From: a virus
Taxonomy: Duplodnaviria > Caudoviricetes
Length of the DNA stretch: 64,000 bases
IMG/VR virus record: IMGVR_UViG_3300042691_038938
Direction: 5' to 3' (one strand)
Positions 1 through 64,000 of this stretch are shown piece after piece. The notes beneath the pieces are model-generated. The model worked only from the letters and a program-made list of their open reading frames with translations, ran no database searches and was not told the origin of the DNA. Within the stretch, counting starts at the first letter, position 1. Each line of letters begins with the position of its first letter. The translations under genes were made by a program, and so were the position numbers.

Positions 1-447
1 TTTAAGAAGTGTTACTCAATGATTGATCGCGGTAACGGATCGAGCGGGACTGGCGTGGACCTGGTCGGCAATCGTAGCTGGTTTATATACGATACCTCAC
101 GGAAGCTCTACAATCTTTCTTACTTGCCTAGCGTGAAAATATTTTTAGGCGGAGGAAAGATGTTCTCTAAGAACTTTTTAGATGCAGTTGACTGGGAGAT
201 ATTTAAACCACTACGACCAGTTCACCTGGACGAGTATGGATATGAATTGATTGAAGCATTTAGTAATTCAATGTCTCTAATATCTCAAGATAATTTTATT
301 TTAAGTATAAAAGGAAGCTGGGAAGTCATTAATTCAACTGATGCTATACTTAAAGCTAGGAATCGAATAAGAGTAATTGATGTTACGACACGGCTCTCTA
401 CAATACTCAATAATCTTAAAATAGATCGTAAAGAAATTGAAATATGA
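1..447 (+). CDS. C-terminal part of a probable glycosyltransferase (truncated at window start)
   Basis: Frame is open from base 1 (FKKCYSM...); GGGKMFSKNFLDAVDW resembles GT-A C-terminal segments; first gene of a glycan operon. Confidence 0.45.
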   Translation, partial: FKKCYSMIDRGNGSSGTGVDLVGNRSWFIYDTSRKLYNLSYLPSVKIFLGGGKMFSKNFLDAVDWEIFKPLRPVHLDEYGYELIEAFSNSMSLISQDNFILSIKGSWEVINSTDAILKARNRIRVIDVTTRLSTILNNLKIDRKEIEI

Positions 448-1349
448 TAACTTTAAGAAACGTAATAGCGTACCTATCTGAAAAAATGGATCTTGAAATA
501 ATTTATGGAAATGTTGGTGAAGATCAATCGATCTCTAAAATAATAAAATTTGATCCGGCAAACCTGGACAATTCAATTCTTTTTTGGATAAGTGAAAAGA
601 ACCTTCCACAGACAAGGGATCTTGTTACTGGGACTTTGATAGCTCCACGATCAATCGCTCGTCCTAATAATTTTAATGGAACTCTATTGATTTGTGAAAA
701 TCCTAGAAAGGCATTTAGCTTAATAATTAACGAATTCTTCAAGCCTAGCAATAATTTGATTCCAATTGGTTCTTTAGTCACGATCATGTCAAATGTCCCA
801 AAAAGCTCTAAAGTAGGAAAAGGGACAATTATTGAAAAAGGGGTGACAATCGGTGAAAACGTAGTCATTGGATACAATAATGTCATTCTATCAGGAACAG
901 TCATTGGAGATAACGTTAAGGTAGGTTCGAACAACACGATAGGAGCGGTCGGCTTTGGTTACGAAAGGGGAGAGAATGGAGAATATGAACTGATTTCTCA
1001 CATAGGAAACGTTGTAATTGAGGATGACGTTGAGATAGGAAACAATAATTGCATTGATAGAGCGGTTCTTGGATCAACCCTTCTCTGTAAAAATTCCAAG
1101 ATAGATAACCTAGTTCATATCGCACATGGAGTAAAGATAGGAAGAAATTCTCTAGTCATCGCAAATTCCATGATTGCTGGAAGCTCTGAGATAGGCGATG
1201 ACGTATGGATCGCGCCCTCAACTTCTGTGATAAACGGTAAAACTGTGGGATCAAGATCGATGACTGGCTTAGGTTCAGTCGTGATTTCAAACGTGGATGA
1301 AGGCTCATTAGTGGTCGGAGTCCCAGCAAAAAAGATAAAAGACATATAA
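444..1349 (+). CDS. lpxD: LpxD-like hexapeptide-repeat acyltransferase (UDP-3-O-acylglucosamine N-acyltransferase family)
   Basis: N-terminal LpxD-type domain, left-handed beta-helix repeats, GAVGFGYE, CIDRAVLGST, KIDNLVHIAHGV, C-terminal VGVPAK. Confidence 0.8.
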   Translation: MITLRNVIAYLSEKMDLEIIYGNVGEDQSISKIIKFDPANLDNSILFWISEKNLPQTRDLVTGTLIAPRSIARPNNFNGTLLICENPRKAFSLIINEFFKPSNNLIPIGSLVTIMSNVPKSSKVGKGTIIEKGVTIGENVVIGYNNVILSGTVIGDNVKVGSNNTIGAVGFGYERGENGEYELISHIGNVVIEDDVEIGNNNCIDRAVLGSTLLCKNSKIDNLVHIAHGVKIGRNSLVIANSMIAGSSEIGDDVWIAPSTSVINGKTVGSRSMTGLGSVVISNVDEGSLVVGVPAKKIKDI

Positions 1350-3109
1350 TGTGCGGAATAAGCGGAATAATTTTTAAAGAGCATTGCACTGACTTCACTC
1401 AAGCTAGACTCGAATTGGAACACATGAAATCCTCACAGCATCTGAGAGGACCTGATTCTTCTGGTGAGTTTAATGATACTAAAGTATTTTTAGCTCATAA
1501 TAGACTTTCGATACTTGATCTTAGTCCAGCAGGAAATCAGCCCATGCAAAATGAGGATTGGGTGATAGTCTTTAACGGGGAGATCTATAATTATGTGGAA
1601 CTAAGAGACGAGCTCATAGGATTAGGTGAGACCTTTATCGGTTCTTCTGATACTGAGGTTCTCTTGACCTGTATATCTAGGTTTGGAATCCAGGAAGCAC
1701 TACAAAAGATAAACGGTATCTTCTCATTTTGTGCATACAATAAATACACAAAGGAGGTTCATCTAGTTAGGGACAGACTCGGCGAGAAGCCTCTTTTTTA
1801 CTACGTGGATGAGAATTCGACCCTTTACTTTTCATCGAATCCTTCAGCGATAGTGAATTCATTACCTCAAGTAGACTGGCATCTTGATTACGAAGGACTA
1901 TGGGAATATTTTGTCCTCGGAGGAATTTTTTCCGATAAGACTCTATTCAAAGGGATCAATCGACTTGATTCTGCTTCCGTCTTAAGCTATGTTAATAACG
2001 AAATAACTATATCTAAGTATTGGACACCAGTATTTCAGCCTAATTTGACTGATTCTGATCTTGACTCGCTAATCAGAGAAGCGATAACGAGCCGAACAGT
2101 CTCAGACGTCCCAATTGTTCTGTTCTTAAGTGGAGGAGTTGACTCCAGTGCAGTTGCTGCTGTGCTTAAAGACACTGATGCAGTTCACCTGATATCAGAT
2201 GAGGTTGATTCTGCGAGAAAGGTCGCTGAAAAATTCAAAATGAGATTCAAAGTAGTCCAACCGGCGAGTTTAGACATCTCGGAAACGTTATTCAAGTATT
2301 CTGAATTTTCAGGAGAGGCAACGATGGCAGGATTCATTCCTTATGTGACAAGCAAAGCAATTTCTGGTGAATATAAGGTGGCAATAAGCGCGAATGGAGC
2401 AGATGAACTGTTTTTTGGATATCTTAGAATTCCCACACCAAAAATAAAAAATGAATTCTTTGATAAGTTAAGCAAAAGACGAAACATCAACATAAATCGT
2501 CGGTCAAGTCAGCCAGATGGACAGATTGCTGAAATCTTTAGACACCCTGACAATTTTTCTATTCCTCTTTCAGGAAAAGTTAGTTCAATGGCTGATCTAT
2601 TGAGATTGATTGAGCTAGAATTAAAGGATTTCAACCAAAATGAAGACTTTCCACAGTCTTCAAAATACAGATGGCTCGAACTAATGACCTACGTAAAGGG
2701 CGATCTTAATAACACTCTAGATTTTGCAAGCATGGCAAACTCCTTAGAGGTAAGGGCTCCTTTCTTAGATTATCGACTAGTTGAGGCCGCTTTAAGCTTG
2801 GATGAGACTCGACACATTAATATCAAAAATGGAAGAAAACACTTTTTAAAGAAGATCTTAGATTCTGAAGGAGTCGATGAATCGATTTGGAATAGGGATA
2901 AACTGGGATTTAGTCTCATTTCTTCCTATTTCAATAGCATAGAATCGATCAAAGACTTAGCAGTAAAGGAGCTCAAAAGAGAAGGGTTTTTGTCTATTTC
3001 ATGTACTAAAGGTAATTTAGGAAGAGACCTTCAATACTTAAGAAGTTCTGCCTTGGGATTTTTAGCTTGGAAAAAGGCGTGGATCGACAACGGAAAAGTA
3101 AAAAAATAA
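1349..3109 (+). CDS. asnB: Asparagine synthase (glutamine-hydrolysing) family amidotransferase
   Basis: MCGI Ntn nucleophile, RGPD, HNRLSILDL, FNGEIYNY, RDRLGEKPL, LSGGVDSS, GADELFFGY, EVRAPFLD. Confidence 0.95.
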   Translation: MCGISGIIFKEHCTDFTQARLELEHMKSSQHLRGPDSSGEFNDTKVFLAHNRLSILDLSPAGNQPMQNEDWVIVFNGEIYNYVELRDELIGLGETFIGSSDTEVLLTCISRFGIQEALQKINGIFSFCAYNKYTKEVHLVRDRLGEKPLFYYVDENSTLYFSSNPSAIVNSLPQVDWHLDYEGLWEYFVLGGIFSDKTLFKGINRLDSASVLSYVNNEITISKYWTPVFQPNLTDSDLDSLIREAITSRTVSDVPIVLFLSGGVDSSAVAAVLKDTDAVHLISDEVDSARKVAEKFKMRFKVVQPASLDISETLFKYSEFSGEATMAGFIPYVTSKAISGEYKVAISANGADELFFGYLRIPTPKIKNEFFDKLSKRRNININRRSSQPDGQIAEIFRHPDNFSIPLSGKVSSMADLLRLIELELKDFNQNEDFPQSSKYRWLELMTYVKGDLNNTLDFASMANSLEVRAPFLDYRLVEAALSLDETRHINIKNGRKHFLKKILDSEGVDESIWNRDKLGFSLISSYFNSIESIKDLAVKELKREGFLSISCTKGNLGRDLQYLRSSALGFLAWKKAWIDNGKVKK

Positions 3110-3115
3110 GAATCG

Positions 3116-3739
3116 ATGACAGTATTAATATTATCTCCACACACGGATGATGCTGAGCTCGGTTGCGGAGGAACGATATCGCGTCTCATTGAGGAAGGTC
3201 ACTCAGTATGGGTTGCAATATTCTCAACCTGTGATGAGTCGCTTCCTCCTGGATTTTCTCCAGGGACCTTAAAAACTGAGAGCATAAATTCGTTAGTCTC
3301 ATTGGGTTTAAATAAGGATCAAATCATCCATTATGACTATCAAGTTAGAGTCTTTAACTACAGTAGACAGTCAATATTAGAAGATCTAGTACAGTTAAAG
3401 AAGAAGATGTTGCCTGATCTTGTATTCATTCCTTCACTAGATGATTATCATCAAGATCATAAGACCGTTGCTGAGGAAGGAGTTAGGTGTTTCAAAAACG
3501 GCTGCTCAATCCTTTCTTATGAATTGATATGGAACAACACTGGATTTAAGAATCAGCTTTACTATGTCTTAGAGGAAAGGCATATCAAGAACAAAATAAA
3601 AGCTCTTAAGAATTATGAAACGCAACAAGGAAGATCATATCTCTCTGAAGAATTTATTCGCTCCTTAGCTAAGGTTCGGGGAATACAAAATGGCGTAGAT
3701 CTGGCTGAAGCATATGAAGTCATACGATATAAAATATAA
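3116..3739 (+). CDS. PIG-L/LmbE family N-acetyl-sugar deacetylase
   Basis: SPHTDDAELGCGG and HQDH motifs, YETQ, AEAY. Confidence 0.92.
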   Translation: MTVLILSPHTDDAELGCGGTISRLIEEGHSVWVAIFSTCDESLPPGFSPGTLKTESINSLVSLGLNKDQIIHYDYQVRVFNYSRQSILEDLVQLKKKMLPDLVFIPSLDDYHQDHKTVAEEGVRCFKNGCSILSYELIWNNTGFKNQLYYVLEERHIKNKIKALKNYETQQGRSYLSEEFIRSLAKVRGIQNGVDLAEAYEVIRYKI

Positions 3740-3748
3740 TACATACAA

Positions 3749-4495
3749 ATGCAATCATTATCTAAATTTACCAATTCACCTATTATTATTGGAGGCTGTG
3801 GCAGATCTGGAACAACTCTTCTTGCTGCAATTCTTTCATCTCATCCAAGTATCTATTCATATACTTACGAAACTATGGCATTCTGTCCCAGTGCATGGAT
3901 GGATCCCTTAAATAGAAACGTTCCATTTAGTCTTTCCATTCTAGAGGAAGTACTCATTGACTCTCCTCCAAGTAAAGAGAACAATAGATTTTTAGAAAAG
4001 ACCCCTAGAAATACCCTTGTCTATAAAAGAATAGCCGACTATTTTAATGATCAAGTTAAGATCATAAATCTTGTAAGAGACGGTCGAGATGTTGTTCTAT
4101 CGAAGTATCCAGGAAAGGAAGACACACAATACGTAACTGCTGACTTTTGGAAAACTGAAATTGAGTATGGGATTGAGTGTGAAGATTTTCCATGGTTTAA
4201 AACATTTAGATATGAAGATTTAATTCTTAATTTTAAGGAAACTCTTCTCGATATCTGTGAATTTTGTGAGATTGAATACTGTGATCAATTGACTAACTAC
4301 ACTGACTTTACAAAATATAAAGAATCTGATGCTTGGAGCCATCGTAAAATTCAAAGCCCTCATCAAAAGTCAATTGGAAAATGGAAGAATCACATGGATC
4401 ATATTGAAGTAAAAAAGTTGAATTCAGACCCACACAATATTGATTTATTAAAAAAATATAACTATGAAATTATTAGTGATTGTTCCAGCATATAA
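3749..4495 (+). CDS. Sulfotransferase family protein
   Basis: GCGRSGTTLL 5'-PSB loop, EKTP, LVRDGRDV 3'-PB motif, RYEDL, IGKWK. Confidence 0.9.
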   Translation: MQSLSKFTNSPIIIGGCGRSGTTLLAAILSSHPSIYSYTYETMAFCPSAWMDPLNRNVPFSLSILEEVLIDSPPSKENNRFLEKTPRNTLVYKRIADYFNDQVKIINLVRDGRDVVLSKYPGKEDTQYVTADFWKTEIEYGIECEDFPWFKTFRYEDLILNFKETLLDICEFCEIEYCDQLTNYTDFTKYKESDAWSHRKIQSPHQKSIGKWKNHMDHIEVKKLNSDPHNIDLLKKYNYEIISDCSSI

Positions 4496-5150
4496 CGCTC
4501 AGTCTTTTATAAAGGAGAGTATTTCTTCGATATTATCGCAAAATATTTTAATTCAAGTTGTTGTGATAGACGACGGATCAATCGATAAAACAGTTTCTCA
4601 AATTCCTAAAAATTCAAACATCAATGTGATACGAAACCTCAAAAACATGGGAACGTATTATTCAATTAATCGAGCTCTAGTTTCCTCAGCTTCCGATCCT
4701 TCATGGACCCACTTTACCGTTCATGGAGCAGACGATGTTTCCCTTCCTGGAAGATTTAAAGCACAGCTTTCTAAATTTTCAAACGGAATCTTAGCAGTCG
4801 GCTGTGGTTACAATAGAGTTGACCACTCAACTGGGAAAGTAATGAGTACTACCTTGAAGACTGATGAATCAGTTCTAATTTTTTCAAGAAAGGTTTTTGA
4901 ATCCATTGGATACTATGCGACTCACAGAGTAGGAAGCGATACTGAATACAAGAAGCGCCTCTTACTATGTCATCCAAAATCCATTTCGACAGTTCCTAGG
5001 GTACTAATAAAATCCTATTTACATGGAGAAAACTTGACTAAAAAAATACCGCTCGGTGGATCAGTTAGAAAGAAGGTAGTAGAGTCATTTACCTCGAGTC
5101 ACAGAGAAATGGTTAAAACTAAAAATTATTATCAGAAATTCAATCCATGA
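4464..5150 (+). CDS. Glycosyltransferase family 2
   Basis: VIVPAYNAQ, VIDDGSID, NMGTYYSIN, GADD. Confidence 0.9.
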   Translation: MKLLVIVPAYNAQSFIKESISSILSQNILIQVVVIDDGSIDKTVSQIPKNSNINVIRNLKNMGTYYSINRALVSSASDPSWTHFTVHGADDVSLPGRFKAQLSKFSNGILAVGCGYNRVDHSTGKVMSTTLKTDESVLIFSRKVFESIGYYATHRVGSDTEYKKRLLLCHPKSISTVPRVLIKSYLHGENLTKKIPLGGSVRKKVVESFTSSHREMVKTKNYYQKFNP

Positions 5151-5974
5151 AATTAGGAGTAGCATACATAGTGTTCGACGGGATAGAGCTTCTTGAACAT
5201 TCAATAAGACAGATACGCCCTCACGTTGATCACATCAACGTGATCTATCAAAATCATTCATGGTTTGGCACTCCCATCTCAAAGGAAGATTTAATCAAGC
5301 TCAAGTCTCTAACGTCGGCTCGACTTATAGATGAGCTCACACTATTTAACGACTTTTCTCCCATTCGAGTCAAGAATCATCAGGGAATAATGAAGGCAAA
5401 GGGATACGAGCGAACCAAGCGACAGTTGGGTCTAAGTATCACTCTTAATCGTGGGTGCACTCATTATCTTTGCATGGACGTTGATGAATTCTACAAGTCA
5501 GAAGAATTTGCTAAGGCTAAGTCTGAGATAATCAGCAAAGGATATGACCAGACCGCCGTTAGACTCATCAATTACGTCAACGTTCCTATCGTTCATCGAG
5601 GATATGATTCCATCAGGGTTCCTTTCATCTGTAGGATAGACCGTTCGACTAAGATGACTCCTTCATTCTTCGTTAAGTGTGATCCTACTAGGGGACTTAC
5701 TAGCGCAAGTAAGAATAAACATGAATTCGCTCCAAGCATTATCACAATGCATCACATGGAAACAGTAAGAAAGAATCTGACCCTAAAGTATGACTCTACC
5801 ACTCGAGCAGTATTTGCTCGCGCTAGAACTTCTGAGCTAGTTGATAGTATTAAGAATGTAAACGAGAAAAGTTCTAATTTCAGTTTTAAGAAGATAATAT
5901 TTCCTGGACTGAATTCGATAAAACTGATTCAGTGTGAGAACATATTTAATATACCTTATCAAAAATGGAAATAA
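5147..5974 (+). CDS. Putative GT-A fold glycosyltransferase
   Basis: YIVFDGIELL start, CMDVDEFY DxD motif, glycan operon context. Confidence 0.6.
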   Translation: MKLGVAYIVFDGIELLEHSIRQIRPHVDHINVIYQNHSWFGTPISKEDLIKLKSLTSARLIDELTLFNDFSPIRVKNHQGIMKAKGYERTKRQLGLSITLNRGCTHYLCMDVDEFYKSEEFAKAKSEIISKGYDQTAVRLINYVNVPIVHRGYDSIRVPFICRIDRSTKMTPSFFVKCDPTRGLTSASKNKHEFAPSIITMHHMETVRKNLTLKYDSTTRAVFARARTSELVDSIKNVNEKSSNFSFKKIIFPGLNSIKLIQCENIFNIPYQKWK

Positions 5975-5983
5975 TTTTAAGAA

Positions 5984-6667
5984 ATGTCTAAAATAGCTTT
6001 GGAATTTACAACAACTGCCTGTAATCGGCCTTCAGTATTAAACGCAACATATGCATCATATTGTAAGAATCTTACAGGCATAGACTTTTCAAAAAGCACA
6101 GTATATTTGAATGTTGATCCTGCGCCTGATTCTAAAAATATTCAAATGGTAGAGGAAGTTGCAAGGAAATATTTCGGCACAGTTATTGTTAATTATTCAT
6201 CTTCTCCTAATTTTGCAGCAGCGGCTCTTTGGTGTTTTTCTCAAGTAAAGGGTGAATTTTTTTTTCATTTGGAAGACGATTGGAAACTTATGAAGGCTAT
6301 TAACATCCATTCGATGATCTCAAAACTAGGAACATCTAATTTACAGTGTGTATTAAATAAGGGAAGGACTTCAATTACAATAAAGGAGACTGGTGAACCA
6401 TGTTTTGTTCCTTCTCTAATCGCAACGCAATATTGGAAAAAATATCTAACTAACTTTAGACTTGATATTAATCCTGAATATCAAATGAAAGTTCTTTTTA
6501 AAAATAAGTCGACTGGTTTATTTAAAAATCGCTCAATTTATTATAATCCGGCTCAAGAGCTTTCAAAAGATATTGGTCGATCATGGTTAATGGCAAATAA
6601 ACTAGCTAGAAGTTATACTCCGGGAGCAAAATGGTCTCCTTGGATAAAATGGAGAAATAAAAAATGA
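5984..6667 (+). CDS. Putative GT-A fold glycosyltransferase
   Basis: TTACNRP, LNVDP, FFHLEDDW motif typical of small phage glycosyltransferases. Confidence 0.65.
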   Translation: MSKIALEFTTTACNRPSVLNATYASYCKNLTGIDFSKSTVYLNVDPAPDSKNIQMVEEVARKYFGTVIVNYSSSPNFAAAALWCFSQVKGEFFFHLEDDWKLMKAINIHSMISKLGTSNLQCVLNKGRTSITIKETGEPCFVPSLIATQYWKKYLTNFRLDINPEYQMKVLFKNKSTGLFKNRSIYYNPAQELSKDIGRSWLMANKLARSYTPGAKWSPWIKWRNKK

Positions 6668-7548
6668 AAACACTAATCATTGCTGAGATCGGAATTAATT
6701 ATGCATATGGTGAGTCTCAATCTCTCTTTATGGATAATATAAAGAGACTTATCGACGTAGCGAAAGTTTCTGGTGTAGATTACGTTAAGTTTCAAAAACG
6801 CAATCCTGAATCTTGCGTTCCTCAAAATGAGAGAGATAAACCTAAAAGGGTTCCTTGGAGAAAAGAAGAGACTACCTATCTGCATTATAAAAAAGACATT
6901 GAGCTTTGGCAAAAGGAATTTGATGAGATCGACGATTACTGTCGAGAAAAGGAGATAGGCTGGTTCGCGTCAGTCTGGGACAAGGATTCAGTGGATTTCA
7001 TGAGAAGATACACAAGTCCTTTACCGAACGGCAAGTGGGGAATCATGCTTAAGATACCATCTGCGTTAATCACGGATCTTAGCCTAGTACAATACGCTAA
7101 AGAGTGTTCAGATTTTCTTCTCATCTCTACTGGCATGAGCAGGCAGAGTGAGATCGATCTTGCTATCGAGACAGGCGAGCCAGATGTAGTGTTCCATACA
7201 AATTCAACCTACCCTTCTCCAGTATCAGAGCTAAAATTAGATTACATACCATATCTCAATCACATCTCAATTGAATTTAAGAAGAAGTTTGAAGTAGGGT
7301 ATTCCGGTCATGAGTTTGGGCTAAACACCACTCTTGCTGCTAATCTTTTGGGCGCAAGGTGGATTGAACGACACATAACATTAGACCGAACTCACTGGGG
7401 TAGCGATCAGATGGCCTCAGTTGAACCGCAAGGCTTGATTAAATTGGTAAAGAGCATTAGAGACATTGAGCTCTCCAGGGGAGGATATGGCGCTAGAGAA
7501 GTCCTAGCCTCAGAAAAAGAAAAAAGAAAAACACTTAGAGGAAAATGA
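6664..7548 (+). CDS. neuB: N-acetylneuraminate/nonulosonate synthase (NeuB family, no C-terminal SAF domain)
   Basis: IIAEIGIN, VKFQKR, KIPSA, STGMS, HTNSTYP, GYSGHE, IERHITLDR, GSDQMASVEP. Confidence 0.93.
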   Translation: MKTLIIAEIGINYAYGESQSLFMDNIKRLIDVAKVSGVDYVKFQKRNPESCVPQNERDKPKRVPWRKEETTYLHYKKDIELWQKEFDEIDDYCREKEIGWFASVWDKDSVDFMRRYTSPLPNGKWGIMLKIPSALITDLSLVQYAKECSDFLLISTGMSRQSEIDLAIETGEPDVVFHTNSTYPSPVSELKLDYIPYLNHISIEFKKKFEVGYSGHEFGLNTTLAANLLGARWIERHITLDRTHWGSDQMASVEPQGLIKLVKSIRDIELSRGGYGAREVLASEKEKRKTLRGK

Positions 7549-7844
7549 AGATAACTCCAAAAAAGATCCTTCAGTTCTTTGAAGGCAACATCAAGATGTT
7601 GGGAGACATGTTTTATCTCCTACCTGAACATGAAAAAGAACAAGTATTCTTTAGATCTCAGATCTGTAAGGAAGAGTGTGTGAAGCTAGGATATTGCGTT
7701 TACTGCGGTTGCGACGTCCCGGGAAAGCTGTATGTAAAAGAGTCTTGTAATGGAGGAGAAAGATTTCCTGATCTCATGTCAAAGAAGGACTGGGAAGAGT
7801 ATAAAAAGGAAAATAACATTGAGGTAAATGATCTATTACATTGA
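7545..7844 (+). CDS. Cys-rich hypothetical phage protein (putative Zn-binding)
   Basis: C-x3-C...CVYCGC...C pattern; overlapping start/stop coupling with neighbours. Confidence 0.6.
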   Translation: MKITPKKILQFFEGNIKMLGDMFYLLPEHEKEQVFFRSQICKEECVKLGYCVYCGCDVPGKLYVKESCNGGERFPDLMSKKDWEEYKKENNIEVNDLLH

Positions 7845-8127
7845 CATTGACGACACGATATGTACTCTATCTGAGTCCATGAACTATGGATCAGCTACAC
7901 CCATTCCAAAAGCCATTGAGAAGGTGAATCGTCTCTATGAAGAAGGCCATCGCATCGTCTTCTGGACTGCTAGAGGGACTGTTAGTGGCAAGGATTGGAG
8001 ACAGTTAACTGAGAGTCAACTCATCTCTTGGGAAGTAAAATATCATGAGCTCAAATTCGGTAAACCTGCATACGATTTCTTCATAGACGATAAAAACATC
8101 AATTCGAATGATTGGCTCAGCAAGTAA
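7828..8127 (+). CDS. Small HAD-family phosphatase (capsule-biosynthesis type)
   Basis: IDIDDTI motif I, WTARG motif II, KP...FIDDK motifs III/IV. Confidence 0.88.
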   Translation: MIYYIDIDDTICTLSESMNYGSATPIPKAIEKVNRLYEEGHRIVFWTARGTVSGKDWRQLTESQLISWEVKYHELKFGKPAYDFFIDDKNINSNDWLSK

Positions 8128-8719
8128 CGTAAAGGTACTTGTCCTAGGCAACGATCCTCAGATCAACACCATTGATTTTGACAGATTGAAGCCTGAAGTG
8201 ATCACACTGGGCGTGAATAGGATCTGGTTGAAACACATACCTGACTATCTTTTTTTCAATGATATTCAGATCTTGACTGAGATTGAAAGACATCCTGAAA
8301 TAATGGCTCAACTTCAATCTAATACTAAGTGTTTTTCTAGTGATTGGATTAGGCATAAATTAAAAAGAACCATTCCTCAATGGATAGAAATACACCGACG
8401 AACCAACGCGATCTCTTTTCCAGACTCTGTAAGTACTGCAATAAATATCTTTTCATCTAATTTTTTAACTGATAAGCGGGTGACTTATTACCTTGCTGGA
8501 GTTTCCCTAAAATGGACTAATCCTAGTCACTTTTGGAAGGAGATGGAATACGAATCATTGAATAAACACGGTCAAGATTGGTACACCACGCGATTTGTTA
8601 AAATGTCGGAAAACTTTAGAAAGATAAAGGCCAGAGGAATACGCGTAATCTCAGTGAATCCCAACTCCAATCTAAATAAGATGTTTCGTTATGAGAGCAT
8701 TGATAACCTTTATAAGTGA
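8108..8719 (+). CDS. Cst-II/GT42- or Maf-like (DUF115) sialyl-type transferase
   Basis: VLVLGNDPQINTIDFDRL...GVNRIW parallels the Cst-II N-terminus as I recall it (VIIAGNGPSLKEIDYSRL...RCNQFY); lies next to neuB. Confidence 0.6.
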   Translation: MIGSASNVKVLVLGNDPQINTIDFDRLKPEVITLGVNRIWLKHIPDYLFFNDIQILTEIERHPEIMAQLQSNTKCFSSDWIRHKLKRTIPQWIEIHRRTNAISFPDSVSTAINIFSSNFLTDKRVTYYLAGVSLKWTNPSHFWKEMEYESLNKHGQDWYTTRFVKMSENFRKIKARGIRVISVNPNSNLNKMFRYESIDNLYK

Positions 8720-9307
8720 TTACCCAGGAATGAGTGAGATTGCAGTAGTCACTGCGCTAAGTGCTCCAACTAGTCCAAGTATTGCGCTAGGTAGCTCAAA
8801 CTTTAGTTTAGACGCTATCAAGATCAAATTAGTCAGTGCCGATGTTGCGATAGAAAGGCTCTTCAATAGAGTCTTTTTAGTCTGAGTCGCTACTCCTAAC
8901 GTATACGCAGGATTAGCACTAGATGGGGGCACTGAGATTGATGGAGGAACTACAACTAATGCTGCAACTGTCTGTGCCTCAGTAGGGATAGAATCGATCG
9001 CCTCTTTCGCGATCTTATACTCCTGTTTCATCTTTGTGATGTCCTCCTCCACTGCAGGTTTTATGTTCTTCTTCATTGTTTCAACCGCCTCCTTCGCTTT
9101 GGCATCAGCTTCAGCTTTAGCCTCTTCTTCTGACATTCCTCTTTCCACGTTTTCTTTACGTTCATCCTCAATAAGTTTAAGGTAATTTGCCATTCCCTCA
9201 TCCTTCTTTACCAGATTTTCGATGACGGTGTCTGTATTGAGTCCAGGAATGCTCTCTCCTAAATCTCCTAATTTTAACGCGGAAGATAATTGTGCTTCTA
9301 TTGCCAT
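8720..9307 (-). CDS. Hypothetical protein downstream of the baseplate spike gene
   Basis: 195-aa ORF translationally coupled to the gp5-like gene; coiled N-terminal half, hydrophobic C-terminus. Confidence 0.6.
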   Translation of the reverse strand: MAIEAQLSSALKLGDLGESIPGLNTDTVIENLVKKDEGMANYLKLIEDERKENVERGMSEEEAKAEADAKAKEAVETMKKNIKPAVEEDITKMKQEYKIAKEAIDSIPTEAQTVAALVVVPPSISVPPSSANPAYTLGVATQTKKTLLKSLSIATSALTNLILIASKLKFELPSAILGLVGALSAVTTAISLIPG

Positions 9308-9309
9308 AA

Positions 9310-9966
9310 TTATTTAGTTTTTGAAGTCTTGCTCAAGAGAGCACTAGGTAAAGGTAGAGCCGGTGGCGCTCCAGCCGATGGGTGAGTGTGAGTGTCAAAG
9401 AAAGTCTTAAATGAGTCTCCCTTGATCACAGATTCGGCGGCGTCTTTTCCAAGCTCAATATTTGGAGAATCGATCACTACTTTATTTGAAGTCTTTACTG
9501 TGATCAGGTTATTAGGATCGATGTTTATGCTTGCCTCCTTTATTGATATCGTGAGTCCCTTACCCACAGTAAACCAGATCTTTAATTCTTGATCTCCATC
9601 AAAAAGGATCACATGAGAGCCGTCATACTCACTATTGAGCTCATCCTTTACGTCCTGTGCAAGTTCCTGAATCGCAAAGTATTCTGGAGAATAAGGATTA
9701 CCGTTGTCGAATCTTACTGCGACCACACTATTTACCTTGGGAACTGATACTGATCCTCCGCCTCCTCCTTGTCCAAAAAAGACTGATCTGTTCTTAGGGT
9801 AGGCCCACGGCAAGTCCTCTGCAGCGATGTCATCATGCACTCCAAAGACTCTGACCCTAGCTCTGCCCTCTTTGCGAGGATCGTCTATTGCCACAATGGT
9901 TCCCAAGAACTGTTTGTCTAAGAAGTCCTCTGCGTCCCTATTCGATATGTCGTGATTCGTCATCAT
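9310..9966 (-). CDS. Baseplate central spike (gp5/gpV-like, OB fold plus beta-helix)
   Basis: DDPRKEGRARVRVFGVHDD..LPWA gp5 OB-fold signature; C-terminal HTH (His-x-His) metal-binding apex. Confidence 0.85.
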   Translation of the reverse strand: MMTNHDISNRDAEDFLDKQFLGTIVAIDDPRKEGRARVRVFGVHDDIAAEDLPWAYPKNRSVFFGQGGGGGSVSVPKVNSVVAVRFDNGNPYSPEYFAIQELAQDVKDELNSEYDGSHVILFDGDQELKIWFTVGKGLTISIKEASINIDPNNLITVKTSNKVVIDSPNIELGKDAAESVIKGDSFKTFFDTHTHPSAGAPPALPLPSALLSKTSKTK

Positions 9967-9995
9967 TAAATTATATCCTGTTTCTCCATTGAGTT

Positions 9996-11075
9996 TTATT
10001 GACCGTATATGTTTCCTAAATCCTTAGTCGTCGGGTTTATGAACTGGGTTGCTGCAGCTAGGCTTGGATTGATCAAGCCACCGATTGATTCAAGAGAAGA
10101 CTTGAATTGGTCAGCTGCGCTACCGATTGCCTTTCCTACTAGAGGTAGATTACTTGCGCTATTCAGCACGTTCGCTCCTTGTGAGTTAATGTTTCTGTAA
10201 CTCCATGGGTTATTTACTTCCGACATTGACGGATCGTCTACTAGCTTAGTTCCGTCCTGATACTCGCTCTCTTCCTCAAAGAAGCCGATGTTTATGCTGA
10301 ATGCGTTTGTCGCAGCTTCTTTTCCAGCAGAGACTCCTAATGATGCACCTCCTGCGAAACTCTTCGTAAAGTCAAAAGTACACTGTCGACACTTGAATTT
10401 AATATAGCCGAACTGTTTTAGCACGCTAGCAACGTCTAGTTCACTAGAAAAGGCGCTTCCTGCATTTGCCAATTGGGTAGCGATAGTGTTTATTCCGCCA
10501 GTATTGATTCCAAACGTGTTTGCTAGGGCACCGACATTTCCTCCTAATGTGTATCGAATGTTCCTAACTTCGGCCACATAGATGTCCATTGCAAACCACT
10601 GCAGGTTATCCGGCAGTCTCTCCTTTAGGTGAGTCTTATCGAATATCGCTCCTCTATAGAGGTTAGCCAACTCAGTTATCCTAAGGTCAATCGCCTCTAG
10701 TGTGCTTATTGTGATTGAAGTTTCTTTACTTCCTTTGGCAATGTCCGTTCCCTTAGTCCACATTGAATCAAGACCGGTGATCGACTGAAAGTACCATGGT
10801 GCATTAAAAGTAATGTATTCTAAGATCTCCTTAAAGGTCTTGATCTGTGCTTCTTTGTCCTTGTGACCGACTGATCCAAAGTATCGCTGTGCGCTGTTAG
10901 ACGCCTCTGGCTTTGCAAAAAGTGGGCTTGTCCAGAGTATGTCTCCGAAGGGCGCAGCTTCCTCAAACCTAAAATCGATTGAAAAAGTCAAGTAAGTCGG
11001 CTCGTCGTATCGATCGAAGTTTAAGCCTTTTCTAAAGGTATTTACCTTGTTCTGTATTCCGTAAAAGTTATGCAT
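9996..11075 (-). CDS. Probable tail-tube-like baseplate protein (gp54/gp19-like)
   Basis: Baseplate operon position; PWYFQSITGLD and TLEAIDLRITELANLYR resemble tube-fold proteins of jumbo myoviruses. Confidence 0.5.
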   Translation of the reverse strand: MHNFYGIQNKVNTFRKGLNFDRYDEPTYLTFSIDFRFEEAAPFGDILWTSPLFAKPEASNSAQRYFGSVGHKDKEAQIKTFKEILEYITFNAPWYFQSITGLDSMWTKGTDIAKGSKETSITISTLEAIDLRITELANLYRGAIFDKTHLKERLPDNLQWFAMDIYVAEVRNIRYTLGGNVGALANTFGINTGGINTIATQLANAGSAFSSELDVASVLKQFGYIKFKCRQCTFDFTKSFAGGASLGVSAGKEAATNAFSINIGFFEEESEYQDGTKLVDDPSMSEVNNPWSYRNINSQGANVLNSASNLPLVGKAIGSAADQFKSSLESIGGLINPSLAAATQFINPTTKDLGNIYGQ

Positions 11076-12561
11076 TTAGGGTCGTGATTGTTTTTGATGG
11101 AGTCCACTCTCTCTTCGTTAGAAATAGTTCTGTCCAGAATAGCATCTTGTCCTTAGGATCAAAGTAATACCTGGCTCCCTTAACGTAATATTTCCCACTT
11201 AATTGAGTGTCAATGGATTCTGATCCTAATTCTTTATTTTGAGCGTTAGCCGTATTCTCTTCCAAGTTAGCATCCTTTCTGAGCTTTTCAGCCATCTTTA
11301 CTGTTATGAATAGCGGAATAGCTGATCCTCGAATCACATTGAAATTGATTCCTTTTAATCTCACCTTAAGTTGCAGCTTTTCTAATTCTTGCATGTTATG
11401 AGTATTAAAGACTCGAGCAGCATTCCAGTGTTCGTGAGTGTTTCCATAGTTAATGTCCATCCATTTCTTATGACCTACCTCAGTCATTCCCTCGTTCTGA
11501 GGAACTAGCATGGCGTCTTCTGATGCTCCTGGAGAAGTAAGCGGAACCGTCCAAAAAGTCTTGAACTTTTTGGCCTCATCGGGTTCTACTTGATCGTAAT
11601 AATAGATCTGTTTCTTGTAACCGGAAGATCTTAAAACGTTTCCCTGATCAGAGATCAAATTCGCTTCATAGATGTAATTTATCTTATTCTTATAACCTAC
11701 CTGGTTTGTCAGAAAGTTAACGACCGTGTCTTCAGATATTCCCTGTTTTAACTGAGAATTCTTTTGAGTCTGGTCAGAGTCTGCTTGCAAAGCGTCTGCC
11801 CATGAATTAAAGGTCAGGTCAGTCTCTGCTGGAACTATTTGTGTGTTCACTTCAATTAGAGCTAACATGAGTTCTTTACTAATGAATGATGTAAAGAACG
11901 ACTCATCGTTTTGATAAGCGTGCTCTGCTACATGTCGAATAAAATTTAGAGGACTGCTACAGAAATTTATCCAAGTCATGGCATCGGCCGGTGAGTAGTC
12001 GTTCTCTACAAAACCTAGACCCAATTCTTGACAGATCTGTTGAAGAGCTTCCTTTGATGTAGAATTAGGATAACTCTTAGCCGCGTTATTGTGTAACCTA
12101 GGAATAAACAGCTCCCCAGAAACAAGATAAGTTATGTTCTTAGTCAGCTCTACGTTGTCTCCTGAATTACGAGGAGCTATCGACTTCATGCTAGCAATCA
12201 GGAAGTCCGCTCTTACTGGTTTTAAGTTTGGATTAGGAGACTTTAGATATACGCTTGCAAGCAAATGCTTTTTAGGATATGTGTTTCCTGAAAACTCTCC
12301 AGCCGAATCCTTAAAGATGAGAGTAAGCTTAGGTAAGAAAGCAGTCTCATCAATAGTCATCGATTCAATATTTGTGACTACCTGTCCTCCTATTTTCACA
12401 AAGGGCACAGTTGATCCCGCCTTTTGAGCAACATCAGGATACACAGTCGACTCTTTAGTTATGGAAGGAGTCGTAGAATCTTTCGATGTATCCAAATCAA
12501 AAAGATCAACCATCTTGATCGATGGTTGAATAGTAGTCTTTAATGTCTGTTTAAATGCCAT
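11068..12561 (-). CDS. Probable baseplate hub protein (gp27-like)
   Basis: About 500 aa between gp53-like and gp5-like genes; C-terminal SGKYYVKGARYYF...WTELFLTKREW typical of hub proteins. Confidence 0.65.
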   Translation of the reverse strand: MAFKQTLKTTIQPSIKMVDLFDLDTSKDSTTPSITKESTVYPDVAQKAGSTVPFVKIGGQVVTNIESMTIDETAFLPKLTLIFKDSAGEFSGNTYPKKHLLASVYLKSPNPNLKPVRADFLIASMKSIAPRNSGDNVELTKNITYLVSGELFIPRLHNNAAKSYPNSTSKEALQQICQELGLGFVENDYSPADAMTWINFCSSPLNFIRHVAEHAYQNDESFFTSFISKELMLALIEVNTQIVPAETDLTFNSWADALQADSDQTQKNSQLKQGISEDTVVNFLTNQVGYKNKINYIYEANLISDQGNVLRSSGYKKQIYYYDQVEPDEAKKFKTFWTVPLTSPGASEDAMLVPQNEGMTEVGHKKWMDINYGNTHEHWNAARVFNTHNMQELEKLQLKVRLKGINFNVIRGSAIPLFITVKMAEKLRKDANLEENTANAQNKELGSESIDTQLSGKYYVKGARYYFDPKDKMLFWTELFLTKREWTPSKTITTLNA

Positions 12562-12563
12562 CT

Positions 12564-13148
12564 TTAGAACTTTCCTTTATTCTTTAACTGATCTTGTACT
12601 CGGCTTCGTGCCAATGAATTGCTCTGGGTGGAACTAGCGTTTTGAGTCATGTCTGGACCAAAAAGCACGATACCGTCAACTACTCTCACGTTCTGTGCAC
12701 CAGTAAGGTTCACGTTTGGAGGAACCACTTCAGAGACTTTAGTCCTTAGTGATTCAAGTCGTCTCTTGTCCTTGTCCGACTTGGGATTCATTATCTTCTG
12801 TTCGTTCTTCTTTTGAGGTTCAGTCCCTTTTTCTGGAACAGTGGTCGGAGCGACTATCATCTTTCGAATCTTATTGATTGACGGAACTAAAAGTATCTCT
12901 CCCAAGTCAAGTGAGAAGGGATTAGAGATTCCATTATACTTAAGAAGAACATCCCAGTTATCGTATTCTGAGTATACTTTCATCGACATTAGATCAGGTC
13001 TCATTACTTCAAACTCACTCACAAAAATGTTTCCTAGTGCGATACCGTTCTCGTCGAATTTATAGGTCGCACTCATCAGGTCTGCGATCGATTCGCCATT
13101 CACATTCTTAATAAAGCTCTTAGTTCTTAATAGTTTACTTACGATCAT
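12564..13148 (-). CDS. Baseplate wedge protein gp53-like (LysM-type)
   Basis: RPDLMSMKVY...WDVLLKYNGISNPF..GEILLVP signature. Confidence 0.8.
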   Translation of the reverse strand: MIVSKLLRTKSFIKNVNGESIADLMSATYKFDENGIALGNIFVSEFEVMRPDLMSMKVYSEYDNWDVLLKYNGISNPFSLDLGEILLVPSINKIRKMIVAPTTVPEKGTEPQKKNEQKIMNPKSDKDKRRLESLRTKVSEVVPPNVNLTGAQNVRVVDGIVLFGPDMTQNASSTQSNSLARSRVQDQLKNKGKF

Positions 13149-13149
13149 C

Positions 13150-15027
13150 TTAATCCTTTGTTTTTAGTTCTTGGAAGTAGCTTGGAAGTATTCCAGAGTT
13201 TGCGAATCCATCTCCATATGCTCTTTGTACGCTGCGCTTAAAGTAATCGCTAAGAGCGGACGGAGCGGCAGTATTCGTCACTGCACCCGAAGATTTTACC
13301 ATGTCCTGGACTGCCTGTATGCCCGAATCAATGGCTGAACCTTGAGCATTAGATAGTCGAATGCTGTTGTATTCTCCATAGGAGTTGTATGCACTGGCCG
13401 GATCCTGTAACTTGGTGAAAGTCATGTCACCTCCACCCATGTTAAACATGGACTCAATGTCCTGTTTCGCTCGAGGTCGACCTGGCTCCAGGCTAAGGCT
13501 AAACTTTACTCCTACTGGAAAGTCACTGTCTCCCAACTCCTCAGTAAACGCTACTGTTGTAGTCTTTAAACACAGATTTCCTATTACTGCGACTGGATCC
13601 ATTGGGTTACCTACCGTGAGGTGCCATTCTCCCACTGCTCGACCGTCAAGAAGCGCACGTAGGACAAGAGGTTTTTGATAGAGTCCAGAGAGTCTGGCTG
13701 AGACTATGTCCTGCAAGACAGGATTTTTTCCAGCGGCAGTCGTTAGCTTTGTTATAGTTTCTTCTAGATTGGTCGCTGCATCAAACTCAGATCCTAGGCT
13801 ATCTAAGAAGTTCTTTAATTCTGATGCCTTTTCAACAGTCAGTCCTCCTAACTGGGTCAACATGTCCTTTGCTCCCTCAATCGCATTTCCCTGTTCAAGC
13901 TTTTCATTATTTAATCCTAGTGCCAGATAGCCGGTCTTTTGAAAGTATCGATACGATCCTCCCCAAAACAGAGCTCGGTTGTAGGTCAAGGACAGGAAGT
14001 TGCTCATTAGGTCAAGCATGGCCACTTTAGGATTCACGTTTCCATAAGATCTCATGGTGTATTCAAAGTCTAGTTTAATCTGGTGAGTGAATACATATCC
14101 TTTCTCTCTAAGCTTGGTCTTGTCGATGACATTGATCGGCCCTAGTACTCGGTTCCAATATGCACCGTTCTGCCACGAGTCCTTAACGAACTGTTGTAGA
14201 GTCGCGTCATATCCGCTGGCTTCAAAAGGATTGTTTGGGTTCTGAAAGAAGATCGCAGTAAGAGCTGCCCGAAGAGTCTCAGCGTCCTTCTTTACTCCAA
14301 GAGCGTCAAGTACCTTTCCGGCCTCAACCTCATTTCCTTCAACGTCCTGTACGGTTGCGGTCGCATCGTCCTTCCAGTTAAATCCATAGCTCATTCCCAA
14401 GATGCTGCTTAATGTGTTGCCGGATCCTCCTCCCCACCAAGTCACGGCTTGCGCCAAAGGAATCAGTGGCAGGTTTTGCTGAGCGACTCCCAAGTTGTCC
14501 TCAACAGGAATCGGATATCGTCTCAGGGTAAGCAATCTATTGTTAGGAATCTTCCCATAGTACTTACACCATAAAAAGTCATTGTATTGGTATGGAGAAG
14601 GATATAACGGCCCTTCCTTACTTGACGCTTTCTTTTGTGATTCAGCGATTATGATCGATGCAGTAGGGTTCTCAATCACCTTCCTTCTCTCTTCATGCAG
14701 GACGTCTGCTCCAAGTATTGAGCTCTGGTAGGTGAACCTGTGTTTAGTAACATCATAGACTCCTGCCGAAACATCAGACGCTCCGCTTGCGAAATGAGCG
14801 TACCTAAATATGTAAAAAGGATTGAATAATGAATCCGTTCCTATCACAGGAATCGCTGATCCTGCAGGACCGTCTGCTCCTCCTAAGTAACTTCCGTTTA
14901 TGTAAGTAGAAGTACTGTCTGCAATCGCAGAATCAGTCAAGCCGAGTATTCCCCTAGCCTGAGCTTCAGTTGGATCCACATTCTGTAGAATGTTATTGTT
15001 ATCTCCCTGATTGGGCCAAATTGACAT
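13150..15027 (-). CDS. Probable baseplate-tail tube junction protein (gp48-like)
   Basis: First gene of the baseplate operon behind TATAAATA; NNRLLTLRRYP, IGNLCLKTTTVAF...FPVGVKFSLSLE. Confidence 0.5.
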   Translation of the reverse strand: MSIWPNQGDNNNILQNVDPTEAQARGILGLTDSAIADSTSTYINGSYLGGADGPAGSAIPVIGTDSLFNPFYIFRYAHFASGASDVSAGVYDVTKHRFTYQSSILGADVLHEERRKVIENPTASIIIAESQKKASSKEGPLYPSPYQYNDFLWCKYYGKIPNNRLLTLRRYPIPVEDNLGVAQQNLPLIPLAQAVTWWGGGSGNTLSSILGMSYGFNWKDDATATVQDVEGNEVEAGKVLDALGVKKDAETLRAALTAIFFQNPNNPFEASGYDATLQQFVKDSWQNGAYWNRVLGPINVIDKTKLREKGYVFTHQIKLDFEYTMRSYGNVNPKVAMLDLMSNFLSLTYNRALFWGGSYRYFQKTGYLALGLNNEKLEQGNAIEGAKDMLTQLGGLTVEKASELKNFLDSLGSEFDAATNLEETITKLTTAAGKNPVLQDIVSARLSGLYQKPLVLRALLDGRAVGEWHLTVGNPMDPVAVIGNLCLKTTTVAFTEELGDSDFPVGVKFSLSLEPGRPRAKQDIESMFNMGGGDMTFTKLQDPASAYNSYGEYNSIRLSNAQGSAIDSGIQAVQDMVKSSGAVTNTAAPSALSDYFKRSVQRAYGDGFANSGILPSYFQELKTKD

Positions 15028-15071
15028 AATAATTCCTTTTTATTATTTATAGTCGACCCTTTACTGGGTGA

Positions 15072-17030
15072 TCAGTCTCGGTTTTTCAAAAAATCGTTAA
15101 AGCTTGAAATCTTTTGTACCATCGATTTCTTCTTGGTTTTCTTACCCTTTGGCTTTCTTCCCGGACCAGCAAGAGCAAAGGTATCCATGTTAGAGTCTAC
15201 CATTGTGCCTGGAGTCTGGAATGCTGTTCCTGGAGAGACTCCTCCCTCGCTCTCCTTCATCTCAGCCGACTTGTAAAACTTAGGGCCCTCATTATCTCCA
15301 TAAGGAGTTAGTCCAACTACGTCTAACCTAGCCTTTGCTGTCGCCTTTTTAAGACCCTTATCAAAGTCTCGACCTGCTTGCTTTCCTCTAGTCACTAGGA
15401 CTCCTGCTTTGATTATGCTTGCGAGTCCATTGAATATTGCCTGGTTCTGCTTAGCGTTCTTTGCAGCGACTACTGCATCCCCTGCATCAGGGATTCCGGC
15501 AAAAAGTCCTACGACCAACTGCCCTAGTCCCTTAAGAATGTTCTTTAGCGGACTCTCTGCAATACGATCCTTTTCGCTTACGGCTAGCTTTATTTTAACG
15601 TATAGTGGAAGCTTTAGGTCTGGCTTTAACTGGATTCCCTTAAAGTTACCCATGTTAAAGTCCTTAGAGAGATAGCTATTCTTGATCTGTTTTTCTTTCT
15701 CAGCAGCAATGGCCTCTACTTTAGTCACGGCTGATGTTCTGTCCCTGTCTGAAAGTTCTCCGTCCTCTGAGCTCTTGATGTATTTTAGGATCCACTCCTT
15801 ACTTAAGGAAAGATACGTTAGCTGGTCTTCCTCTAGCGCGCTCTCTTTTGAAGAGCTCGCTTTAAATTGAGCTGCTCTACTTAAGCTATTAAACTCGTTA
15901 GTGATAGCATTTTCCATCCACGCAGAGTTCTTCTTGTCCAGTGCCTTGAATAGCTTATAATAGTCTCCTCCTGGAGGAGAAACTTCCCCATTCACAATAG
16001 GAGGAAGTAACGCAAGGTTAAGTGCCGAGATTAAATTGTTCTTGATCAAGTTCTTTCGACGAAGACTCGGCTTCTCAACTTTTCCAAGTTGTTCCTCTTT
16101 CTTTTTTATTGCTTTATCGTAGACCGCTTGATATCCTAGTGCGTCTATTAGAGGCTTCCAATCTATGTTCAATTGATATAGTCCTTCTGGCGTGTTTGGG
16201 ATATCGTAAATTCTCTTTTTATCTTCAGCCATCGCATCGGCAATCTCCTTAGCTATCAAATCGTTTGCCTTTTGCAAGATCTTTTCGATCTTTTTTCTAT
16301 TTGATGCGCCTACTGATTTTTTAGCCTCCTCAACGATCTCAGGATTAGACTTAAGAATTCCTTTAAACATCGATTTCTTTAGAGTCTGCTCGTTTCCGTT
16401 CTGATCAGTTATGATGAACTCGTCCGACTTTACTGCATTGTGAACTCCTCCTACTAGCTTTATCTTATAGACTGGAGTTCCCTCCCTCGTTGAGAACTTC
16501 AGCTCAGTTCCGTTCTCTTTGAAATAGAGCATAAGAGCAGTCTCAGTGTCGTAATCTGGTGCAGTGCTTGCGTAACTAAATATTTTATGGATCTTATAGA
16601 TACGACTTGAGAGTTCAGCTTCTCTAGTTTTTAAGGCATAAAACTTCTTAAATGAGTCCTCAGGTTTTATCTTTTTCTTTTCTGCTGAGATCTGACTGAT
16701 CGTCTTTCTAGTCCTCTTCACGAACTCGTCAACCATTCCGATCTTTTCAGGCTCGACCAACATCATGAGAATCCTTTGAAGTTCAGGCTGATTTTGAATC
16801 TTTTCTAGTAGATTGACGTCAATCTTTTCTAATGCCTTTTCTAAAGAGTCAAAGGATGTTGTCCTAGCGGTGTCGTCGACTGGATCACCTCCTATTCCGC
16901 TCGAAATTAGCTCCCGAATCTCATCGAACTCAGAACTTGATTCGTCCTTCTTTGACGAAGTCTCAGCTTCCGCTTCAAAAACGGGAGTGACTGTTCCCAG
17001 CCAATGTTTTAAGTATTCTCCAAAGCTCAT
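15072..17030 (-). CDS. Large hypothetical protein with capsid-targeting-like motifs at both termini
   Basis: 652-aa ORF; N-terminal MSFGEYL..FE, C-terminal KISSFNDFLKN. Confidence 0.7.
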   Translation of the reverse strand: MSFGEYLKHWLGTVTPVFEAEAETSSKKDESSSEFDEIRELISSGIGGDPVDDTARTTSFDSLEKALEKIDVNLLEKIQNQPELQRILMMLVEPEKIGMVDEFVKRTRKTISQISAEKKKIKPEDSFKKFYALKTREAELSSRIYKIHKIFSYASTAPDYDTETALMLYFKENGTELKFSTREGTPVYKIKLVGGVHNAVKSDEFIITDQNGNEQTLKKSMFKGILKSNPEIVEEAKKSVGASNRKKIEKILQKANDLIAKEIADAMAEDKKRIYDIPNTPEGLYQLNIDWKPLIDALGYQAVYDKAIKKKEEQLGKVEKPSLRRKNLIKNNLISALNLALLPPIVNGEVSPPGGDYYKLFKALDKKNSAWMENAITNEFNSLSRAAQFKASSSKESALEEDQLTYLSLSKEWILKYIKSSEDGELSDRDRTSAVTKVEAIAAEKEKQIKNSYLSKDFNMGNFKGIQLKPDLKLPLYVKIKLAVSEKDRIAESPLKNILKGLGQLVVGLFAGIPDAGDAVVAAKNAKQNQAIFNGLASIIKAGVLVTRGKQAGRDFDKGLKKATAKARLDVVGLTPYGDNEGPKFYKSAEMKESEGGVSPGTAFQTPGTMVDSNMDTFALAGPGRKPKGKKTKKKSMVQKISSFNDFLKNRD

Positions 17031-17048
17031 CCGATCGATCAGTTTTTA

Positions 17049-17243
17049 TTATTTATCTTTCTTTTTAAACCTGTCATATGGGATGACCCAAAGTTTTCTC
17101 TTGATCTCTCCTTTCATGAAATCATATACTGAATTTCCATCACTTCCCTCTTCAGGATGTTGAAGAAGAGCGTTTTCCAAGGGAGCCTTACCCTTTCGAT
17201 AGTCTTCGTAGTTTTTCCAGGATGAATGCTTCTTCTTTGCCAT
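17049..17243 (-). CDS. Small basic hypothetical protein
   Basis: 64-aa ORF filling the gap between co-oriented genes. Confidence 0.55.
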   Translation of the reverse strand: MAKKKHSSWKNYEDYRKGKAPLENALLQHPEEGSDGNSVYDFMKGEIKRKLWVIPYDRFKKKDK

Positions 17244-17253
17244 TTCTTCTTTG

Positions 17254-18813
17254 TTATTTTAGGGTAGTGTATTCTCCGTTGATGAAGTGAAGGTGTTGGG
17301 CCTTTCCATCCTCATGGATTATCACATGAGACTGCAGCCAAGCGCTAGGTCCGATATTGTAACCCACTCTAAGCTCAGTTGAAGTTCCTACCGCAAGCGC
17401 ACCATCCTTTCTTCCAGGTGAGTGGTAGTGACCGACTATTATCTTAGTATTTAGCTTTCTAAACTGTTGTAGGGAGCCTCGGCTGCCTCCTGAGCCTATG
17501 TCTCCATGTTGACCCAGCTCCCAACCGTTTACGATATAGCTATCGCTTCTTCCCAAAGTCGTAAAGTGTGGATACTTTTTCTTGATTACCCAAGGAATCA
17601 CTCCCTGCGGAGCCTCTCCATTTAGGATTGCCGCTGAGAACTGCATGTATTCCAAGGAATTCTTTGGTGTCAGGGTCTTTCTCCAATCGGTGTTCTTTAA
17701 CCACCGATCCACGAAATCATCATGATTGCTTCGAACTATCACAGTATTGTATTCCGCGAAATCAGATAGACCCTTAAGAAGATCTTCTATCTCTTTCTTC
17801 AGAGAATTAGTACCTTCCATCTCTTTTTGATATTGAATAAAAGGATCCTTTTCCTCGTGATGAGATATTGATTTGCCGTCAAATACGTCATGTAGAACAA
17901 CATGGTCTGGCTTCATCTTAGCCATGAAATCAAGAGTCTTGTCGAGTACCTCTTGGTCGTGATGACCGTAGTGTAGGTCTCCAAGGACGATTGCTGATAC
18001 TTTTTCTGCTCTATCCACTTCACCGTTTTCTACTCTATAGAACAGGTCAGTGAATGAACCGTTATCCGTTGCTGTTACTTGCCGCATGAAGAAGGAACCT
18101 TCGTCCTTTATCTCAACGATAACGAATCCCAATGTGTGGTGAAACTCTCCCTTCTTACCTGATTTAGAATCAGTATAGTTCTTCATGGTGCAAGCTCCAG
18201 TAGTGACCATCATCTTGGGTTCATGACCTTCTAGAACAGGAATCATTTCCAGCTGCATCTTTGGTGAGCCGAAAACGCAAGAGTTTATGCCGCTCATTCC
18301 TTCAAGTCCAGTCATGGGATTCACAGCAGTTGGCTGGATCTTCACGTCAGACATGATCGATACTCTCTTATGAATGTCATGGCGATTCGCATCTAAATAC
18401 TTAACGACTGAACTGTGCCATTTCTCTTCCATCGTTTGCGCGTTAGTCCAGACGCTGGTCGGATTTTTATATCGACCTGCAATCACATGAATGTCAGCAT
18501 TGATGAATTCGGCATACGCCTCAATGTTTTTTAAGAATTGATTATGAACTGGAGTATTGTTTTGAGCCCAAGTAATGATGAATCTCTTAGACTTCTTATT
18601 GTGTTCTCTAGCCTGAGCGATCTTAAACTGTTCTGGTTCAGGTATGCTTTTGGAAGTTATTCCCAATTTTGATACCCATTTCTCTATTGTTCTCTGAGTG
18701 ACTCCAAATCGATCGCTTAACGAATTCATTCGAACGACCCACTTGAGATCTTTGTTTAGATAGGTTTCAGATATGTAAGTTTTATCAATTTCTTCTAGGT
18801 TATTAAACCTCAT
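17254..18813 (-). CDS. Calcineurin-like metallophosphoesterase with N-terminal HTH
   Basis: GDLH, HDVFDG, SNHD, QHGD, GHYH motifs; LSDRFGVTQRTIEKW helix-turn-helix. Confidence 0.85.
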   Translation of the reverse strand: MRFNNLEEIDKTYISETYLNKDLKWVVRMNSLSDRFGVTQRTIEKWVSKLGITSKSIPEPEQFKIAQAREHNKKSKRFIITWAQNNTPVHNQFLKNIEAYAEFINADIHVIAGRYKNPTSVWTNAQTMEEKWHSSVVKYLDANRHDIHKRVSIMSDVKIQPTAVNPMTGLEGMSGINSCVFGSPKMQLEMIPVLEGHEPKMMVTTGACTMKNYTDSKSGKKGEFHHTLGFVIVEIKDEGSFFMRQVTATDNGSFTDLFYRVENGEVDRAEKVSAIVLGDLHYGHHDQEVLDKTLDFMAKMKPDHVVLHDVFDGKSISHHEEKDPFIQYQKEMEGTNSLKKEIEDLLKGLSDFAEYNTVIVRSNHDDFVDRWLKNTDWRKTLTPKNSLEYMQFSAAILNGEAPQGVIPWVIKKKYPHFTTLGRSDSYIVNGWELGQHGDIGSGGSRGSLQQFRKLNTKIIVGHYHSPGRKDGALAVGTSTELRVGYNIGPSAWLQSHVIIHEDGKAQHLHFINGEYTTLK

Positions 18814-18840
18814 ATTGATAACATTTTTTTATTCAGATCG

Positions 18841-20715
18841 CTATTCTATCTCTTCAGACTCTTCTTTATTAAAATCATCTTCAGATAACCTAGCGTCCTG
18901 GTTTTCCATGATTGGAGTTCGGATCCCCAATTCTTTTTGTAGGTTAAAAAAGTCAGACTCAATCGAGTCTGGAACCAGTTTCTTATACTCTGCAAAATTG
19001 GAATGTTTTATCGAGTCAAACACTTCCTCAGACTTTATAAAGCTTGGAAGCTCAACTATCTTAAACTCCTTCGATATCCTCAAAGGAATGTCTCTTTTTC
19101 TTATGTAATCTAATTGGATCGCATAGTCCTTCAATCGACGCGACGTCGTTCCCCACAGGATCGGCTCATAGTCGGGACGAAGTATCTTTATGATCTCTTC
19201 TAGGTTTCCTACAGAGACCACTTTTACGTCAGCGATTAGACTTGAATACTCCTGCTGAACCTTATTGAGCAACATCGTCGTGGTGGTTAGAGTGAGCGGG
19301 GACATCTTAGTCTGTCTCTCTCCCTTAATGGCTATAAAAACGACCTTTTTTCCGTTTTTCTCCTTCATTAACTTGGCTGACTTAATGTGGCCCATCGTCA
19401 CAGGTTGAAAAGCTCCGACTAGAATGTTTACCTCAGTGGGTTCCACTCTCTCTGCTGAGTTTTTTGCGAATTCCTTCTCACTCATGGCAGAAAAGTCTTG
19501 CGGCATTCCCAGGAACTGGCTGAAGCTTGGGAAAAGGCCTTCATACACTGCGTCCCCCATAATAATGTTCTTGATCTTCTGTACTATTAGATTGAGTTGG
19601 GATACTAGTTCCGGAGTAAAGAATCCTGCACTAGATTTCTTACGCACCTTTCTAAAGAAATTAAGTAGGATCTTATAAATCTCTTTATTTGTCTCGTTCT
19701 TACTGATTGAATCTACCACTTCAGGGTCCCCAATCAAGTCAACGTCCAATTCGAACTCAGGTCTCTTTAGGTAATCGGGAATCTCTAAGCTTAATCCATC
19801 GTACTTTTCAGAATACTCCTTCAGGAAGTCTTTGAACATAGAATTGATCAGCTTAATGTACTTTTCTTCGTATGTCTCGCAGTCCTCTATCTTCTTCTTT
19901 ACGTCCTCAATATCATACATCTCAAAGTGATTCATTAGATCGATCACAATCAACCATATGTAATCTTGGGAGGATGTGGATTTCTTTTGAGTGTTCTCAC
20001 CGACTCTCTTTTGAAAGAGCGGATCTACCATCTTTGCTAGGAAGACATCATGTTCAGCGTCGTCTCCATAAAATCGAAAGACGATTGTTTCTAATTCTCT
20101 ATCGTTAAGCTCGACTAGTGAGTCTGGATCCAATACTGAAAGCACATGCTTGGTGAAGGATTTAGTCTTAAATTTTTCTTCCAGTTCTCTAGGATCAGCG
20201 TAAACGAATTCAAGTATCTTAGTCTTCTGTTCATCGTCTAGGTTTCCTTCAAAGATGATAGGCTGAACGTCTACTTCTAGGTAGCTTGCCCATCTGCTCA
20301 ATTGATCCTTCGACTGTAGTGTTTCCAAGATGTTTCCAGACTCGTCCATTCTGTGAATGTAAGAGAGAACTAGGCCATTCTTTGGAGCTCCTACTTTTCT
20401 GCTAATCATTGAGTCTCCTCGACTAAAGAACTCAAAACCGAAAAAGAAGTTAGCTGGAATTCTCTGTCTCTTGTCCATCAAGAGCTCCTCGAAGTGTCTG
20501 ATTGCAGGATTGTAGTATTTCATCAATACTCTATCAACATAGGTGATCTCACCAGACTTCTTGAAGTATTTGAATGAGTCATCCTTTGTCTTTTTGACTC
20601 CAAAGAATGCACCGTCCACCTTTTCGTTAACGATCACGTATTTGTTTAAGAGGCCTGTCAAGAAGGCTTCACCCTTCTTTTCGTATATCTCTTTAAGATT
20701 GTTTATTCCTGCCAT
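18841..20715 (-). CDS. Fusion of a ligase-type nucleotidyltransferase-like domain and an HxGH cytidylyltransferase-like domain
   Basis: NEKVDG (KxDG motif I), FGFEF, ETIVFR, AKMVD; C-terminal GAFQPVTMGHIK Rossmann NTase motif. Confidence 0.7.
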   Translation of the reverse strand: MAGINNLKEIYEKKGEAFLTGLLNKYVIVNEKVDGAFFGVKKTKDDSFKYFKKSGEITYVDRVLMKYYNPAIRHFEELLMDKRQRIPANFFFGFEFFSRGDSMISRKVGAPKNGLVLSYIHRMDESGNILETLQSKDQLSRWASYLEVDVQPIIFEGNLDDEQKTKILEFVYADPRELEEKFKTKSFTKHVLSVLDPDSLVELNDRELETIVFRFYGDDAEHDVFLAKMVDPLFQKRVGENTQKKSTSSQDYIWLIVIDLMNHFEMYDIEDVKKKIEDCETYEEKYIKLINSMFKDFLKEYSEKYDGLSLEIPDYLKRPEFELDVDLIGDPEVVDSISKNETNKEIYKILLNFFRKVRKKSSAGFFTPELVSQLNLIVQKIKNIIMGDAVYEGLFPSFSQFLGMPQDFSAMSEKEFAKNSAERVEPTEVNILVGAFQPVTMGHIKSAKLMKEKNGKKVVFIAIKGERQTKMSPLTLTTTTMLLNKVQQEYSSLIADVKVVSVGNLEEIIKILRPDYEPILWGTTSRRLKDYAIQLDYIRKRDIPLRISKEFKIVELPSFIKSEEVFDSIKHSNFAEYKKLVPDSIESDFFNLQKELGIRTPIMENQDARLSEDDFNKEESEEIE

Positions 20716-20725
20716 CAGTCAGTCT

Positions 20726-21283
20726 TTAGATCTCGGCTTTAGGTTCTTCAGTAGGAGCTTGACCTGGAGTCTTTTCCTTGGCTTCAACCTTTGGCTCTGA
20801 TTTTTTCTGTTTTGCTTTATTTATTGAGTCTCTAATACTCTTCGCGTCCATACCTATTGAAATGGTCGCAACGTTGTCTGAATCTTCTTTGTTCTCAGAG
20901 AAGTACTCAGCAATCTTTTTTAGGTTCATATTTAGATCACTACCGAATCCTCCAGCCTTTTCTATCTTGTCCTTAAGGCTTTCAGTGGCTTCAAATGAAC
21001 CTGTATATGCGATCGACCAGCAGTAAAATCTTACTTGCTCGCCGTTTCCTGAATAATATCTTTGCAGTTCTTTAATTCTTTGAATGGCACCGTTTGCGTC
21101 TCTAGAAGTAAGAGCCTTTCCCAAGTAATCAGATGGAACTCCGAATCTCACGCGGTCTGATAGCACATCCATTAGCTCCTCTATTCGTTGGATTAAGGTC
21201 TCTGCCTTGTAGCCTCTTAAAGATTTAGACGATTCTTCAGCTTCGTTCACGTACTGAAAATAGCTTCGCATATATTTTGCCAT
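20726..21283 (-). CDS. Hypothetical protein, putative internal head protein
   Basis: N-terminal MAKYMRSYFQYVNE; AATAAATA upstream. Confidence 0.7.
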   Translation of the reverse strand: MAKYMRSYFQYVNEAEESSKSLRGYKAETLIQRIEELMDVLSDRVRFGVPSDYLGKALTSRDANGAIQRIKELQRYYSGNGEQVRFYCWSIAYTGSFEATESLKDKIEKAGGFGSDLNMNLKKIAEYFSENKEDSDNVATISIGMDAKSIRDSINKAKQKKSEPKVEAKEKTPGQAPTEEPKAEI

Positions 21284-21306
21284 TTCAAAATATTTTTTAT
21301 TATTTA

Positions 21307-21912
21307 TTAAGAAGAGACAGAGTTATTTATTAGACCATTCAACCTTGCGTTAAATTCAGCAACGCTGTCCTCATTGAAATGATTTACCATTTTGTCAAAC
21401 TCATTGTTCTTTGAAGAATCAGTAATCTGTGGTTTGAATTCTGAAAATATCCTTTCAAAGAGTTCCTTTTCGCTCTCTGCATTCTCAAAGTTTCCAAAGT
21501 AGTCTTTCTCTCTTCTAGTGATCTCAATCTCTTCAGCTCTCTCAACATATAGGACTTTGCTGTTCTGATAAAGGTCACTCATTAGGATCTTCTTAAACTC
21601 TTCCAATAACCGAATCGCGCCCATTCTCTCTCGATAGATCGACCACACATAGGCTGAGAAGATGCAACGATCAAAGACTAGGATGTGATCCTTTAAGAGA
21701 GTCTGATTGAGCTCAAGTATCGTAAGCACGTTCGCAATGCTAAAGTAATGAACTCCTGGCCCAGTCTCCTGATCCTTCATCTTCAAGGCTTCAATATATT
21801 TTGCGAATTGAAACTTGTAGTAATGAACCCTAGGATCAGTGTTCTGTTCAAGAAACTTTTCGATTAGAAAAGTCTTTCCGCTATGTCTATGGCCTTCTAT
21901 TATTAGTATCAT
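21307..21912 (-). CDS. P-loop nucleoside monophosphate kinase (thymidylate-kinase-like)
   Basis: IIEGHRHSGKT Walker A; VFDRC motif of TMK-like kinases. Confidence 0.75.
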   Translation of the reverse strand: MILIIEGHRHSGKTFLIEKFLEQNTDPRVHYYKFQFAKYIEALKMKDQETGPGVHYFSIANVLTILELNQTLLKDHILVFDRCIFSAYVWSIYRERMGAIRLLEEFKKILMSDLYQNSKVLYVERAEEIEITRREKDYFGNFENAESEKELFERIFSEFKPQITDSSKNNEFDKMVNHFNEDSVAEFNARLNGLINNSVSS

Positions 21913-22502
21913 CTCTTTAATTCTATTCTTCTTGATTCTCCTGCAGTAAAACTGTGGAGCGATATCACCTTTGATTTATCCACTAGCTGCATGTTTAAAG
22001 TCATTAAACTACTCAATGAGGTTGCGGATCTTTGGATAGTCAAAACGTATTCATGGAAAAATTGCTGGTATTTCTTTAGCTGTTCTAATGAATCCTCATA
22101 TACTCTTATCTCTTTGATGGTTGGAGTTTTTTCTAACTCAGACTTAAGAATAAGGATCTTCTCGGTCTTTCTGCCCAAGAAGTAGCAGCGATCGAAGGAG
22201 ATACCGTATTTTTCTAATAGGTGATCGACACAATGCTTAAGCTCCTCTATCCTATGTGTGATTAGTATAGTTATTGCGGTCGGGTCCTTTGAAGCTCTTA
22301 GCCAATCATCGTATACTGGTTCAATTAACTGAATGTTATGGATTTCAGGATCCATTGAGCTAGGGTGATCGTAAAACGAATAAGGATCGGGAAAATCAAG
22401 TTCCGGATTGAGCCTTTCTACTGAGAATCGATCAGTGTAGCCTGGCATTCTAAACAGTGTTTCATCAAAATCAAACACAAAAATCTTAGTAATATCTTTC
22501 AT
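21909..22502 (-). CDS. HAD phosphatase, Swiss-Army-Knife RNA-repair-like family
   Basis: FVFDFDETLFRMP, LITHR, YEDS; probable start MKDITK at 22502. Confidence 0.75.
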   Translation of the reverse strand: MKDITKIFVFDFDETLFRMPGYTDRFSVERLNPELDFPDPYSFYDHPSSMDPEIHNIQLIEPVYDDWLRASKDPTAITILITHRIEELKHCVDHLLEKYGISFDRCYFLGRKTEKILILKSELEKTPTIKEIRVYEDSLEQLKKYQQFFHEYVLTIQRSATSLSSLMTLNMQLVDKSKVISLHSFTAGESRRIELKR

Positions 22503-22545
22503 GATATATTTTATTGATAAATAATAAAAAGTTTTGATCTCTAAG

Positions 22546-23037
22546 ATGGGAAAATACATCAAGCTATTTGAGGACTATGAAAACGAACTAAAGAATTCGG
22601 ACGAAGAGACCTCTCACAACTGGACCGACATTCGTGATGCCGTCCAGATGAGACTGCCCTTCGTGATAATAGTCTTCAAGAACTCTGATTCATACCTATC
22701 TGCGTTGGACTCTGAACTGATCGGTGGAGACTACATCAAGCAAAAAGCCCTAATGAGTAAGGACGGAACGCTTGTTAAGTACCCTTCGATCTTCATGGTT
22801 GTCCAGGACGACGAGACCTTTAAGAATAAGATACCAAAGATATTCGATGCATTTAAGACTAAGGTGATCTTTTTGGGTAAAAAGGGAGACGACCAGATTG
22901 ACTGTTATTACTCAGATGGATCTAACGTACAAGCAGGTAATGAGATAGTGTCCTCCTTAGGAAAGGATGAGATGGACAACAACGACCACTTTGAGATAGG
23001 ATCAACTAATTACATGTTTGTTGACTTCGTCGGATAA
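22546..23037 (+). CDS. Hypothetical protein, putative internal head protein
   Basis: Probable start MGKYIKLFEDYENE; GATAAATA at 22516-22523. Confidence 0.7.
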   Translation: MGKYIKLFEDYENELKNSDEETSHNWTDIRDAVQMRLPFVIIVFKNSDSYLSALDSELIGGDYIKQKALMSKDGTLVKYPSIFMVVQDDETFKNKIPKIFDAFKTKVIFLGKKGDDQIDCYYSDGSNVQAGNEIVSSLGKDEMDNNDHFEIGSTNYMFVDFVG

Positions 23038-23083
23038 ACCTAGCTCTCATTTTGAGTATAACATAAGATAAAGTCAAGACTCG

Positions 23084-23518
23084 ATGAACGAAGAAACCAA
23101 GCAAAAGATCTCCGCTAAATTTCAGGAACGACGTGCTGATATCTCAAAAGAGATCTATGCTAACATAGAAAAGCTCTCCAACCTAAAGACTCTAAAGGAG
23201 GCTCAGGTCAACATGCTCTCCCTACGTCAGCGACTGCTTGAGGACAATCACACTTTGCTGGAACACATCACGATATTGCGTAAGAAATATCGAGAAGAAC
23301 GAGCGGTCGAGCTTGAGAACGTTTCTAGAAACCTGCAGCTCAGGTATCAGGCAAACGAGAAGACTGTCGTGATTGACGGTCGTACTTCTGCGACTAAAGA
23401 ATCTCTTGAAATGTTTGAGACCCAAGTCTCCTTCTTCAATGAGTCGATCAAGACCATCGATAACATCATCTTCGGGATCAAGACGAGACTTGATATAGAA
23501 AAGACCTTAGGTCTATAA
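23084..23518 (+). CDS. uvsY: UvsY-like recombination mediator
   Basis: 144-aa helical protein directly upstream of uvsW; C-terminal IKTIDNIIFGIKTRLDIEK matches the UvsY pattern. Confidence 0.7.
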   Translation: MNEETKQKISAKFQERRADISKEIYANIEKLSNLKTLKEAQVNMLSLRQRLLEDNHTLLEHITILRKKYREERAVELENVSRNLQLRYQANEKTVVIDGRTSATKESLEMFETQVSFFNESIKTIDNIIFGIKTRLDIEKTLGL

Positions 23519-23528
23519 AATCTTCATT

Positions 23529-25103
23529 GTGTTAAAGTTTAAGCTCACACCCGACCGTAAATTCATTAAGCTTGTAGATTTTAATCTCAATATGGAAAGG
23601 ACTGCGCTCTTTAATTTCTTTAAGAAGAAATCGAAGAAGGCTGCATTCAATGTGCTTGTTGATCGTGGCATCTGGGACGGAATGGATCCATTCATCACTA
23701 AGAACGGAGAGATCGCAGTTGGTTTATGGAAGGAAATCTATAATTTTTCTGAAAGGAGCGGTTTTGAGTGTGAGATCGAGGGAGCAGAAGGTTTTGTGAA
23801 TAAGAACCTAGATAGGGACAAGTATTTAGGATATGTCAAGAACTTATTAGACGGAATAGTCGACGAACGCGGCAACCCAATCATTCCTCGAGACTATCAG
23901 GTAGAAGGAGCATTTAGAGCAATAAAGTATAAGTTCTGTACTCAAGAGTTGGCGACTTCTGCTGGAAAGACTCTGATCTTCTATATCTATAACTCATTCC
24001 TAAGAGACGGCGGCAAGATCAGTAAGGAGAAAAAGTCACTCATTATTGTGCCGAACATCTCACTAGTCGGTCAGACTGCCGAAAAGTTCATCATGTACGC
24101 CAAGCCTGGAAAGGAGTGGAATGTCTGTTCGATTGGAGGTAAGGATAAGTTCACTCAGGAAAGATTCGATCAAGCAGAGATAGTGATATCCACATATCAG
24201 AGCTTAGTGAACCTGGATCCTAACCTGTTCAAATCATTCTCAGTCGTGCAAGTGGATGAAGTTCACAAGTCAAAGGGTAATTCCATTCGGGACATACTGC
24301 TCTCTTGTACTAATTGGGAATATCGGTTGGGTCTTTCAGGAACGGTGAAATTAGACGAGCAATTCTCAGACTTTTTCAGAGTTCAAGAGAACGTTGGACC
24401 ACTAGTGATGGTGCTCTCAGCAAAACATCTCATCGATAATGGTTATTCACCTAACATCAAGATCAAGATGGTGGAGGTGATGTATGATACGACAGACCCT
24501 CAGATCCAGAAATACTGGCACCTAAAGTCTACCGGCAAGGACATGTACAAGAATCCCAAGGATTTCGGTAGGGACATGTTGGCAATCGAAAAGGGAATCA
24601 TCTTTGAGAGCAAGGAAAGATTAGATTTCATTAGCGATCTAGTAAGAAAGTTTGAAAAGAACTCTCTCATACTCTTTTCAGACGTAAAGAACGGCTATGG
24701 CAAACTGATCCAGTCAAAGTTACTTGAGTGGAATCCGGATACTTTTTACATCGACGGTGAGGTAGACTCACTTGATCGAGACAAGTTTAAGGATATATTG
24801 GAATCTAAGGACGGAGTGGTGATAGTAGCGTCGTATGGAACCTTTGCTACTGGAATCGATTCCAAGAACCTGCACCACATCATACTCGCAGAGTCAACTA
24901 AGGCCGAGGTTACTCTTCGACAAGCGATAGGCCGAGGTATGCGAAAGCTCGCGGAAAAGACTAATGTGATGGTTTGGGATCTAGTCGATCAGCTAGATGG
25001 ATATTCAGTAAAGCATTCAAAGGTAAGAAAGGAGATCTATCAAGAACAGAAGTTTGAGATATCTAAGAGTCAAGTAGACTTAACAAAAAAGCGATCTGAG
25101 TAG
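23529..25103 (+). CDS. uvsW: UvsW-like SF2 DNA helicase
   Basis: PRDYQ, LATSAGKT, VDEVH, GLSGT, SYGTFATGID, LRQAIGRGMR, WDLVD; GTG start. Confidence 0.93.
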   Translation: MLKFKLTPDRKFIKLVDFNLNMERTALFNFFKKKSKKAAFNVLVDRGIWDGMDPFITKNGEIAVGLWKEIYNFSERSGFECEIEGAEGFVNKNLDRDKYLGYVKNLLDGIVDERGNPIIPRDYQVEGAFRAIKYKFCTQELATSAGKTLIFYIYNSFLRDGGKISKEKKSLIIVPNISLVGQTAEKFIMYAKPGKEWNVCSIGGKDKFTQERFDQAEIVISTYQSLVNLDPNLFKSFSVVQVDEVHKSKGNSIRDILLSCTNWEYRLGLSGTVKLDEQFSDFFRVQENVGPLVMVLSAKHLIDNGYSPNIKIKMVEVMYDTTDPQIQKYWHLKSTGKDMYKNPKDFGRDMLAIEKGIIFESKERLDFISDLVRKFEKNSLILFSDVKNGYGKLIQSKLLEWNPDTFYIDGEVDSLDRDKFKDILESKDGVVIVASYGTFATGIDSKNLHHIILAESTKAEVTLRQAIGRGMRKLAEKTNVMVWDLVDQLDGYSVKHSKVRKEIYQEQKFEISKSQVDLTKKRSE

Positions 25104-25133
25104 ATCGCTTTTCACATCTATTGAAAACTAAGA

Positions 25134-25475
25134 TCAGTAGTTACTCATGTCCCAATTAGGTTCATCTTCGCCAGTCTCAGGATTTCTTAAAAGGTCTAGC
25201 GCGTGTTCTAAACCTGCCTTTATATCCTCAATTGAATTATAAGAAGACATTCCACTAACAAACATTTTAGCTAGCTTACGATCTCCGCTTAATTCTGTAA
25301 ACAACATCTCTAATTGAGTTTGCTCTTCTGGAGTAAGCTCATCATATTGAGCCTTTTGTCCCCTTCCTCCAACTAGTTCAGATCTAAGTCGAGTTGATTT
25401 ACTCTCTGGCTCTGAGCCATAATAGTATCCTTCATTTATGAATCGACCGAAAGGTTTTACATGATTTCTTTTCAT
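25134..25475 (-). CDS. Hypothetical protein, putative internal head protein
   Basis: N-terminal MKRNHVKPFGRFINE. Confidence 0.65.
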   Translation of the reverse strand: MKRNHVKPFGRFINEGYYYGSEPESKSTRLRSELVGGRGQKAQYDELTPEEQTQLEMLFTELSGDRKLAKMFVSGMSSYNSIEDIKAGLEHALDLLRNPETGEDEPNWDMSNY

Positions 25476-25492
25476 GAGTATTATTATTTTTT

Positions 25493-26257
25493 TTATTTAT
25501 TTAGCTTCTCAGCATTTTCAATCTTTTCAAAAACTTTTTCTATCTTCTTGATTATAGGGTGCCGAACGATATCATCAGTCGATAGCCGAGCCATACCAAT
25601 CTCCTCAATCTCCACGAAATATTCCATCAAGATCTCAAGCGCGCTCTTTTGATTCTTATTAACTGACTTTTGCTTGATGTCTCCTAAGAAGACCATCTTT
25701 GAATTCATTCCGATCCTGGTGATTAGAGTATGCAGGTGATCCTTTGCGATCTGCTGAGCCTCATCTATCAAGATGATTGAATCGTCTAACGTGACTCCTA
25801 GAGCAAACTTTATCGGCAGGATCTCGATCTTTCCGGCCGCCTTAAGAAACTCGGTCGCAGGCTTGCCAATCACTTTATGAAAGTTAGAGATGAATGGATA
25901 CATGTACATCTCCATCTTCTCCTCAAGAGTTCCCTTTAAGTAACCTATCTCCTCGTCCTTAGGAACGTTGACTGACTTTATTAGGATGATCTTTTTATAG
26001 GTTCCTGGATCGTCCTTTAAGTACTTGAGAGCTCTAGCGCAAGAGAGGTATGTCTTACCCGTCCCTGGAGGACCTGTCACTATCGATATATCGTGATTCT
26101 CAATGGCGTTTATTGCATCCTTTTGTGCCTTTGATCTACATTTTATGTCTATCCTTTCGTTAAAATTCTTTGAAGTCTCAATCGCTTCTCTCTCCTTGGA
26201 CCACAGGTCAAAGTCTTCTTGTTCTTCCTTGTTTAGTTGATTCTTTTTTCTTGCCAT
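25493..26257 (-). CDS. phoH: PhoH-family ATPase
   Basis: GPPGTGKTYL, RGVT-like LGVTLDD, IDEAQQ, MVFLGDIKQ, DIVRHPII. Confidence 0.93.
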   Translation of the reverse strand: MARKKNQLNKEEQEDFDLWSKEREAIETSKNFNERIDIKCRSKAQKDAINAIENHDISIVTGPPGTGKTYLSCARALKYLKDDPGTYKKIILIKSVNVPKDEEIGYLKGTLEEKMEMYMYPFISNFHKVIGKPATEFLKAAGKIEILPIKFALGVTLDDSIILIDEAQQIAKDHLHTLITRIGMNSKMVFLGDIKQKSVNKNQKSALEILMEYFVEIEEIGMARLSTDDIVRHPIIKKIEKVFEKIENAEKLNK

Positions 26258-26260
26258 GCA

Positions 26261-26887
26261 TCAGTATATTTTAGCAGCGATCACGACACCAAGTATTATC
26301 CTAGAGTAGTGTAACTGAAAGTTAAGAAAGCCAGTAACGGCTTTGAATTGTCTTTCTGAGTATTCAGTAGACTTTATTGAGGCCTCACTCAGTTTCTGTA
26401 AGCCTAATTTTATTTTGGATGTTAAGACAGTATCGTATATTCCCAAGAACTCGTTAAGTATCTCGCCGAAGTCTAGGCTCAACATGTGGTCGCAACCAAG
26501 TTCCTTAGTGAATTTTTTACCTAGTTTTATTGCTTTGCTCTTTTGGATCAGGTCATCTTCTTCTAGCGCCTTGTCGATGGTAAGTCGAATCGCATCCATC
26601 TTCTTGATCCTTTCAGACTCTTCCGCTATCCAATCAAGGTCATCCCTTGAGACAGATATCGCAACCTTTGAGTCATTATCATAATAATAAAAGCTTACGG
26701 TTTCAGTCATTCCGCTCTCTCCTATCATGTCAATTAGAAGCGGAGATATTCCCAACTGTAAGTAATCTTTCCCTTTCTCCTCTAACTTAATGTCGTATTC
26801 TTCGAACGGAAATACCGACATAAAGGGAAGGGCTGAGAACAGGTCTTTCGTCTTGTCTAGACTGCTTTCGTTTTCGAGCTCTTCCAT
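26261..26887 (-). CDS. Hypothetical protein
   Basis: 208-aa ORF behind GATAAATA, coupled to phoH. Confidence 0.7.
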   Translation of the reverse strand: MEELENESSLDKTKDLFSALPFMSVFPFEEYDIKLEEKGKDYLQLGISPLLIDMIGESGMTETVSFYYYDNDSKVAISVSRDDLDWIAEESERIKKMDAIRLTIDKALEEDDLIQKSKAIKLGKKFTKELGCDHMLSLDFGEILNEFLGIYDTVLTSKIKLGLQKLSEASIKSTEYSERQFKAVTGFLNFQLHYSRIILGVVIAAKIY

Positions 26888-27004
26888 AACTGAGTCTTTT
26901 TATTATTTATCTGACTTTTACAGGTCTTAAGTTTAAGGTCCCTCGAAGATTTAGTATTTTATTTAAGATCAAAACTTAAGCGTCTAAAAAAGTATAACTT
27001 TTAT

Positions 27005-28438
27005 ATGGAGGACAAATCAAAGAAAATAAAAAAGCTGGATCTAAAGCAGAATGCGATCAAGATCCTAATTAACTCGATATACGGAGCATTCGGTAACAAG
27101 TGGTTCTATTTTTACAATCCGGATATCGCTCAATCGATCACCCTTCAGGGTCAAGACCTAATAAAGTTCTCCATCAAGGCTGTGAATCACTATTTTCAAG
27201 AGAGATGGCACCTCGATAAGGAGCTGCACAGTCTACTTGGACTTGATGGATATACTATAAACAAGATAGATGATGTCGCAGCGATCTATACTGACACTGA
27301 CTCGATCTATGTACAGTTTGACTCTGCGATAGATTCGATAATCGGTGCAAACTTCACAAAGGAAGAGATCCTTAACATCTGTATCAATATCGACAAACAT
27401 CGACTCTCTAGTTATTTCGACCAGTGTTTCGAAAGATACGGAAAGATATTCAATACGAAGAACCGACTTAAATTCAAATTGGAAAACCTTTCTGAACACG
27501 GAATCTGGTTAAAGAAGAAGAACTATGCTATTCGAGTGGCATATGAACCCAATCCTAGCTATGAGACTATTCCTCAAGAGAAGAGATACCTTGTGATCAA
27601 GGGTCTCGAATCCATCAAGGGATCGTATCCAATCTGGGCCAGAAAAAAGCTTGAATCGCTTTACTCATTTATTCTAAATCGAGGTAAACGTCTCGACATT
27701 GAGAAGGACATCATTCCGACTCTTCTTGAGATCAAGAAAGAGTTCATGAGCCTGCATCCAGACGAGCTTGCATTCAACTATAAGATTAGGGTCTATAATA
27801 AATACGTAGCGAGTGAGGCTAAGCTCGACTTAAAGAAGGGCATATCAATATTCCCAAGAGCAGCTGCCATCTACAATCACACTCTAATCAAGACCAGTCT
27901 GACTGATCGCTATCCAAAGTTGAGAGAAGGTGACAAGATCAAGTTTTATTACTGTAATCCTGAAGAGAATGACGGTGGATTTGACGTGTTCGCCTATTCT
28001 CCAGGTTCTTATCCTGATGAAATCGTTCCCAAGATGGACATGAATCTGCAGTTCTTCTCACTAATCGTCGAACCCATCAATAGGTTTCTTTTTGCGATGA
28101 ACCTAGGTCAACTCGATCAAAACTTAAAAAGAGCAATTGAAGTGGTCACGATCAAGAGCAAGAAAGTTCTATCTCAAAACCTAACTCATCCTCTCTTTGT
28201 AGTAGATCAAGCTAGTCTACAATACGAGCCTGTGCCCGAGAAGTTTTGGACAACTATTGGTAATCCAGAGAAGGAGGTCGAGACGCAAGACTTTCAAGAA
28301 TATCTTAGCGTCATTACTCGATATGGTCTAAACTCAGTAATAGTCCCAGAGCCAGAGCTTGAAAAGTACATCAAGCGTCTCTCTAAAAAGAAGGAAAAGG
28401 TAGAGTCTGAACTTGAGGTAGAGGAAGAAAATGTTTGA
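27005..28438 (+). CDS. gp43: Family B DNA polymerase, C-terminal subunit (gp43B-like; split polymerase)
   Basis: KILINSIYGAFG (motif B), YTDTDS (motif C), KKKNYA, VIKGLE; no exonuclease domain or motif A. Confidence 0.9.
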   Translation: MEDKSKKIKKLDLKQNAIKILINSIYGAFGNKWFYFYNPDIAQSITLQGQDLIKFSIKAVNHYFQERWHLDKELHSLLGLDGYTINKIDDVAAIYTDTDSIYVQFDSAIDSIIGANFTKEEILNICINIDKHRLSSYFDQCFERYGKIFNTKNRLKFKLENLSEHGIWLKKKNYAIRVAYEPNPSYETIPQEKRYLVIKGLESIKGSYPIWARKKLESLYSFILNRGKRLDIEKDIIPTLLEIKKEFMSLHPDELAFNYKIRVYNKYVASEAKLDLKKGISIFPRAAAIYNHTLIKTSLTDRYPKLREGDKIKFYYCNPEENDGGFDVFAYSPGSYPDEIVPKMDMNLQFFSLIVEPINRFLFAMNLGQLDQNLKRAIEVVTIKSKKVLSQNLTHPLFVVDQASLQYEPVPEKFWTTIGNPEKEVETQDFQEYLSVITRYGLNSVIVPEPELEKYIKRLSKKKEKVESELEVEEENV

Positions 28439-29564
28439 TATCTTGACCAATTACAGTATACCTGAATTTGTTAGAGACCTCCTAAAAAAGAGGTTTCCTG
28501 GAGACAGGTTAAAACAGACTGTACACGACGCTGGAGATAAGCTTAACTTTGCATGCCCTTACTGTGGGGATTCCAAGACTGATTCCAAGAAGAAGAGAGG
28601 TAACCTCTATCCTGAGAGAGGATTCTATAAGTGTTACAACGACGGGTGTTCCATCAAGGTGGATACTGCAAAGTTCGTCTCAAAATACGCTCAGACGTAT
28701 GGATTAGAGATCCCAAGCGTCAAGGCTGTTGAACCGCAATGGGTACACAACACTTCCAAGAAGAAAAAAGGCTCCCTTATCGAGCTCCTAATAAATCGAA
28801 ACATCGGATCATCCCTATTAGAAATAGATTATCTGGTCTCTAGGTTTTCTTTAACTCCCTGCAAAGAGGCCGACTTTGGATCTAGAATAGGGCAGTTTGT
28901 GGAGAGTCGAGGACTTAAAGGAATACCCACATTTGATGACTGTTGCTACTTCGATTCAAGCCAGAACAAGGTGTATCTCTTTAACGTCGACCTAAAATCA
29001 AAGAAGATCTTGGGATTTGCTATTCGTCGATTAGACCAAGTGAGCGGTCCAAAGTACTTGATCAAGAACTATGCTGAACTAAAGAAAAACGGGCTAGTTC
29101 CTTCGCTAAACGATGAGGTGATAGGGGACATAGATTCTCTGAATAATTACTTTAACGTTTTTAACGTTGACTTCACCAAGCCAGTCTTTGTGACTGAGGG
29201 TCAGATTGATGCAATGTTTCTTCAAAACGCGATAGCCACGACTGGAGTCTCTAAGAGTAAGCTGCTTCTTGAGAACCTTCTCTCTAAGAACTCTGCCCTC
29301 ATCTTCTTCGATAGTGACCTTGCTGGAAAAAAGCAGTCGATTGAGCTCATTAAGAAAGGATATCGAGTCTTCCTATGGAGCAAGGTGATGAATGACTTAA
29401 AAATAAAGTACAAAGCCGATCGATTTGAAGTGTCTCTAATAAAAGACGTTAACGACTTGTTCCAATTCATTCATTCAAGAGAAGAAGGGTTCGGGTTTGA
29501 CGAATTTAACTCATTTGTTCTAGATTACTTTTCAGAATCGCCTCTAGATCTCATCTTGGTGTAG
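28431..29564 (+). CDS. gp61: T4-type DNA primase
   Basis: CPYCGDS...KRG...YKCYNDGC zinc finger; TOPRIM VTEGQIDAMFL, FFDSD. Confidence 0.9.
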   Translation: MFDILTNYSIPEFVRDLLKKRFPGDRLKQTVHDAGDKLNFACPYCGDSKTDSKKKRGNLYPERGFYKCYNDGCSIKVDTAKFVSKYAQTYGLEIPSVKAVEPQWVHNTSKKKKGSLIELLINRNIGSSLLEIDYLVSRFSLTPCKEADFGSRIGQFVESRGLKGIPTFDDCCYFDSSQNKVYLFNVDLKSKKILGFAIRRLDQVSGPKYLIKNYAELKKNGLVPSLNDEVIGDIDSLNNYFNVFNVDFTKPVFVTEGQIDAMFLQNAIATTGVSKSKLLLENLLSKNSALIFFDSDLAGKKQSIELIKKGYRVFLWSKVMNDLKIKYKADRFEVSLIKDVNDLFQFIHSREEGFGFDEFNSFVLDYFSESPLDLILV

Positions 29565-29590
29565 ATAAATAACAAAAAGATCAAAAATTC

Positions 29591-29896
29591 ATGAAAAGAA
29601 GAATTTTATCGCTTAGAGACTATCGTCTTTATGAGTCTATCGATGAAAACGTTGACTTAAACATTGATACTGCTATCCTAGATGAGCTAGTTGAACTCGT
29701 TGGATCAGAAGAGGACGTTGAAGAGGCTGCAAAAGCTGCTTTTGAGGACTTATCGGCTGCCGCTAAATCTAATCAAGTTGAAATGACGGAAGGCGACGTT
29801 CCTGAAAAGCTAGCGATGGCTGCATTACTAGTAAAACTTGTTGAAATGGGAAAACTCGATCCAACTAATGCTGATAAGCTCATGGAAAAAGTATAA
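29591..29896 (+). CDS. Hypothetical acidic protein, putative internal head protein
   Basis: MKRRILSLRDYRLYE; GATAAATA at 29564-29571. Confidence 0.7.
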   Translation: MKRRILSLRDYRLYESIDENVDLNIDTAILDELVELVGSEEDVEEAAKAAFEDLSAAAKSNQVEMTEGDVPEKLAMAALLVKLVEMGKLDPTNADKLMEKV

Positions 29897-29927
29897 TCCT
29901 TTACTTTTGTCATATAAAGGTTTGTCT

Positions 29928-29962
29928 AACCTCACTCGCTGCCACAAGAGTGAGGTTTTTTT
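29928..29962 (+). terminator. Rho-independent terminator
   Basis: AACCTCACTC / GAGTGAGGTT perfect 10-bp stem followed by a T run. Confidence 0.85.
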
Positions 29963-29967
29963 ATTTA

Positions 29968-29975
29968 GATAAATA
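29968..29975 (+). promoter_or_regulatory. Late-promoter-like motif GATAAATA
   Basis: 6 nt upstream of the gp4 ATG; variant of the T4 late promoter TATAAATA. Confidence 0.7.
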
Positions 29976-29981
29976 ATCTAT

Positions 29982-30482
29982 ATGAAAGAGAAGAGAGACA
30001 TACATGATTTCTTAAAACCACAAAGAGGAAAGGTCAAACAAGGATACTTTACTCCTCACAATCCTGAGAAATACAAGGGAGACGTGACCAAGATCATCTA
30101 TCGATCCAGTTGGGAACTTAAGTTTCTTCAGTATTGTGATAACAACGATCTAGTCGTTGAATATGCGTCTGAGCCAACTGGAATCGGGTATTGGAATCCT
30201 ATTCTTAAGAAGGAATCAACATACTGGGTAGACTGTTACATGGCTACTCGTTCACCCGAAGGAGTGATAACTAAGTGGATCATAGAGGTCAAACCCAATA
30301 AGTATCTCACTCCGCCTGAACCTCCAACTCGGCTTACTGAGAAAGCGACTCTTAATTATGCTCGTCATGCTAAGGCATACGTCATCAATGACGCTAAGTT
30401 CAAAGCAGCTAAAGTATACGCCAAGAAAAATAACATGCGTTTTGGGATCATAACAGAAAACTTTCTGTTCAACAAGGTGTAA
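29982..30482 (+). CDS. gp4: Head completion protein gp4-like (TnsA-like endonuclease fold)
   Basis: QGYFTPHNPEKYKGD..IIYRSSWELKF..CD, YASE, Y.VD, IEVKP, FGIITE. Confidence 0.92.
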   Translation: MKEKRDIHDFLKPQRGKVKQGYFTPHNPEKYKGDVTKIIYRSSWELKFLQYCDNNDLVVEYASEPTGIGYWNPILKKESTYWVDCYMATRSPEGVITKWIIEVKPNKYLTPPEPPTRLTEKATLNYARHAKAYVINDAKFKAAKVYAKKNNMRFGIITENFLFNKV

Positions 30483-30491
30483 AAGATAGTA

Positions 30492-31112
30492 TTGAAAAGA
30501 TTTAATCAAATAGAGAAGAATGATGGATCTATGACTTATGCAAGAGTCGCAGAAGAAGTGGGTATCTCTCAAAATCGGTTACGAATAATTCCAGGAAGGT
30601 TTTATGCACTAAAGACAATGGTGCCAACTCCGAACATCAATGAAGAATTCGTTAGACTTTGGACCAAGAAAAACTATTTGGACCTGAATCCAGTCGGACT
30701 TTTACTCTTTCATGAGAATTGGAAGGAGACCAACTTGATCTTGAATTTAAAGGTAATTCCGCCAGTTGCTCTTAACAAGATCCTTGAGACATATTGGGAG
30801 TTTTCTTTGGTGAATGGACTGGCTAACTTATTCAAGCCGGACGGATCTTTAATTCCTCTTGAAGAGAGAAGACTTATCGATCAACGATTCTATTTAATCA
30901 CTCCGACTACGTTAAGCAATGTATTAGGGATAGATAACTTAAATTACGCAATAAATAAATATGATATGGACTATGTCCTTGAGGCAAGGCTGATCGATTG
31001 GGATAACTATGGAAAGTTAGTCAATCCTCAGCTTTCACCGGAAGGACTCTATCCAGATCCAATAAATATAGCAAAAGTCTTTGAAGACTTTTTAGAAAAC
31101 TCAATAAAGTAA
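30492..31112 (+). CDS. gp2-like DNA end protector protein
   Basis: IPGRFY, P.GLLL, LNLKVIPP, YAINKY pattern resembles T4 gp2; next to gp4; TTG start. Confidence 0.55.
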   Translation: MKRFNQIEKNDGSMTYARVAEEVGISQNRLRIIPGRFYALKTMVPTPNINEEFVRLWTKKNYLDLNPVGLLLFHENWKETNLILNLKVIPPVALNKILETYWEFSLVNGLANLFKPDGSLIPLEERRLIDQRFYLITPTTLSNVLGIDNLNYAINKYDMDYVLEARLIDWDNYGKLVNPQLSPEGLYPDPINIAKVFEDFLENSIK

Positions 31113-31113
31113 G

Positions 31114-32832
31114 ATGGCAGGATTTTTAGACACAAATGGAAGAAGAGCAGGAAGCGCACTAGCCGGACTCAGTAAGTTCGGAACTCGACATGAGGATCTT
31201 CTTCTTAGAAACTCACAGGCAATAGGATTCATTGAGAGTCAGCTCCAGGCCAGATCAAACAAGATGAGTGCAAACGACGAACTCTTAAAGTTTTCAATGG
31301 CTATTTCTGATACGACATCTCAGCTTCGAACCAAGGCGATCGCCTTCTTTCAACTGGATTATGTTGTGAAGAGGGAACGACTTAGAGACGTCGCAGCAAA
31401 CGGCGAGATCGAATTCATTCTTGAGACTATTGTGGATGACATGATCGTGTACGATGATGAGGGCCGATTCATATATCCTAAGGACTTGACAGGCAAGATG
31501 CTTTATCGAGGAAACACTAAGGAAGAACGTTTAAACTTTCAGGAAGGAGTACTTAATAAGTATAGAGACAATTTTGAGAAGATCTCAACTGCTTGGGGAT
31601 TTAGTGAAGGAATATCTGCATGGCAGTATGCCTTTCAATTCCTAGTCGAAGGACACCTTTCTTTTGAGATCATCTACGACGATTTAGACAAACCTAAAGA
31701 AGTCATAGGATTCAAAGAATTGGATCCTGCCAGCATTGCTCCACAGTTACAGAAGGATACTAATGGTAAAGTATTTCTTCAGTGGTTACAATACGACCCA
31801 GCTTCAGGTTCTACTCGAGTCCTAAACGATTCACAGGTGATCTATATCTCTTATGCAAACCACTTTAGGACCAAGAGAGTCTCCTTTGTTGAGCGACTGA
31901 TCAGATCATTCAATCTATTAAGAATCATCGAGCACAGTAAAGTTATTTGGCACGTGATGAATGCGCCGATTCGCTTGACAACATCAGTTCCTATCGGAAG
32001 TAAGAGCTTTCAAAAGGGCCAAGAAGACGTTCGCGAGTTCCTAAACATGTTTAAGGAAGACATTTACTTTAATGGTGACACTGGAGAGCTTCAAGTTGAC
32101 GGTAAACCTAATATTCTATTCTATAAGAACTACATCACACCAGTCAACGATCAGCAGCAACAGGTAAAGATCGATGTTCTTCAGACTCCTGGACCAAACC
32201 TTTCCGGTTCAGAACTTCTTAATTACTTTTATAAGAAATTAAAGATGGACTCCAAGATACCTTACTCTCGTTGGGAAGGTCAGTCAGGTATGGGTGCATT
32301 TACTCTTAATGCTGAGGGTATTACTAGGGAGGAAGTTAGATATCAAAAATTCGTGAATCGATTAAGATCAGCTTTCTCTGAGCTCATGATCAAGCCATGG
32401 TACTTACAGATGTGTTTAGATTTTCCTGAGCTAGCGGATGACTATAAGTTCAACAATGCGATAGGCATAACCTACAATAACGATAACGTCTTTGAAGAGA
32501 TGAAGAAGAACGATATTGAGGCTAAGCGAATCGCATCGTTTACATCTAAGAAAGGAATCTTGAAGGACGACGGTACGCCATTCTTCTCCACTCAATACTT
32601 GATTAGAGAAGAATTAAAGATGACTGAACCTGAGATTGAAGCTAATCAAAAATGGTTTGACCAAGAGATTAAGGAAGAGGCTGAAGCAGCAGCAGCCGCT
32701 CCACCTGCAGGAGGAGCTCCTCCACCAGCCGGAGGAGGAGGTGCAGCAGCCGCAGCAGGCGGAGCCGCTGCTGAAGGCGGAGGTTCTGAAGTAGTTGAGG
32801 GAGGCGAATCAAAAGGAGCAGGCCAACTTTAA
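31114..32832 (+). CDS. gp20: T4-type portal vertex protein
   Basis: EIEFILETIVDDMIV, EGHLSFEI, IGFKELDP, RSFNLLRIIEHS..IWHVMNAP, YFYKKL...KIPYSR, ITREEVRYQKFVNRLR. Confidence 0.93.
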   Translation: MAGFLDTNGRRAGSALAGLSKFGTRHEDLLLRNSQAIGFIESQLQARSNKMSANDELLKFSMAISDTTSQLRTKAIAFFQLDYVVKRERLRDVAANGEIEFILETIVDDMIVYDDEGRFIYPKDLTGKMLYRGNTKEERLNFQEGVLNKYRDNFEKISTAWGFSEGISAWQYAFQFLVEGHLSFEIIYDDLDKPKEVIGFKELDPASIAPQLQKDTNGKVFLQWLQYDPASGSTRVLNDSQVIYISYANHFRTKRVSFVERLIRSFNLLRIIEHSKVIWHVMNAPIRLTTSVPIGSKSFQKGQEDVREFLNMFKEDIYFNGDTGELQVDGKPNILFYKNYITPVNDQQQQVKIDVLQTPGPNLSGSELLNYFYKKLKMDSKIPYSRWEGQSGMGAFTLNAEGITREEVRYQKFVNRLRSAFSELMIKPWYLQMCLDFPELADDYKFNNAIGITYNNDNVFEEMKKNDIEAKRIASFTSKKGILKDDGTPFFSTQYLIREELKMTEPEIEANQKWFDQEIKEEAEAAAAAPPAGGAPPPAGGGGAAAAAGGAAAEGGGSEVVEGGESKGAGQL

Positions 32833-32880
32833 TAGTATCCAATAAAATAGTATAATAACTTAGAACAAAAAATCTAAGTT

Positions 32881-33267
32881 ATGAAAGAACAAGTCACAGT
32901 ACTAGTAAACTCTCTGCTTGATCTACCTAAGGAGATCATGACCCTTCAACTTTCAGCTTTGTCGCTGAATGAGAACATTCAAAAGCTATCTGAAGATATT
33001 ACCGTTCGTGAGAATGAGATCAAGTCTGAGATCAATGCCGCAACCGATGACTCAGGTAAGAAGATGTATTCTAATGAAGAGTCTAGAAAGATCGCTTTCT
33101 TGAATGATTCCAAGAGTGATTCTACTCTGGCTTCTCTTTATTCTTCTAAGAAAGAATCAGATTCTTCTTTACAGTCAATAAGAGTTGAGATTGAGATGAA
33201 GTCTAACGTCCAACGAAACATACGATCCATTCTAGGAGTCATGTCAGGCATTTCAATTGAGGGTTAG
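32881..33267 (+). CDS. Hypothetical coiled-coil protein
   Basis: 128-aa ORF behind TATAAT (32851-32856). Confidence 0.65.
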   Translation: MKEQVTVLVNSLLDLPKEIMTLQLSALSLNENIQKLSEDITVRENEIKSEINAATDDSGKKMYSNEESRKIAFLNDSKSDSTLASLYSSKKESDSSLQSIRVEIEMKSNVQRNIRSILGVMSGISIEG

Positions 33268-33641
33268 TCGTAAAATATCGCGATAGAATTCTTGACTTCA
33301 GGGACGTCTATTAATAAAACAAGGATGTCTCTATTGGAAGTCTGATCAGCATAGATCGAGGGTTTCACCTCGATCTTTCTTTTTCTAGTCTCTCCAACAT
33401 ATCTATTGATCTGATCAGCTGCCTCTCTTGCCACGGCAAACGGATCGATTGAAAACTCAAAGAGATAATTGTTAAGGCTTACTCCAAAGTCAGGATCGCC
33501 AAGCACTTCTCCCTTGTTTGTGAATAGAGTCATTCGTATTCCTTGAATAGTTGCTTCAAGGTCGTCTGCGATTTCCACCTGATTAGCCCGATATTTGGGA
33601 TCATCCGGTGTTCTCATGTAAAAGTCTCTTAAGCTCGCCAT
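33264..33641 (-). CDS. gp25: Baseplate wedge gp25-like protein
   Basis: IRMTLFTNKGEVLGDPDFGVSL..YLFE. Confidence 0.85.
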   Translation of the reverse strand: MASLRDFYMRTPDDPKYRANQVEIADDLEATIQGIRMTLFTNKGEVLGDPDFGVSLNNYLFEFSIDPFAVAREAADQINRYVGETRKRKIEVKPSIYADQTSNRDILVLLIDVPEVKNSIAIFYD

Positions 33642-33642
33642 C

Positions 33643-34377
33643 TTACTGTCTTGTTAAATACATCCAGTCGGCAGTGTTTTCACCCTTCATCATGGTGTTG
33701 ACTGCTTCCATTTCTTTTTCTGCGGTTGTGACTATATTCTGATAATTCACAGTCACTCCTCCAGGAAGAGTATAATTAAAGGTCTGAAGCATGTGAGCAA
33801 GCCTCACTTTTGCGTGTGCTCTAACGTATCGTTGGAACATCTCATCCTCAAAAAGCTTGTCCTGTTCAAGTTTCTTGAAAACTCGAAGAACTGCATTTGT
33901 TTTAGGAGTTCTTCCGATCACTCCCAATAGTTTAGTGTTCTTGTTATAATCGTATGCAATCGTGTCTAGCATCATAGCTTTAGTCAAGTCTAGGAAAGAG
34001 AACATTACCGTTCTGTACATGATGCTCTCTCCAATAAAAGGAGTCAAGAATATCTCAGAACCTATGAATTTCTGTTCAGCAAAGTCACGGTCGATCGTTG
34101 CAAAGATAGATCCTCCTTTTGCTTCCTTAAAGTCAACTACGAACTGTACACAGTCAGGAAGTTGAATCTGTCGTAGCTTCTTAAAGGTCGCATTATTAAA
34201 GAGGTCAAGAGGTAACATTAAGTATCTGCTCTCAACTGCATGTCTCCAGTTATCCCAAAAGAATCTAGAATCATTTAGAATGATACGTTTAATCTCCTTT
34301 TCAGGAAGACCGTATGGTAATGCTCCTGAGAAAGTGATCTCATCATTTATGTCCTGTATGAGCTGGGCTTCCGTCAT
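33643..34377 (-). CDS. gp13: Neck/adaptor protein gp13-like
   Basis: C-terminal FQRYVRAHAK...KF-like QTFNYTLPGGVTVNYQ signature. Confidence 0.8.
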   Translation of the reverse strand: MTEAQLIQDINDEITFSGALPYGLPEKEIKRIILNDSRFFWDNWRHAVESRYLMLPLDLFNNATFKKLRQIQLPDCVQFVVDFKEAKGGSIFATIDRDFAEQKFIGSEIFLTPFIGESIMYRTVMFSFLDLTKAMMLDTIAYDYNKNTKLLGVIGRTPKTNAVLRVFKKLEQDKLFEDEMFQRYVRAHAKVRLAHMLQTFNYTLPGGVTVNYQNIVTTAEKEMEAVNTMMKGENTADWMYLTRQ

Positions 34378-34382
34378 TCTTA

Positions 34383-34826
34383 TTATTGATTTTTACCTGT
34401 TCCGCTTCCCTTCTCGTCGCTAAATCTAACGCTAGACTTATCGATTGAGAGGTTGAAGTCTTTGTCTCCCATTGAGCGACCTAACGCTCTTAGGTTTTTC
34501 TTAGCGACGACATTATCCTGCTTAGCTGCACGACCAGTAGAATTCCTCATCACTTGATCTATGGCCTGTTGCTTGATATTTTTCTTCCAATCGCTATGAA
34601 AGATCATGTTCATCGCTCTAGTGATATCGACTTCCTGTATGTCGCCGTTATATCGATTTGGATTTCTTGCAGCCTTTTCATTCGCGAGCTCTCTGGCTAT
34701 AGCCATAATCTGAGAATAAAGTCCAGCCAACGCGCCTTGTACCATGCCCTTAAAATTAGTAGGGTACACCACCTCCTTAGTAGCTTCATTGATGAATTGA
34801 TTATATGACTTTATCTTTCTCTCCAT
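34383..34826 (-). CDS. Hypothetical protein, putative internal head protein
   Basis: MERKIKSYNQFINE. Confidence 0.7.
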   Translation of the reverse strand: MERKIKSYNQFINEATKEVVYPTNFKGMVQGALAGLYSQIMAIARELANEKAARNPNRYNGDIQEVDITRAMNMIFHSDWKKNIKQQAIDQVMRNSTGRAAKQDNVVAKKNLRALGRSMGDKDFNLSIDKSSVRFSDEKGSGTGKNQ

Positions 34827-35140
34827 TATGCGGTCGGCGTAGCAGGTTGAGGAACTGCTTCTGCTGCTTTTTGTGCGGCTGCTTGAGCAGCTTGAGTTGC
34901 AGCTTGCTTCTTCTTTTGTTCTTCAGCTAATACTTTTTTGCGATTCTCAATATCCCTTTCCCAAGTGTTTATTTGGTTCTTATACTGCTGAATCTTTGTG
35001 CTAAGGTCAATCAACGTAGGGTCAGTAAGAGCAGCGTCTTCCTCCTTTACCATTTGAGGATTCGCACCAGCTTCTACTTCCTTAGCTGCCTTGTCTGCCG
35101 CGTTTTGAAAACTCTTAAAGCTCTTTATGTATGATGACAT
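34826..35140 (-). CDS. Hypothetical protein, putative internal head protein
   Basis: MSSYIKSFKSF; Ala/Gln-rich tail. Confidence 0.65.
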   Translation of the reverse strand: MSSYIKSFKSFQNAADKAAKEVEAGANPQMVKEEDAALTDPTLIDLSTKIQQYKNQINTWERDIENRKKVLAEEQKKKQAATQAAQAAAQKAAEAVPQPATPTA

Positions 35141-35155
35141 CGGTATGCTTTATTT

Positions 35156-35425
35156 TTATTTATTCTGGTGTCTTCTGGTCGCATCAATAAATTCTTTATA
35201 TGACATGACCTTATTCTTTGAAGATCCCTTTGGGTTTGCTCCAAACGCACTAGTTAATCTTCCTCCAGATAAGAATGGAGAGTTGTTCCAGTGTGCTGGT
35301 ACCTTGCCCGACGCTCCTTGATAAAACATCAATGAGTTTGCTCGCTGAATGTCTGGTCTTGTGATTAGATCCAATGGATCCGTTTCCATGGTGTTTGCAC
35401 CAAATCCTTCAGTGAGTCTCTTCAT
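35156..35425 (-). CDS. Hypothetical protein
   Basis: MKRLTE start; C-terminal KVMSYKEFID motif. Confidence 0.65.
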   Translation of the reverse strand: MKRLTEGFGANTMETDPLDLITRPDIQRANSLMFYQGASGKVPAHWNNSPFLSGGRLTSAFGANPKGSSKNKVMSYKEFIDATRRHQNK

Positions 35426-35428
35426 GTT

Positions 35429-35884
35429 TTATGCTGGAAAGTTAAGATCACTTGCAGGCTGGTCTAGAGAAAAATCAGCAGGTTGCGGTTCTACTTGCTT
35501 AGAGAAAGTAATATCCGTGTTATCGTCGATTGTAGGCTCCTCTGCACCAGTAGTCATGGCCAAGATCTCTTCCTTGTTCTCCTCTACGAATTTCTCAAGT
35601 CCCATGCAAACTAATGGATCGATCTTTTTACATCTTTCCATAAGCTCCTTAACTGTAAGATTCATCACATCAGCCTCAGGCAAAGCCGGCTGAGAATCAG
35701 AAAAATTTGGCATCTCTTCCATTGAAGTAGCAGCAGGCTGTGGAACTTCCATTGGTATGTCCATTCCGCTTTGTGGTTGGATTGGAGCAGGCGCTGGCAT
35801 TCCTTGTGCAGGCTGCATTTGCTGTGTTGGCATTTGCTGAACGTCATCTGCCTCGTAAAGTCTTTTTATTGAATTGTACCTCAT
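35429..35884 (-). CDS. Hypothetical Pro/Gln-rich protein
   Basis: MRYNSIKRLYE; AATAAATA at 35912-35919. Confidence 0.65.
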   Translation of the reverse strand: MRYNSIKRLYEADDVQQMPTQQMQPAQGMPAPAPIQPQSGMDIPMEVPQPAATSMEEMPNFSDSQPALPEADVMNLTVKELMERCKKIDPLVCMGLEKFVEENKEEILAMTTGAEEPTIDDNTDITFSKQVEPQPADFSLDQPASDLNFPA

Positions 35885-35955
35885 GATGTAACAAACATTA
35901 TTTTATATCTTTATTTATTCAAAAACCAGTAGATTGTTTTGAGATATAATCAATC

Positions 35956-36195
35956 ATGAAGGAAAAAGAGATAGCAGCAGCGTCTGCTGCACTTATAGAA
36001 GAATTAAAAGGACAAATATTGAAGAAGATCGAGTTAGTTAGATCTAATATAGTCGAAGGCCAAGGCTCCAATAGTGAATCATACATTCAGATGTTAATGA
36101 TGATCGATGAGGATCTTGATGACGTTCTCTTGAATTGGGAATACGATTCGATCAGTGCAAGGAGAATCGGATCATTTTTTGATGAAGAAGACTAA
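35956..36195 (+). CDS. Hypothetical acidic protein
   Basis: 79-aa ORF; TATAAT 5 nt upstream of the ATG. Confidence 0.65.
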   Translation: MKEKEIAAASAALIEELKGQILKKIELVRSNIVEGQGSNSESYIQMLMMIDEDLDDVLLNWEYDSISARRIGSFFDEED

Positions 36196-36204
36196 CAGCA
36201 AAGT

Positions 36205-36678
36205 TTATCTTTTCCCATTCAAGTCAACCATGTACTTACCCTTAGTGATTGCATTCTTACCTATGATACATGGAAATTTCATATTGCCTCTATCCGTAAG
36301 AGACACCTGAACCCTAATCTCGTCATTCCCTATCTTAAGCATAGTCCTAATTCGGTAGCGGTCCTCAGACTTGCCTGAAGAATTCTTGACCTTTACTTTA
36401 TCAAATTTTGAGAATTCTAGACGATTAGATGGAGATTTTATCCAAAATGAAAGAACCCCATTTTTAACTTTAATGTCGTTTGCGTCGATTGAAGTTCCAT
36501 CTGCTCCAGTATCAATCTTAGCTTTAATGCTAGACACTTTAAGCTCAGGAAAAGATACTTTTTCAGTGGACCCTAATGATCTTCGAGGATTTGAACCATA
36601 GTAATCCCAAGCTCCTGGGTTCTGATGGATCTCTGATGAAGTTATGAACTCCTTAAAACTCTCTACTAGCCTTTTCAT
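36205..36678 (-). CDS. RimK/LysX-associated retropepsin-like aspartic protease
   Basis: KAKIDTGADGTSIDA, VKNSSG..EDR, LTDRGNMKFPCIIG. Confidence 0.88.
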   Translation of the reverse strand: MKRLVESFKEFITSSEIHQNPGAWDYYGSNPRRSLGSTEKVSFPELKVSSIKAKIDTGADGTSIDANDIKVKNGVLSFWIKSPSNRLEFSKFDKVKVKNSSGKSEDRYRIRTMLKIGNDEIRVQVSLTDRGNMKFPCIIGKNAITKGKYMVDLNGKR

Positions 36679-37286
36679 TTGCCTAGGTGATTCATTAAAG
36701 CTCCGCCTATGATGTTTGCATGAATCCTAAGATGAGCACAATCCTCTGAATCAAGCTTAGTCTTCTTTCTAGTATAATCTATTCCCATTATTCCTATGAA
36801 CTTATCATCAATGTTCTTGATAGAGAATAGGTACCCTGACCTACAACCAGATTCTTCAGCAACATACTTTAGTCCATAAGTAGCAATACTTTCATCTTTG
36901 AAATCAGGTATCTCAATCGCATCCCTATCTAATAACTGATTTATTGACCGACTAAATAGGTTTACTGGTATGTTTTGAAAGCTAGTTTGAATAGAATTTG
37001 CACCGCTTCCAACAGTCTCATATAGCATGCTAAACTTAGCAATAGACTTTCCAGTGGGATAGAAATGTCCTCCATTATGAAACTGGATGATCCACACACG
37101 GTCAGCTTTAAAATCTTCCCGGATTGCCTCTATCTTATTCGTTATCTGTTCGCCGACTTTTAGTGCATCAAGCACAATATCTGGTTTCGGCTTAGAATTG
37201 TCCAGTTTATTCTTTATGTAGATGACAAGAACTGGTCCTATCACACCTGTTATGAATGCTATTATTATAGGTATCATCTCCTTCAC
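36675..37286 (-). CDS. Single-TM protein with C-terminal GAF-like domain (T4 holin T-like)
   Basis: N-terminal TM (IPIIIAFITGVIGPVLVIYI); ADRVWIIQFHNGG...KFSMLYE...FIGIMGIDY GAF pattern. Confidence 0.55.
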   Translation of the reverse strand: MKEMIPIIIAFITGVIGPVLVIYIKNKLDNSKPKPDIVLDALKVGEQITNKIEAIREDFKADRVWIIQFHNGGHFYPTGKSIAKFSMLYETVGSGANSIQTSFQNIPVNLFSRSINQLLDRDAIEIPDFKDESIATYGLKYVAEESGCRSGYLFSIKNIDDKFIGIMGIDYTRKKTKLDSEDCAHLRIHANIIGGALMNHLGK

Positions 37287-37300
37287 TAAGTACTCTTTAA

Positions 37301-37966
37301 TTACATGTTACAGCCACAACTATAACCGTACTCGTCTCCCATTGCTCCGCAATTAGAGCAGAATTGCTCTTCTTCTTCAGAATAATAGTCCTCTTCTGGA
37401 TACATTCCATATTCATCCTCATCCTCTGGATACATTCCATATTCATCCTCATCTGGGTTTGCGCCATACCCGAAATAGTCATCAGGATTAGCTCCATAGT
37501 CTTCACCACTATCTTCGTCTTCTCCATAATAACCATCATATGATTCATTAAGGAATCTAGAAAAACTCTTTACTAGTCTAAAGCTTTCTTCGACTTTTTC
37601 TTCTTCAGTCTCGTCTTCTTCAGTCTCGTCTCCTTCAGGATTTCCAGAGTCATCATCATCCTCTTCAACTTCTTCAGCGTCATCTTCAAAGTCGTCTTCT
37701 TCCTCTTCTTCTGGAGGATTCATTCCTGGTCTTTCTCCTTGAGAGAATGCAGGAACGCTTCCTTCTCCTGGACCAGCCGGTGTTGCTTCATAATTACCAG
37801 AAACAGGTCGTTTTGGCCCTAATTCAGGTTGATCGTATGTTGTATCATCAAATCCCTCTTCAAAGTTTGAGGAAGCACTTGTCATGTTATCCACTCCCAA
37901 TGGATCGCTATTTCCTGTTGAATATTTGTCAGAAAATTCGAAAAAGTTTAAAACTCTACCCGACAT
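37301..37966 (-). CDS. Highly acidic low-complexity protein, putative processed internal head protein
   Basis: Asp/Glu runs, internal VKSFSRFLNE, C-terminal CxxC...CGC. Confidence 0.7.
   Translation of the reverse strand: MSGRVLNFFEFSDKYSTGNSDPLGVDNMTSASSNFEEGFDDTTYDQPELGPKRPVSGNYEATPAGPGEGSVPAFSQGERPGMNPPEEEEEDDFEDDAEEVEEDDDDSGNPEGDETEEDETEEEKVEESFRLVKSFSRFLNESYDGYYGEDEDSGEDYGANPDDYFGYGANPDEDEYGMYPEDEDEYGMYPEEDYYSEEEEQFCSNCGAMGDEYGYSCGCNM
37395..37453. repeat. 30-bp tandem duplication inside a CDS
   Basis: TCTGGATACATTCCATATTCATCCTCATC(C) x2, encoding DEDEYGMYPE-type repeats. Confidence 0.9.
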
Positions 37967-38028
37967 TGTGTATAATTATTTTAGTTATTTATCTCTAACT
38001 TTTAGAGACTTTAAAAAAATCAAGTTAA

Positions 38029-38235
38029 ATGAGTGAATGGAGAGTACGAGATGATCACCGAGCCAATGAGCTTAGTGTGATGCCAGGAGGAAGCGACGTA
38101 AAAGCGCTTTACACAGATGGCAAAATATTAATTTACGACAAAATAAAGAACGTCAAGAAGTATTGCTCCGTTCTTATTTCTAGACCCGAAGTCATTGAGA
38201 TCTGGGTCGATGAGAAACCTTATTGGAAACGCTAA
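38029..38235 (+). CDS. Hypothetical protein
   Basis: 68-aa ORF, first of a + strand early-type cluster. Confidence 0.6.
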   Translation: MSEWRVRDDHRANELSVMPGGSDVKALYTDGKILIYDKIKNVKKYCSVLISRPEVIEIWVDEKPYWKR

Positions 38236-38245
38236 ACAATCATAT

Positions 38246-38659
38246 ATGGAAAATGAAATGGAACAGATGCTTGACTCCTACTATGAGGATTCAGTCGAGC
38301 TTAGGGACAACAAGTTCTTAATTTTTAAGAGAGTCAATGACTATCGTCAGAGCGATCGAATGGCTGCAATGGTCTACCTTGAGGATCGTACTCTTGGAAC
38401 CATGATTGAGCTAGGAACTTACTTTGACGCTTCGTGGAGGTTTCTAACTCCGATGACTGAGAAACTGTTTTGGTCAAACGTTAAGTCCTATCAGGATGAA
38501 ACTAAGGATGTCTTCAACAGGATTAGGTGTCGCATTCCAGATTCTAGAGACCTGTTTATGTATCGTTTGCATTTTTCCAAATTTAGGACCAGCACAGCAG
38601 AAACGATAGACCGACTTAAAAAAATATTTCACGGTGAAGTACAAGACAATAACAATTAG
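38246..38659 (+). CDS. Hypothetical protein
   Basis: Probable start MENEMEQ at 38246. Confidence 0.6.
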   Translation: MENEMEQMLDSYYEDSVELRDNKFLIFKRVNDYRQSDRMAAMVYLEDRTLGTMIELGTYFDASWRFLTPMTEKLFWSNVKSYQDETKDVFNRIRCRIPDSRDLFMYRLHFSKFRTSTAETIDRLKKIFHGEVQDNNN

Positions 38660-38825
38660 AGTTGAACTCTCAGGAGAGAAAGAAGCTCTTCTAAAGACTG
38701 TGACAGACATTGAACTAAAGGTCTCAAAGAAAATAAATCGCGTGATCTGGTGGAGGCGACTCTTTGGAAAGAAGAGTACCATCAATCTGGACAGGGTTAA
38801 CATAACACAATTTCCAAACAATTAA
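38634..38825 (+). CDS. Hypothetical protein
   Basis: 63-aa ORF, GTG start, fills the gap in the cluster. Confidence 0.45.
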   Translation: MKYKTITIRVELSGEKEALLKTVTDIELKVSKKINRVIWWRRLFGKKSTINLDRVNITQFPNN

Positions 38826-38827
38826 TT

Positions 38828-39106
38828 ATGGCAAGATTATATAAGACAGTTGAAGTAGACGCCGAGGTAGAGATAAAGTTCAACGACGTAATCGAATACA
38901 TTGAAGATTACGCGACGAGGGCCGAGATCGCAGAGATCCTAGAGACGATACGTGACGAGAAAGTAGACAATTTTCTTGAAGCAAATAAGCTAGATGGAGA
39001 CTACCTCAAAGAAGAAAAGACTATTCTGCTTTCAAGAGCGGCAAAGAAGTTCACACTACAGGAACTTGAAGAAAAGCTTGGAGGAAATAAATTTGATTTT
39101 ATTTAG
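38828..39106 (+). CDS. Hypothetical protein
   Basis: 92-aa ORF, AT-rich start context. Confidence 0.65.
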   Translation: MARLYKTVEVDAEVEIKFNDVIEYIEDYATRAEIAEILETIRDEKVDNFLEANKLDGDYLKEEKTILLSRAAKKFTLQELEEKLGGNKFDFI

Positions 39107-39162
39107 GTCCTTTTTTACGAGACCTAACTATTAAACAGACGATTATCGCAATTAGAATTACT

Positions 39163-39186
39163 GATAGTCCGCTTAAGTGGACTATC
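39163..39186. terminator. Hairpin between convergent genes
   Basis: GATAGTCCGC-TTAA-GTGGACTATC, 10-bp stem with one G-T pair; no clear T run. Confidence 0.5.
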
Positions 39187-39218
39187 GATTCTATTTCTTG
39201 AGATACCATTTATTAGTG

Positions 39219-39728
39219 CTATTTAAGATTATACTTCTTAGCGAGCATCATCGCTCTTTTCTTATCCATTCCACCGGCCTTATATTGAGCAAGCTTAGCG
39301 TCTGCATAGTCGTTATCCCCGTCTCCGTCCTGGTCTTCTTGCTTCTTCTTTTTAGCGGCAGCTTTCATCTTTTCTTTCTTCTTTGCTTCATTCACAGTAA
39401 AACTCTCAAAGCTCTTAGCTAACTTACTAAATGGGTTGTCCTGCATCATGAGCCCAGCAAGAGGATTTTCTCCGCCTTGATGTTGAGTACTCATTAGGAA
39501 GTTTGCAACCTCTTGGATATCGTCTAGTGAGGAAGCAATGTGATCAACCGCCCAACCATGACCGTCACTTAGGATTGAATCAACCATTTGAGGATCCATT
39601 TCTAGCATCGCATCAATGTGTCTCTTTATGGTCTTTAGGTTTCCGAAGAACATGTAGTTATCAGGTTCCTGCATACAACCACCGTCCATTCCTCCACAAC
39701 CGCATCCACATTCGTAAAGTCTTCTCAT
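39219..39728 (-). CDS. Hypothetical putative internal head protein
   Basis: MRRLYE-CGCGC, DNYMFFGNL..GHGWAVDHI domain, internal KSFESFTVNE, basic tail with DQDGDGDND. Confidence 0.7.
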   Translation of the reverse strand: MRRLYECGCGCGGMDGGCMQEPDNYMFFGNLKTIKRHIDAMLEMDPQMVDSILSDGHGWAVDHIASSLDDIQEVANFLMSTQHQGGENPLAGLMMQDNPFSKLAKSFESFTVNEAKKKEKMKAAAKKKKQEDQDGDGDNDYADAKLAQYKAGGMDKKRAMMLAKKYNLK

Positions 39729-39737
39729 CTCTTTTAA

Positions 39738-40649
39738 TTATTTTCCTTTAGAAGCCTTGATCAAGTTCTTAGCTAGAGTATTTCTCTTATGGGTCTTAGC
39801 ATCCTTCTTGTCAAGCTGAAGTCCAGGTTTCTTTTTATCTTTGTCCTTCTTCTTAAGTTTTGCCTCGCTCTTATCGATGTCAGATATATTCATCTTCTCA
39901 CCTTTTTTCATTCCCATTTCCTTGCGAAGAGCTCCCTTCTTCATGTCTCCAACAACTCCTCCGATCCATTTGTCTTTCTTAGCTTCATTTACGAATTGTG
40001 AGAAGCTCATGATTCCCCTAGACTCCTGTACTCCAGGTTGAGTTGCAGTATCCAATTCGCCTTCAACTGGGGCAGCAGGTACAGTTCCTGAAGTAACTTG
40101 ACTATCACTAGGCGCGACTCCAGTAGTGCCGACTGGCTGAGCATCAAGGGATTGATCTAGGTTAAATCGTACTGCTACTGGAATAGACGTGTCTCCAGTA
40201 ACGAATTCAGACTGGTATGTTCCTCCGACCATTCCATCCTTCATGTCTTTAAACTGTTCATCACTAATCACAAAAGAGATCGCATCAGGATCGTCTTGCG
40301 AACCAGTGGTCTGTTTTCCAGCTATACTTATCTTCATTGATACAGTAACGACATCTAATGAAGTTTGCTTATTCATGAACTTAGCATCAGGCTTGAGTAG
40401 AGTACCGTCTTTTTCTAACTGTTCAACTTCCGCCTTTGTGAAGAGAGAGTCAAGTATATGAGTCTTCGCAAGCTCTTCAAAGTTTAAGACCGCAGGTTCA
40501 TCAGTAGATGAAACGTTCGCTTTTATTTGAGTCGAATCGCTAGGCACGCTCGCTTCTGGAGCGGCCGGTGTTCCCATTTCTTCTGGGCTTAGAGGCTCTC
40601 CCGCTTGTTCAGCTTCGAATATCTTTGCAAAATTAAAGTACTTATGCAT
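39738..40649 (-). CDS. Hypothetical putative internal head protein with basic C-terminal peptide
   Basis: MHKYFNFAKIFE; internal IMSFSQFVNE followed by Lys-rich KKGALRKEMG...LAKNL. Confidence 0.7.
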   Translation of the reverse strand: MHKYFNFAKIFEAEQAGEPLSPEEMGTPAAPEASVPSDSTQIKANVSSTDEPAVLNFEELAKTHILDSLFTKAEVEQLEKDGTLLKPDAKFMNKQTSLDVVTVSMKISIAGKQTTGSQDDPDAISFVISDEQFKDMKDGMVGGTYQSEFVTGDTSIPVAVRFNLDQSLDAQPVGTTGVAPSDSQVTSGTVPAAPVEGELDTATQPGVQESRGIMSFSQFVNEAKKDKWIGGVVGDMKKGALRKEMGMKKGEKMNISDIDKSEAKLKKKDKDKKKPGLQLDKKDAKTHKRNTLAKNLIKASKGK

Positions 40650-40675
40650 TAGTATTTCCTTTTTTGTTATTTATC

Positions 40676-41416
40676 TTAATCAGAATAGATTTTAGAATAG
40701 AGATCAGACATTAAGTCTATCATCTCTTCTATCGTACCTTCCCTTCTTAGTTCCTTGAAGACTAAATTCTCGACTGAGAACTCTCCTCCTGAAGCAAGAC
40801 CTGACTTCCGGTCAGCTAATACCTTCCTTTTGAGTCTCTCAACATACTCATACAGGATCTTAGCTTCCATTCCGGAGATAGACTTTGCTCTCTTCTTCAT
40901 CATCTCTACTTCTGCCTGAATCACTCTCTTCTTTTCAGAAACGTCCTTTTGATCGATCTGTGGAGGATTGTATTGTGGAACTATTATCCACTTTCCTTTA
41001 AGAAGAGAATAGAGACCTGAAGCGGTGTGTTGTTCGTCTTTGTGTTGTACATAGCATTCCACATCATGTCCTCTAAGGACTACTGGATGCCGTTGGTTCC
41101 ACATAAATCTCTGACCATCCAATGCCTTTCTTACTAAATCGATGTTTGAGTCGACTTGTGAAAAATCAACTATTAAGTGAACATCTAGGTCAGAGTCACG
41201 ATTCCAGTTATAGTTAGCCAACGAGCCAGTCAGCTGTACGTCAATGATCGGAACATCGAGCTTTAAGGATTCCCAAAAGTCCTTGGCTATCTGTAAGAGA
41301 GTCTTTCTGATCTCAGGCTTCATTTGATTTTCCTCCCATATCTTTGGACAGAGATCCTTATGATACTCAACCTTTTCGTTGATCCACTCGCTAAATTTTC
41401 TAGCTCGATTTTTCAA
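40676..41416 (-). CDS. Pol-beta superfamily nucleotidyltransferase
   Basis: DVQLTGSLANYNW..SDLDVH (hG[GS]..DxD), VECYVQ, GEFSVENLVFK; TTG start. Confidence 0.88.
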   Translation of the reverse strand: MKNRARKFSEWINEKVEYHKDLCPKIWEENQMKPEIRKTLLQIAKDFWESLKLDVPIIDVQLTGSLANYNWNRDSDLDVHLIVDFSQVDSNIDLVRKALDGQRFMWNQRHPVVLRGHDVECYVQHKDEQHTASGLYSLLKGKWIIVPQYNPPQIDQKDVSEKKRVIQAEVEMMKKRAKSISGMEAKILYEYVERLKRKVLADRKSGLASGGEFSVENLVFKELRREGTIEEMIDLMSDLYSKIYSD

Positions 41417-41435
41417 AATAAGAGATAATTTGTAT

Positions 41436-41464
41436 TATTTATCTGATTATTCTTTTGATAAATA
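41436..41464. promoter_or_regulatory. Back-to-back pair of GATAAATA late-promoter-like motifs
   Basis: TATTTATC at 41436-41443 (minus) and GATAAATA at 41457-41464 (plus) between divergent genes. Confidence 0.7.
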
Positions 41465-41470
41465 ATGAAT

Positions 41471-42397
41471 ATGAAACACGTTAAATCATACTCCTCAATA
41501 AATGAGTCAGTTCTTCAAAACGGAATAGTCCTAATCAAGGGAAAGCCTAGAGGTAAGGACAAGGAGAAGATGTTGTATGCAGGTCACGTGATGAGTTCTG
41601 CTGAGCTTAGACCTGGTGCAACCATGCTCTTTATGTCAGACCAGTTCTATAGAATAATAAAAGAAGGAGATCGACTGAAGGGAGTGAAGATAAACTGGAG
41701 GAGTGAAGAGTCACTAAAGGATTCACTAAACTTGAAGTCTCCAGGAAAGATAAGCATCGTTAAGAATAACAATAAGACTCCATATCATTGGAAGACACTA
41801 AAAGAGACTACAATCTCACAGGCACTAGACAGAGTTAGGGACGACATCGACGGTTCAGATTATCTCTTTGAGTCAGTTGACCAGACAGCAGGGGGCTCTA
41901 CTTACGCTAAGTTCGTCAAAGCTGCAGTAGATTCGATATTCGGAGGAGAAAAGAAAGCTGTCGTTCTTTCATGGACTGCGACTGACGCGATGGATCTCGT
42001 CGAACCTGACGAAGACAGTACTGTCGCTGAGCATGAAGCAAAGATTCAATTCATATTTATAGATCCGAGTCTAGTCAAAGAATTAGAGGAAATGGGTGCA
42101 AGCACTAGGGGCGACCTGTACTTAGAGATCTCATCTAACTTGACTTATTCTAGTTGGTATGATCCTGGAGATTACATGAATCCGCCTGATGGAGACACTG
42201 AGATAACTGATGCTGAGCATGAGATAGTCGACATATCTATAAGTAACGTGGAATATGACGCAAATTTCGTTGAATTTGAACTCAACCCCATAAAAAAGAC
42301 CATCAGTACTGCGTTAACTGGATCAAATGACGTTGACGATTTTCTTATCTCTTCTCCTAGATCCTACACAAATTTTGAGAAATATTTTAATATTTAA
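41471..42397 (+). CDS. Hypothetical protein, putative internal head protein
   Basis: Probable start MKHVKSYSSINE, 6 nt after GATAAATA. Confidence 0.7.
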   Translation: MKHVKSYSSINESVLQNGIVLIKGKPRGKDKEKMLYAGHVMSSAELRPGATMLFMSDQFYRIIKEGDRLKGVKINWRSEESLKDSLNLKSPGKISIVKNNNKTPYHWKTLKETTISQALDRVRDDIDGSDYLFESVDQTAGGSTYAKFVKAAVDSIFGGEKKAVVLSWTATDAMDLVEPDEDSTVAEHEAKIQFIFIDPSLVKELEEMGASTRGDLYLEISSNLTYSSWYDPGDYMNPPDGDTEITDAEHEIVDISISNVEYDANFVEFELNPIKKTISTALTGSNDVDDFLISSPRSYTNFEKYFNI

Positions 42398-42429
42398 CTT
42401 TCTTTAAGTATCTTTTCAAAAAGGAAAGA

Positions 42430-42828
42430 ATGGAAAAGTGTTATCACATGAATGATTCTGAATTCGAGGAATTCTTAGAATCAATCGGAGGTCTCGAAAA
42501 TGGGTACTATACTGATCGACCTCGTATCGTATCCAAAGGATTTTTTGAAGTTGACCCCGGCTGGTATGGTCTTATTAAGGAGCTCATTGAAGAAATCATT
42601 GCTCTTGGCTGGGACAAGCAAATATGTCAAGTAAAAGAGAAATTTGGAGGTCTTCGATTCTACATCAACTCTGCAAGCAATGAGATTCATGACAGGATAA
42701 GTGAAGCTGAGAAACTAAGTTACTCGGTTTGTGAGAAGTGTGGAAATCCTGGAAAGCTTAGAAACAATCGACGTTGGGTTCTCACACTGTGTGACCAGCA
42801 TGATGCTGAACCTAAAAAAACTAATTAA
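42430..42828 (+). CDS. Conserved phage protein (KEKFGGLRFY family) with C-terminal zinc finger
   Basis: QVKEKFGGLRFY; CEKCG...TLCDQH. Confidence 0.75.
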   Translation: MEKCYHMNDSEFEEFLESIGGLENGYYTDRPRIVSKGFFEVDPGWYGLIKELIEEIIALGWDKQICQVKEKFGGLRFYINSASNEIHDRISEAEKLSYSVCEKCGNPGKLRNNRRWVLTLCDQHDAEPKKTN

Positions 42829-42829
42829 C

Positions 42830-43132
42830 ATGGCAAAGAAAAGAATGAGCATGCAAGAAAAGCATCAAGAGACGATCATTGATATGATCAATGAGATGTT
42901 CAAATTCGCCGGTCATGACGTGACCTATGACGACATTAAGGATCGTAAGGACGATTGGTACATGCAGTGGACCATGACTCACGCACAGTACGATGAGTGG
43001 CGAGCTTGGGGATCAACTTACCTTAAGAAGAAGTACAATTGGAACAAGACTCTAATCGAAAGAGAGATGTCGATGTTTGGACTCATGTGGGGACTCAAGT
43101 TCAGCGACAGTCCACAATACTTTTCAAAATGA
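42830..43132 (+). CDS. Hypothetical protein
   Basis: Probable start MAKKRMS at 42830; Trp-rich. Confidence 0.6.
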   Translation: MAKKRMSMQEKHQETIIDMINEMFKFAGHDVTYDDIKDRKDDWYMQWTMTHAQYDEWRAWGSTYLKKKYNWNKTLIEREMSMFGLMWGLKFSDSPQYFSK

Positions 43133-43545
43133 AGAAGCTTTTCTTAGATGACATTCGTATCCCAAAGGATGCGATCACTCTAGTGCCAAGCCAATTTAAT
43201 AAGTTCTACTGGGAAAACGATTGGGACATAGTTAGGACATACGATGAGTTCATGCAATATCTTACGTCAAGAGGCATGCCTGATTTTGTTTCCTTTGATC
43301 ATGATCTTGCTGACTTTCACTATGATTTCAAGCCTGAGGATTATGAATCCATGAGTGAGGAGGAGATGATCGCTAAATTCGGCAGCATGGAAAAGACCGG
43401 ATTAGACTGTGCTAAAGCTCTGGTAGACTATTGCGGAATCTCCGATAAAAAATTACCAAATTACTTAGTACACTCAGCTAACCCAACAGGTAAGGAAAAC
43501 ATAGAGAAGTTTTTAATTAACGCTAAAAAGCATCTTAATATTTAA
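43129..43545 (+). CDS. Cyclic-phosphate-processing receiver domain protein
   Basis: KLFLDDIR.P, W.IVRTYDEF, SFDHDL, TGLDCAK.L, VHSANPTG. Confidence 0.85.
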   Translation: MKKLFLDDIRIPKDAITLVPSQFNKFYWENDWDIVRTYDEFMQYLTSRGMPDFVSFDHDLADFHYDFKPEDYESMSEEEMIAKFGSMEKTGLDCAKALVDYCGISDKKLPNYLVHSANPTGKENIEKFLINAKKHLNI

Positions 43546-43580
43546 TTGGTTCTTTCGAGCCTTACGCAAAACAGTTTATC

Positions 43581-43763
43581 ATGATGAACACATCTTTTTT
43601 ATTGTTAGTCGGGATTGTCGCGAACTTAGGGTGCTGGATTTTCTCAACAGCCACGATGGTCAATGGAGAGCACAATAGAACCGCTTTTGTTATAAAATCA
43701 GTCTTCTATTGGTTTTCAGCTATAATCAATGTATTACTCGGTATTTTAATAATGGAATCATAA
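43581..43763 (+). CDS. Small two-TM membrane protein
   Basis: 60-aa hydrophobic ORF. Confidence 0.55.
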   Translation: MMNTSFLLLVGIVANLGCWIFSTATMVNGEHNRTAFVIKSVFYWFSAIINVLLGILIMES

Positions 43764-43960
43764 TGGAGTGGAAAAAAATAAAGAGCAAGACCTGGTGCTT
43801 TCAATTAGGCGACGAACCAGAATTGATCCATGTGATCAAGACAGGATTTGAAGACATGTATATGGTGGTGCATGAAGACGCGTACCAACAGTTAATAGGT
43901 AAAGTTGAATTTGGAACCAAAAGGGATGTTGAAGTAAGATATAAAATAGAATTAACATGA
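43763..43960 (+). CDS. Hypothetical protein
   Basis: Probable start MEWKKIK overlapping the upstream stop. Confidence 0.55.
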   Translation: MEWKKIKSKTWCFQLGDEPELIHVIKTGFEDMYMVVHEDAYQQLIGKVEFGTKRDVEVRYKIELT

Positions 43961-44445
43961 AAAAAGAAAAAAGAATAATCTTAAATCAGATTGAAACGCC
44001 GGACGGCACTGTGTTAAAATCAATGCATGTTCACGATTACGTGACCTATACTGACAAGAACGGTCGAGTATACATGGTAGACGGAGGAAACGAATACTTG
44101 AGAAGAAACGTTCACAGGACCGAGCTCTCCGCTTGGATGAAGACAAAGGTTTTTCTACTAAAACTAATTGGTAAGACTTGGAAGGATCCGCTTGAATTCA
44201 AAGAGATCAGCATCTATAGCGATGCTCCCTTTGAGGTGATTCGTGAGAACTTCCACAGAGGAGGTAGAGGCAAGGATGGACGTCAGCCTCTGGCTTGGGT
44301 GCCGATGTCTGAGATGAGCGATGCTTGGCTAAAAGCGTGTATCTCATACAATAATGAAAGAGGCTTAGGAAGTAGCTTCGCTAATAAGATGTATCACAAG
44401 GAACTAAAATACCGAAAAGCTAACGGGATCAGTATTGAGGATTAA
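43957..44445 (+). CDS. Conserved phage hypothetical protein (DGGNEYLRR family)
   Basis: TPDGTVLKSMHVHDYV...MVDGGNEYLRR. Confidence 0.7.
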   Translation: MKKEKRIILNQIETPDGTVLKSMHVHDYVTYTDKNGRVYMVDGGNEYLRRNVHRTELSAWMKTKVFLLKLIGKTWKDPLEFKEISIYSDAPFEVIRENFHRGGRGKDGRQPLAWVPMSEMSDAWLKACISYNNERGLGSSFANKMYHKELKYRKANGISIED

Positions 44446-45106
44446 CGTTTGGATCTATTACTTTTGTTGGATCTAAAGTAGAAGCAATCTCTTCTTTGTC
44501 CTCCTTCGGTAGAGGAATATCACCTTCTTCAAACTCAATAGGAGGAGGCGCAACAAAAGCTAGAGTCTTAGCTAATTCCTCTCCTCCGGGTAATTTAGAA
44601 ACATCAAACGCGTCTAAGTCAGGTAAAAATTCTCGGTTACCACCTTCATATACGAAAATCGCCTTAGCTAAAGTTTTGAACATGAGAATAGCGCTAGGGT
44701 CCGTCTCTTGATACCCTTTAAATTCAGGTAGTTTAGAGGTAGCTGTCGTACTAGGATTCCAACTCTTTTTAAGTTGTGAAGTTACATAATTAATGTATGC
44801 AGTAGACCCACCCGCGTAAACTTCTATGATGCCTTTGACTGTAAACAATTTTTTGACCGTGAAGTATTTAGATAAATTACCTAGTCCTGCACGTATTCCG
44901 TTTTCTAAAGTATCAAAGACTACAAATGGTTTTCCGCTATTTGAAGCAATCTTGTATCCAGTAACTCCCTTATAGTTTAAGGTTTTATCGTTCATGACGA
45001 TATTGAACGGGTTGTTATCCGCACGAGTAGAAAAGGATCCAGGTAACTTTACTTTACCTCCCTCATTTAAGCTGACCCAATTATAGTATTCAAGTATGTG
45101 TTTCAT
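44429..45106 (-). CDS. Lysozyme-like virion protein (NNPxNI family)
   Basis: RADNNPFNI, F.TLENGIRAG..L..Y, TV..II..YA; N-terminal MKHILEYYNWVSLNE. Confidence 0.65.
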   Translation of the reverse strand: MKHILEYYNWVSLNEGGKVKLPGSFSTRADNNPFNIVMNDKTLNYKGVTGYKIASNSGKPFVVFDTLENGIRAGLGNLSKYFTVKKLFTVKGIIEVYAGGSTAYINYVTSQLKKSWNPSTTATSKLPEFKGYQETDPSAILMFKTLAKAIFVYEGGNREFLPDLDAFDVSKLPGGEELAKTLAFVAPPPIEFEEGDIPLPKEDKEEIASTLDPTKVIDPNVNPQY

Positions 45107-45107
45107 C

Positions 45108-46484
45108 TTATGCTAACCAGCTTTCGATATCTTCGTCTCCTGATGTTTTGAAAGGATCTTCAAACTCTTCAGATTTGATCCCAAGTAGGGCACCCAAACT
45201 CACGTCAGCCTCCTTGATCTTTCCTGTAACTATGTATGCAATGAATTTACTAACAGTCCCATCAAGGGTGTGTTTTTTGATCATTGAAGGAATTGAAGCG
45301 TATTCACCAGCGATTGGAAGCTCTCTACGATACTGTTCAGGCTGTGCCTCTCTAGCACCAGTCTCAGGTTCACGTTGCTCCTCATCTGGACTAAATTTCT
45401 TAGTAGATATTCGATACAGATGGTACCAGCCTCCGCCTTTTCTCTGTATTTCCTGATTCTCTTTTTCTAAATCAAATCCTGGAGTCTTTGAGTATGCGCT
45501 TATCGCTCCCTCAGTTCCAGCTCTACCTTCGTTGTACAGCTTTTGTCTAAAGTCTCTAAACTCAGTAAACAGCATTCCATATAATCTCATTGGATTTGAT
45601 TCCATCTCGTCAGCAAGAGCAGTGATCTCTCCAGGAGCAGAGCTCATCGCGTAAGAGGACTCAACTTTGGCTGCAAGCCGCGCTTGCATGTTGCCGTTCA
45701 TCTTGGGATACATTGAATTTAGCTTGTTTGCAACGACTCTCACAAAATCGGCTGAGCTTGTCTTAGAGGATTCTCTCTCCATTCTAGTCTCTCTAGGCTC
45801 GCCTGCTCCTTGTGAATGCGGGGCTGGTGCAGCCATCACGTATGCATTAACTGACTCTTCGTCCCTATTAGATGCCCATTTTTTACCACCGAATCCTTTG
45901 ACTCTAGACCTTACGAATTCTTGTACCTTTCCTGCTGTGTTTCCTCCCTTATCAAGGTGTGCTTTTCTAATGTCTCCAAGGTCAGCTGATCTTGTCGTCA
46001 TCTCAGAAAAACCAAAATCGACTGCACTCTTTTTTATAGGGTCCCATGCGATCACCGCATATTGTGAACCTACTGCACCGACGCTCGGTTTCTTATTATA
46101 GATGAACACAAATAGGTCGTAATCTGGATGCACAATAAAGGATCGGTTCTCTCCATAAGGTAGGGATCTTAAGAACCAGATCAAGTCAGTGTATTCAGCG
46201 CTACCTAATTTTCCAGTGTCATCAGTATCGTTATTGAAAGGAGACTCTGTGCTCGTCCAGCCTCTAAGCTCAACCGGCGCTGGAATCTCAATTTCAGGAG
46301 AAGGTCTGTGATACTTATAAGGCATGGGAACTGCTCGTCTAGCCTTATATGTGTGTCCCATTCTAGGATACTTTTCGTTATAGTGTTCGGGTTTCTGATG
46401 TATTGCAGAGATCATCTTCTTAGGAATCCCGATTTGACTCAAGTTAGAGTCCTCAAATATTGAGATGAAGTAATTAAAATCCAT
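45108..46484 (-). CDS. Hypothetical protein
   Basis: 458-aa ORF, MDFNYFISIFE, GATAAATA at 46505-46512. Confidence 0.75.
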   Translation of the reverse strand: MDFNYFISIFEDSNLSQIGIPKKMISAIHQKPEHYNEKYPRMGHTYKARRAVPMPYKYHRPSPEIEIPAPVELRGWTSTESPFNNDTDDTGKLGSAEYTDLIWFLRSLPYGENRSFIVHPDYDLFVFIYNKKPSVGAVGSQYAVIAWDPIKKSAVDFGFSEMTTRSADLGDIRKAHLDKGGNTAGKVQEFVRSRVKGFGGKKWASNRDEESVNAYVMAAPAPHSQGAGEPRETRMERESSKTSSADFVRVVANKLNSMYPKMNGNMQARLAAKVESSYAMSSAPGEITALADEMESNPMRLYGMLFTEFRDFRQKLYNEGRAGTEGAISAYSKTPGFDLEKENQEIQRKGGGWYHLYRISTKKFSPDEEQREPETGAREAQPEQYRRELPIAGEYASIPSMIKKHTLDGTVSKFIAYIVTGKIKEADVSLGALLGIKSEEFEDPFKTSGDEDIESWLA

Positions 46485-46593
46485 TTCTAGAGGAATGTTT
46501 TTATTATTTATCTTTTTATTCTCTCTAGATTTTAATAGTAAGAAGCTTTTAGTACATTAGTCAAAACATTGAGTAACCGTTAAACATAAAAAG

Positions 46594-46619
46594 AAAAGCG
46601 AGCTTAAAGGCTCGCTTTT
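46594..46619. terminator. Bidirectional Rho-independent terminator
   Basis: AAAAGCGAGC-TTAAAG-GCTCGCTTTT downstream of the GH19 gene. Confidence 0.85.
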
Positions 46620-46642
46620 TTATTTTACAGACGGTAAGCCTT

Positions 46643-47254
46643 TTATTTTACATAATTGTAATATTTATAAGTAAGCTCTTTTCTGTGCTCTAATCCATTA
46701 GTTCCTCCATTAATTCTCTTTGTTAGAGCTAGGATTGCCGCATCAGTTATTCCTTGATCACAGATGGTCCATAGCTTGTTTCGGTCAAAGAAAAACATTG
46801 CAGACTCAAAAGCATATGTTGTTGCGACTAAGTCAGGGTTTTCCATTATCTCAGGTTTCTTCAAATAGTCGGAGAAGTTCTTATAATTGGATTTTCCTGT
46901 CAACTGTAGGGCACCTCTTCCTCTATATTTCCAGCCGTCTCCTGATGTCTCATCCCCATTACCCATTCTGCTCGCATAAACTCTATTAGCAATCTTTTCA
47001 GGTTGTCGAGCATAGGACTCTTCAAGCGTTCCAGGAAAATACTTTCCAAAGGTTCCTTGTAATCCTTGAGCCGAATAATTTAGGTTTTCACTAAACGCCT
47101 TGAATACTCCAGTCTCATGTGAGGTTTGAGCAAAGAAGTGAGCTGCTCTCACCGGAGTTAGCTTATAATAAGCCATCGCGGCCTTCATTGTTCCAGGACC
47201 AAACGCACCATCGGTAGTAGTTCCTATCTTTTCTTGTAAACTTTTTAAACTCAT
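46643..47254 (-). CDS. Glycoside hydrolase family 19 endolysin
   Basis: DGAFGPGT PG-binding-like start, AAHFFAQTSHETG, ENLNYS, YRGRGALQLTGKSNY, TKRINGGTNGLEHR. Confidence 0.93.
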   Translation of the reverse strand: MSLKSLQEKIGTTTDGAFGPGTMKAAMAYYKLTPVRAAHFFAQTSHETGVFKAFSENLNYSAQGLQGTFGKYFPGTLEESYARQPEKIANRVYASRMGNGDETSGDGWKYRGRGALQLTGKSNYKNFSDYLKKPEIMENPDLVATTYAFESAMFFFDRNKLWTICDQGITDAAILALTKRINGGTNGLEHRKELTYKYYNYVK

Positions 47255-47304
47255 CTTACACTGTTTTCTTATTATTTATTAAATAAATAAAGAAAAAGAC
47301 TTTT

Positions 47305-48984
47305 GTGATCAAGGATTTTAAGACATTTGTCAATGAGGCACTAACAGTAAGGTCGAGTCTGACCGGAGTCAAAGACACTCACTTTGAAGAGAGAGCAAAG
47401 CTTCGATTAAAAGGATTAAAGATAGTAAATTTTCTAGACGATTCAGGAAAGAATGTTGATGTAGATCCTAAGGTAAAATCAGCGAGCACAAGATTCTTTC
47501 AAGAAGTTTTCTTTCACCTAGCTGATCCAGAAAAGAGTAAGATATTTGATGAGGTTGACGTTCCTTTAGGAATGATTGGACTCATTAGAATGGGAAAACC
47601 AGTAGTAGTTCTTCCTAACGGCAAAAAGGTCAAGCCTGTGTTTGAAGTCTATGAAAGGACTGACCAGGGCAAGAAGATAATGAGGACTGGCCTCTACTTC
47701 TGGATATTCACAATAGGTTCGACTGTTCGTACCATAAAGCTATATACGTTAGACGGCAGCAACCAGTCTGAGAGAAACACGATCATCAATAAGTCAATAG
47801 ATCACTTACGGTTTAATAAAGAGGCTGAACTTGCTAGGATATCTAGAGTGTTAAATGTGAGAATGGAAAATCCGGAAGACTTGAAACAAAAGCACAAAGT
47901 TGTTTTAAAGCCGGCTGGCATAGATGAAGTAACATTTGACCTTAGTCTGCCTGCATCAACTGAACAACAGCTAACCGACTTTATCGCTGGAAGCACAGTC
48001 ACTCGACAGGAACAAGTCTATATCGCTCCTGAGAGAGGCACTACTGATTTTACTTTAGAGACTGTTCCCAAACAAATGAACATCACCCCAAACAAGGTGT
48101 GGATTCTAGAGAGAAACGAGAAGCACAATACTTGGGGAGCAATACCCATTGAAGATTCTCAACTAGTGAAGAGAGGAGGGGACAATGAGATAGCTATGAA
48201 GATCGGAAAGAAATGGGTACACTGGTTAGACGAACCTAGATTCAATCCTCCTGTTCCTACTAACGAAAGATTTATCAGAAAGGGAGACACTATCACACTA
48301 GCTAAGCAGTTAGGAAGCGGCCAGTGGCTCGCTAACACAGGAACTATTCGAGAGATCTCAATAGATCCAAAGAGCGCTTATCCATATGCCAAGACTGCGG
48401 GATGGGATAAGACTGAAATAATTCCTGCGGATCTTGCAGAGAGAATGTTTAAGGATTATCGATTAGCCAATGAGAGCAGGTTTGTGATGAGCTTTAACGA
48501 ATGGATAGATCACACCACTCCATTAAGCACCCGTTTGAATGAGGAAATAGTGATTGATAAAGAGATACCGGAAATGGATCAGTTCTTAGAGATAGTGTGT
48601 AATCCAGACGGCTCGCTTAAGTATCCCGAGCTTTTCACAAGATTGCAAGGAGGTAATGACAACCCTAAGCTTAGAGAACAGATCAAGAAAATGTATCTAG
48701 ACACAAGTACTAGAAAAAACAAGAAGGCCAAATATTCAAAAGAGGCAAGGACGGTGATAGAAATGGTTTGGGAACTGACTAAAATAAACACTGATTCGGA
48801 AATAGACATTGACAAAATTATTCCTGAAACTATACTTGATCCAACTGAAAAGCAAGCTGATGGAACATATCCGACTGACTACAAGTTCTTCGTTTTTACT
48901 GATCTAAATTCAAAAGCGATCGATTACTTGACTGGAGAAAGAAGCGGCATTGCCACAGGTTTTATGGGACTCATGGCTAGATAA
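47305..48984 (+). CDS. Large hypothetical protein, putative internal head protein
   Basis: GTG start MIKDFKTFVNE; internal NESRFVMSFNEWI...LNE. Confidence 0.75.
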   Translation: MIKDFKTFVNEALTVRSSLTGVKDTHFEERAKLRLKGLKIVNFLDDSGKNVDVDPKVKSASTRFFQEVFFHLADPEKSKIFDEVDVPLGMIGLIRMGKPVVVLPNGKKVKPVFEVYERTDQGKKIMRTGLYFWIFTIGSTVRTIKLYTLDGSNQSERNTIINKSIDHLRFNKEAELARISRVLNVRMENPEDLKQKHKVVLKPAGIDEVTFDLSLPASTEQQLTDFIAGSTVTRQEQVYIAPERGTTDFTLETVPKQMNITPNKVWILERNEKHNTWGAIPIEDSQLVKRGGDNEIAMKIGKKWVHWLDEPRFNPPVPTNERFIRKGDTITLAKQLGSGQWLANTGTIREISIDPKSAYPYAKTAGWDKTEIIPADLAERMFKDYRLANESRFVMSFNEWIDHTTPLSTRLNEEIVIDKEIPEMDQFLEIVCNPDGSLKYPELFTRLQGGNDNPKLREQIKKMYLDTSTRKNKKAKYSKEARTVIEMVWELTKINTDSEIDIDKIIPETILDPTEKQADGTYPTDYKFFVFTDLNSKAIDYLTGERSGIATGFMGLMAR

Positions 48985-48986
48985 GA

Positions 48987-49307
48987 CTAGTCTCTAAACT
49001 TTCCTGGAAAGATCTGTCTCCATTCATGACCCTTCGGTATGAATTTCTTCTTGACTCCAAAGATCTTGTCCTCTCCTGGATCACAAGCATTCTCACCATT
49101 CCACTTGAATCCGTTGCGACATGCCCAATTCTTCATGAATATGGTAAAGGGTTGACCTGTCACAAAGGGAAACCTTACTCCAGACTCGTTATCAATTTCC
49201 TCAATCTTTCCGTGAGTCATCTTAATTGTAATAGTTCTTCCCTGTCTCGATGTAAGGACTATGACTTCTTCTCTCATCCAGCTTTCGTATAGCACAACGT
49301 GTTTCAC
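48987..49307 (-). CDS. Hypothetical protein
   Basis: MKHVVLYESW; coupled to the cyclase gene. Confidence 0.65.
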   Translation of the reverse strand: MKHVVLYESWMREEVIVLTSRQGRTITIKMTHGKIEEIDNESGVRFPFVTGQPFTIFMKNWACRNGFKWNGENACDPGEDKIFGVKKKFIPKGHEWRQIFPGKFRD

Positions 49308-49309
49308 TA

Positions 49310-50011
49310 TTAAATCTTTATTTTATATGCAGTCGTTTTTGCCACTCCCTTTAGGTTTCTTAGAGGTTCGCAAGAGTGTAACTGTAATTCTGAAAGAAGT
49401 CTACCGCTTCTTCTACGTTTACCCTCATAACATCTCTGCTGATAGTCAATGATCTCTAATTTACGACTCTTCTTAGAAACTAGATCCTCTATCCTTTTCT
49501 CCTCCTCTTTAGGTAGAGCTTCAGTAAAGCTAAAGGTCACGTTTCCAGGTTCAGAAACAGTCGACTCCATTCGAGAAGCAGTGTTTACCGTGTTACCGAA
49601 GAAGTCCCATAGTTTTTTACCTTGGATGTCTGTCTGCTTTTTATATAGAGGTCCCCAGCAGATCCCAAGTCGAATCGTCATGTTCTTATCCTTAATCTTG
49701 ATAGGGTTATTCTTAAGGTCCTCCTGTATCTCCATGCCTGCCTCTACCGCTCTTAGTAAGGAGTCCTTGCCCTCGAAGCTGACCATGTAACTATCACCGA
49801 TAGTCTTTACGATCATGCCCTTGAACTTTGTGACCACCTTTGTCATTCGCTTATTGTGCTCTTCAAGAGCATTGAACATGCCAGACTGATGTAGCTTCCA
49901 AAGCTTAGAGCTTGACTTAACGTCAGTGAACAGGATCGCCTGCTCCTTCTCTTCAAGTTTCTTTAGAGAGTCAATGCTCTCCCAGATAGGATAAGATACT
50001 AAGTATTTCAT
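49310..50011 (-). CDS. Class III nucleotide cyclase, adenylate-specific residues
   Basis: ILFTDVKSS, VKTIGDSYM, IRLGICWGP, DFFGNTVNTASRMES. Confidence 0.92.
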   Translation of the reverse strand: MKYLVSYPIWESIDSLKKLEEKEQAILFTDVKSSSKLWKLHQSGMFNALEEHNKRMTKVVTKFKGMIVKTIGDSYMVSFEGKDSLLRAVEAGMEIQEDLKNNPIKIKDKNMTIRLGICWGPLYKKQTDIQGKKLWDFFGNTVNTASRMESTVSEPGNVTFSFTEALPKEEEKRIEDLVSKKSRKLEIIDYQQRCYEGKRRRSGRLLSELQLHSCEPLRNLKGVAKTTAYKIKI

Positions 50012-50014
50012 GTC

Positions 50015-50344
50015 TTATTTGGGCCCAAATGTTTTTATCTTCTTGAGACCGTGTCTCTCTAAAAACTCAGAAGGAACTGCCTCTTCGATGATTGTGTGTA
50101 ACTGTGATGCTAGCATTTCTTGATAAGTGGTCTCGTTTACATTAACAAAGCAGAACCAGTGAGTCGCAGGAAGCTCTCCTGTCTCAGACAAGGGAATAGT
50201 TAAATGGTCTACTGAAAACTCAGGGTCTTTCTTTTTCTTCAACTCAATGATGCGGTCTGCTGATTCGCGTTTAGGCAAGACACCAGCTGATCTCTTTCTA
50301 GCTTCAACTACATTCTCATTTTCACATAGTATGCATAGTCTCAT
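50015..50344 (-). CDS. Hypothetical protein
   Basis: Probable start MRLCILCE at 50344, avoiding overlap with the upstream gene. Confidence 0.6.
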   Translation of the reverse strand: MRLCILCENENVVEARKRSAGVLPKRESADRIIELKKKKDPEFSVDHLTIPLSETGELPATHWFCFVNVNETTYQEMLASQLHTIIEEAVPSEFLERHGLKKIKTFGPK

Positions 50345-50360
50345 ATACTTAATATTTTTT

Positions 50361-51284
50361 TTAGTAGCTAAATAGCGATAGTATCGATGTACCTTGACTC
50401 TCAAGGTTCAGGTTCTTTATGTATGAGACATAATACGGCGCAAGAGCTCCGCCCGTCTCAGTATCCACCTTAAAGAGTCCAAGGTTAGGATCTCCATCTA
50501 GTTCAGAGTCTGCAAACACTATCGCAGAGTAAACTGTGCCTCTGTGCTCGACTGTGCTGAATACTCCAAGTATCAACTCCACTCTAGTCTCACTAGGAGA
50601 AGGAACGAGTATGTTAGAATAGATAAAGTCGCCTGCATCTATATCAAAAGGCCCTATGATTATATCTGGCCCAGCATACGCTATCGCCCATGGAGTTCCA
50701 TCATACAGAAAGAGGTTTCTAAGTAGGTAACCTGTCACGCCGTCATCGACTTCAGATACTTCAGTCACATCGACCGTTTCGGCTAATTCGTTCAGTGTCA
50801 CTCTAATGATGCTAGACACTCCAGTCTTCTTGAAACCGTTATCTAGATAGATAAAACTCCCATTACCTTCATAATACAGAGAGCTTGCTCCCTTTGTCGC
50901 ATAATCGTTGATGTTATTATCAAAGAAGGTAAACTCTCTGGTCTCCTTGTCGATTCGTATGAAATATACTTCTCCACCAAAATCAACCGCTGCGTATAAA
51001 CGATCATCGTCTGTGTTTAGGGTGATTACGGTCAGATCAGGAAAATTCTCGAAGTTGAATGGCCAATTGGCTTCAGTTCGGTCTACTGTGTATATTAGAC
51101 CATCGAATGAGACTCCAAATAGTCCCTCCAATGGATCATATCCGCCGCCGCTACCTGCTGCGCCAACTCCGCCTTGTGACTGCATCTTGATTCTTATTGC
51201 TTGCTCAAATAGAGCATCCTGTTCTAGCTTTGCGCGAAGAGCTCTTTGTTCGGGCGTCTCGTTTCCCCAATTGATGAATGACAT
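50361..51284 (-). CDS. Putative virion surface protein: conserved N-terminal anchor plus beta-rich (propeller-like) domain
   Basis: MSFINWGNETPEQRALRAK shared with the 62687 ORF; Gly linker; beta-strand-rich C-terminus. Confidence 0.65.
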   Translation of the reverse strand: MSFINWGNETPEQRALRAKLEQDALFEQAIRIKMQSQGGVGAAGSGGGYDPLEGLFGVSFDGLIYTVDRTEANWPFNFENFPDLTVITLNTDDDRLYAAVDFGGEVYFIRIDKETREFTFFDNNINDYATKGASSLYYEGNGSFIYLDNGFKKTGVSSIIRVTLNELAETVDVTEVSEVDDGVTGYLLRNLFLYDGTPWAIAYAGPDIIIGPFDIDAGDFIYSNILVPSPSETRVELILGVFSTVEHRGTVYSAIVFADSELDGDPNLGLFKVDTETGGALAPYYVSYIKNLNLESQGTSILSLFSY

Positions 51285-51304
51285 TCTATCTAAGTTTATT
51301 TTAG

Positions 51305-51931
51305 TTATTTATCCTGAAAGTGTCGCTGTATTCGTTCGCTTAGCCTAATTCTAGGATCCGACTTACTTCGTCCCAACTCCTCGTACTCTAACATGAATCC
51401 AAAACTAAGCAGCACTCTTCTACTCTTAAAAGGATTTGGTGTCCAGTGCTTGTATAGACTGGCTTCAAAACAATAGAGATCAGTCTCTTCAACGTTTACT
51501 ATCTCCTTCTCTATTGCGAACTCGTAGGGTCCTGAGAGCACACTCACGTTACACTTATAGTTTATGAGTCCGTCAAAGCCGGCATCATAGTGCGCTCCAA
51601 TAGTTCCTCCCTCGTCCATGTCAACTATCTGCAAGAAGGAATTCTTGTTTGGAATCCCTACTTCTTTGCAGACACTCTCAGCGATGTCGCGAAAAACATT
51701 AGGTATCTCTGTCTGGACGACTGCACCCCCAGCTTGGTATTGGGAGATCTTGCCCGAGATCTCATTCTGACTCAGGTCAAACATGCAAGAAAAGCCATTT
51801 AGCTTTCCTATGAGCTCTTTAAGATGAGGATTAGTTAAGTCTCCATCAGACCTTAAAGAATTAACGAAGTTTAGGATCTGATTCCTTTGTCTCTGAGCTA
51901 GGAATCCTTTGTGTAATAGGTGATTCGACAT
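51305..51931 (-). CDS. 2OG-Fe(II) oxygenase
   Basis: GAHYD (HxD), YKHW, RVLLSFG. Confidence 0.85.
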   Translation of the reverse strand: MSNHLLHKGFLAQRQRNQILNFVNSLRSDGDLTNPHLKELIGKLNGFSCMFDLSQNEISGKISQYQAGGAVVQTEIPNVFRDIAESVCKEVGIPNKNSFLQIVDMDEGGTIGAHYDAGFDGLINYKCNVSVLSGPYEFAIEKEIVNVEETDLYCFEASLYKHWTPNPFKSRRVLLSFGFMLEYEELGRSKSDPRIRLSERIQRHFQDK

Positions 51932-51967
51932 AATAAAAGCGTGTTATCTACTTTTATTTATAAAAGC

Positions 51968-51995
51968 AAAAAGGATCTCATTGGAGATCCTTTTT
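51968..51995. terminator. Bidirectional Rho-independent terminator
   Basis: AAAAAGGATCTC-ATTG-GAGATCCTTTTT. Confidence 0.88.
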
Positions 51996-52021
51996 CATTA
52001 AATTTATTTGTAATTGTAAAA

Positions 52022-52348
52022 TTATTGTGCTTCTACTGGGATAGCTGCTTCCAGTTCTGCTATGAATTCCTCAAGAATCGTTGCGTCCACTTCTGAGATC
52101 TTAACTAAAAATGAAGTCTCAGCAGTAGTATCCTCTGCTCTAACTCCTAAATATCGAACTGACTCTCCATTAAAGATGTGGATAACATGATAGTCAGTAA
52201 GAGTCACATCTTCAGGTTTAAAAGTCTTGACATGGTCAACTAGAGCAGTAAGTTTAGTCATGGTGTCAGCTTTTATTGTACCTTTTTTCTCTCCGATAAG
52301 CTGAACATCCCCAAATCCAAAAACATGGATAGTATTAAATTTTGCCAT
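52022..52348 (-). CDS. Hypothetical protein
   Basis: 108-aa ORF between GATAAATA (52365-52372) and a terminator. Confidence 0.7.
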   Translation of the reverse strand: MAKFNTIHVFGFGDVQLIGEKKGTIKADTMTKLTALVDHVKTFKPEDVTLTDYHVIHIFNGESVRYLGVRAEDTTAETSFLVKISEVDATILEEFIAELEAAIPVEAQ

Positions 52349-52386
52349 TTTGAAAGTTTTTTATTATTTATCTTAAACTAAAATAA

Positions 52387-52411
52387 AAAAGGACTCAGCA
52401 AGAGTCCTTTT
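52387..52411 (-). terminator. Rho-independent terminator of the zinc-ribbon gene
   Basis: AAAAGGACTC-AGCAA-GAGTCCTTTT with an A run giving a U tail on the minus strand. Confidence 0.85.
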
Positions 52412-52433
52412 CCTAGAGCCTGACGGGCAAAAT

Positions 52434-53192
52434 TTATACTTTAGTTCCGCAGTTAGGGCAGAACTTCCAGCTGGATTTTTTAAGACGCGAGCCGCAATCA
52501 GTGCAGTAGTTTCTAATCTCTTTAAGATCGACTGGTTTTTTGGACTCTGGCAAGATCCTGATAAAGACTGAATTGCTTGCCCAGAAATTATATTCTGAGT
52601 TGTCCTGACCGAATTCTTGGTCAGAAGACTCTCCCTTCTCAGTTCGGCCAGTCTCAAGGGATCCTGCGATCGGCATTGAAGAGGTGACCATTGACGAGTT
52701 TGCCCCAATGACATCGTTCAGTGAAAAACCTAAAGTAGGATTAGAATTAGAATAGTAGACTGTGTTGACTGTTGATCCGCCGAATGGAGGATATGAGTCA
52801 TGCGTCCAAGTAGTATTGAACCCACCTGTCAGCTTGATGAATTCATCATAAAACTCTATTTTTACTCTACCGTTTTCTCTAGTTGCCTCCTTCGATTCAG
52901 CTGAGTTCTCGACTTCATAAGTCTCAAAGATAAACTTTTTTGGCTCATCGATCCATCTTTCTAAAAAGACTCTCTGGCCAGGTTTCACCACGATTCCAGT
53001 CGATGAAATAAGTTTTTCATCGATGTAGATCTTGGCAAGCACCTTTGATTTTTTGGGATTGTAAAGCTCTATCTCAAAGTGAGTCCCGTCTTTAAGATAG
53101 ACTTTGTTATCGTATTGTTTCATACGATTTCTGTTCACTGCAATGTGTGCAGTAGGAGACAGTGAGTCCCCTTTAATTGATGTGTAATTCAT
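52434..53192 (-). CDS. Conserved phage protein with C-terminal zinc ribbon
   Basis: GIVVKPGQRVFLERWID..KF.FETYEV; C-terminal YCTDCG...WKFCPNCGT. Confidence 0.8.
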   Translation of the reverse strand: MNYTSIKGDSLSPTAHIAVNRNRMKQYDNKVYLKDGTHFEIELYNPKKSKVLAKIYIDEKLISSTGIVVKPGQRVFLERWIDEPKKFIFETYEVENSAESKEATRENGRVKIEFYDEFIKLTGGFNTTWTHDSYPPFGGSTVNTVYYSNSNPTLGFSLNDVIGANSSMVTSSMPIAGSLETGRTEKGESSDQEFGQDNSEYNFWASNSVFIRILPESKKPVDLKEIRNYCTDCGSRLKKSSWKFCPNCGTKV

Positions 53193-53212
53193 AATTTACC
53201 TGTTTTTTTAAA

Positions 53213-53283
53213 GCCGACATCATCGTGGGTCAACCCACTCAAAAGCCACTAGGACTTGATGCCGACTGGAGTGTCAGGCTCTA
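53213..53283 (-). promoter_or_regulatory. Candidate structured 5' leader RNA (pseudoknot-like)
   Basis: GUCGGCAUCA/UGAUGUCGGC 10-bp helix with two G-U pairs (minus strand only), GUGGG-UUGA-CCCAC hairpin, AGAGCC/GGCUUU crossing helix. Confidence 0.55.
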
Positions 53284-53411
53284 TTGATATTTACTCTAAT
53301 TTAGGTAAAAGTTTTTGGGTTAGGAGGTTACTGCTCTCTAGTTTATCTGCTATTTCTGATCCCTAGGTCCAAGCTTATGAGTCCTTCCTAGCTTCTTTAA
53401 AGTTGGCATTG

Positions 53412-54878
53412 TTAGCTATTGAGTCTAAGCCAAGCGCTAAAGGACACGTTTAGTCCCTCTCCCAAGTACTTCTTACGTAATCGATCAGCTTTATCAATGT
53501 CTCCTTTCAAATAGGCATCAATGATCGCATCTTGTATCTCGTCCTGGCTCATCTCGCTTTCAACATCCGGCTCAACATCCGGCTCAACCTCTTGAGTCGG
53601 CATCTCGTATCGAGGTTCCTCCTCTTTAGATTGGTCACCATATTTAGACTGTGCTTCAAGGTTGGCTAGTGCTTCTTCAATTATGGGATAAAATAATCTT
53701 TCGATACCTGATTTATCATTCATCAAGATTGCATATACAATCTTAAGCATTTCCTTAGGGTCATCTTTACCAGTCGTTGCAAGCATTCCAAATACCATCC
53801 AATAGAGACGTTGTTCCTCTGCCGCGAGGTCATTCCATATCGAATCGACATTCTCTCCTGTTTCTCGGTCCATTTCGCGTCGATAGCTAGAAAACCTCTC
53901 TTCAACTTCCGGATGAGAGTTGATTGCTTTACGAAAATCGTTCTGCATGTCAGTGCCGTACTTAAACTCTTCAGCTTCATCAAGTAGAGTATCAGTGTTC
54001 ATTATCACCTGTTCTGCCTCATCTTCTGAAAGGTGCTCAGTGCTTAGCTGTACTGGAAGAACGTAGACTGCTTTGATCGCTTCATGGATAAGAACTGAGA
54101 GATCAACTCCCCTAGCAAATATCTTCATCTCAAGGTCTGCCATTAACTCTTCAGCTGAGTCGCTTTCAGTAAAGTCCTTTCCTTTTTCAAGATCGTCTAA
54201 CATCTTCTTAGCTGCGTCTTCGTCTGGCTTTTTATCTCCAAAATCAATCATATTGACCCCAGCTCCAGACATCTTCAAGTAGGTCTTTATCTGGTTATCT
54301 GGTAATCTCCAATCATTGAATTGAGCCACTGCTGAGATCTTATTCAAGAGCTTAAGATATTCTTCACCGTCGGTTTTTCCTAGTATTGTCTTGATTCCAG
54401 ACTTGAACATAGGTAGATTTAGAATCGCTTTAGAATTCAATCCCATTCCCTGCTGAAGCGTCTTTAAGATCTTTCTCTTGTGGATCTCATTAATTATCTT
54501 ACGATTAACGATTTCCTCGACGTTAGGCTGTTCAGGTTCCTCTGGAGTCATTGATCCCATTGATCGTGCCTCATCACCTATCTTAAAATCGAATTCAACA
54601 TCATCAAGCAGACCCTTGAATATGAATCTAAATGAAGAAACAGTCAGGTCAGATAACGCGTCCTCGTGCCCTGATTGAAGTGCTTTTGATTTGCCAATAA
54701 GCCCCATGAAATTACTAAGGTCTTCACGATTTTCCATGGCAAATCTTGCCATTTTAGGATCCTTTTCCGCTTTGACCTTCGCTAACCATGAAGGATCATT
54801 GGACTCTCCTTCTCCTGGAATTCCGATGTTTCCTCTAAGGGAAGCCTCATTGATATAGTCTTCGAAATTATTTAACAT
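53412..54878 (-). CDS. Hypothetical protein, putative internal head protein
   Basis: MLNNFEDYINE; LIHE motif; C-terminal VSFSAWL. Confidence 0.75.
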   Translation of the reverse strand: MLNNFEDYINEASLRGNIGIPGEGESNDPSWLAKVKAEKDPKMARFAMENREDLSNFMGLIGKSKALQSGHEDALSDLTVSSFRFIFKGLLDDVEFDFKIGDEARSMGSMTPEEPEQPNVEEIVNRKIINEIHKRKILKTLQQGMGLNSKAILNLPMFKSGIKTILGKTDGEEYLKLLNKISAVAQFNDWRLPDNQIKTYLKMSGAGVNMIDFGDKKPDEDAAKKMLDDLEKGKDFTESDSAEELMADLEMKIFARGVDLSVLIHEAIKAVYVLPVQLSTEHLSEDEAEQVIMNTDTLLDEAEEFKYGTDMQNDFRKAINSHPEVEERFSSYRREMDRETGENVDSIWNDLAAEEQRLYWMVFGMLATTGKDDPKEMLKIVYAILMNDKSGIERLFYPIIEEALANLEAQSKYGDQSKEEEPRYEMPTQEVEPDVEPDVESEMSQDEIQDAIIDAYLKGDIDKADRLRKKYLGEGLNVSFSAWLRLNS

Positions 54879-55140
54879 ATTTGTCGTGTAGTTTTTGAAT
54901 CATTTTCATTCCTTCTGGAGTGTCCTTTATTGCGTTAAGCTCGTTAAAGAACATGTCAATCATCTCTTCGTATGCGAACTGAGGCTTGGTTTTCTCTCTT
55001 TCGCTAGGTCTCTTAGTAGGAATAGGCCTCCATGGTCTCTTTCCCTTCTCTTCATCCGGTGGTGCAGTAGGAGTCTTAGGCTTGATCGCAGGTTCTGCCA
55101 TCGCTAACCTTTCGTTGATTGATTTGATGTACTTCCTCAT
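54868..55140 (-). CDS. Hypothetical Pro-rich protein
   Basis: MRKYIKSINE; AATAAATA at 55164-55171. Confidence 0.65.
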   Translation of the reverse strand: MRKYIKSINERLAMAEPAIKPKTPTAPPDEEKGKRPWRPIPTKRPSEREKTKPQFAYEEMIDMFFNELNAIKDTPEGMKMIQKLHDKYVK

Positions 55141-55221
55141 GATGAGAACAAAGTTATTTTAGTTATTTATTCTTATATTAGGTAAAGATAAATAAATCTA
55201 TAAAAATACGATCAATAAAAG

Positions 55222-56742
55222 ATGAGTCACTTACTTTCATTTAATTCTTTTACAGACCAACCTAGAATGGACGAAAACATCCAGGCAGCGAAGGGATATC
55301 TTCTTAAAAGTTATTCTGACAAGATGAACGTTCCCATCTCTGAGATTCCCAAAGAGGAGCAGGGAGAGATCTTACGTAATAATAAAGACTATCAAGCGAT
55401 CCTAACGATGCTAAAGGGCAAGGACGGATACGTATATCCCTTTGTTCTTTTTAGGTTTGAGCATAACGTTCGAATGAATCAGTTGGCTAACCTTCTAGAG
55501 AAGATCAAGCAGTATTCTGCTGTGTTAAATACTCTGCCGATGCCGATCGAAGAGTATGCGAAACAGGCTCAAGTAAACGGAGTAGATAGTTTCGAGGCAC
55601 TGATGGACGCATTTGACTCAATAGAAGTAAAGAAAAGGAGCCGATGGATCATTGACGACACTCCAGGAGACCTGCGTCGCCGATTAAGAATGTTGAGTGA
55701 CCGTGACCAGGACAGACTGATAAAGTCTGCAAAGATCATTGACGATATCGATGCTAAAGTCGGAAACTTCATTGATGAGGAGACTGGCAGAGAGACGAAT
55801 AATAAGATCAGTCTTCTTAAGAAAGTAAAGTCATTCGCAGATAAATCAGCTGAAGAATATTTAGAATGGGTGGAGAGCTTTGCGGATGGAGTCGCCTCAT
55901 CAGATGTTGTATCAAAGATGGAACAGCTAAAGGATCTCATACCTGAAGCTGGACTACTCTACCTAAAGAATGGGTACATGGTTCTAGGAATTCGTACTGA
56001 AAAGGCTCAAAAGGATCTTTGTTCCATCGCTAACTGGTGTATCAACCGTGGATCTTGGGGATCGTACGGTGGTCAAAAGGATCGTTTACAAATAAACATC
56101 TTTAACTTCAACAAGAAACCGACAGATCCTCTACACATCACTGGTACTACAGTGACTAAGGACAAGAGAGTCACCCATTCACACGATAAGAACGACTTAA
56201 GCATCATAAAATCAAATGATTTCAGACAGCACCTCTTGGGTCTAGGTTATCCTGAGGAACTTGCGACAGCAGTTGACTCTTCCATCATGCGGGAGGGACT
56301 CATCAAAGATATCGTTACTGGGTTCAACATGGACGCAAGCTCTCCTAGAGATCTATTAAAGACGATAGTGTTTGCGAGCTACGATCCTCGAATGAATCTT
56401 GAAGAGGATAAGTCAGTGATCGGTCCGATACTTGAGATAATCGATGAACGTGTTTCAGGAAACATCTCGCCACAGGAAACACAGTCTCTCTTCATGGAAA
56501 AGGGATGGTTATCTCCTTTTTCAGCGAAGCTATTCAACCTGCTCTTTCCCGACCTTTCTACTGATTTTAGAAATAGGATAGTGAGTAGAGCGAAGGAGAT
56601 CTTTGGAGATCTTGAAGAGATCCTCGTTTATTTCGGAGCTTCAAAATATCCTGCAGTAGCCGGAGCAGTGAAGAGAAAACAAGAGATCCTAGACATACTT
56701 GAGAGAGGCGAATCGATTGAGAGAGATTCTCAAGAAAGATAA
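55222..56742 (+). CDS. Large hypothetical protein
   Basis: MSHLLSFNSF; ANWCINRG motif; GATAAATA at 55187-55194. Confidence 0.75.
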   Translation: MSHLLSFNSFTDQPRMDENIQAAKGYLLKSYSDKMNVPISEIPKEEQGEILRNNKDYQAILTMLKGKDGYVYPFVLFRFEHNVRMNQLANLLEKIKQYSAVLNTLPMPIEEYAKQAQVNGVDSFEALMDAFDSIEVKKRSRWIIDDTPGDLRRRLRMLSDRDQDRLIKSAKIIDDIDAKVGNFIDEETGRETNNKISLLKKVKSFADKSAEEYLEWVESFADGVASSDVVSKMEQLKDLIPEAGLLYLKNGYMVLGIRTEKAQKDLCSIANWCINRGSWGSYGGQKDRLQINIFNFNKKPTDPLHITGTTVTKDKRVTHSHDKNDLSIIKSNDFRQHLLGLGYPEELATAVDSSIMREGLIKDIVTGFNMDASSPRDLLKTIVFASYDPRMNLEEDKSVIGPILEIIDERVSGNISPQETQSLFMEKGWLSPFSAKLFNLLFPDLSTDFRNRIVSRAKEIFGDLEEILVYFGASKYPAVAGAVKRKQEILDILERGESIERDSQER

Positions 56743-57284
56743 CCCTCTATTTCTCCTTGAGTCTTTTTGATCGGTGGAAACTTCTTTGGATGGGTGTAAG
56801 CTATAAAGATCTGTCTAATGAATGCACCCTTTCCTTGAAAAGTAAAGTCAAGCACTCGTTTGGATTCTAAACCAAGGTCGCCGACCTCTGCCGCAAGGTT
56901 AGAGATCTTTTTAACTGCTTGTCTTTCAGCACGTTGAACTGATCCGTTTATTCCATCCTTACGACCAGCTCCTCCTCTACTAGTCAGACCCACCCAGGCC
57001 TTACCATCCTTGCTCTCCTCAATGGTGACTTCCCAAGAAACCTTCCAATTAGTATCGTCCATGTTGATCTTAATTGAGGTGATCTCTGGATTTGCTCCAA
57101 GCTCCTTGTAAAACTTTGCCAGTGCTTCATTCACGAGAGTGTTCATCTTGCCGCCGAAGCCATCCTTCTTTCTGGACTGAAAGGAATGCATGGCATCATA
57201 GTCTCCCCTAGGTGGTGAGAACTCTCCCTTCACAACTCTCTTTTTCTGTAGAGAAAACTGTTCGTAAAGTTTTAAGTACTTCAT
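56730..57284 (-). CDS. Hypothetical protein, putative internal head protein
   Basis: MKYLKLYEQF; GATAAATA (57291-57298) 6 nt upstream. Confidence 0.7.
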   Translation of the reverse strand: MKYLKLYEQFSLQKKRVVKGEFSPPRGDYDAMHSFQSRKKDGFGGKMNTLVNEALAKFYKELGANPEITSIKINMDDTNWKVSWEVTIEESKDGKAWVGLTSRGGAGRKDGINGSVQRAERQAVKKISNLAAEVGDLGLESKRVLDFTFQGKGAFIRQIFIAYTHPKKFPPIKKTQGEIEGYLS

Positions 57285-57311
57285 ATACTTTATTTATCTT
57301 TTATTTTTAAG

Positions 57312-57317
57312 TACAAT
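57312..57317 (+). promoter_or_regulatory. -10-like element TACAAT of an apparently leaderless gene
   Basis: AGTACAAT then 6 nt then ATG; same spacing at 26993 and 62733. Confidence 0.6.
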
Positions 57318-57323
57318 AGTACT

Positions 57324-57929
57324 ATGATAGACAATTTAGAAACCATTAAGCCTCTCTTAAAATTCTCTGAACCTGGAGACTTTTACATGCTCTATGTGTT
57401 TAAAAGAAAGAAGGATCAGCCTGAAGGGGAACGAGACAATCACCAGTCGGTGCGAACCATTAAAACTTATTGCATTGAGAGCATGGATCACCTGGAGAGA
57501 AGGTGGGACGAGATCAAGCAACTCTGTGAAGTATTCAGGGCCAGAGCCTACATCCATGTGCAGAAACAGAATCATCGGGACGTTTCCTTGAACATGATGG
57601 TCTCACTTGCTGAAAGGATAAGAGACGGTGTTCAAAACCAGAAGGGTCTCTTTGACTCAGTAGTCGGTCAGATCAAGACTCAAGAAAAGAGATGGATCGT
57701 CGATATCGACACTCACGACTACCATGCAGTTAACGAGCTCGCAAAGGTCATCAATCGCTTGGATCCAGCTGGACCTAAGTGCGAAGTAGTTGTTCCCACG
57801 AAGAACGGATATCACCTGATCACTGCAAAGTTTGATGCAAAATCCTTCAAGGAGAAGTTCCCTGACATAGACATACAGAAAAAGAATCCAACTCTTCTCT
57901 ACTATCCGGATTCTCTAGATCAAAACTAA
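57324..57929 (+). CDS. Phage protein with archaeo-eukaryotic primase (AEP)-like motifs
   Basis: WIVDIDT (hhhDhD) and PTKNGYHLI (GxH). Confidence 0.55.
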   Translation: MIDNLETIKPLLKFSEPGDFYMLYVFKRKKDQPEGERDNHQSVRTIKTYCIESMDHLERRWDEIKQLCEVFRARAYIHVQKQNHRDVSLNMMVSLAERIRDGVQNQKGLFDSVVGQIKTQEKRWIVDIDTHDYHAVNELAKVINRLDPAGPKCEVVVPTKNGYHLITAKFDAKSFKEKFPDIDIQKKNPTLLYYPDSLDQN

Positions 57930-57953
57930 TCACTGACTAATAGTAAAAATAAC

Positions 57954-58556
57954 ATGGAAGAATACATTCGTAAGGGCAATCATCACATTGCAGTATTCAT
58001 GAAAGATTTCTATGATACTGGACTAGAGCCTTCGTATTACATTCGTAAGAACAAGGAGTATAAGATTGAGGAAGCTCAGTATCACTCCTCTTGGGACTGG
58101 CTCATGCCAGTTGTCGATAAGATCGAAGAACTTGGATTTAGAGTGTATCTCGATAAGTACTCATGTCAGATCTACAGAAGAGATGCATCATTTCCGGAAA
58201 ACTTTATAGTTGATGCTGATTTCAAGCAGGATAGGCTTGAGAACGCATTTGAAGGAATCTCAGCTTTCGCTGAGTGGTGGTGTCGTAAGAGGAGAAAGAG
58301 ACCTGCACTCAAAAAGAATCCTGAACTCGAAAGGGAAATCTCTGAATTCATCAGTGATTGGATAATTGAAAGAATCTTATTTAAAGAGGAGAATATATTT
58401 GAGACAAGCTTCATGCCGGGCAAGACAACAAAGTGGTATCCTGTGCATCCAAAGGGAAGCTCAAATAGGCCTTATCTTGAAAAAAAGATGAGAGCCGATA
58501 TATGCAGGTTGATCAGACTAAAAAAATCAGATAAGGATGCCGTTTCATCTACGTAG
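57954..58556 (+). CDS. Hypothetical protein (YHSSWDWLMPVV family N-domain)
   Basis: YHSSWDWLMPVVDKIE motif; apparently two-domain. Confidence 0.7.
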   Translation: MEEYIRKGNHHIAVFMKDFYDTGLEPSYYIRKNKEYKIEEAQYHSSWDWLMPVVDKIEELGFRVYLDKYSCQIYRRDASFPENFIVDADFKQDRLENAFEGISAFAEWWCRKRRKRPALKKNPELEREISEFISDWIIERILFKEENIFETSFMPGKTTKWYPVHPKGSSNRPYLEKKMRADICRLIRLKKSDKDAVSST

Positions 58557-58833
58557 AATATCAGACAGGCGCAGTTGGTCAGGTTTAAGAAGCGAGGCTA
58601 TTGCGTGGGACGAGGAGTCAGAGATCGGAAAGATTCACGGTCATGAGCCTGAGGTCGGCAAGTCAATCCTAGTCGGACCCATTAGATCCAACGATATCTG
58701 GATCACGACTCAGGTCGAGGAGATCTTGGAAGAGATCAGAACAGAACAAGTGGACTACCTTAGGTTCAGGACAAAGAACTCAGAGTACGAATGGTGGAAC
58801 GGAGTGCACCCAAAAGAAAGAGATGAAGACTAA
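58537..58833 (+). CDS. Conserved phage hypothetical protein
   Basis: W.TT.VEEI...F.TKNSEYE pattern. Confidence 0.65.
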   Translation: MPFHLRRISDRRSWSGLRSEAIAWDEESEIGKIHGHEPEVGKSILVGPIRSNDIWITTQVEEILEEIRTEQVDYLRFRTKNSEYEWWNGVHPKERDED

Positions 58834-59122
58834 ATACGAGGTATATGCGGTGGGTTCACAGGTGTGGGCGATATCTAGATATAGAGCGTCCAATGGAGAC
58901 ACAGATCATTGCGCAGTCTATCCTGCAATAGTGCGGTCAGTCACCATATACCAGGACGATAAGACGAATGACATCAGCATCGACTACTGGGTAAAGACTC
59001 CAAAGGGCGATGACTGGGGAGACTCAGTGGAAGCAGAGTGGGTGAGCGATAGCTTTGAAGAACTAATAGAAAAACTAAAGGAGGAATGGACAAGGAACGC
59101 CAATCGGATGGATCTAGAGTAA
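58823..59122 (+). CDS. Hypothetical protein
   Basis: 99-aa ORF overlapping the upstream stop. Confidence 0.65.
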   Translation: MKTKYEVYAVGSQVWAISRYRASNGDTDHCAVYPAIVRSVTIYQDDKTNDISIDYWVKTPKGDDWGDSVEAEWVSDSFEELIEKLKEEWTRNANRMDLE

Positions 59123-59496
59123 AGAAGAGTCAAGACTATCAGGTCATGGGAAAGTATTTAGAGCACACTAGACGAGTCTTTACCGTTCGAGAGATACTGC
59201 ACATTAGAGCAAAGATCATGAGGGGCACCAGGATCTCCAGGATAGCTGAGGGATATGGTGTCGATTATCGAGTAATAGCTAATATCTTCAAGGAATTTTG
59301 CTGGGGATTCTCTAAGAACTGCCCGTCAATCGTGATAGAGAGGCTCGGTCACAAGAACGAGCCCTACTATGAAACTGAGGATGAGATGCTAGAAGAGCCT
59401 GAATACTCTTGGGAAAGCCTAAGTGCTCTGGAAAAGGAGTGGTACTTGCAAAGAACGGGAAATCCCACGTTAATCACAAACAAAATAGACAAATGA
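59086..59496 (+). CDS. Hypothetical protein with HTH-like segment
   Basis: RISRIAEGYGVDYRVIANI; start uncertain. Confidence 0.55.
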   Translation: MDKERQSDGSRVKKSQDYQVMGKYLEHTRRVFTVREILHIRAKIMRGTRISRIAEGYGVDYRVIANIFKEFCWGFSKNCPSIVIERLGHKNEPYYETEDEMLEEPEYSWESLSALEKEWYLQRTGNPTLITNKIDK

Positions 59497-59639
59497 AAGA
59501 GTCACTAAACGACAAAAAGAAGAATAATCTTTTTTCTCTTGAGATAATTGAGAATGAGAAATACTGGAAGATCTTTTTAAGAGGGACAATAATTGGGATC
59601 TTTTGTGGTATCGCGATCGCAATGCTCTTGATGAAGTGA
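59493..59639 (+). CDS. Small membrane protein
   Basis: Probable start MKESLND; C-terminal TM helix. Confidence 0.5.
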   Translation: MKESLNDKKKNNLFSLEIIENEKYWKIFLRGTIIGIFCGIAIAMLLMK

Positions 59640-59650
59640 CGTTAGTTTAT

Positions 59651-60250
59651 TTATGCAAAACGGTTTCCTCCTGAAACAAGCTGAGCTATCCCATCCGCGA
59701 GCTCATCTACTAATATTGCGACGGTTGCTGTATAATTCACTTGAGGCACAAAGCTTACGGTCAAGACCTGATAGTCTCTTTCACTATAAGTAACGATTTC
59801 TTGAAGCCCGACTCTTCTAACATATGCTGAATCAATAGCGACTGCCCTATCTTCTAATATGGAGGATGTATCCTGATCTAAAGCATAAAAACGTGGTCCG
59901 CGTGGCTCACCTATTCCTCCATCATAAGTGCTGTTATCGAAGAGAAGATTGACCCTTCTTCCTAGGCTCGAGATCACTCTTTTTCTACCCACTGCAAAGA
60001 ATCTTTCACCTGCTGGGACTCGACGGCCTATTGGAAAATATGCTTCAGCAAGAGTCTCGCTTCCTGGCGAAAAAGCTAACTCAGGTGAATCGATGAAAGT
60101 CTCAGAGTATGCCTCTTGTAGGCTTTCCAAGAGCAAGGACTCAATGTTTAGTGACCATGCTCGCGGATCTCTTCTAGTTGTAAAAGTACGATATGTTGGA
60201 GAAAATCCATATGGAGAATTAACAAGAGATTGGAGTAGTTCAAAGGTCAT
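59651..60250 (-). CDS. Hypothetical late protein
   Basis: 199-aa ORF behind GATAAATA (60270-60277). Confidence 0.7.
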   Translation of the reverse strand: MTFELLQSLVNSPYGFSPTYRTFTTRRDPRAWSLNIESLLLESLQEAYSETFIDSPELAFSPGSETLAEAYFPIGRRVPAGERFFAVGRKRVISSLGRRVNLLFDNSTYDGGIGEPRGPRFYALDQDTSSILEDRAVAIDSAYVRRVGLQEIVTYSERDYQVLTVSFVPQVNYTATVAILVDELADGIAQLVSGGNRFA

Positions 60251-60305
60251 GGATTGTGAGATTTTATTTTATTTATCTACAGGATTTTAGTACAATAGTG
60301 ATAAG

Positions 60306-61031
60306 ATGAAAGATAGCATTTACGAGAGCATTTACGACTTCTGCAAGGTCAGAAACCTGGGCACGGTATTTATGAATGGTGACGAGCCCACACCAAGGGT
60401 AAAGTTCATCCTTGACCTCTTGGACAAGGAGGGGATTCCTTATGAGTTAGACAAGTTTAAAGTCAATAGCGCTCAATGCTATAACATCATACTTAGGGGT
60501 TCCAGTTCAAGAATGGTGACCGCTCACCATGACATCGTGAATCCCAACATCGATAACGCCAACGACAACTCGGCCTCAGTGATCAATGCAATCGCGATAA
60601 AGAAGAAACTACCTGAGGTTCACGTAGTCCTCCTAGACGGTGAGGAGGTGGGCGGCTTGGGATCCCAACGATGTTCTGAACAGATCAAGGCTGGCGAGTT
60701 CGGAGAGATCGAGTGGGTGCTGAACTTAGAACTTACTGGCCGAGGTGGCAAGAACTTTTTTATCGGCAACTATCCAGGTCCGCTGAGCGATCGTATCGGT
60801 GGAATGTTTGAGTGTCAGATAGAGTCAACCCCTTTCAACGACTCGGTCATCTTTAGGAGAAACGGCATCGACTCAGTTGTGATCAATCCCTTGCCTATAG
60901 TTGATGGAGAGCTAGACTTTAGCATGCTCTGGAACTGTCACTCAAGTCGAGACACACTAGATACGATCTGCACCAAGGACATGCAGGAATTCGTGGAAGA
61001 GGTGGTGATTCCTATACTTAGGAACGACTAG
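60306..61031 (+). CDS. M28-family zinc metallopeptidase
   Basis: TAHHD, ANDNSAS, DGEEVGGLGS, LNLE, CHS..DT. Confidence 0.88.
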   Translation: MKDSIYESIYDFCKVRNLGTVFMNGDEPTPRVKFILDLLDKEGIPYELDKFKVNSAQCYNIILRGSSSRMVTAHHDIVNPNIDNANDNSASVINAIAIKKKLPEVHVVLLDGEEVGGLGSQRCSEQIKAGEFGEIEWVLNLELTGRGGKNFFIGNYPGPLSDRIGGMFECQIESTPFNDSVIFRRNGIDSVVINPLPIVDGELDFSMLWNCHSSRDTLDTICTKDMQEFVEEVVIPILRND

Positions 61032-61034
61032 ATT

Positions 61035-62687
61035 TTAAACTGTTCCTACTTGTAAAGATCCTTGAGCTGAGCTAAATGGATCGTTTGTGCTATAAGCGAA
61101 TCCCTGCGTTCCTGATGCGGAGTTACCATTTCCGCTGTTGTCATTCAATAGAGCGCTTTCTGTTGTTCCTTGAAACAATAGAAGTTTAACAGTCGGTAAA
61201 GTTGGGACGGTGAATGGTGCAGCAGGTGACGTGAATCCAGCTGTTGAATACTGCGCGGTGTCTGACCATCTAAAGTTACTTATGAATCCGTCGAGCGAAG
61301 AATTAGGCTCGTTACCGTATCCTATTGCTAAAGGCAAGCCTTGACTCGGTATTGGGTCGGGGTACGGATTTGATGCAACATTTATACCATCGATAAAGAG
61401 ATCAATATTACCACTTGTTCTCATTGCGCATATATGATACCATTGTCCTAGTGTAGGTGTAAATGACCCAACCGACCTCTGATCACCGTTTGCCCAGAAA
61501 ATGATTTGATTAGTTTGAAAAGATATAGCATTGGCAGCAGTCGGAAAGGCACCAAAACTATACGGACGAGGGGAGGTGCCGAAGACGTCTAGTTGATTAA
61601 AATTAACAAACATCTCGATCGTAAAATCACCCGTGATATCGAAGTCTATGCTTGCTGGAATACTAAGGTCCGACACCAGAATATTAACGTCTACCGTCCA
61701 CCCATTTCCTTCTAGAACTTCTTTGGCCGCAAGACCAATTTCACTCGGCGCAGCATTAGTAACTCCAGATAAATCAACATATCCATTCGATACCCCGTTA
61801 GTACTTAAAGCAACTAAGATGTTATCTACAGCTTCTTCCGTTAGAGCCCCATCATCCACATCCACAGATTCACCATCACCAAGAGGCTGGGTATTTGATA
61901 TAATTACATTTGTGATATCATCGTTATTACTTAGATCAAACCCTCGTAAAGAAGGCAACATTGATAAGTCAATACTAGTAATATTGCAATCATCAAAATC
62001 TATATACTGAAGGTCATTTAAACCAGTCAAATCTGGAGTTCCAGCAGAAAAATCACTGTCATCAAGATAAAGAAATTCTAATGAAGTACAACCTGAAACA
62101 TTAACACTTGTTAATGATGGCGCCTCTGTATCAAGATCATCACAATCACTAATATCAATATATGTAAGATTAGTCATTCCTGAAAAATCTACGCTTACTA
62201 ATGAATTGTAGTCTGCTCTAAATTCTTGTAAATTGGCAAGGGTTTGTAAACCAGTTATTGATACTAAAGATGAATAATTATCATCCCAACCTGGAAAATC
62301 CAACTGTAATACTTTAAGAGGATCATCAAATGTAACTTTAACTGTGTACTCTCCACCTTCATCATATGTATGTTCTTCTGAATAGAATCCTCCAGAGCCT
62401 GAACCTTCATATGTATTACCGTCGCCCCAATCAATAGTAAATTCGATTGGTTCATTTGTAGAAGTAAATTCAATTCTAAAGTCAAGTTCTTGTGTTGTAT
62501 TTACTACAAATTGTAAGCCGGTTGGCGGCACACTCCCTCCGCCGGCGGCCCCGCCAAACATGGTATTTGTTCCACGGTTTCTTGCCTGACTTAGCCTAGC
62601 TGCCTGCTCTAACAGGGCATCTTGCTCAAATTTTGCACGAAGAGCTCTCTGCTCCGGCGATTCACCTCCCCAATTGATGAATGACAT
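61035..62687 (-). CDS. Putative virion adhesin: shared N-anchor, PKD-like domain, leucine-rich repeats, LamG/ConA-like domain
   Basis: Probable start MSFINWG at 62687; IDWGDG..HTYD (PKD); LxxLxxLxxxxNxL repeats; GDFTIEMFV..WYHICAMR..LFIDG..GFISNFR (LamG). Confidence 0.85.
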   Translation of the reverse strand: MSFINWGGESPEQRALRAKFEQDALLEQAARLSQARNRGTNTMFGGAAGGGSVPPTGLQFVVNTTQELDFRIEFTSTNEPIEFTIDWGDGNTYEGSGSGGFYSEEHTYDEGGEYTVKVTFDDPLKVLQLDFPGWDDNYSSLVSITGLQTLANLQEFRADYNSLVSVDFSGMTNLTYIDISDCDDLDTEAPSLTSVNVSGCTSLEFLYLDDSDFSAGTPDLTGLNDLQYIDFDDCNITSIDLSMLPSLRGFDLSNNDDITNVIISNTQPLGDGESVDVDDGALTEEAVDNILVALSTNGVSNGYVDLSGVTNAAPSEIGLAAKEVLEGNGWTVDVNILVSDLSIPASIDFDITGDFTIEMFVNFNQLDVFGTSPRPYSFGAFPTAANAISFQTNQIIFWANGDQRSVGSFTPTLGQWYHICAMRTSGNIDLFIDGINVASNPYPDPIPSQGLPLAIGYGNEPNSSLDGFISNFRWSDTAQYSTAGFTSPAAPFTVPTLPTVKLLLFQGTTESALLNDNSGNGNSASGTQGFAYSTNDPFSSAQGSLQVGTV

Positions 62688-62744
62688 GGTATCAAGTTTA
62701 TTTGTTTTATTTATCTTTTCGGAGATCTTTAGTATAATAGCTAC

Positions 62745-62870
62745 ATGAAAAATCAAAATATTTACCGATTATTGGTTCAATTTTCGCTTATTGTCGGAAT
62801 AGTCCACCTTGCCTCCCAAGGAATGGAGGGTTGGGGCTGGCTTATTATTGCATTATTTTTAACCCTATAA
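62745..62870 (+). CDS. 41-aa membrane peptide absent from the ORF track
   Basis: MKNQNIYRLLVQFSLIVGIVHLASQGMEGWGWLIIALFLTL; TATAAT 6 nt upstream. Confidence 0.6.
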   Translation: MKNQNIYRLLVQFSLIVGIVHLASQGMEGWGWLIIALFLTL

Positions 62871-62880
62871 ATACGAAGAG

Positions 62881-63315
62881 ATGAATAAGTTTAGAGTGGG
62901 AGACAGGCTGCGAGCCAATGAGTTCGATCGAGAGAACTACGACCTCACGTGGGTGACGATCACTGAGATAGACGAGGAGAACGAGGTCTACCACTGGCAG
63001 GCAGAGGAACCTCTCACCGGCGACGCGATCCACTCAGGTTACTTCTTTCCCGACGCTGTCGAGTACGATGAGAGGGAAGAGGCAATGATCAGGATGATGC
63101 GGGAGGACGAGGCGTCCGGAATCTATCAGGAACTCAGCCCAGTGGAGTGGTTCATTGAGGAACTCAAGAAGCTCAATGAGATACTGGATCCCCAGACCTG
63201 GCACTTCACCCGGATCGAGATCTACGAAAAGGCCAAACGGATGGAACGGGAAAGGGACGAGCTGCTCAAGGACTTCGATAACTGGAAGAAGTGGAAACAC
63301 GGAGAACCTTTCTAA
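62881..63315 (+). CDS. Mosaic hypothetical protein
   Basis: Contains IRMMREDEASGIY and SPVEWFIEEL..EKAKRMERE modules; GC-richer than its neighbours. Confidence 0.7.
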   Translation: MNKFRVGDRLRANEFDRENYDLTWVTITEIDEENEVYHWQAEEPLTGDAIHSGYFFPDAVEYDEREEAMIRMMREDEASGIYQELSPVEWFIEELKKLNEILDPQTWHFTRIEIYEKAKRMERERDELLKDFDNWKKWKHGEPF

Positions 63316-63428
63316 ATTAGAACATCACCGCCATGCAAAAGTACACAGCAGACTTTGGGCTCCAGGCAAGGACCACTCCTTGGCCGCATCGAACCCATTC
63401 AGACGTCGAGGTTGAGATCAAACTCTTA

Positions 63429-63803
63429 TTAATATCTTTCCCCTCTATATCTGCGCTCGTTCTCAGCCTGGACGTCAGCCATGCGCTTCCACATCTCCTC
63501 TGTTCTTCTTTCAGAGTCCTCTCTGAATCTACCCTTTCTCTGCCACAGGCTTTCATCATCCATAAAACTCCTCTTTAGTCTGTCCAATTCCAATAAGAGC
63601 TGGTTTGCAGGCTCAGCATAGTTCTCATTGATATATCTAGAGTCGACTCCCTCAATCCTTAGAGCTCTTAGGTGATCTACTAGAGCAGAAAGATCGTTTA
63701 GTGGTTCCTGAAAGACTTCCATTGAATGTAATAGGTCCTTATATGTCTCGTTGATTCGACTCTCGTTCAGGTGATTTTCAAATCCTTTTACGTAATTCTT
63801 CAT
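63429..63803 (-). CDS. Hypothetical protein, putative internal head protein
   Basis: MKNYVKGFENHLNE; GATAAATA at 63823-63830. Confidence 0.7.
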   Translation of the reverse strand: MKNYVKGFENHLNESRINETYKDLLHSMEVFQEPLNDLSALVDHLRALRIEGVDSRYINENYAEPANQLLLELDRLKRSFMDDESLWQRKGRFREDSERRTEEMWKRMADVQAENERRYRGERY

Positions 63804-63916
63804 GATGGTTCTTTATTTTTTTTATTTATCTACTACGGAGTCCAGCTACTAATACTAAATAACTAGAGATAAAGATAAAAGAAAAGATTGGTAGGCGACA
63901 GAGACCCAAACCCTTT

Positions 63917-64000
63917 AAAAAGAACCGCTAAACCTTGATATGCCGCTGCTGCTATAGCCGCCGCTAGTGTCTAGAGACTGGCTTCTTGAGCCTGAAGAGC
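63917..64000 (-). CDS. Ser/Gly-rich C-terminus of an ORF truncated at the window end
   Basis: Open frame ...SSGSRSQSLDTSGGYSSSGISRFSGSF*. Confidence 0.35.

Follow-up and report, generated by a model that had tools for sequence, protein, structure and literature searches.

Analysis of a 64,000-nt stretch of phage DNA (hereafter the window) revealed that the leader of a gene encoding a 252-aa protein is almost certainly a genuine conserved RNA, which, judged by comparison of its homologues, folds into a Y-shaped three-way junction, and that its first bases very likely pair in vivo with a sequence near the 3' end of the same message. The folds are well supported, and from them we infer a function, for which an autoregulatory operator is the best reading of the leader. 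The complete proposal, which we regard as evenly poised, has two components: an operator acting on translation, to which the Ig-like domain of the product probably binds, and a switch that completion of the 3' end would release. Together, the end pairing and the leader would probably set protein output. In the order of the putative transcript, the elements are:

53288-53314, minus strand: putative promoter, with AAACTTT at 53314-53308 and a TAAATA box at 53293-53288.
53273-53283, minus strand: 5' switch segment UAGAGCCUGAC, whose alternative partners are the 3' UTR and the CAGGU upstream of the AUG.
53258-53267, minus strand: 5' strand of P1 (the T helix of the k-junction nomenclature), in which a G-U wobble is conserved 5 bp from the junction.
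53243-53257, minus strand: P2 hairpin AAGUC/GGCUU (C helix), with no linker to P1 and a near-invariant G-C at pair 3.
53239-53242, minus strand: junction strand UUGA (U 100%, N variable, G 96%, A 100%), corresponding to L2, L3, G1b and A2b.
53225-53238, minus strand: P3 hairpin GUGGG/CCCAC (NC helix), whose pair 5 is U-G in the family (91%) and G-C in the window.
53222-53224, minus strand: junction strand GAU (R 98%, A 100%, W), corresponding to 2n, A1n and one extra base.
53212-53221, minus strand: 3' strand of P1, pairing with 53258-53267.
53193-53211, minus strand: A-rich translation initiation region, with CAGGU at 53202-53198 as the weaker partner of the 5' segment.
52434-53192, minus strand: gene for the 252-aa protein, with an Ig-like beta-sandwich (DUF7918-like), a disordered insert at ~118-177 and a C-terminal zinc ribbon.
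52414-52424, minus strand: 3' UTR element GUCAGGCUCUA, the exact complement of the 5' segment, abutting the terminator.
52385-52413, minus strand: intrinsic terminator hairpin, directly abutting the 3' UTR element.

The window is AT-rich phage DNA with a GH19 endolysin at 46643-47254, and the Atlas clusters of the 252-aa protein are 96-100% viral; the Lak records and three of the MAG bins point to Bacteroidota as a candidate host phylum. The leader occupies a 219-nt gap separating a 488-aa ORF from the 252-aa ORF, and three genes downstream lies a stand-alone gene with a class III adenylate/guanylate cyclase domain (49310-50011, minus strand; Pfam E 9e-23). A GATAAATAA-type box stands ~25 nt upstream of many start codons in the window (e.g., 17050, 21301, 26904, 46505, 52365, 55164, and 60270), and the variant box of the 252-aa gene itself stands 103 nt upstream of its start. 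Matches to the box in the window were intergenic in 24 of 51 cases, although intergenic DNA makes up 6% of the window, and the two-box form AAACTTT-N10-15-GDTAWATA was found in 60 loci, with the window's variant falling outside the exact pattern. The transcript would start a few nucleotides downstream of the TAAATA box.

The junction is composed, in order, of P1 (53267-58/53221-12), P2 (53257-43), UNGA, P3 (53238-25), and RAW, and its core of ~56 nt lies 14-44 nt upstream of the AUG on the sense strand. In a structure-blind MAFFT alignment of 54 leaders, 93% of pair cells were paired in register, compared with 38-49% for a slid structure used as a control, and double changes occurred in 20 of the 21 pairs; the same fold was predicted independently by RNAalifold. 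Against a tree-simulated null, 12 of the 21 pairs in the model-fitted alignment reached E<0.05, the single passing column pair outside the fold consisted of adjacent columns, and no tertiary covariation was detected in the junction. P2 was paired in 94-96% of cells, and the covariation pattern was repeated in the metagenome set. The U and A of UNGA, the A of RAW, and the G at the third pair of P2 are invariant; all three helices show recurrent G-U wobbles, and the loops are unconserved. Folding also followed the sense strand (z -2.3, core -3.1, compared with -0.6 on the opposite strand), in agreement with the G-U asymmetry pointed out earlier. Full-length energy folding disrupted the junction in 7 of the 22 homologues tested, the window among them, and energy modelling allows part of the window's coding sequence to outcompete the junction for pairing. 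In addition, a local 5' hairpin (P0) picked out by eye proved clade-variable, being strong only in the L008 clade, which itself lacks the end helix, and was not retained as part of the core.

This leader had been singled out in an earlier note, made from the sequence alone, as a pseudoknot-like structured element. The letters quoted there are present on the minus strand, the structured leader was confirmed, and the conservation and covariation among homologues that it had named as its own test were strongly evident; the three-way junction and the pairing of the 5' and 3' ends had been missed. Its GUGGG/CCCAC hairpin exists and is P3, and its 10-bp helix (53266-53257/53222-53213) exists with two G-U pairs, the tenth (top) pair being formed in 19 of 54 sequences. 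The crossing AGAGCC/GGCUUU helix fared differently: 64% of its cells pair, with little double-sided change, and it is complete (6 bp in any register) in 8 of 75 loci compared with 5% of shuffles, while GGCUU is locally paired with AAGUC in P2, so that it is refuted as a conserved element. With it falls the suggested analogy to the T4 gene 32 pseudoknot, because the crossing helices are not both conserved and covarying. The hammerhead catalytic core consists of CUGANGA and GAAA, and HDV-like ribozymes form a nested double pseudoknot. A hammerhead ribozyme was rejected because the junction strands are UNGA and RAW rather than this catalytic core, and an HDV-like ribozyme because the crossing helix is not conserved and no Rfam ribozyme matched. 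Searches of Rfam 15 at gathering and E-value thresholds gave no match over the leader in the window and 32 homologous loci, and weak PreQ1 and frameshift matches (E 3.5-6.7) were confined to the A-rich start region. The absence of a match and the almost one-to-one tie between leader and gene support the earlier proposal of a cis-regulatory RNA belonging to no Rfam family.

The junction resembles the k-junction, defined by Wang, Daldrop, Huang, and Lilley in 2014 with examples in the TPP riboswitch and at J4,5 and J94/99 of 23S rRNA (PMC4005666). Both have three helices, T and C helices that abut without a linker, a short loop that leads into G1b and A2b, and G or A at 2n. The signature was found in the leaders as G1b (96%), A2b (100%) opposite a purine at 2n (98%), and A1n (100%), with the adenines 1n and 2b being the most conserved positions in both cases (100% here; 99.5% and 99.96% in TPP). 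The linker between the C and T helices (P1-P2) is 0 nt and their closing pairs covary; P1 and P2 probably stack coaxially. Unlike the k-junction, the leader has an extra base (W) separating A1n from the T helix, its G1b and A2b are contiguous, with no insert, and it has no TPP pocket; irregular k-junctions have also been described (PMC4005666). The leader is termed k-junction-like because of this extra base and because the motif is defined by hydrogen bonds in three dimensions, whereas the leader is described here by its sequence and secondary structure.

The protein family is widely distributed, with 1,104 clusters at 50% identity matching at E up to 1e-30 and homologues in hundreds of IMG/VR contigs, many of them from phages of 250-370 kb; homologues with the leader were also detected in Prevotella Lak phages and in phages of 460-735 kb, at 30-41% protein identity. 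With the covariance model, the window gave a single copy (53206-53295, 76 bits), as did each of five near-complete genomes, and 36 of 39 further records matched, with a single clear copy each except LR756501. The Lak leaders scored weakly (21-25 bits) with all helices intact, and fell below stricter genome-wide filters. Among 80 metagenome homologues, 78 are preceded by the leader; one of the exceptions is cut off, and in the other, the homologue L268 (44% identity), the leader has a long simple stem in place of the junction (L268:1040-1215). Moreover, a gene-blind DNA pattern search returned 25 matches, all of them before a homologue, and the leader was not found in 150 other genomes of the phylum of the L081 bin. 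Several loci showed peculiarities of their own. In L273 (1-830), the leader and approximately the first 35 codons are duplicated, with an in-frame fusion to the tail of the upstream gene, reflecting either recombination or misassembly. In L057 (2593-2783), a group I intron match (Rfam RF00028) occurs just upstream of a tRNA-like sequence, close before the leader. In the Lak loci L207-L209, the homologous ORF reads through one or two TAG codons, consistent with code 15, and the junction is kept with the end clamp undetectable.

For the pairing between the 5' segment and the 3' UTR, cognate duplexes from 84 loci had a median of -22.9 kcal/mol, compared with -10.8 kcal/mol for non-cognate duplexes and ~-9 kcal/mol for shuffles. 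The helix reached -15 kcal/mol or below in 42 of 50 new loci, and the end clamp was present in 100 of 131 loci overall. Its core covaries (GAGCC, GUGCC, GCGCC, and ACACC), G-U pairs outnumber A-C pairs on the sense strand (45 vs 18), and its arms are bulged and differ completely between clades. In locus L336, where the gene forms an operon with a vWA gene, the 3' partner lies 632 nt past the first stop, beyond vWA and before the terminator, with a pairing energy of -23.2 compared with -16.5 for the best of the null; this single case ties the end helix to the transcript end. When distant 3' partners were sought for loci without a near clamp, a clear transcript-end site was found only in L336; the distant partner in L186 (-21.7 vs a null minimum of -19.0) is at no evident transcript end. 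The end helix is absent in the Lak phages, the LR756501 clade, the L008 clade, and the vWA leader copies, and is thus unnecessary for the role of the junction, which would be the universal core, with the clamp as a common addition.

The alternative partners proposed earlier for the 5' segment proved real, namely CAGGU before the AUG and an exact 11-nt complement past the stop, beyond the region considered at the time, and covariation shows both predicted pairings, with the start region and with the end. The start-region registers are clade-specific (CCUG/CAGG, ACAUAG/CUAUGU, CCUUU/AAAGG, UGGUGC/GCACUA, and UCUGG/CCAGA), and this helix reached -6 kcal/mol or below in 94% of new loci compared with 40% of non-cognate and 18% of shuffled cases, related loci being non-independent; it is weak or missing in several clades. 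The two helices overlap in bases at 79 of 85 loci, and the end pairing is the stronger in 125 of 131. Ensemble folding predicted that pairs between the 5' segment and the start region fall from a mean of 4.4 to 0.6 once the 3' UTR is present, and that the accessibility of the start region rises from a mean of 0.63 to 0.70, with a gain above 0.05 in 15 of 33 loci and no change in the window. Because this mean gain is small, and nil in the window, the on/off effect is the weakest link of the proposal, and a start-region switch may be favoured by a slight margin.

With respect to the encoded protein, AlphaFold predicted a confident beta-sandwich, a disordered insert, and a zinc ribbon, and the protein is rich in invariant basic and aromatic residues. 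Fold and sequence searches of the PDB returned generic Ig-like or zinc-ribbon matches, none of the fold matches (best Z 6.5) was to a known RNA-binding protein, PHROGs and NCBIfam supplied no name, and the window protein had no Pfam match to DUF7918 (PF25534). A predicted-structure match (TM 0.58) was obtained to a bacterial cluster in which 13% of members carry DUF7918, a domain without mention in the literature searched. Further predicted-structure relatives were found in giant viruses, iridoviruses, nudiviruses, WSSV, and baculoviruses, with Foldseek E down to 1e-20 for a SHOCT-tailed phage protein and 4e-11 to 4e-3 for eukaryotic DNA viruses. The predicted fold matches DUF7918-like and viral Ig-like proteins, including ranavirus ICP-18, WSSV wsv390, granulovirus P22.2, and giant-virus proteins, a likeness between predicted models at 9-31% identity. 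A caspase-inhibitor function, considered because of the wsv390 match, was unsupported by the literature search. Two huge-phage homologues carry a SHOCT-type tail in place of the zinc ribbon (Pfam-confirmed for L204) and retain the leader, so the zinc ribbon is not needed. In the LR756501 clade (L211:1474-2724), the disordered insert is enlarged, with a weak collagen-like repeat score below the Pfam cut-off.

The leader is also associated with the vWA gene, which lies directly downstream of the family gene in L336 (1375-3260) and L203 (1372-2971); the 5' segment pairs between the two genes in L203 and after vWA in L336. LR756501 and a relative carry a vWA homologue (33% identity to that of L336) that lies ~107 kb away, with a leader copy of its own. 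This second copy precedes a 215-aa vWA gene (L298:828-1592, i.e., LR756501 371019-371783, minus strand; and L302:880-1648), and in LR756501 it resembles the genome's own leader (L211) and has no end clamp. Since the leader accompanies both the gene and its vWA partner, a diffusible factor may read it, the simplest candidate being the product of the gene; plain duplication of a strong leader might also have produced the vWA copy. Whether the gene's own protein binds the junction would be a close call, with the balance tilted slightly against it.

On the reading that we prefer, the leader would belong to an element with two parts that controls the translation of a stand-alone mRNA of ~900 nt. 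In the first part, P1 and P2 would stack, and tandem G-A and A-R pairs would kink P3 in the manner of a k-junction, presenting the invariant junction bases and the conserved G-U wobbles as a candidate protein-binding site. The likeliest binder would be the encoded protein's Ig-like domain, so that the product would feed back on translation of its own message and, in some phages, perhaps on that of the partner vWA gene. In the second part, during transcription, the first bases would pair weakly (~-7 kcal/mol) with the initiation region that P1 brings near, and the terminator-proximal 3' UTR, once made, would capture the same bases in a stronger helix (~-22 kcal/mol), closing the transcript ends and possibly lifting the block on the start region.

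The message as a whole is also highly folded. Compared with synonymous shuffles, the coding sequence gave z values of -3.5 to -5.3 in the window and a family median of -3.0, whereas 47 window genes gave -0.9, and the full transcript folded with a z of -7.2. No position-conserved covarying helices in the coding region were clearly above a synonymous-permutation null, and a rod-like fold of the whole mRNA, to which the minimum-energy structure of the window had pointed, was rejected, its leader-to-3' pairs numbering 58 in the window compared with 11-30 in homologues, and hence not being shared. Excess local folding relative to synonymous shuffles (z -3.4 to -3.6) was also observed in three other ORFs, at 17254-18246, 15072-15917, and 11068-11979 (minus strand).

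The most serious competitor to the operator, to which we assign a minor though appreciable share of the probability, is that the end helix and junction protect the mRNA from ribonucleases or set its cleavage, the start-region pairing being incidental. Such a role would suit the geometry, in which the complement lies just before the terminator as in hbs (PMC5737220), the burial of the putative first nucleotides by a pairing that follows the transcript end, the over-folded coding region of the family, and the small predicted change in accessibility; it leaves unexplained the invariant junction bases, the clade-specific start-region complements, and the vWA leader copy without an end helix. It appears improbable that the start-region pairing is shifted by a host protein bound to the leader or by a riboswitch aptamer sensing a metabolite, an ion, or a nucleotide signal. 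The invariant junction bases and the alternative pairings would be compatible with it, as would the fact that k-junctions build the TPP riboswitch core (PMC4005666), but the junction module together with one G-C pair accounts for all of the bases, only about six, that are invariant or near-invariant, the loops show no conservation, tertiary covariation is lacking, and the element stands before a single gene family and its partner and went undetected in a search of 150 cellular genomes.

More improbable again is the idea that the closed, highly folded mRNA is itself the object being handled (a long-lived or packaged RNA, for instance), with the junction as its recognition tag; the z of the transcript, the excess folding of its coding region, and its closed ends are in keeping with this, whereas the lack of position-conserved covarying coding helices and the loss of the clamp in several clades are not. 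Very little weight is left for an inverted repeat acting at the DNA level, as a mobile cassette or recombination site around the gene with the leader unrelated: the repeat in the window is a perfect 11-bp inverted repeat and the flanking genes vary between phages, but G-U pairs are biased to the sense strand, the arms are bulged and wholly different between clades, both lie inside the putative transcript and follow its end, and the element is nearly always single-copy. Finally, the earlier proposal of a T4 gene 32-like pseudoknot operator, or a self-cleaving ribozyme of the HDV kind built on the same crossing helix, is scarcely credible, as the six pairs can form in the window's single sequence but show little double-sided change and are complete in 8 of 75 loci compared with 5% of shuffles, one strand is already taken by the covarying P2, and the Rfam ribozymes are unmatched.

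The RNA offers an immediate way into an unstudied protein fold, one whose predicted relatives occur in bacteria, giant viruses, iridoviruses, and baculoviruses, and it points to a vWA partner; with a core of ~56 nt, it would be easy to probe, crystallise, and test in a reporter. Known end-paired mRNAs of bacteria and phages are few, and the toxin examples among them are silent at full length, while the family described here, which is large and has members in the Lak megaphages, repeatedly shows a covarying end clamp and a putative junction operator. A more far-reaching and speculative version, which we think rather unlikely, is that huge phages possess a new RNA-protein feedback module, in which the Ig-like domain represents a new class of RNA-binding regulator reading a k-junction-like operator on its own and the vWA mRNA, and in which only completed messages are licensed for translation, through the pairing of the transcript ends, the opposite of the hok/aapA logic. 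The literature search returned no paper describing the leader; Fremin et al. (2023) reported 8,495 candidate viral RNAs from IMG/VR, among which the leader may already figure, in a study whose main text makes no mention of a zinc ribbon (PMC10690425).

Compared with known systems, the leader is partly like hok/aapA, hbs, and autoregulatory operators and is a member of none of them. The Bacillus subtilis hbs mRNA forms a 14-bp helix (-19 kcal/mol) between its 5' and 3' UTRs, which modulates cleavage by RNase Y (Braun, Durand, and Condon, 2017; PMC5737220). The phage message shares with it a helix of similar size that joins the 5' UTR to the sequence just before the terminator of a protein-coding mRNA; it differs in that its 5' arm is at the putative 5' end and has a competing partner in the start region, and in that, across a large family of phages, the helix goes together with a conserved junction. 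In the type I toxin mRNAs hok (plasmid R1) and aapA (H. pylori), the full-length RNA is silent and is activated by 3' trimming (PMC6733600). Covarying long-distance pairing of the 5' and 3' ends and weaker, metastable helices at the ribosome site during transcription are common to both, whereas the 3' element of the phage is predicted to pair with the 5' segment instead of the start region, and the gene encodes a 252-aa soluble beta-sandwich protein instead of a small toxin peptide. Because the segment that opposes the start region is the one taken up in the end helix, the predicted polarity runs opposite to that of hok/aapA. The pseudoknot of T4 gene 32 is an autoregulatory mRNA operator (as cited in PMC10690425), and, like this operator and the leaders of ribosomal protein genes, the phage leader is structured, close to the start codon, and tied to a gene and its operon partner; unlike T4 gene 32, it is built on a three-way junction rather than a pseudoknot, and would be a putative rather than an established target of its own product.
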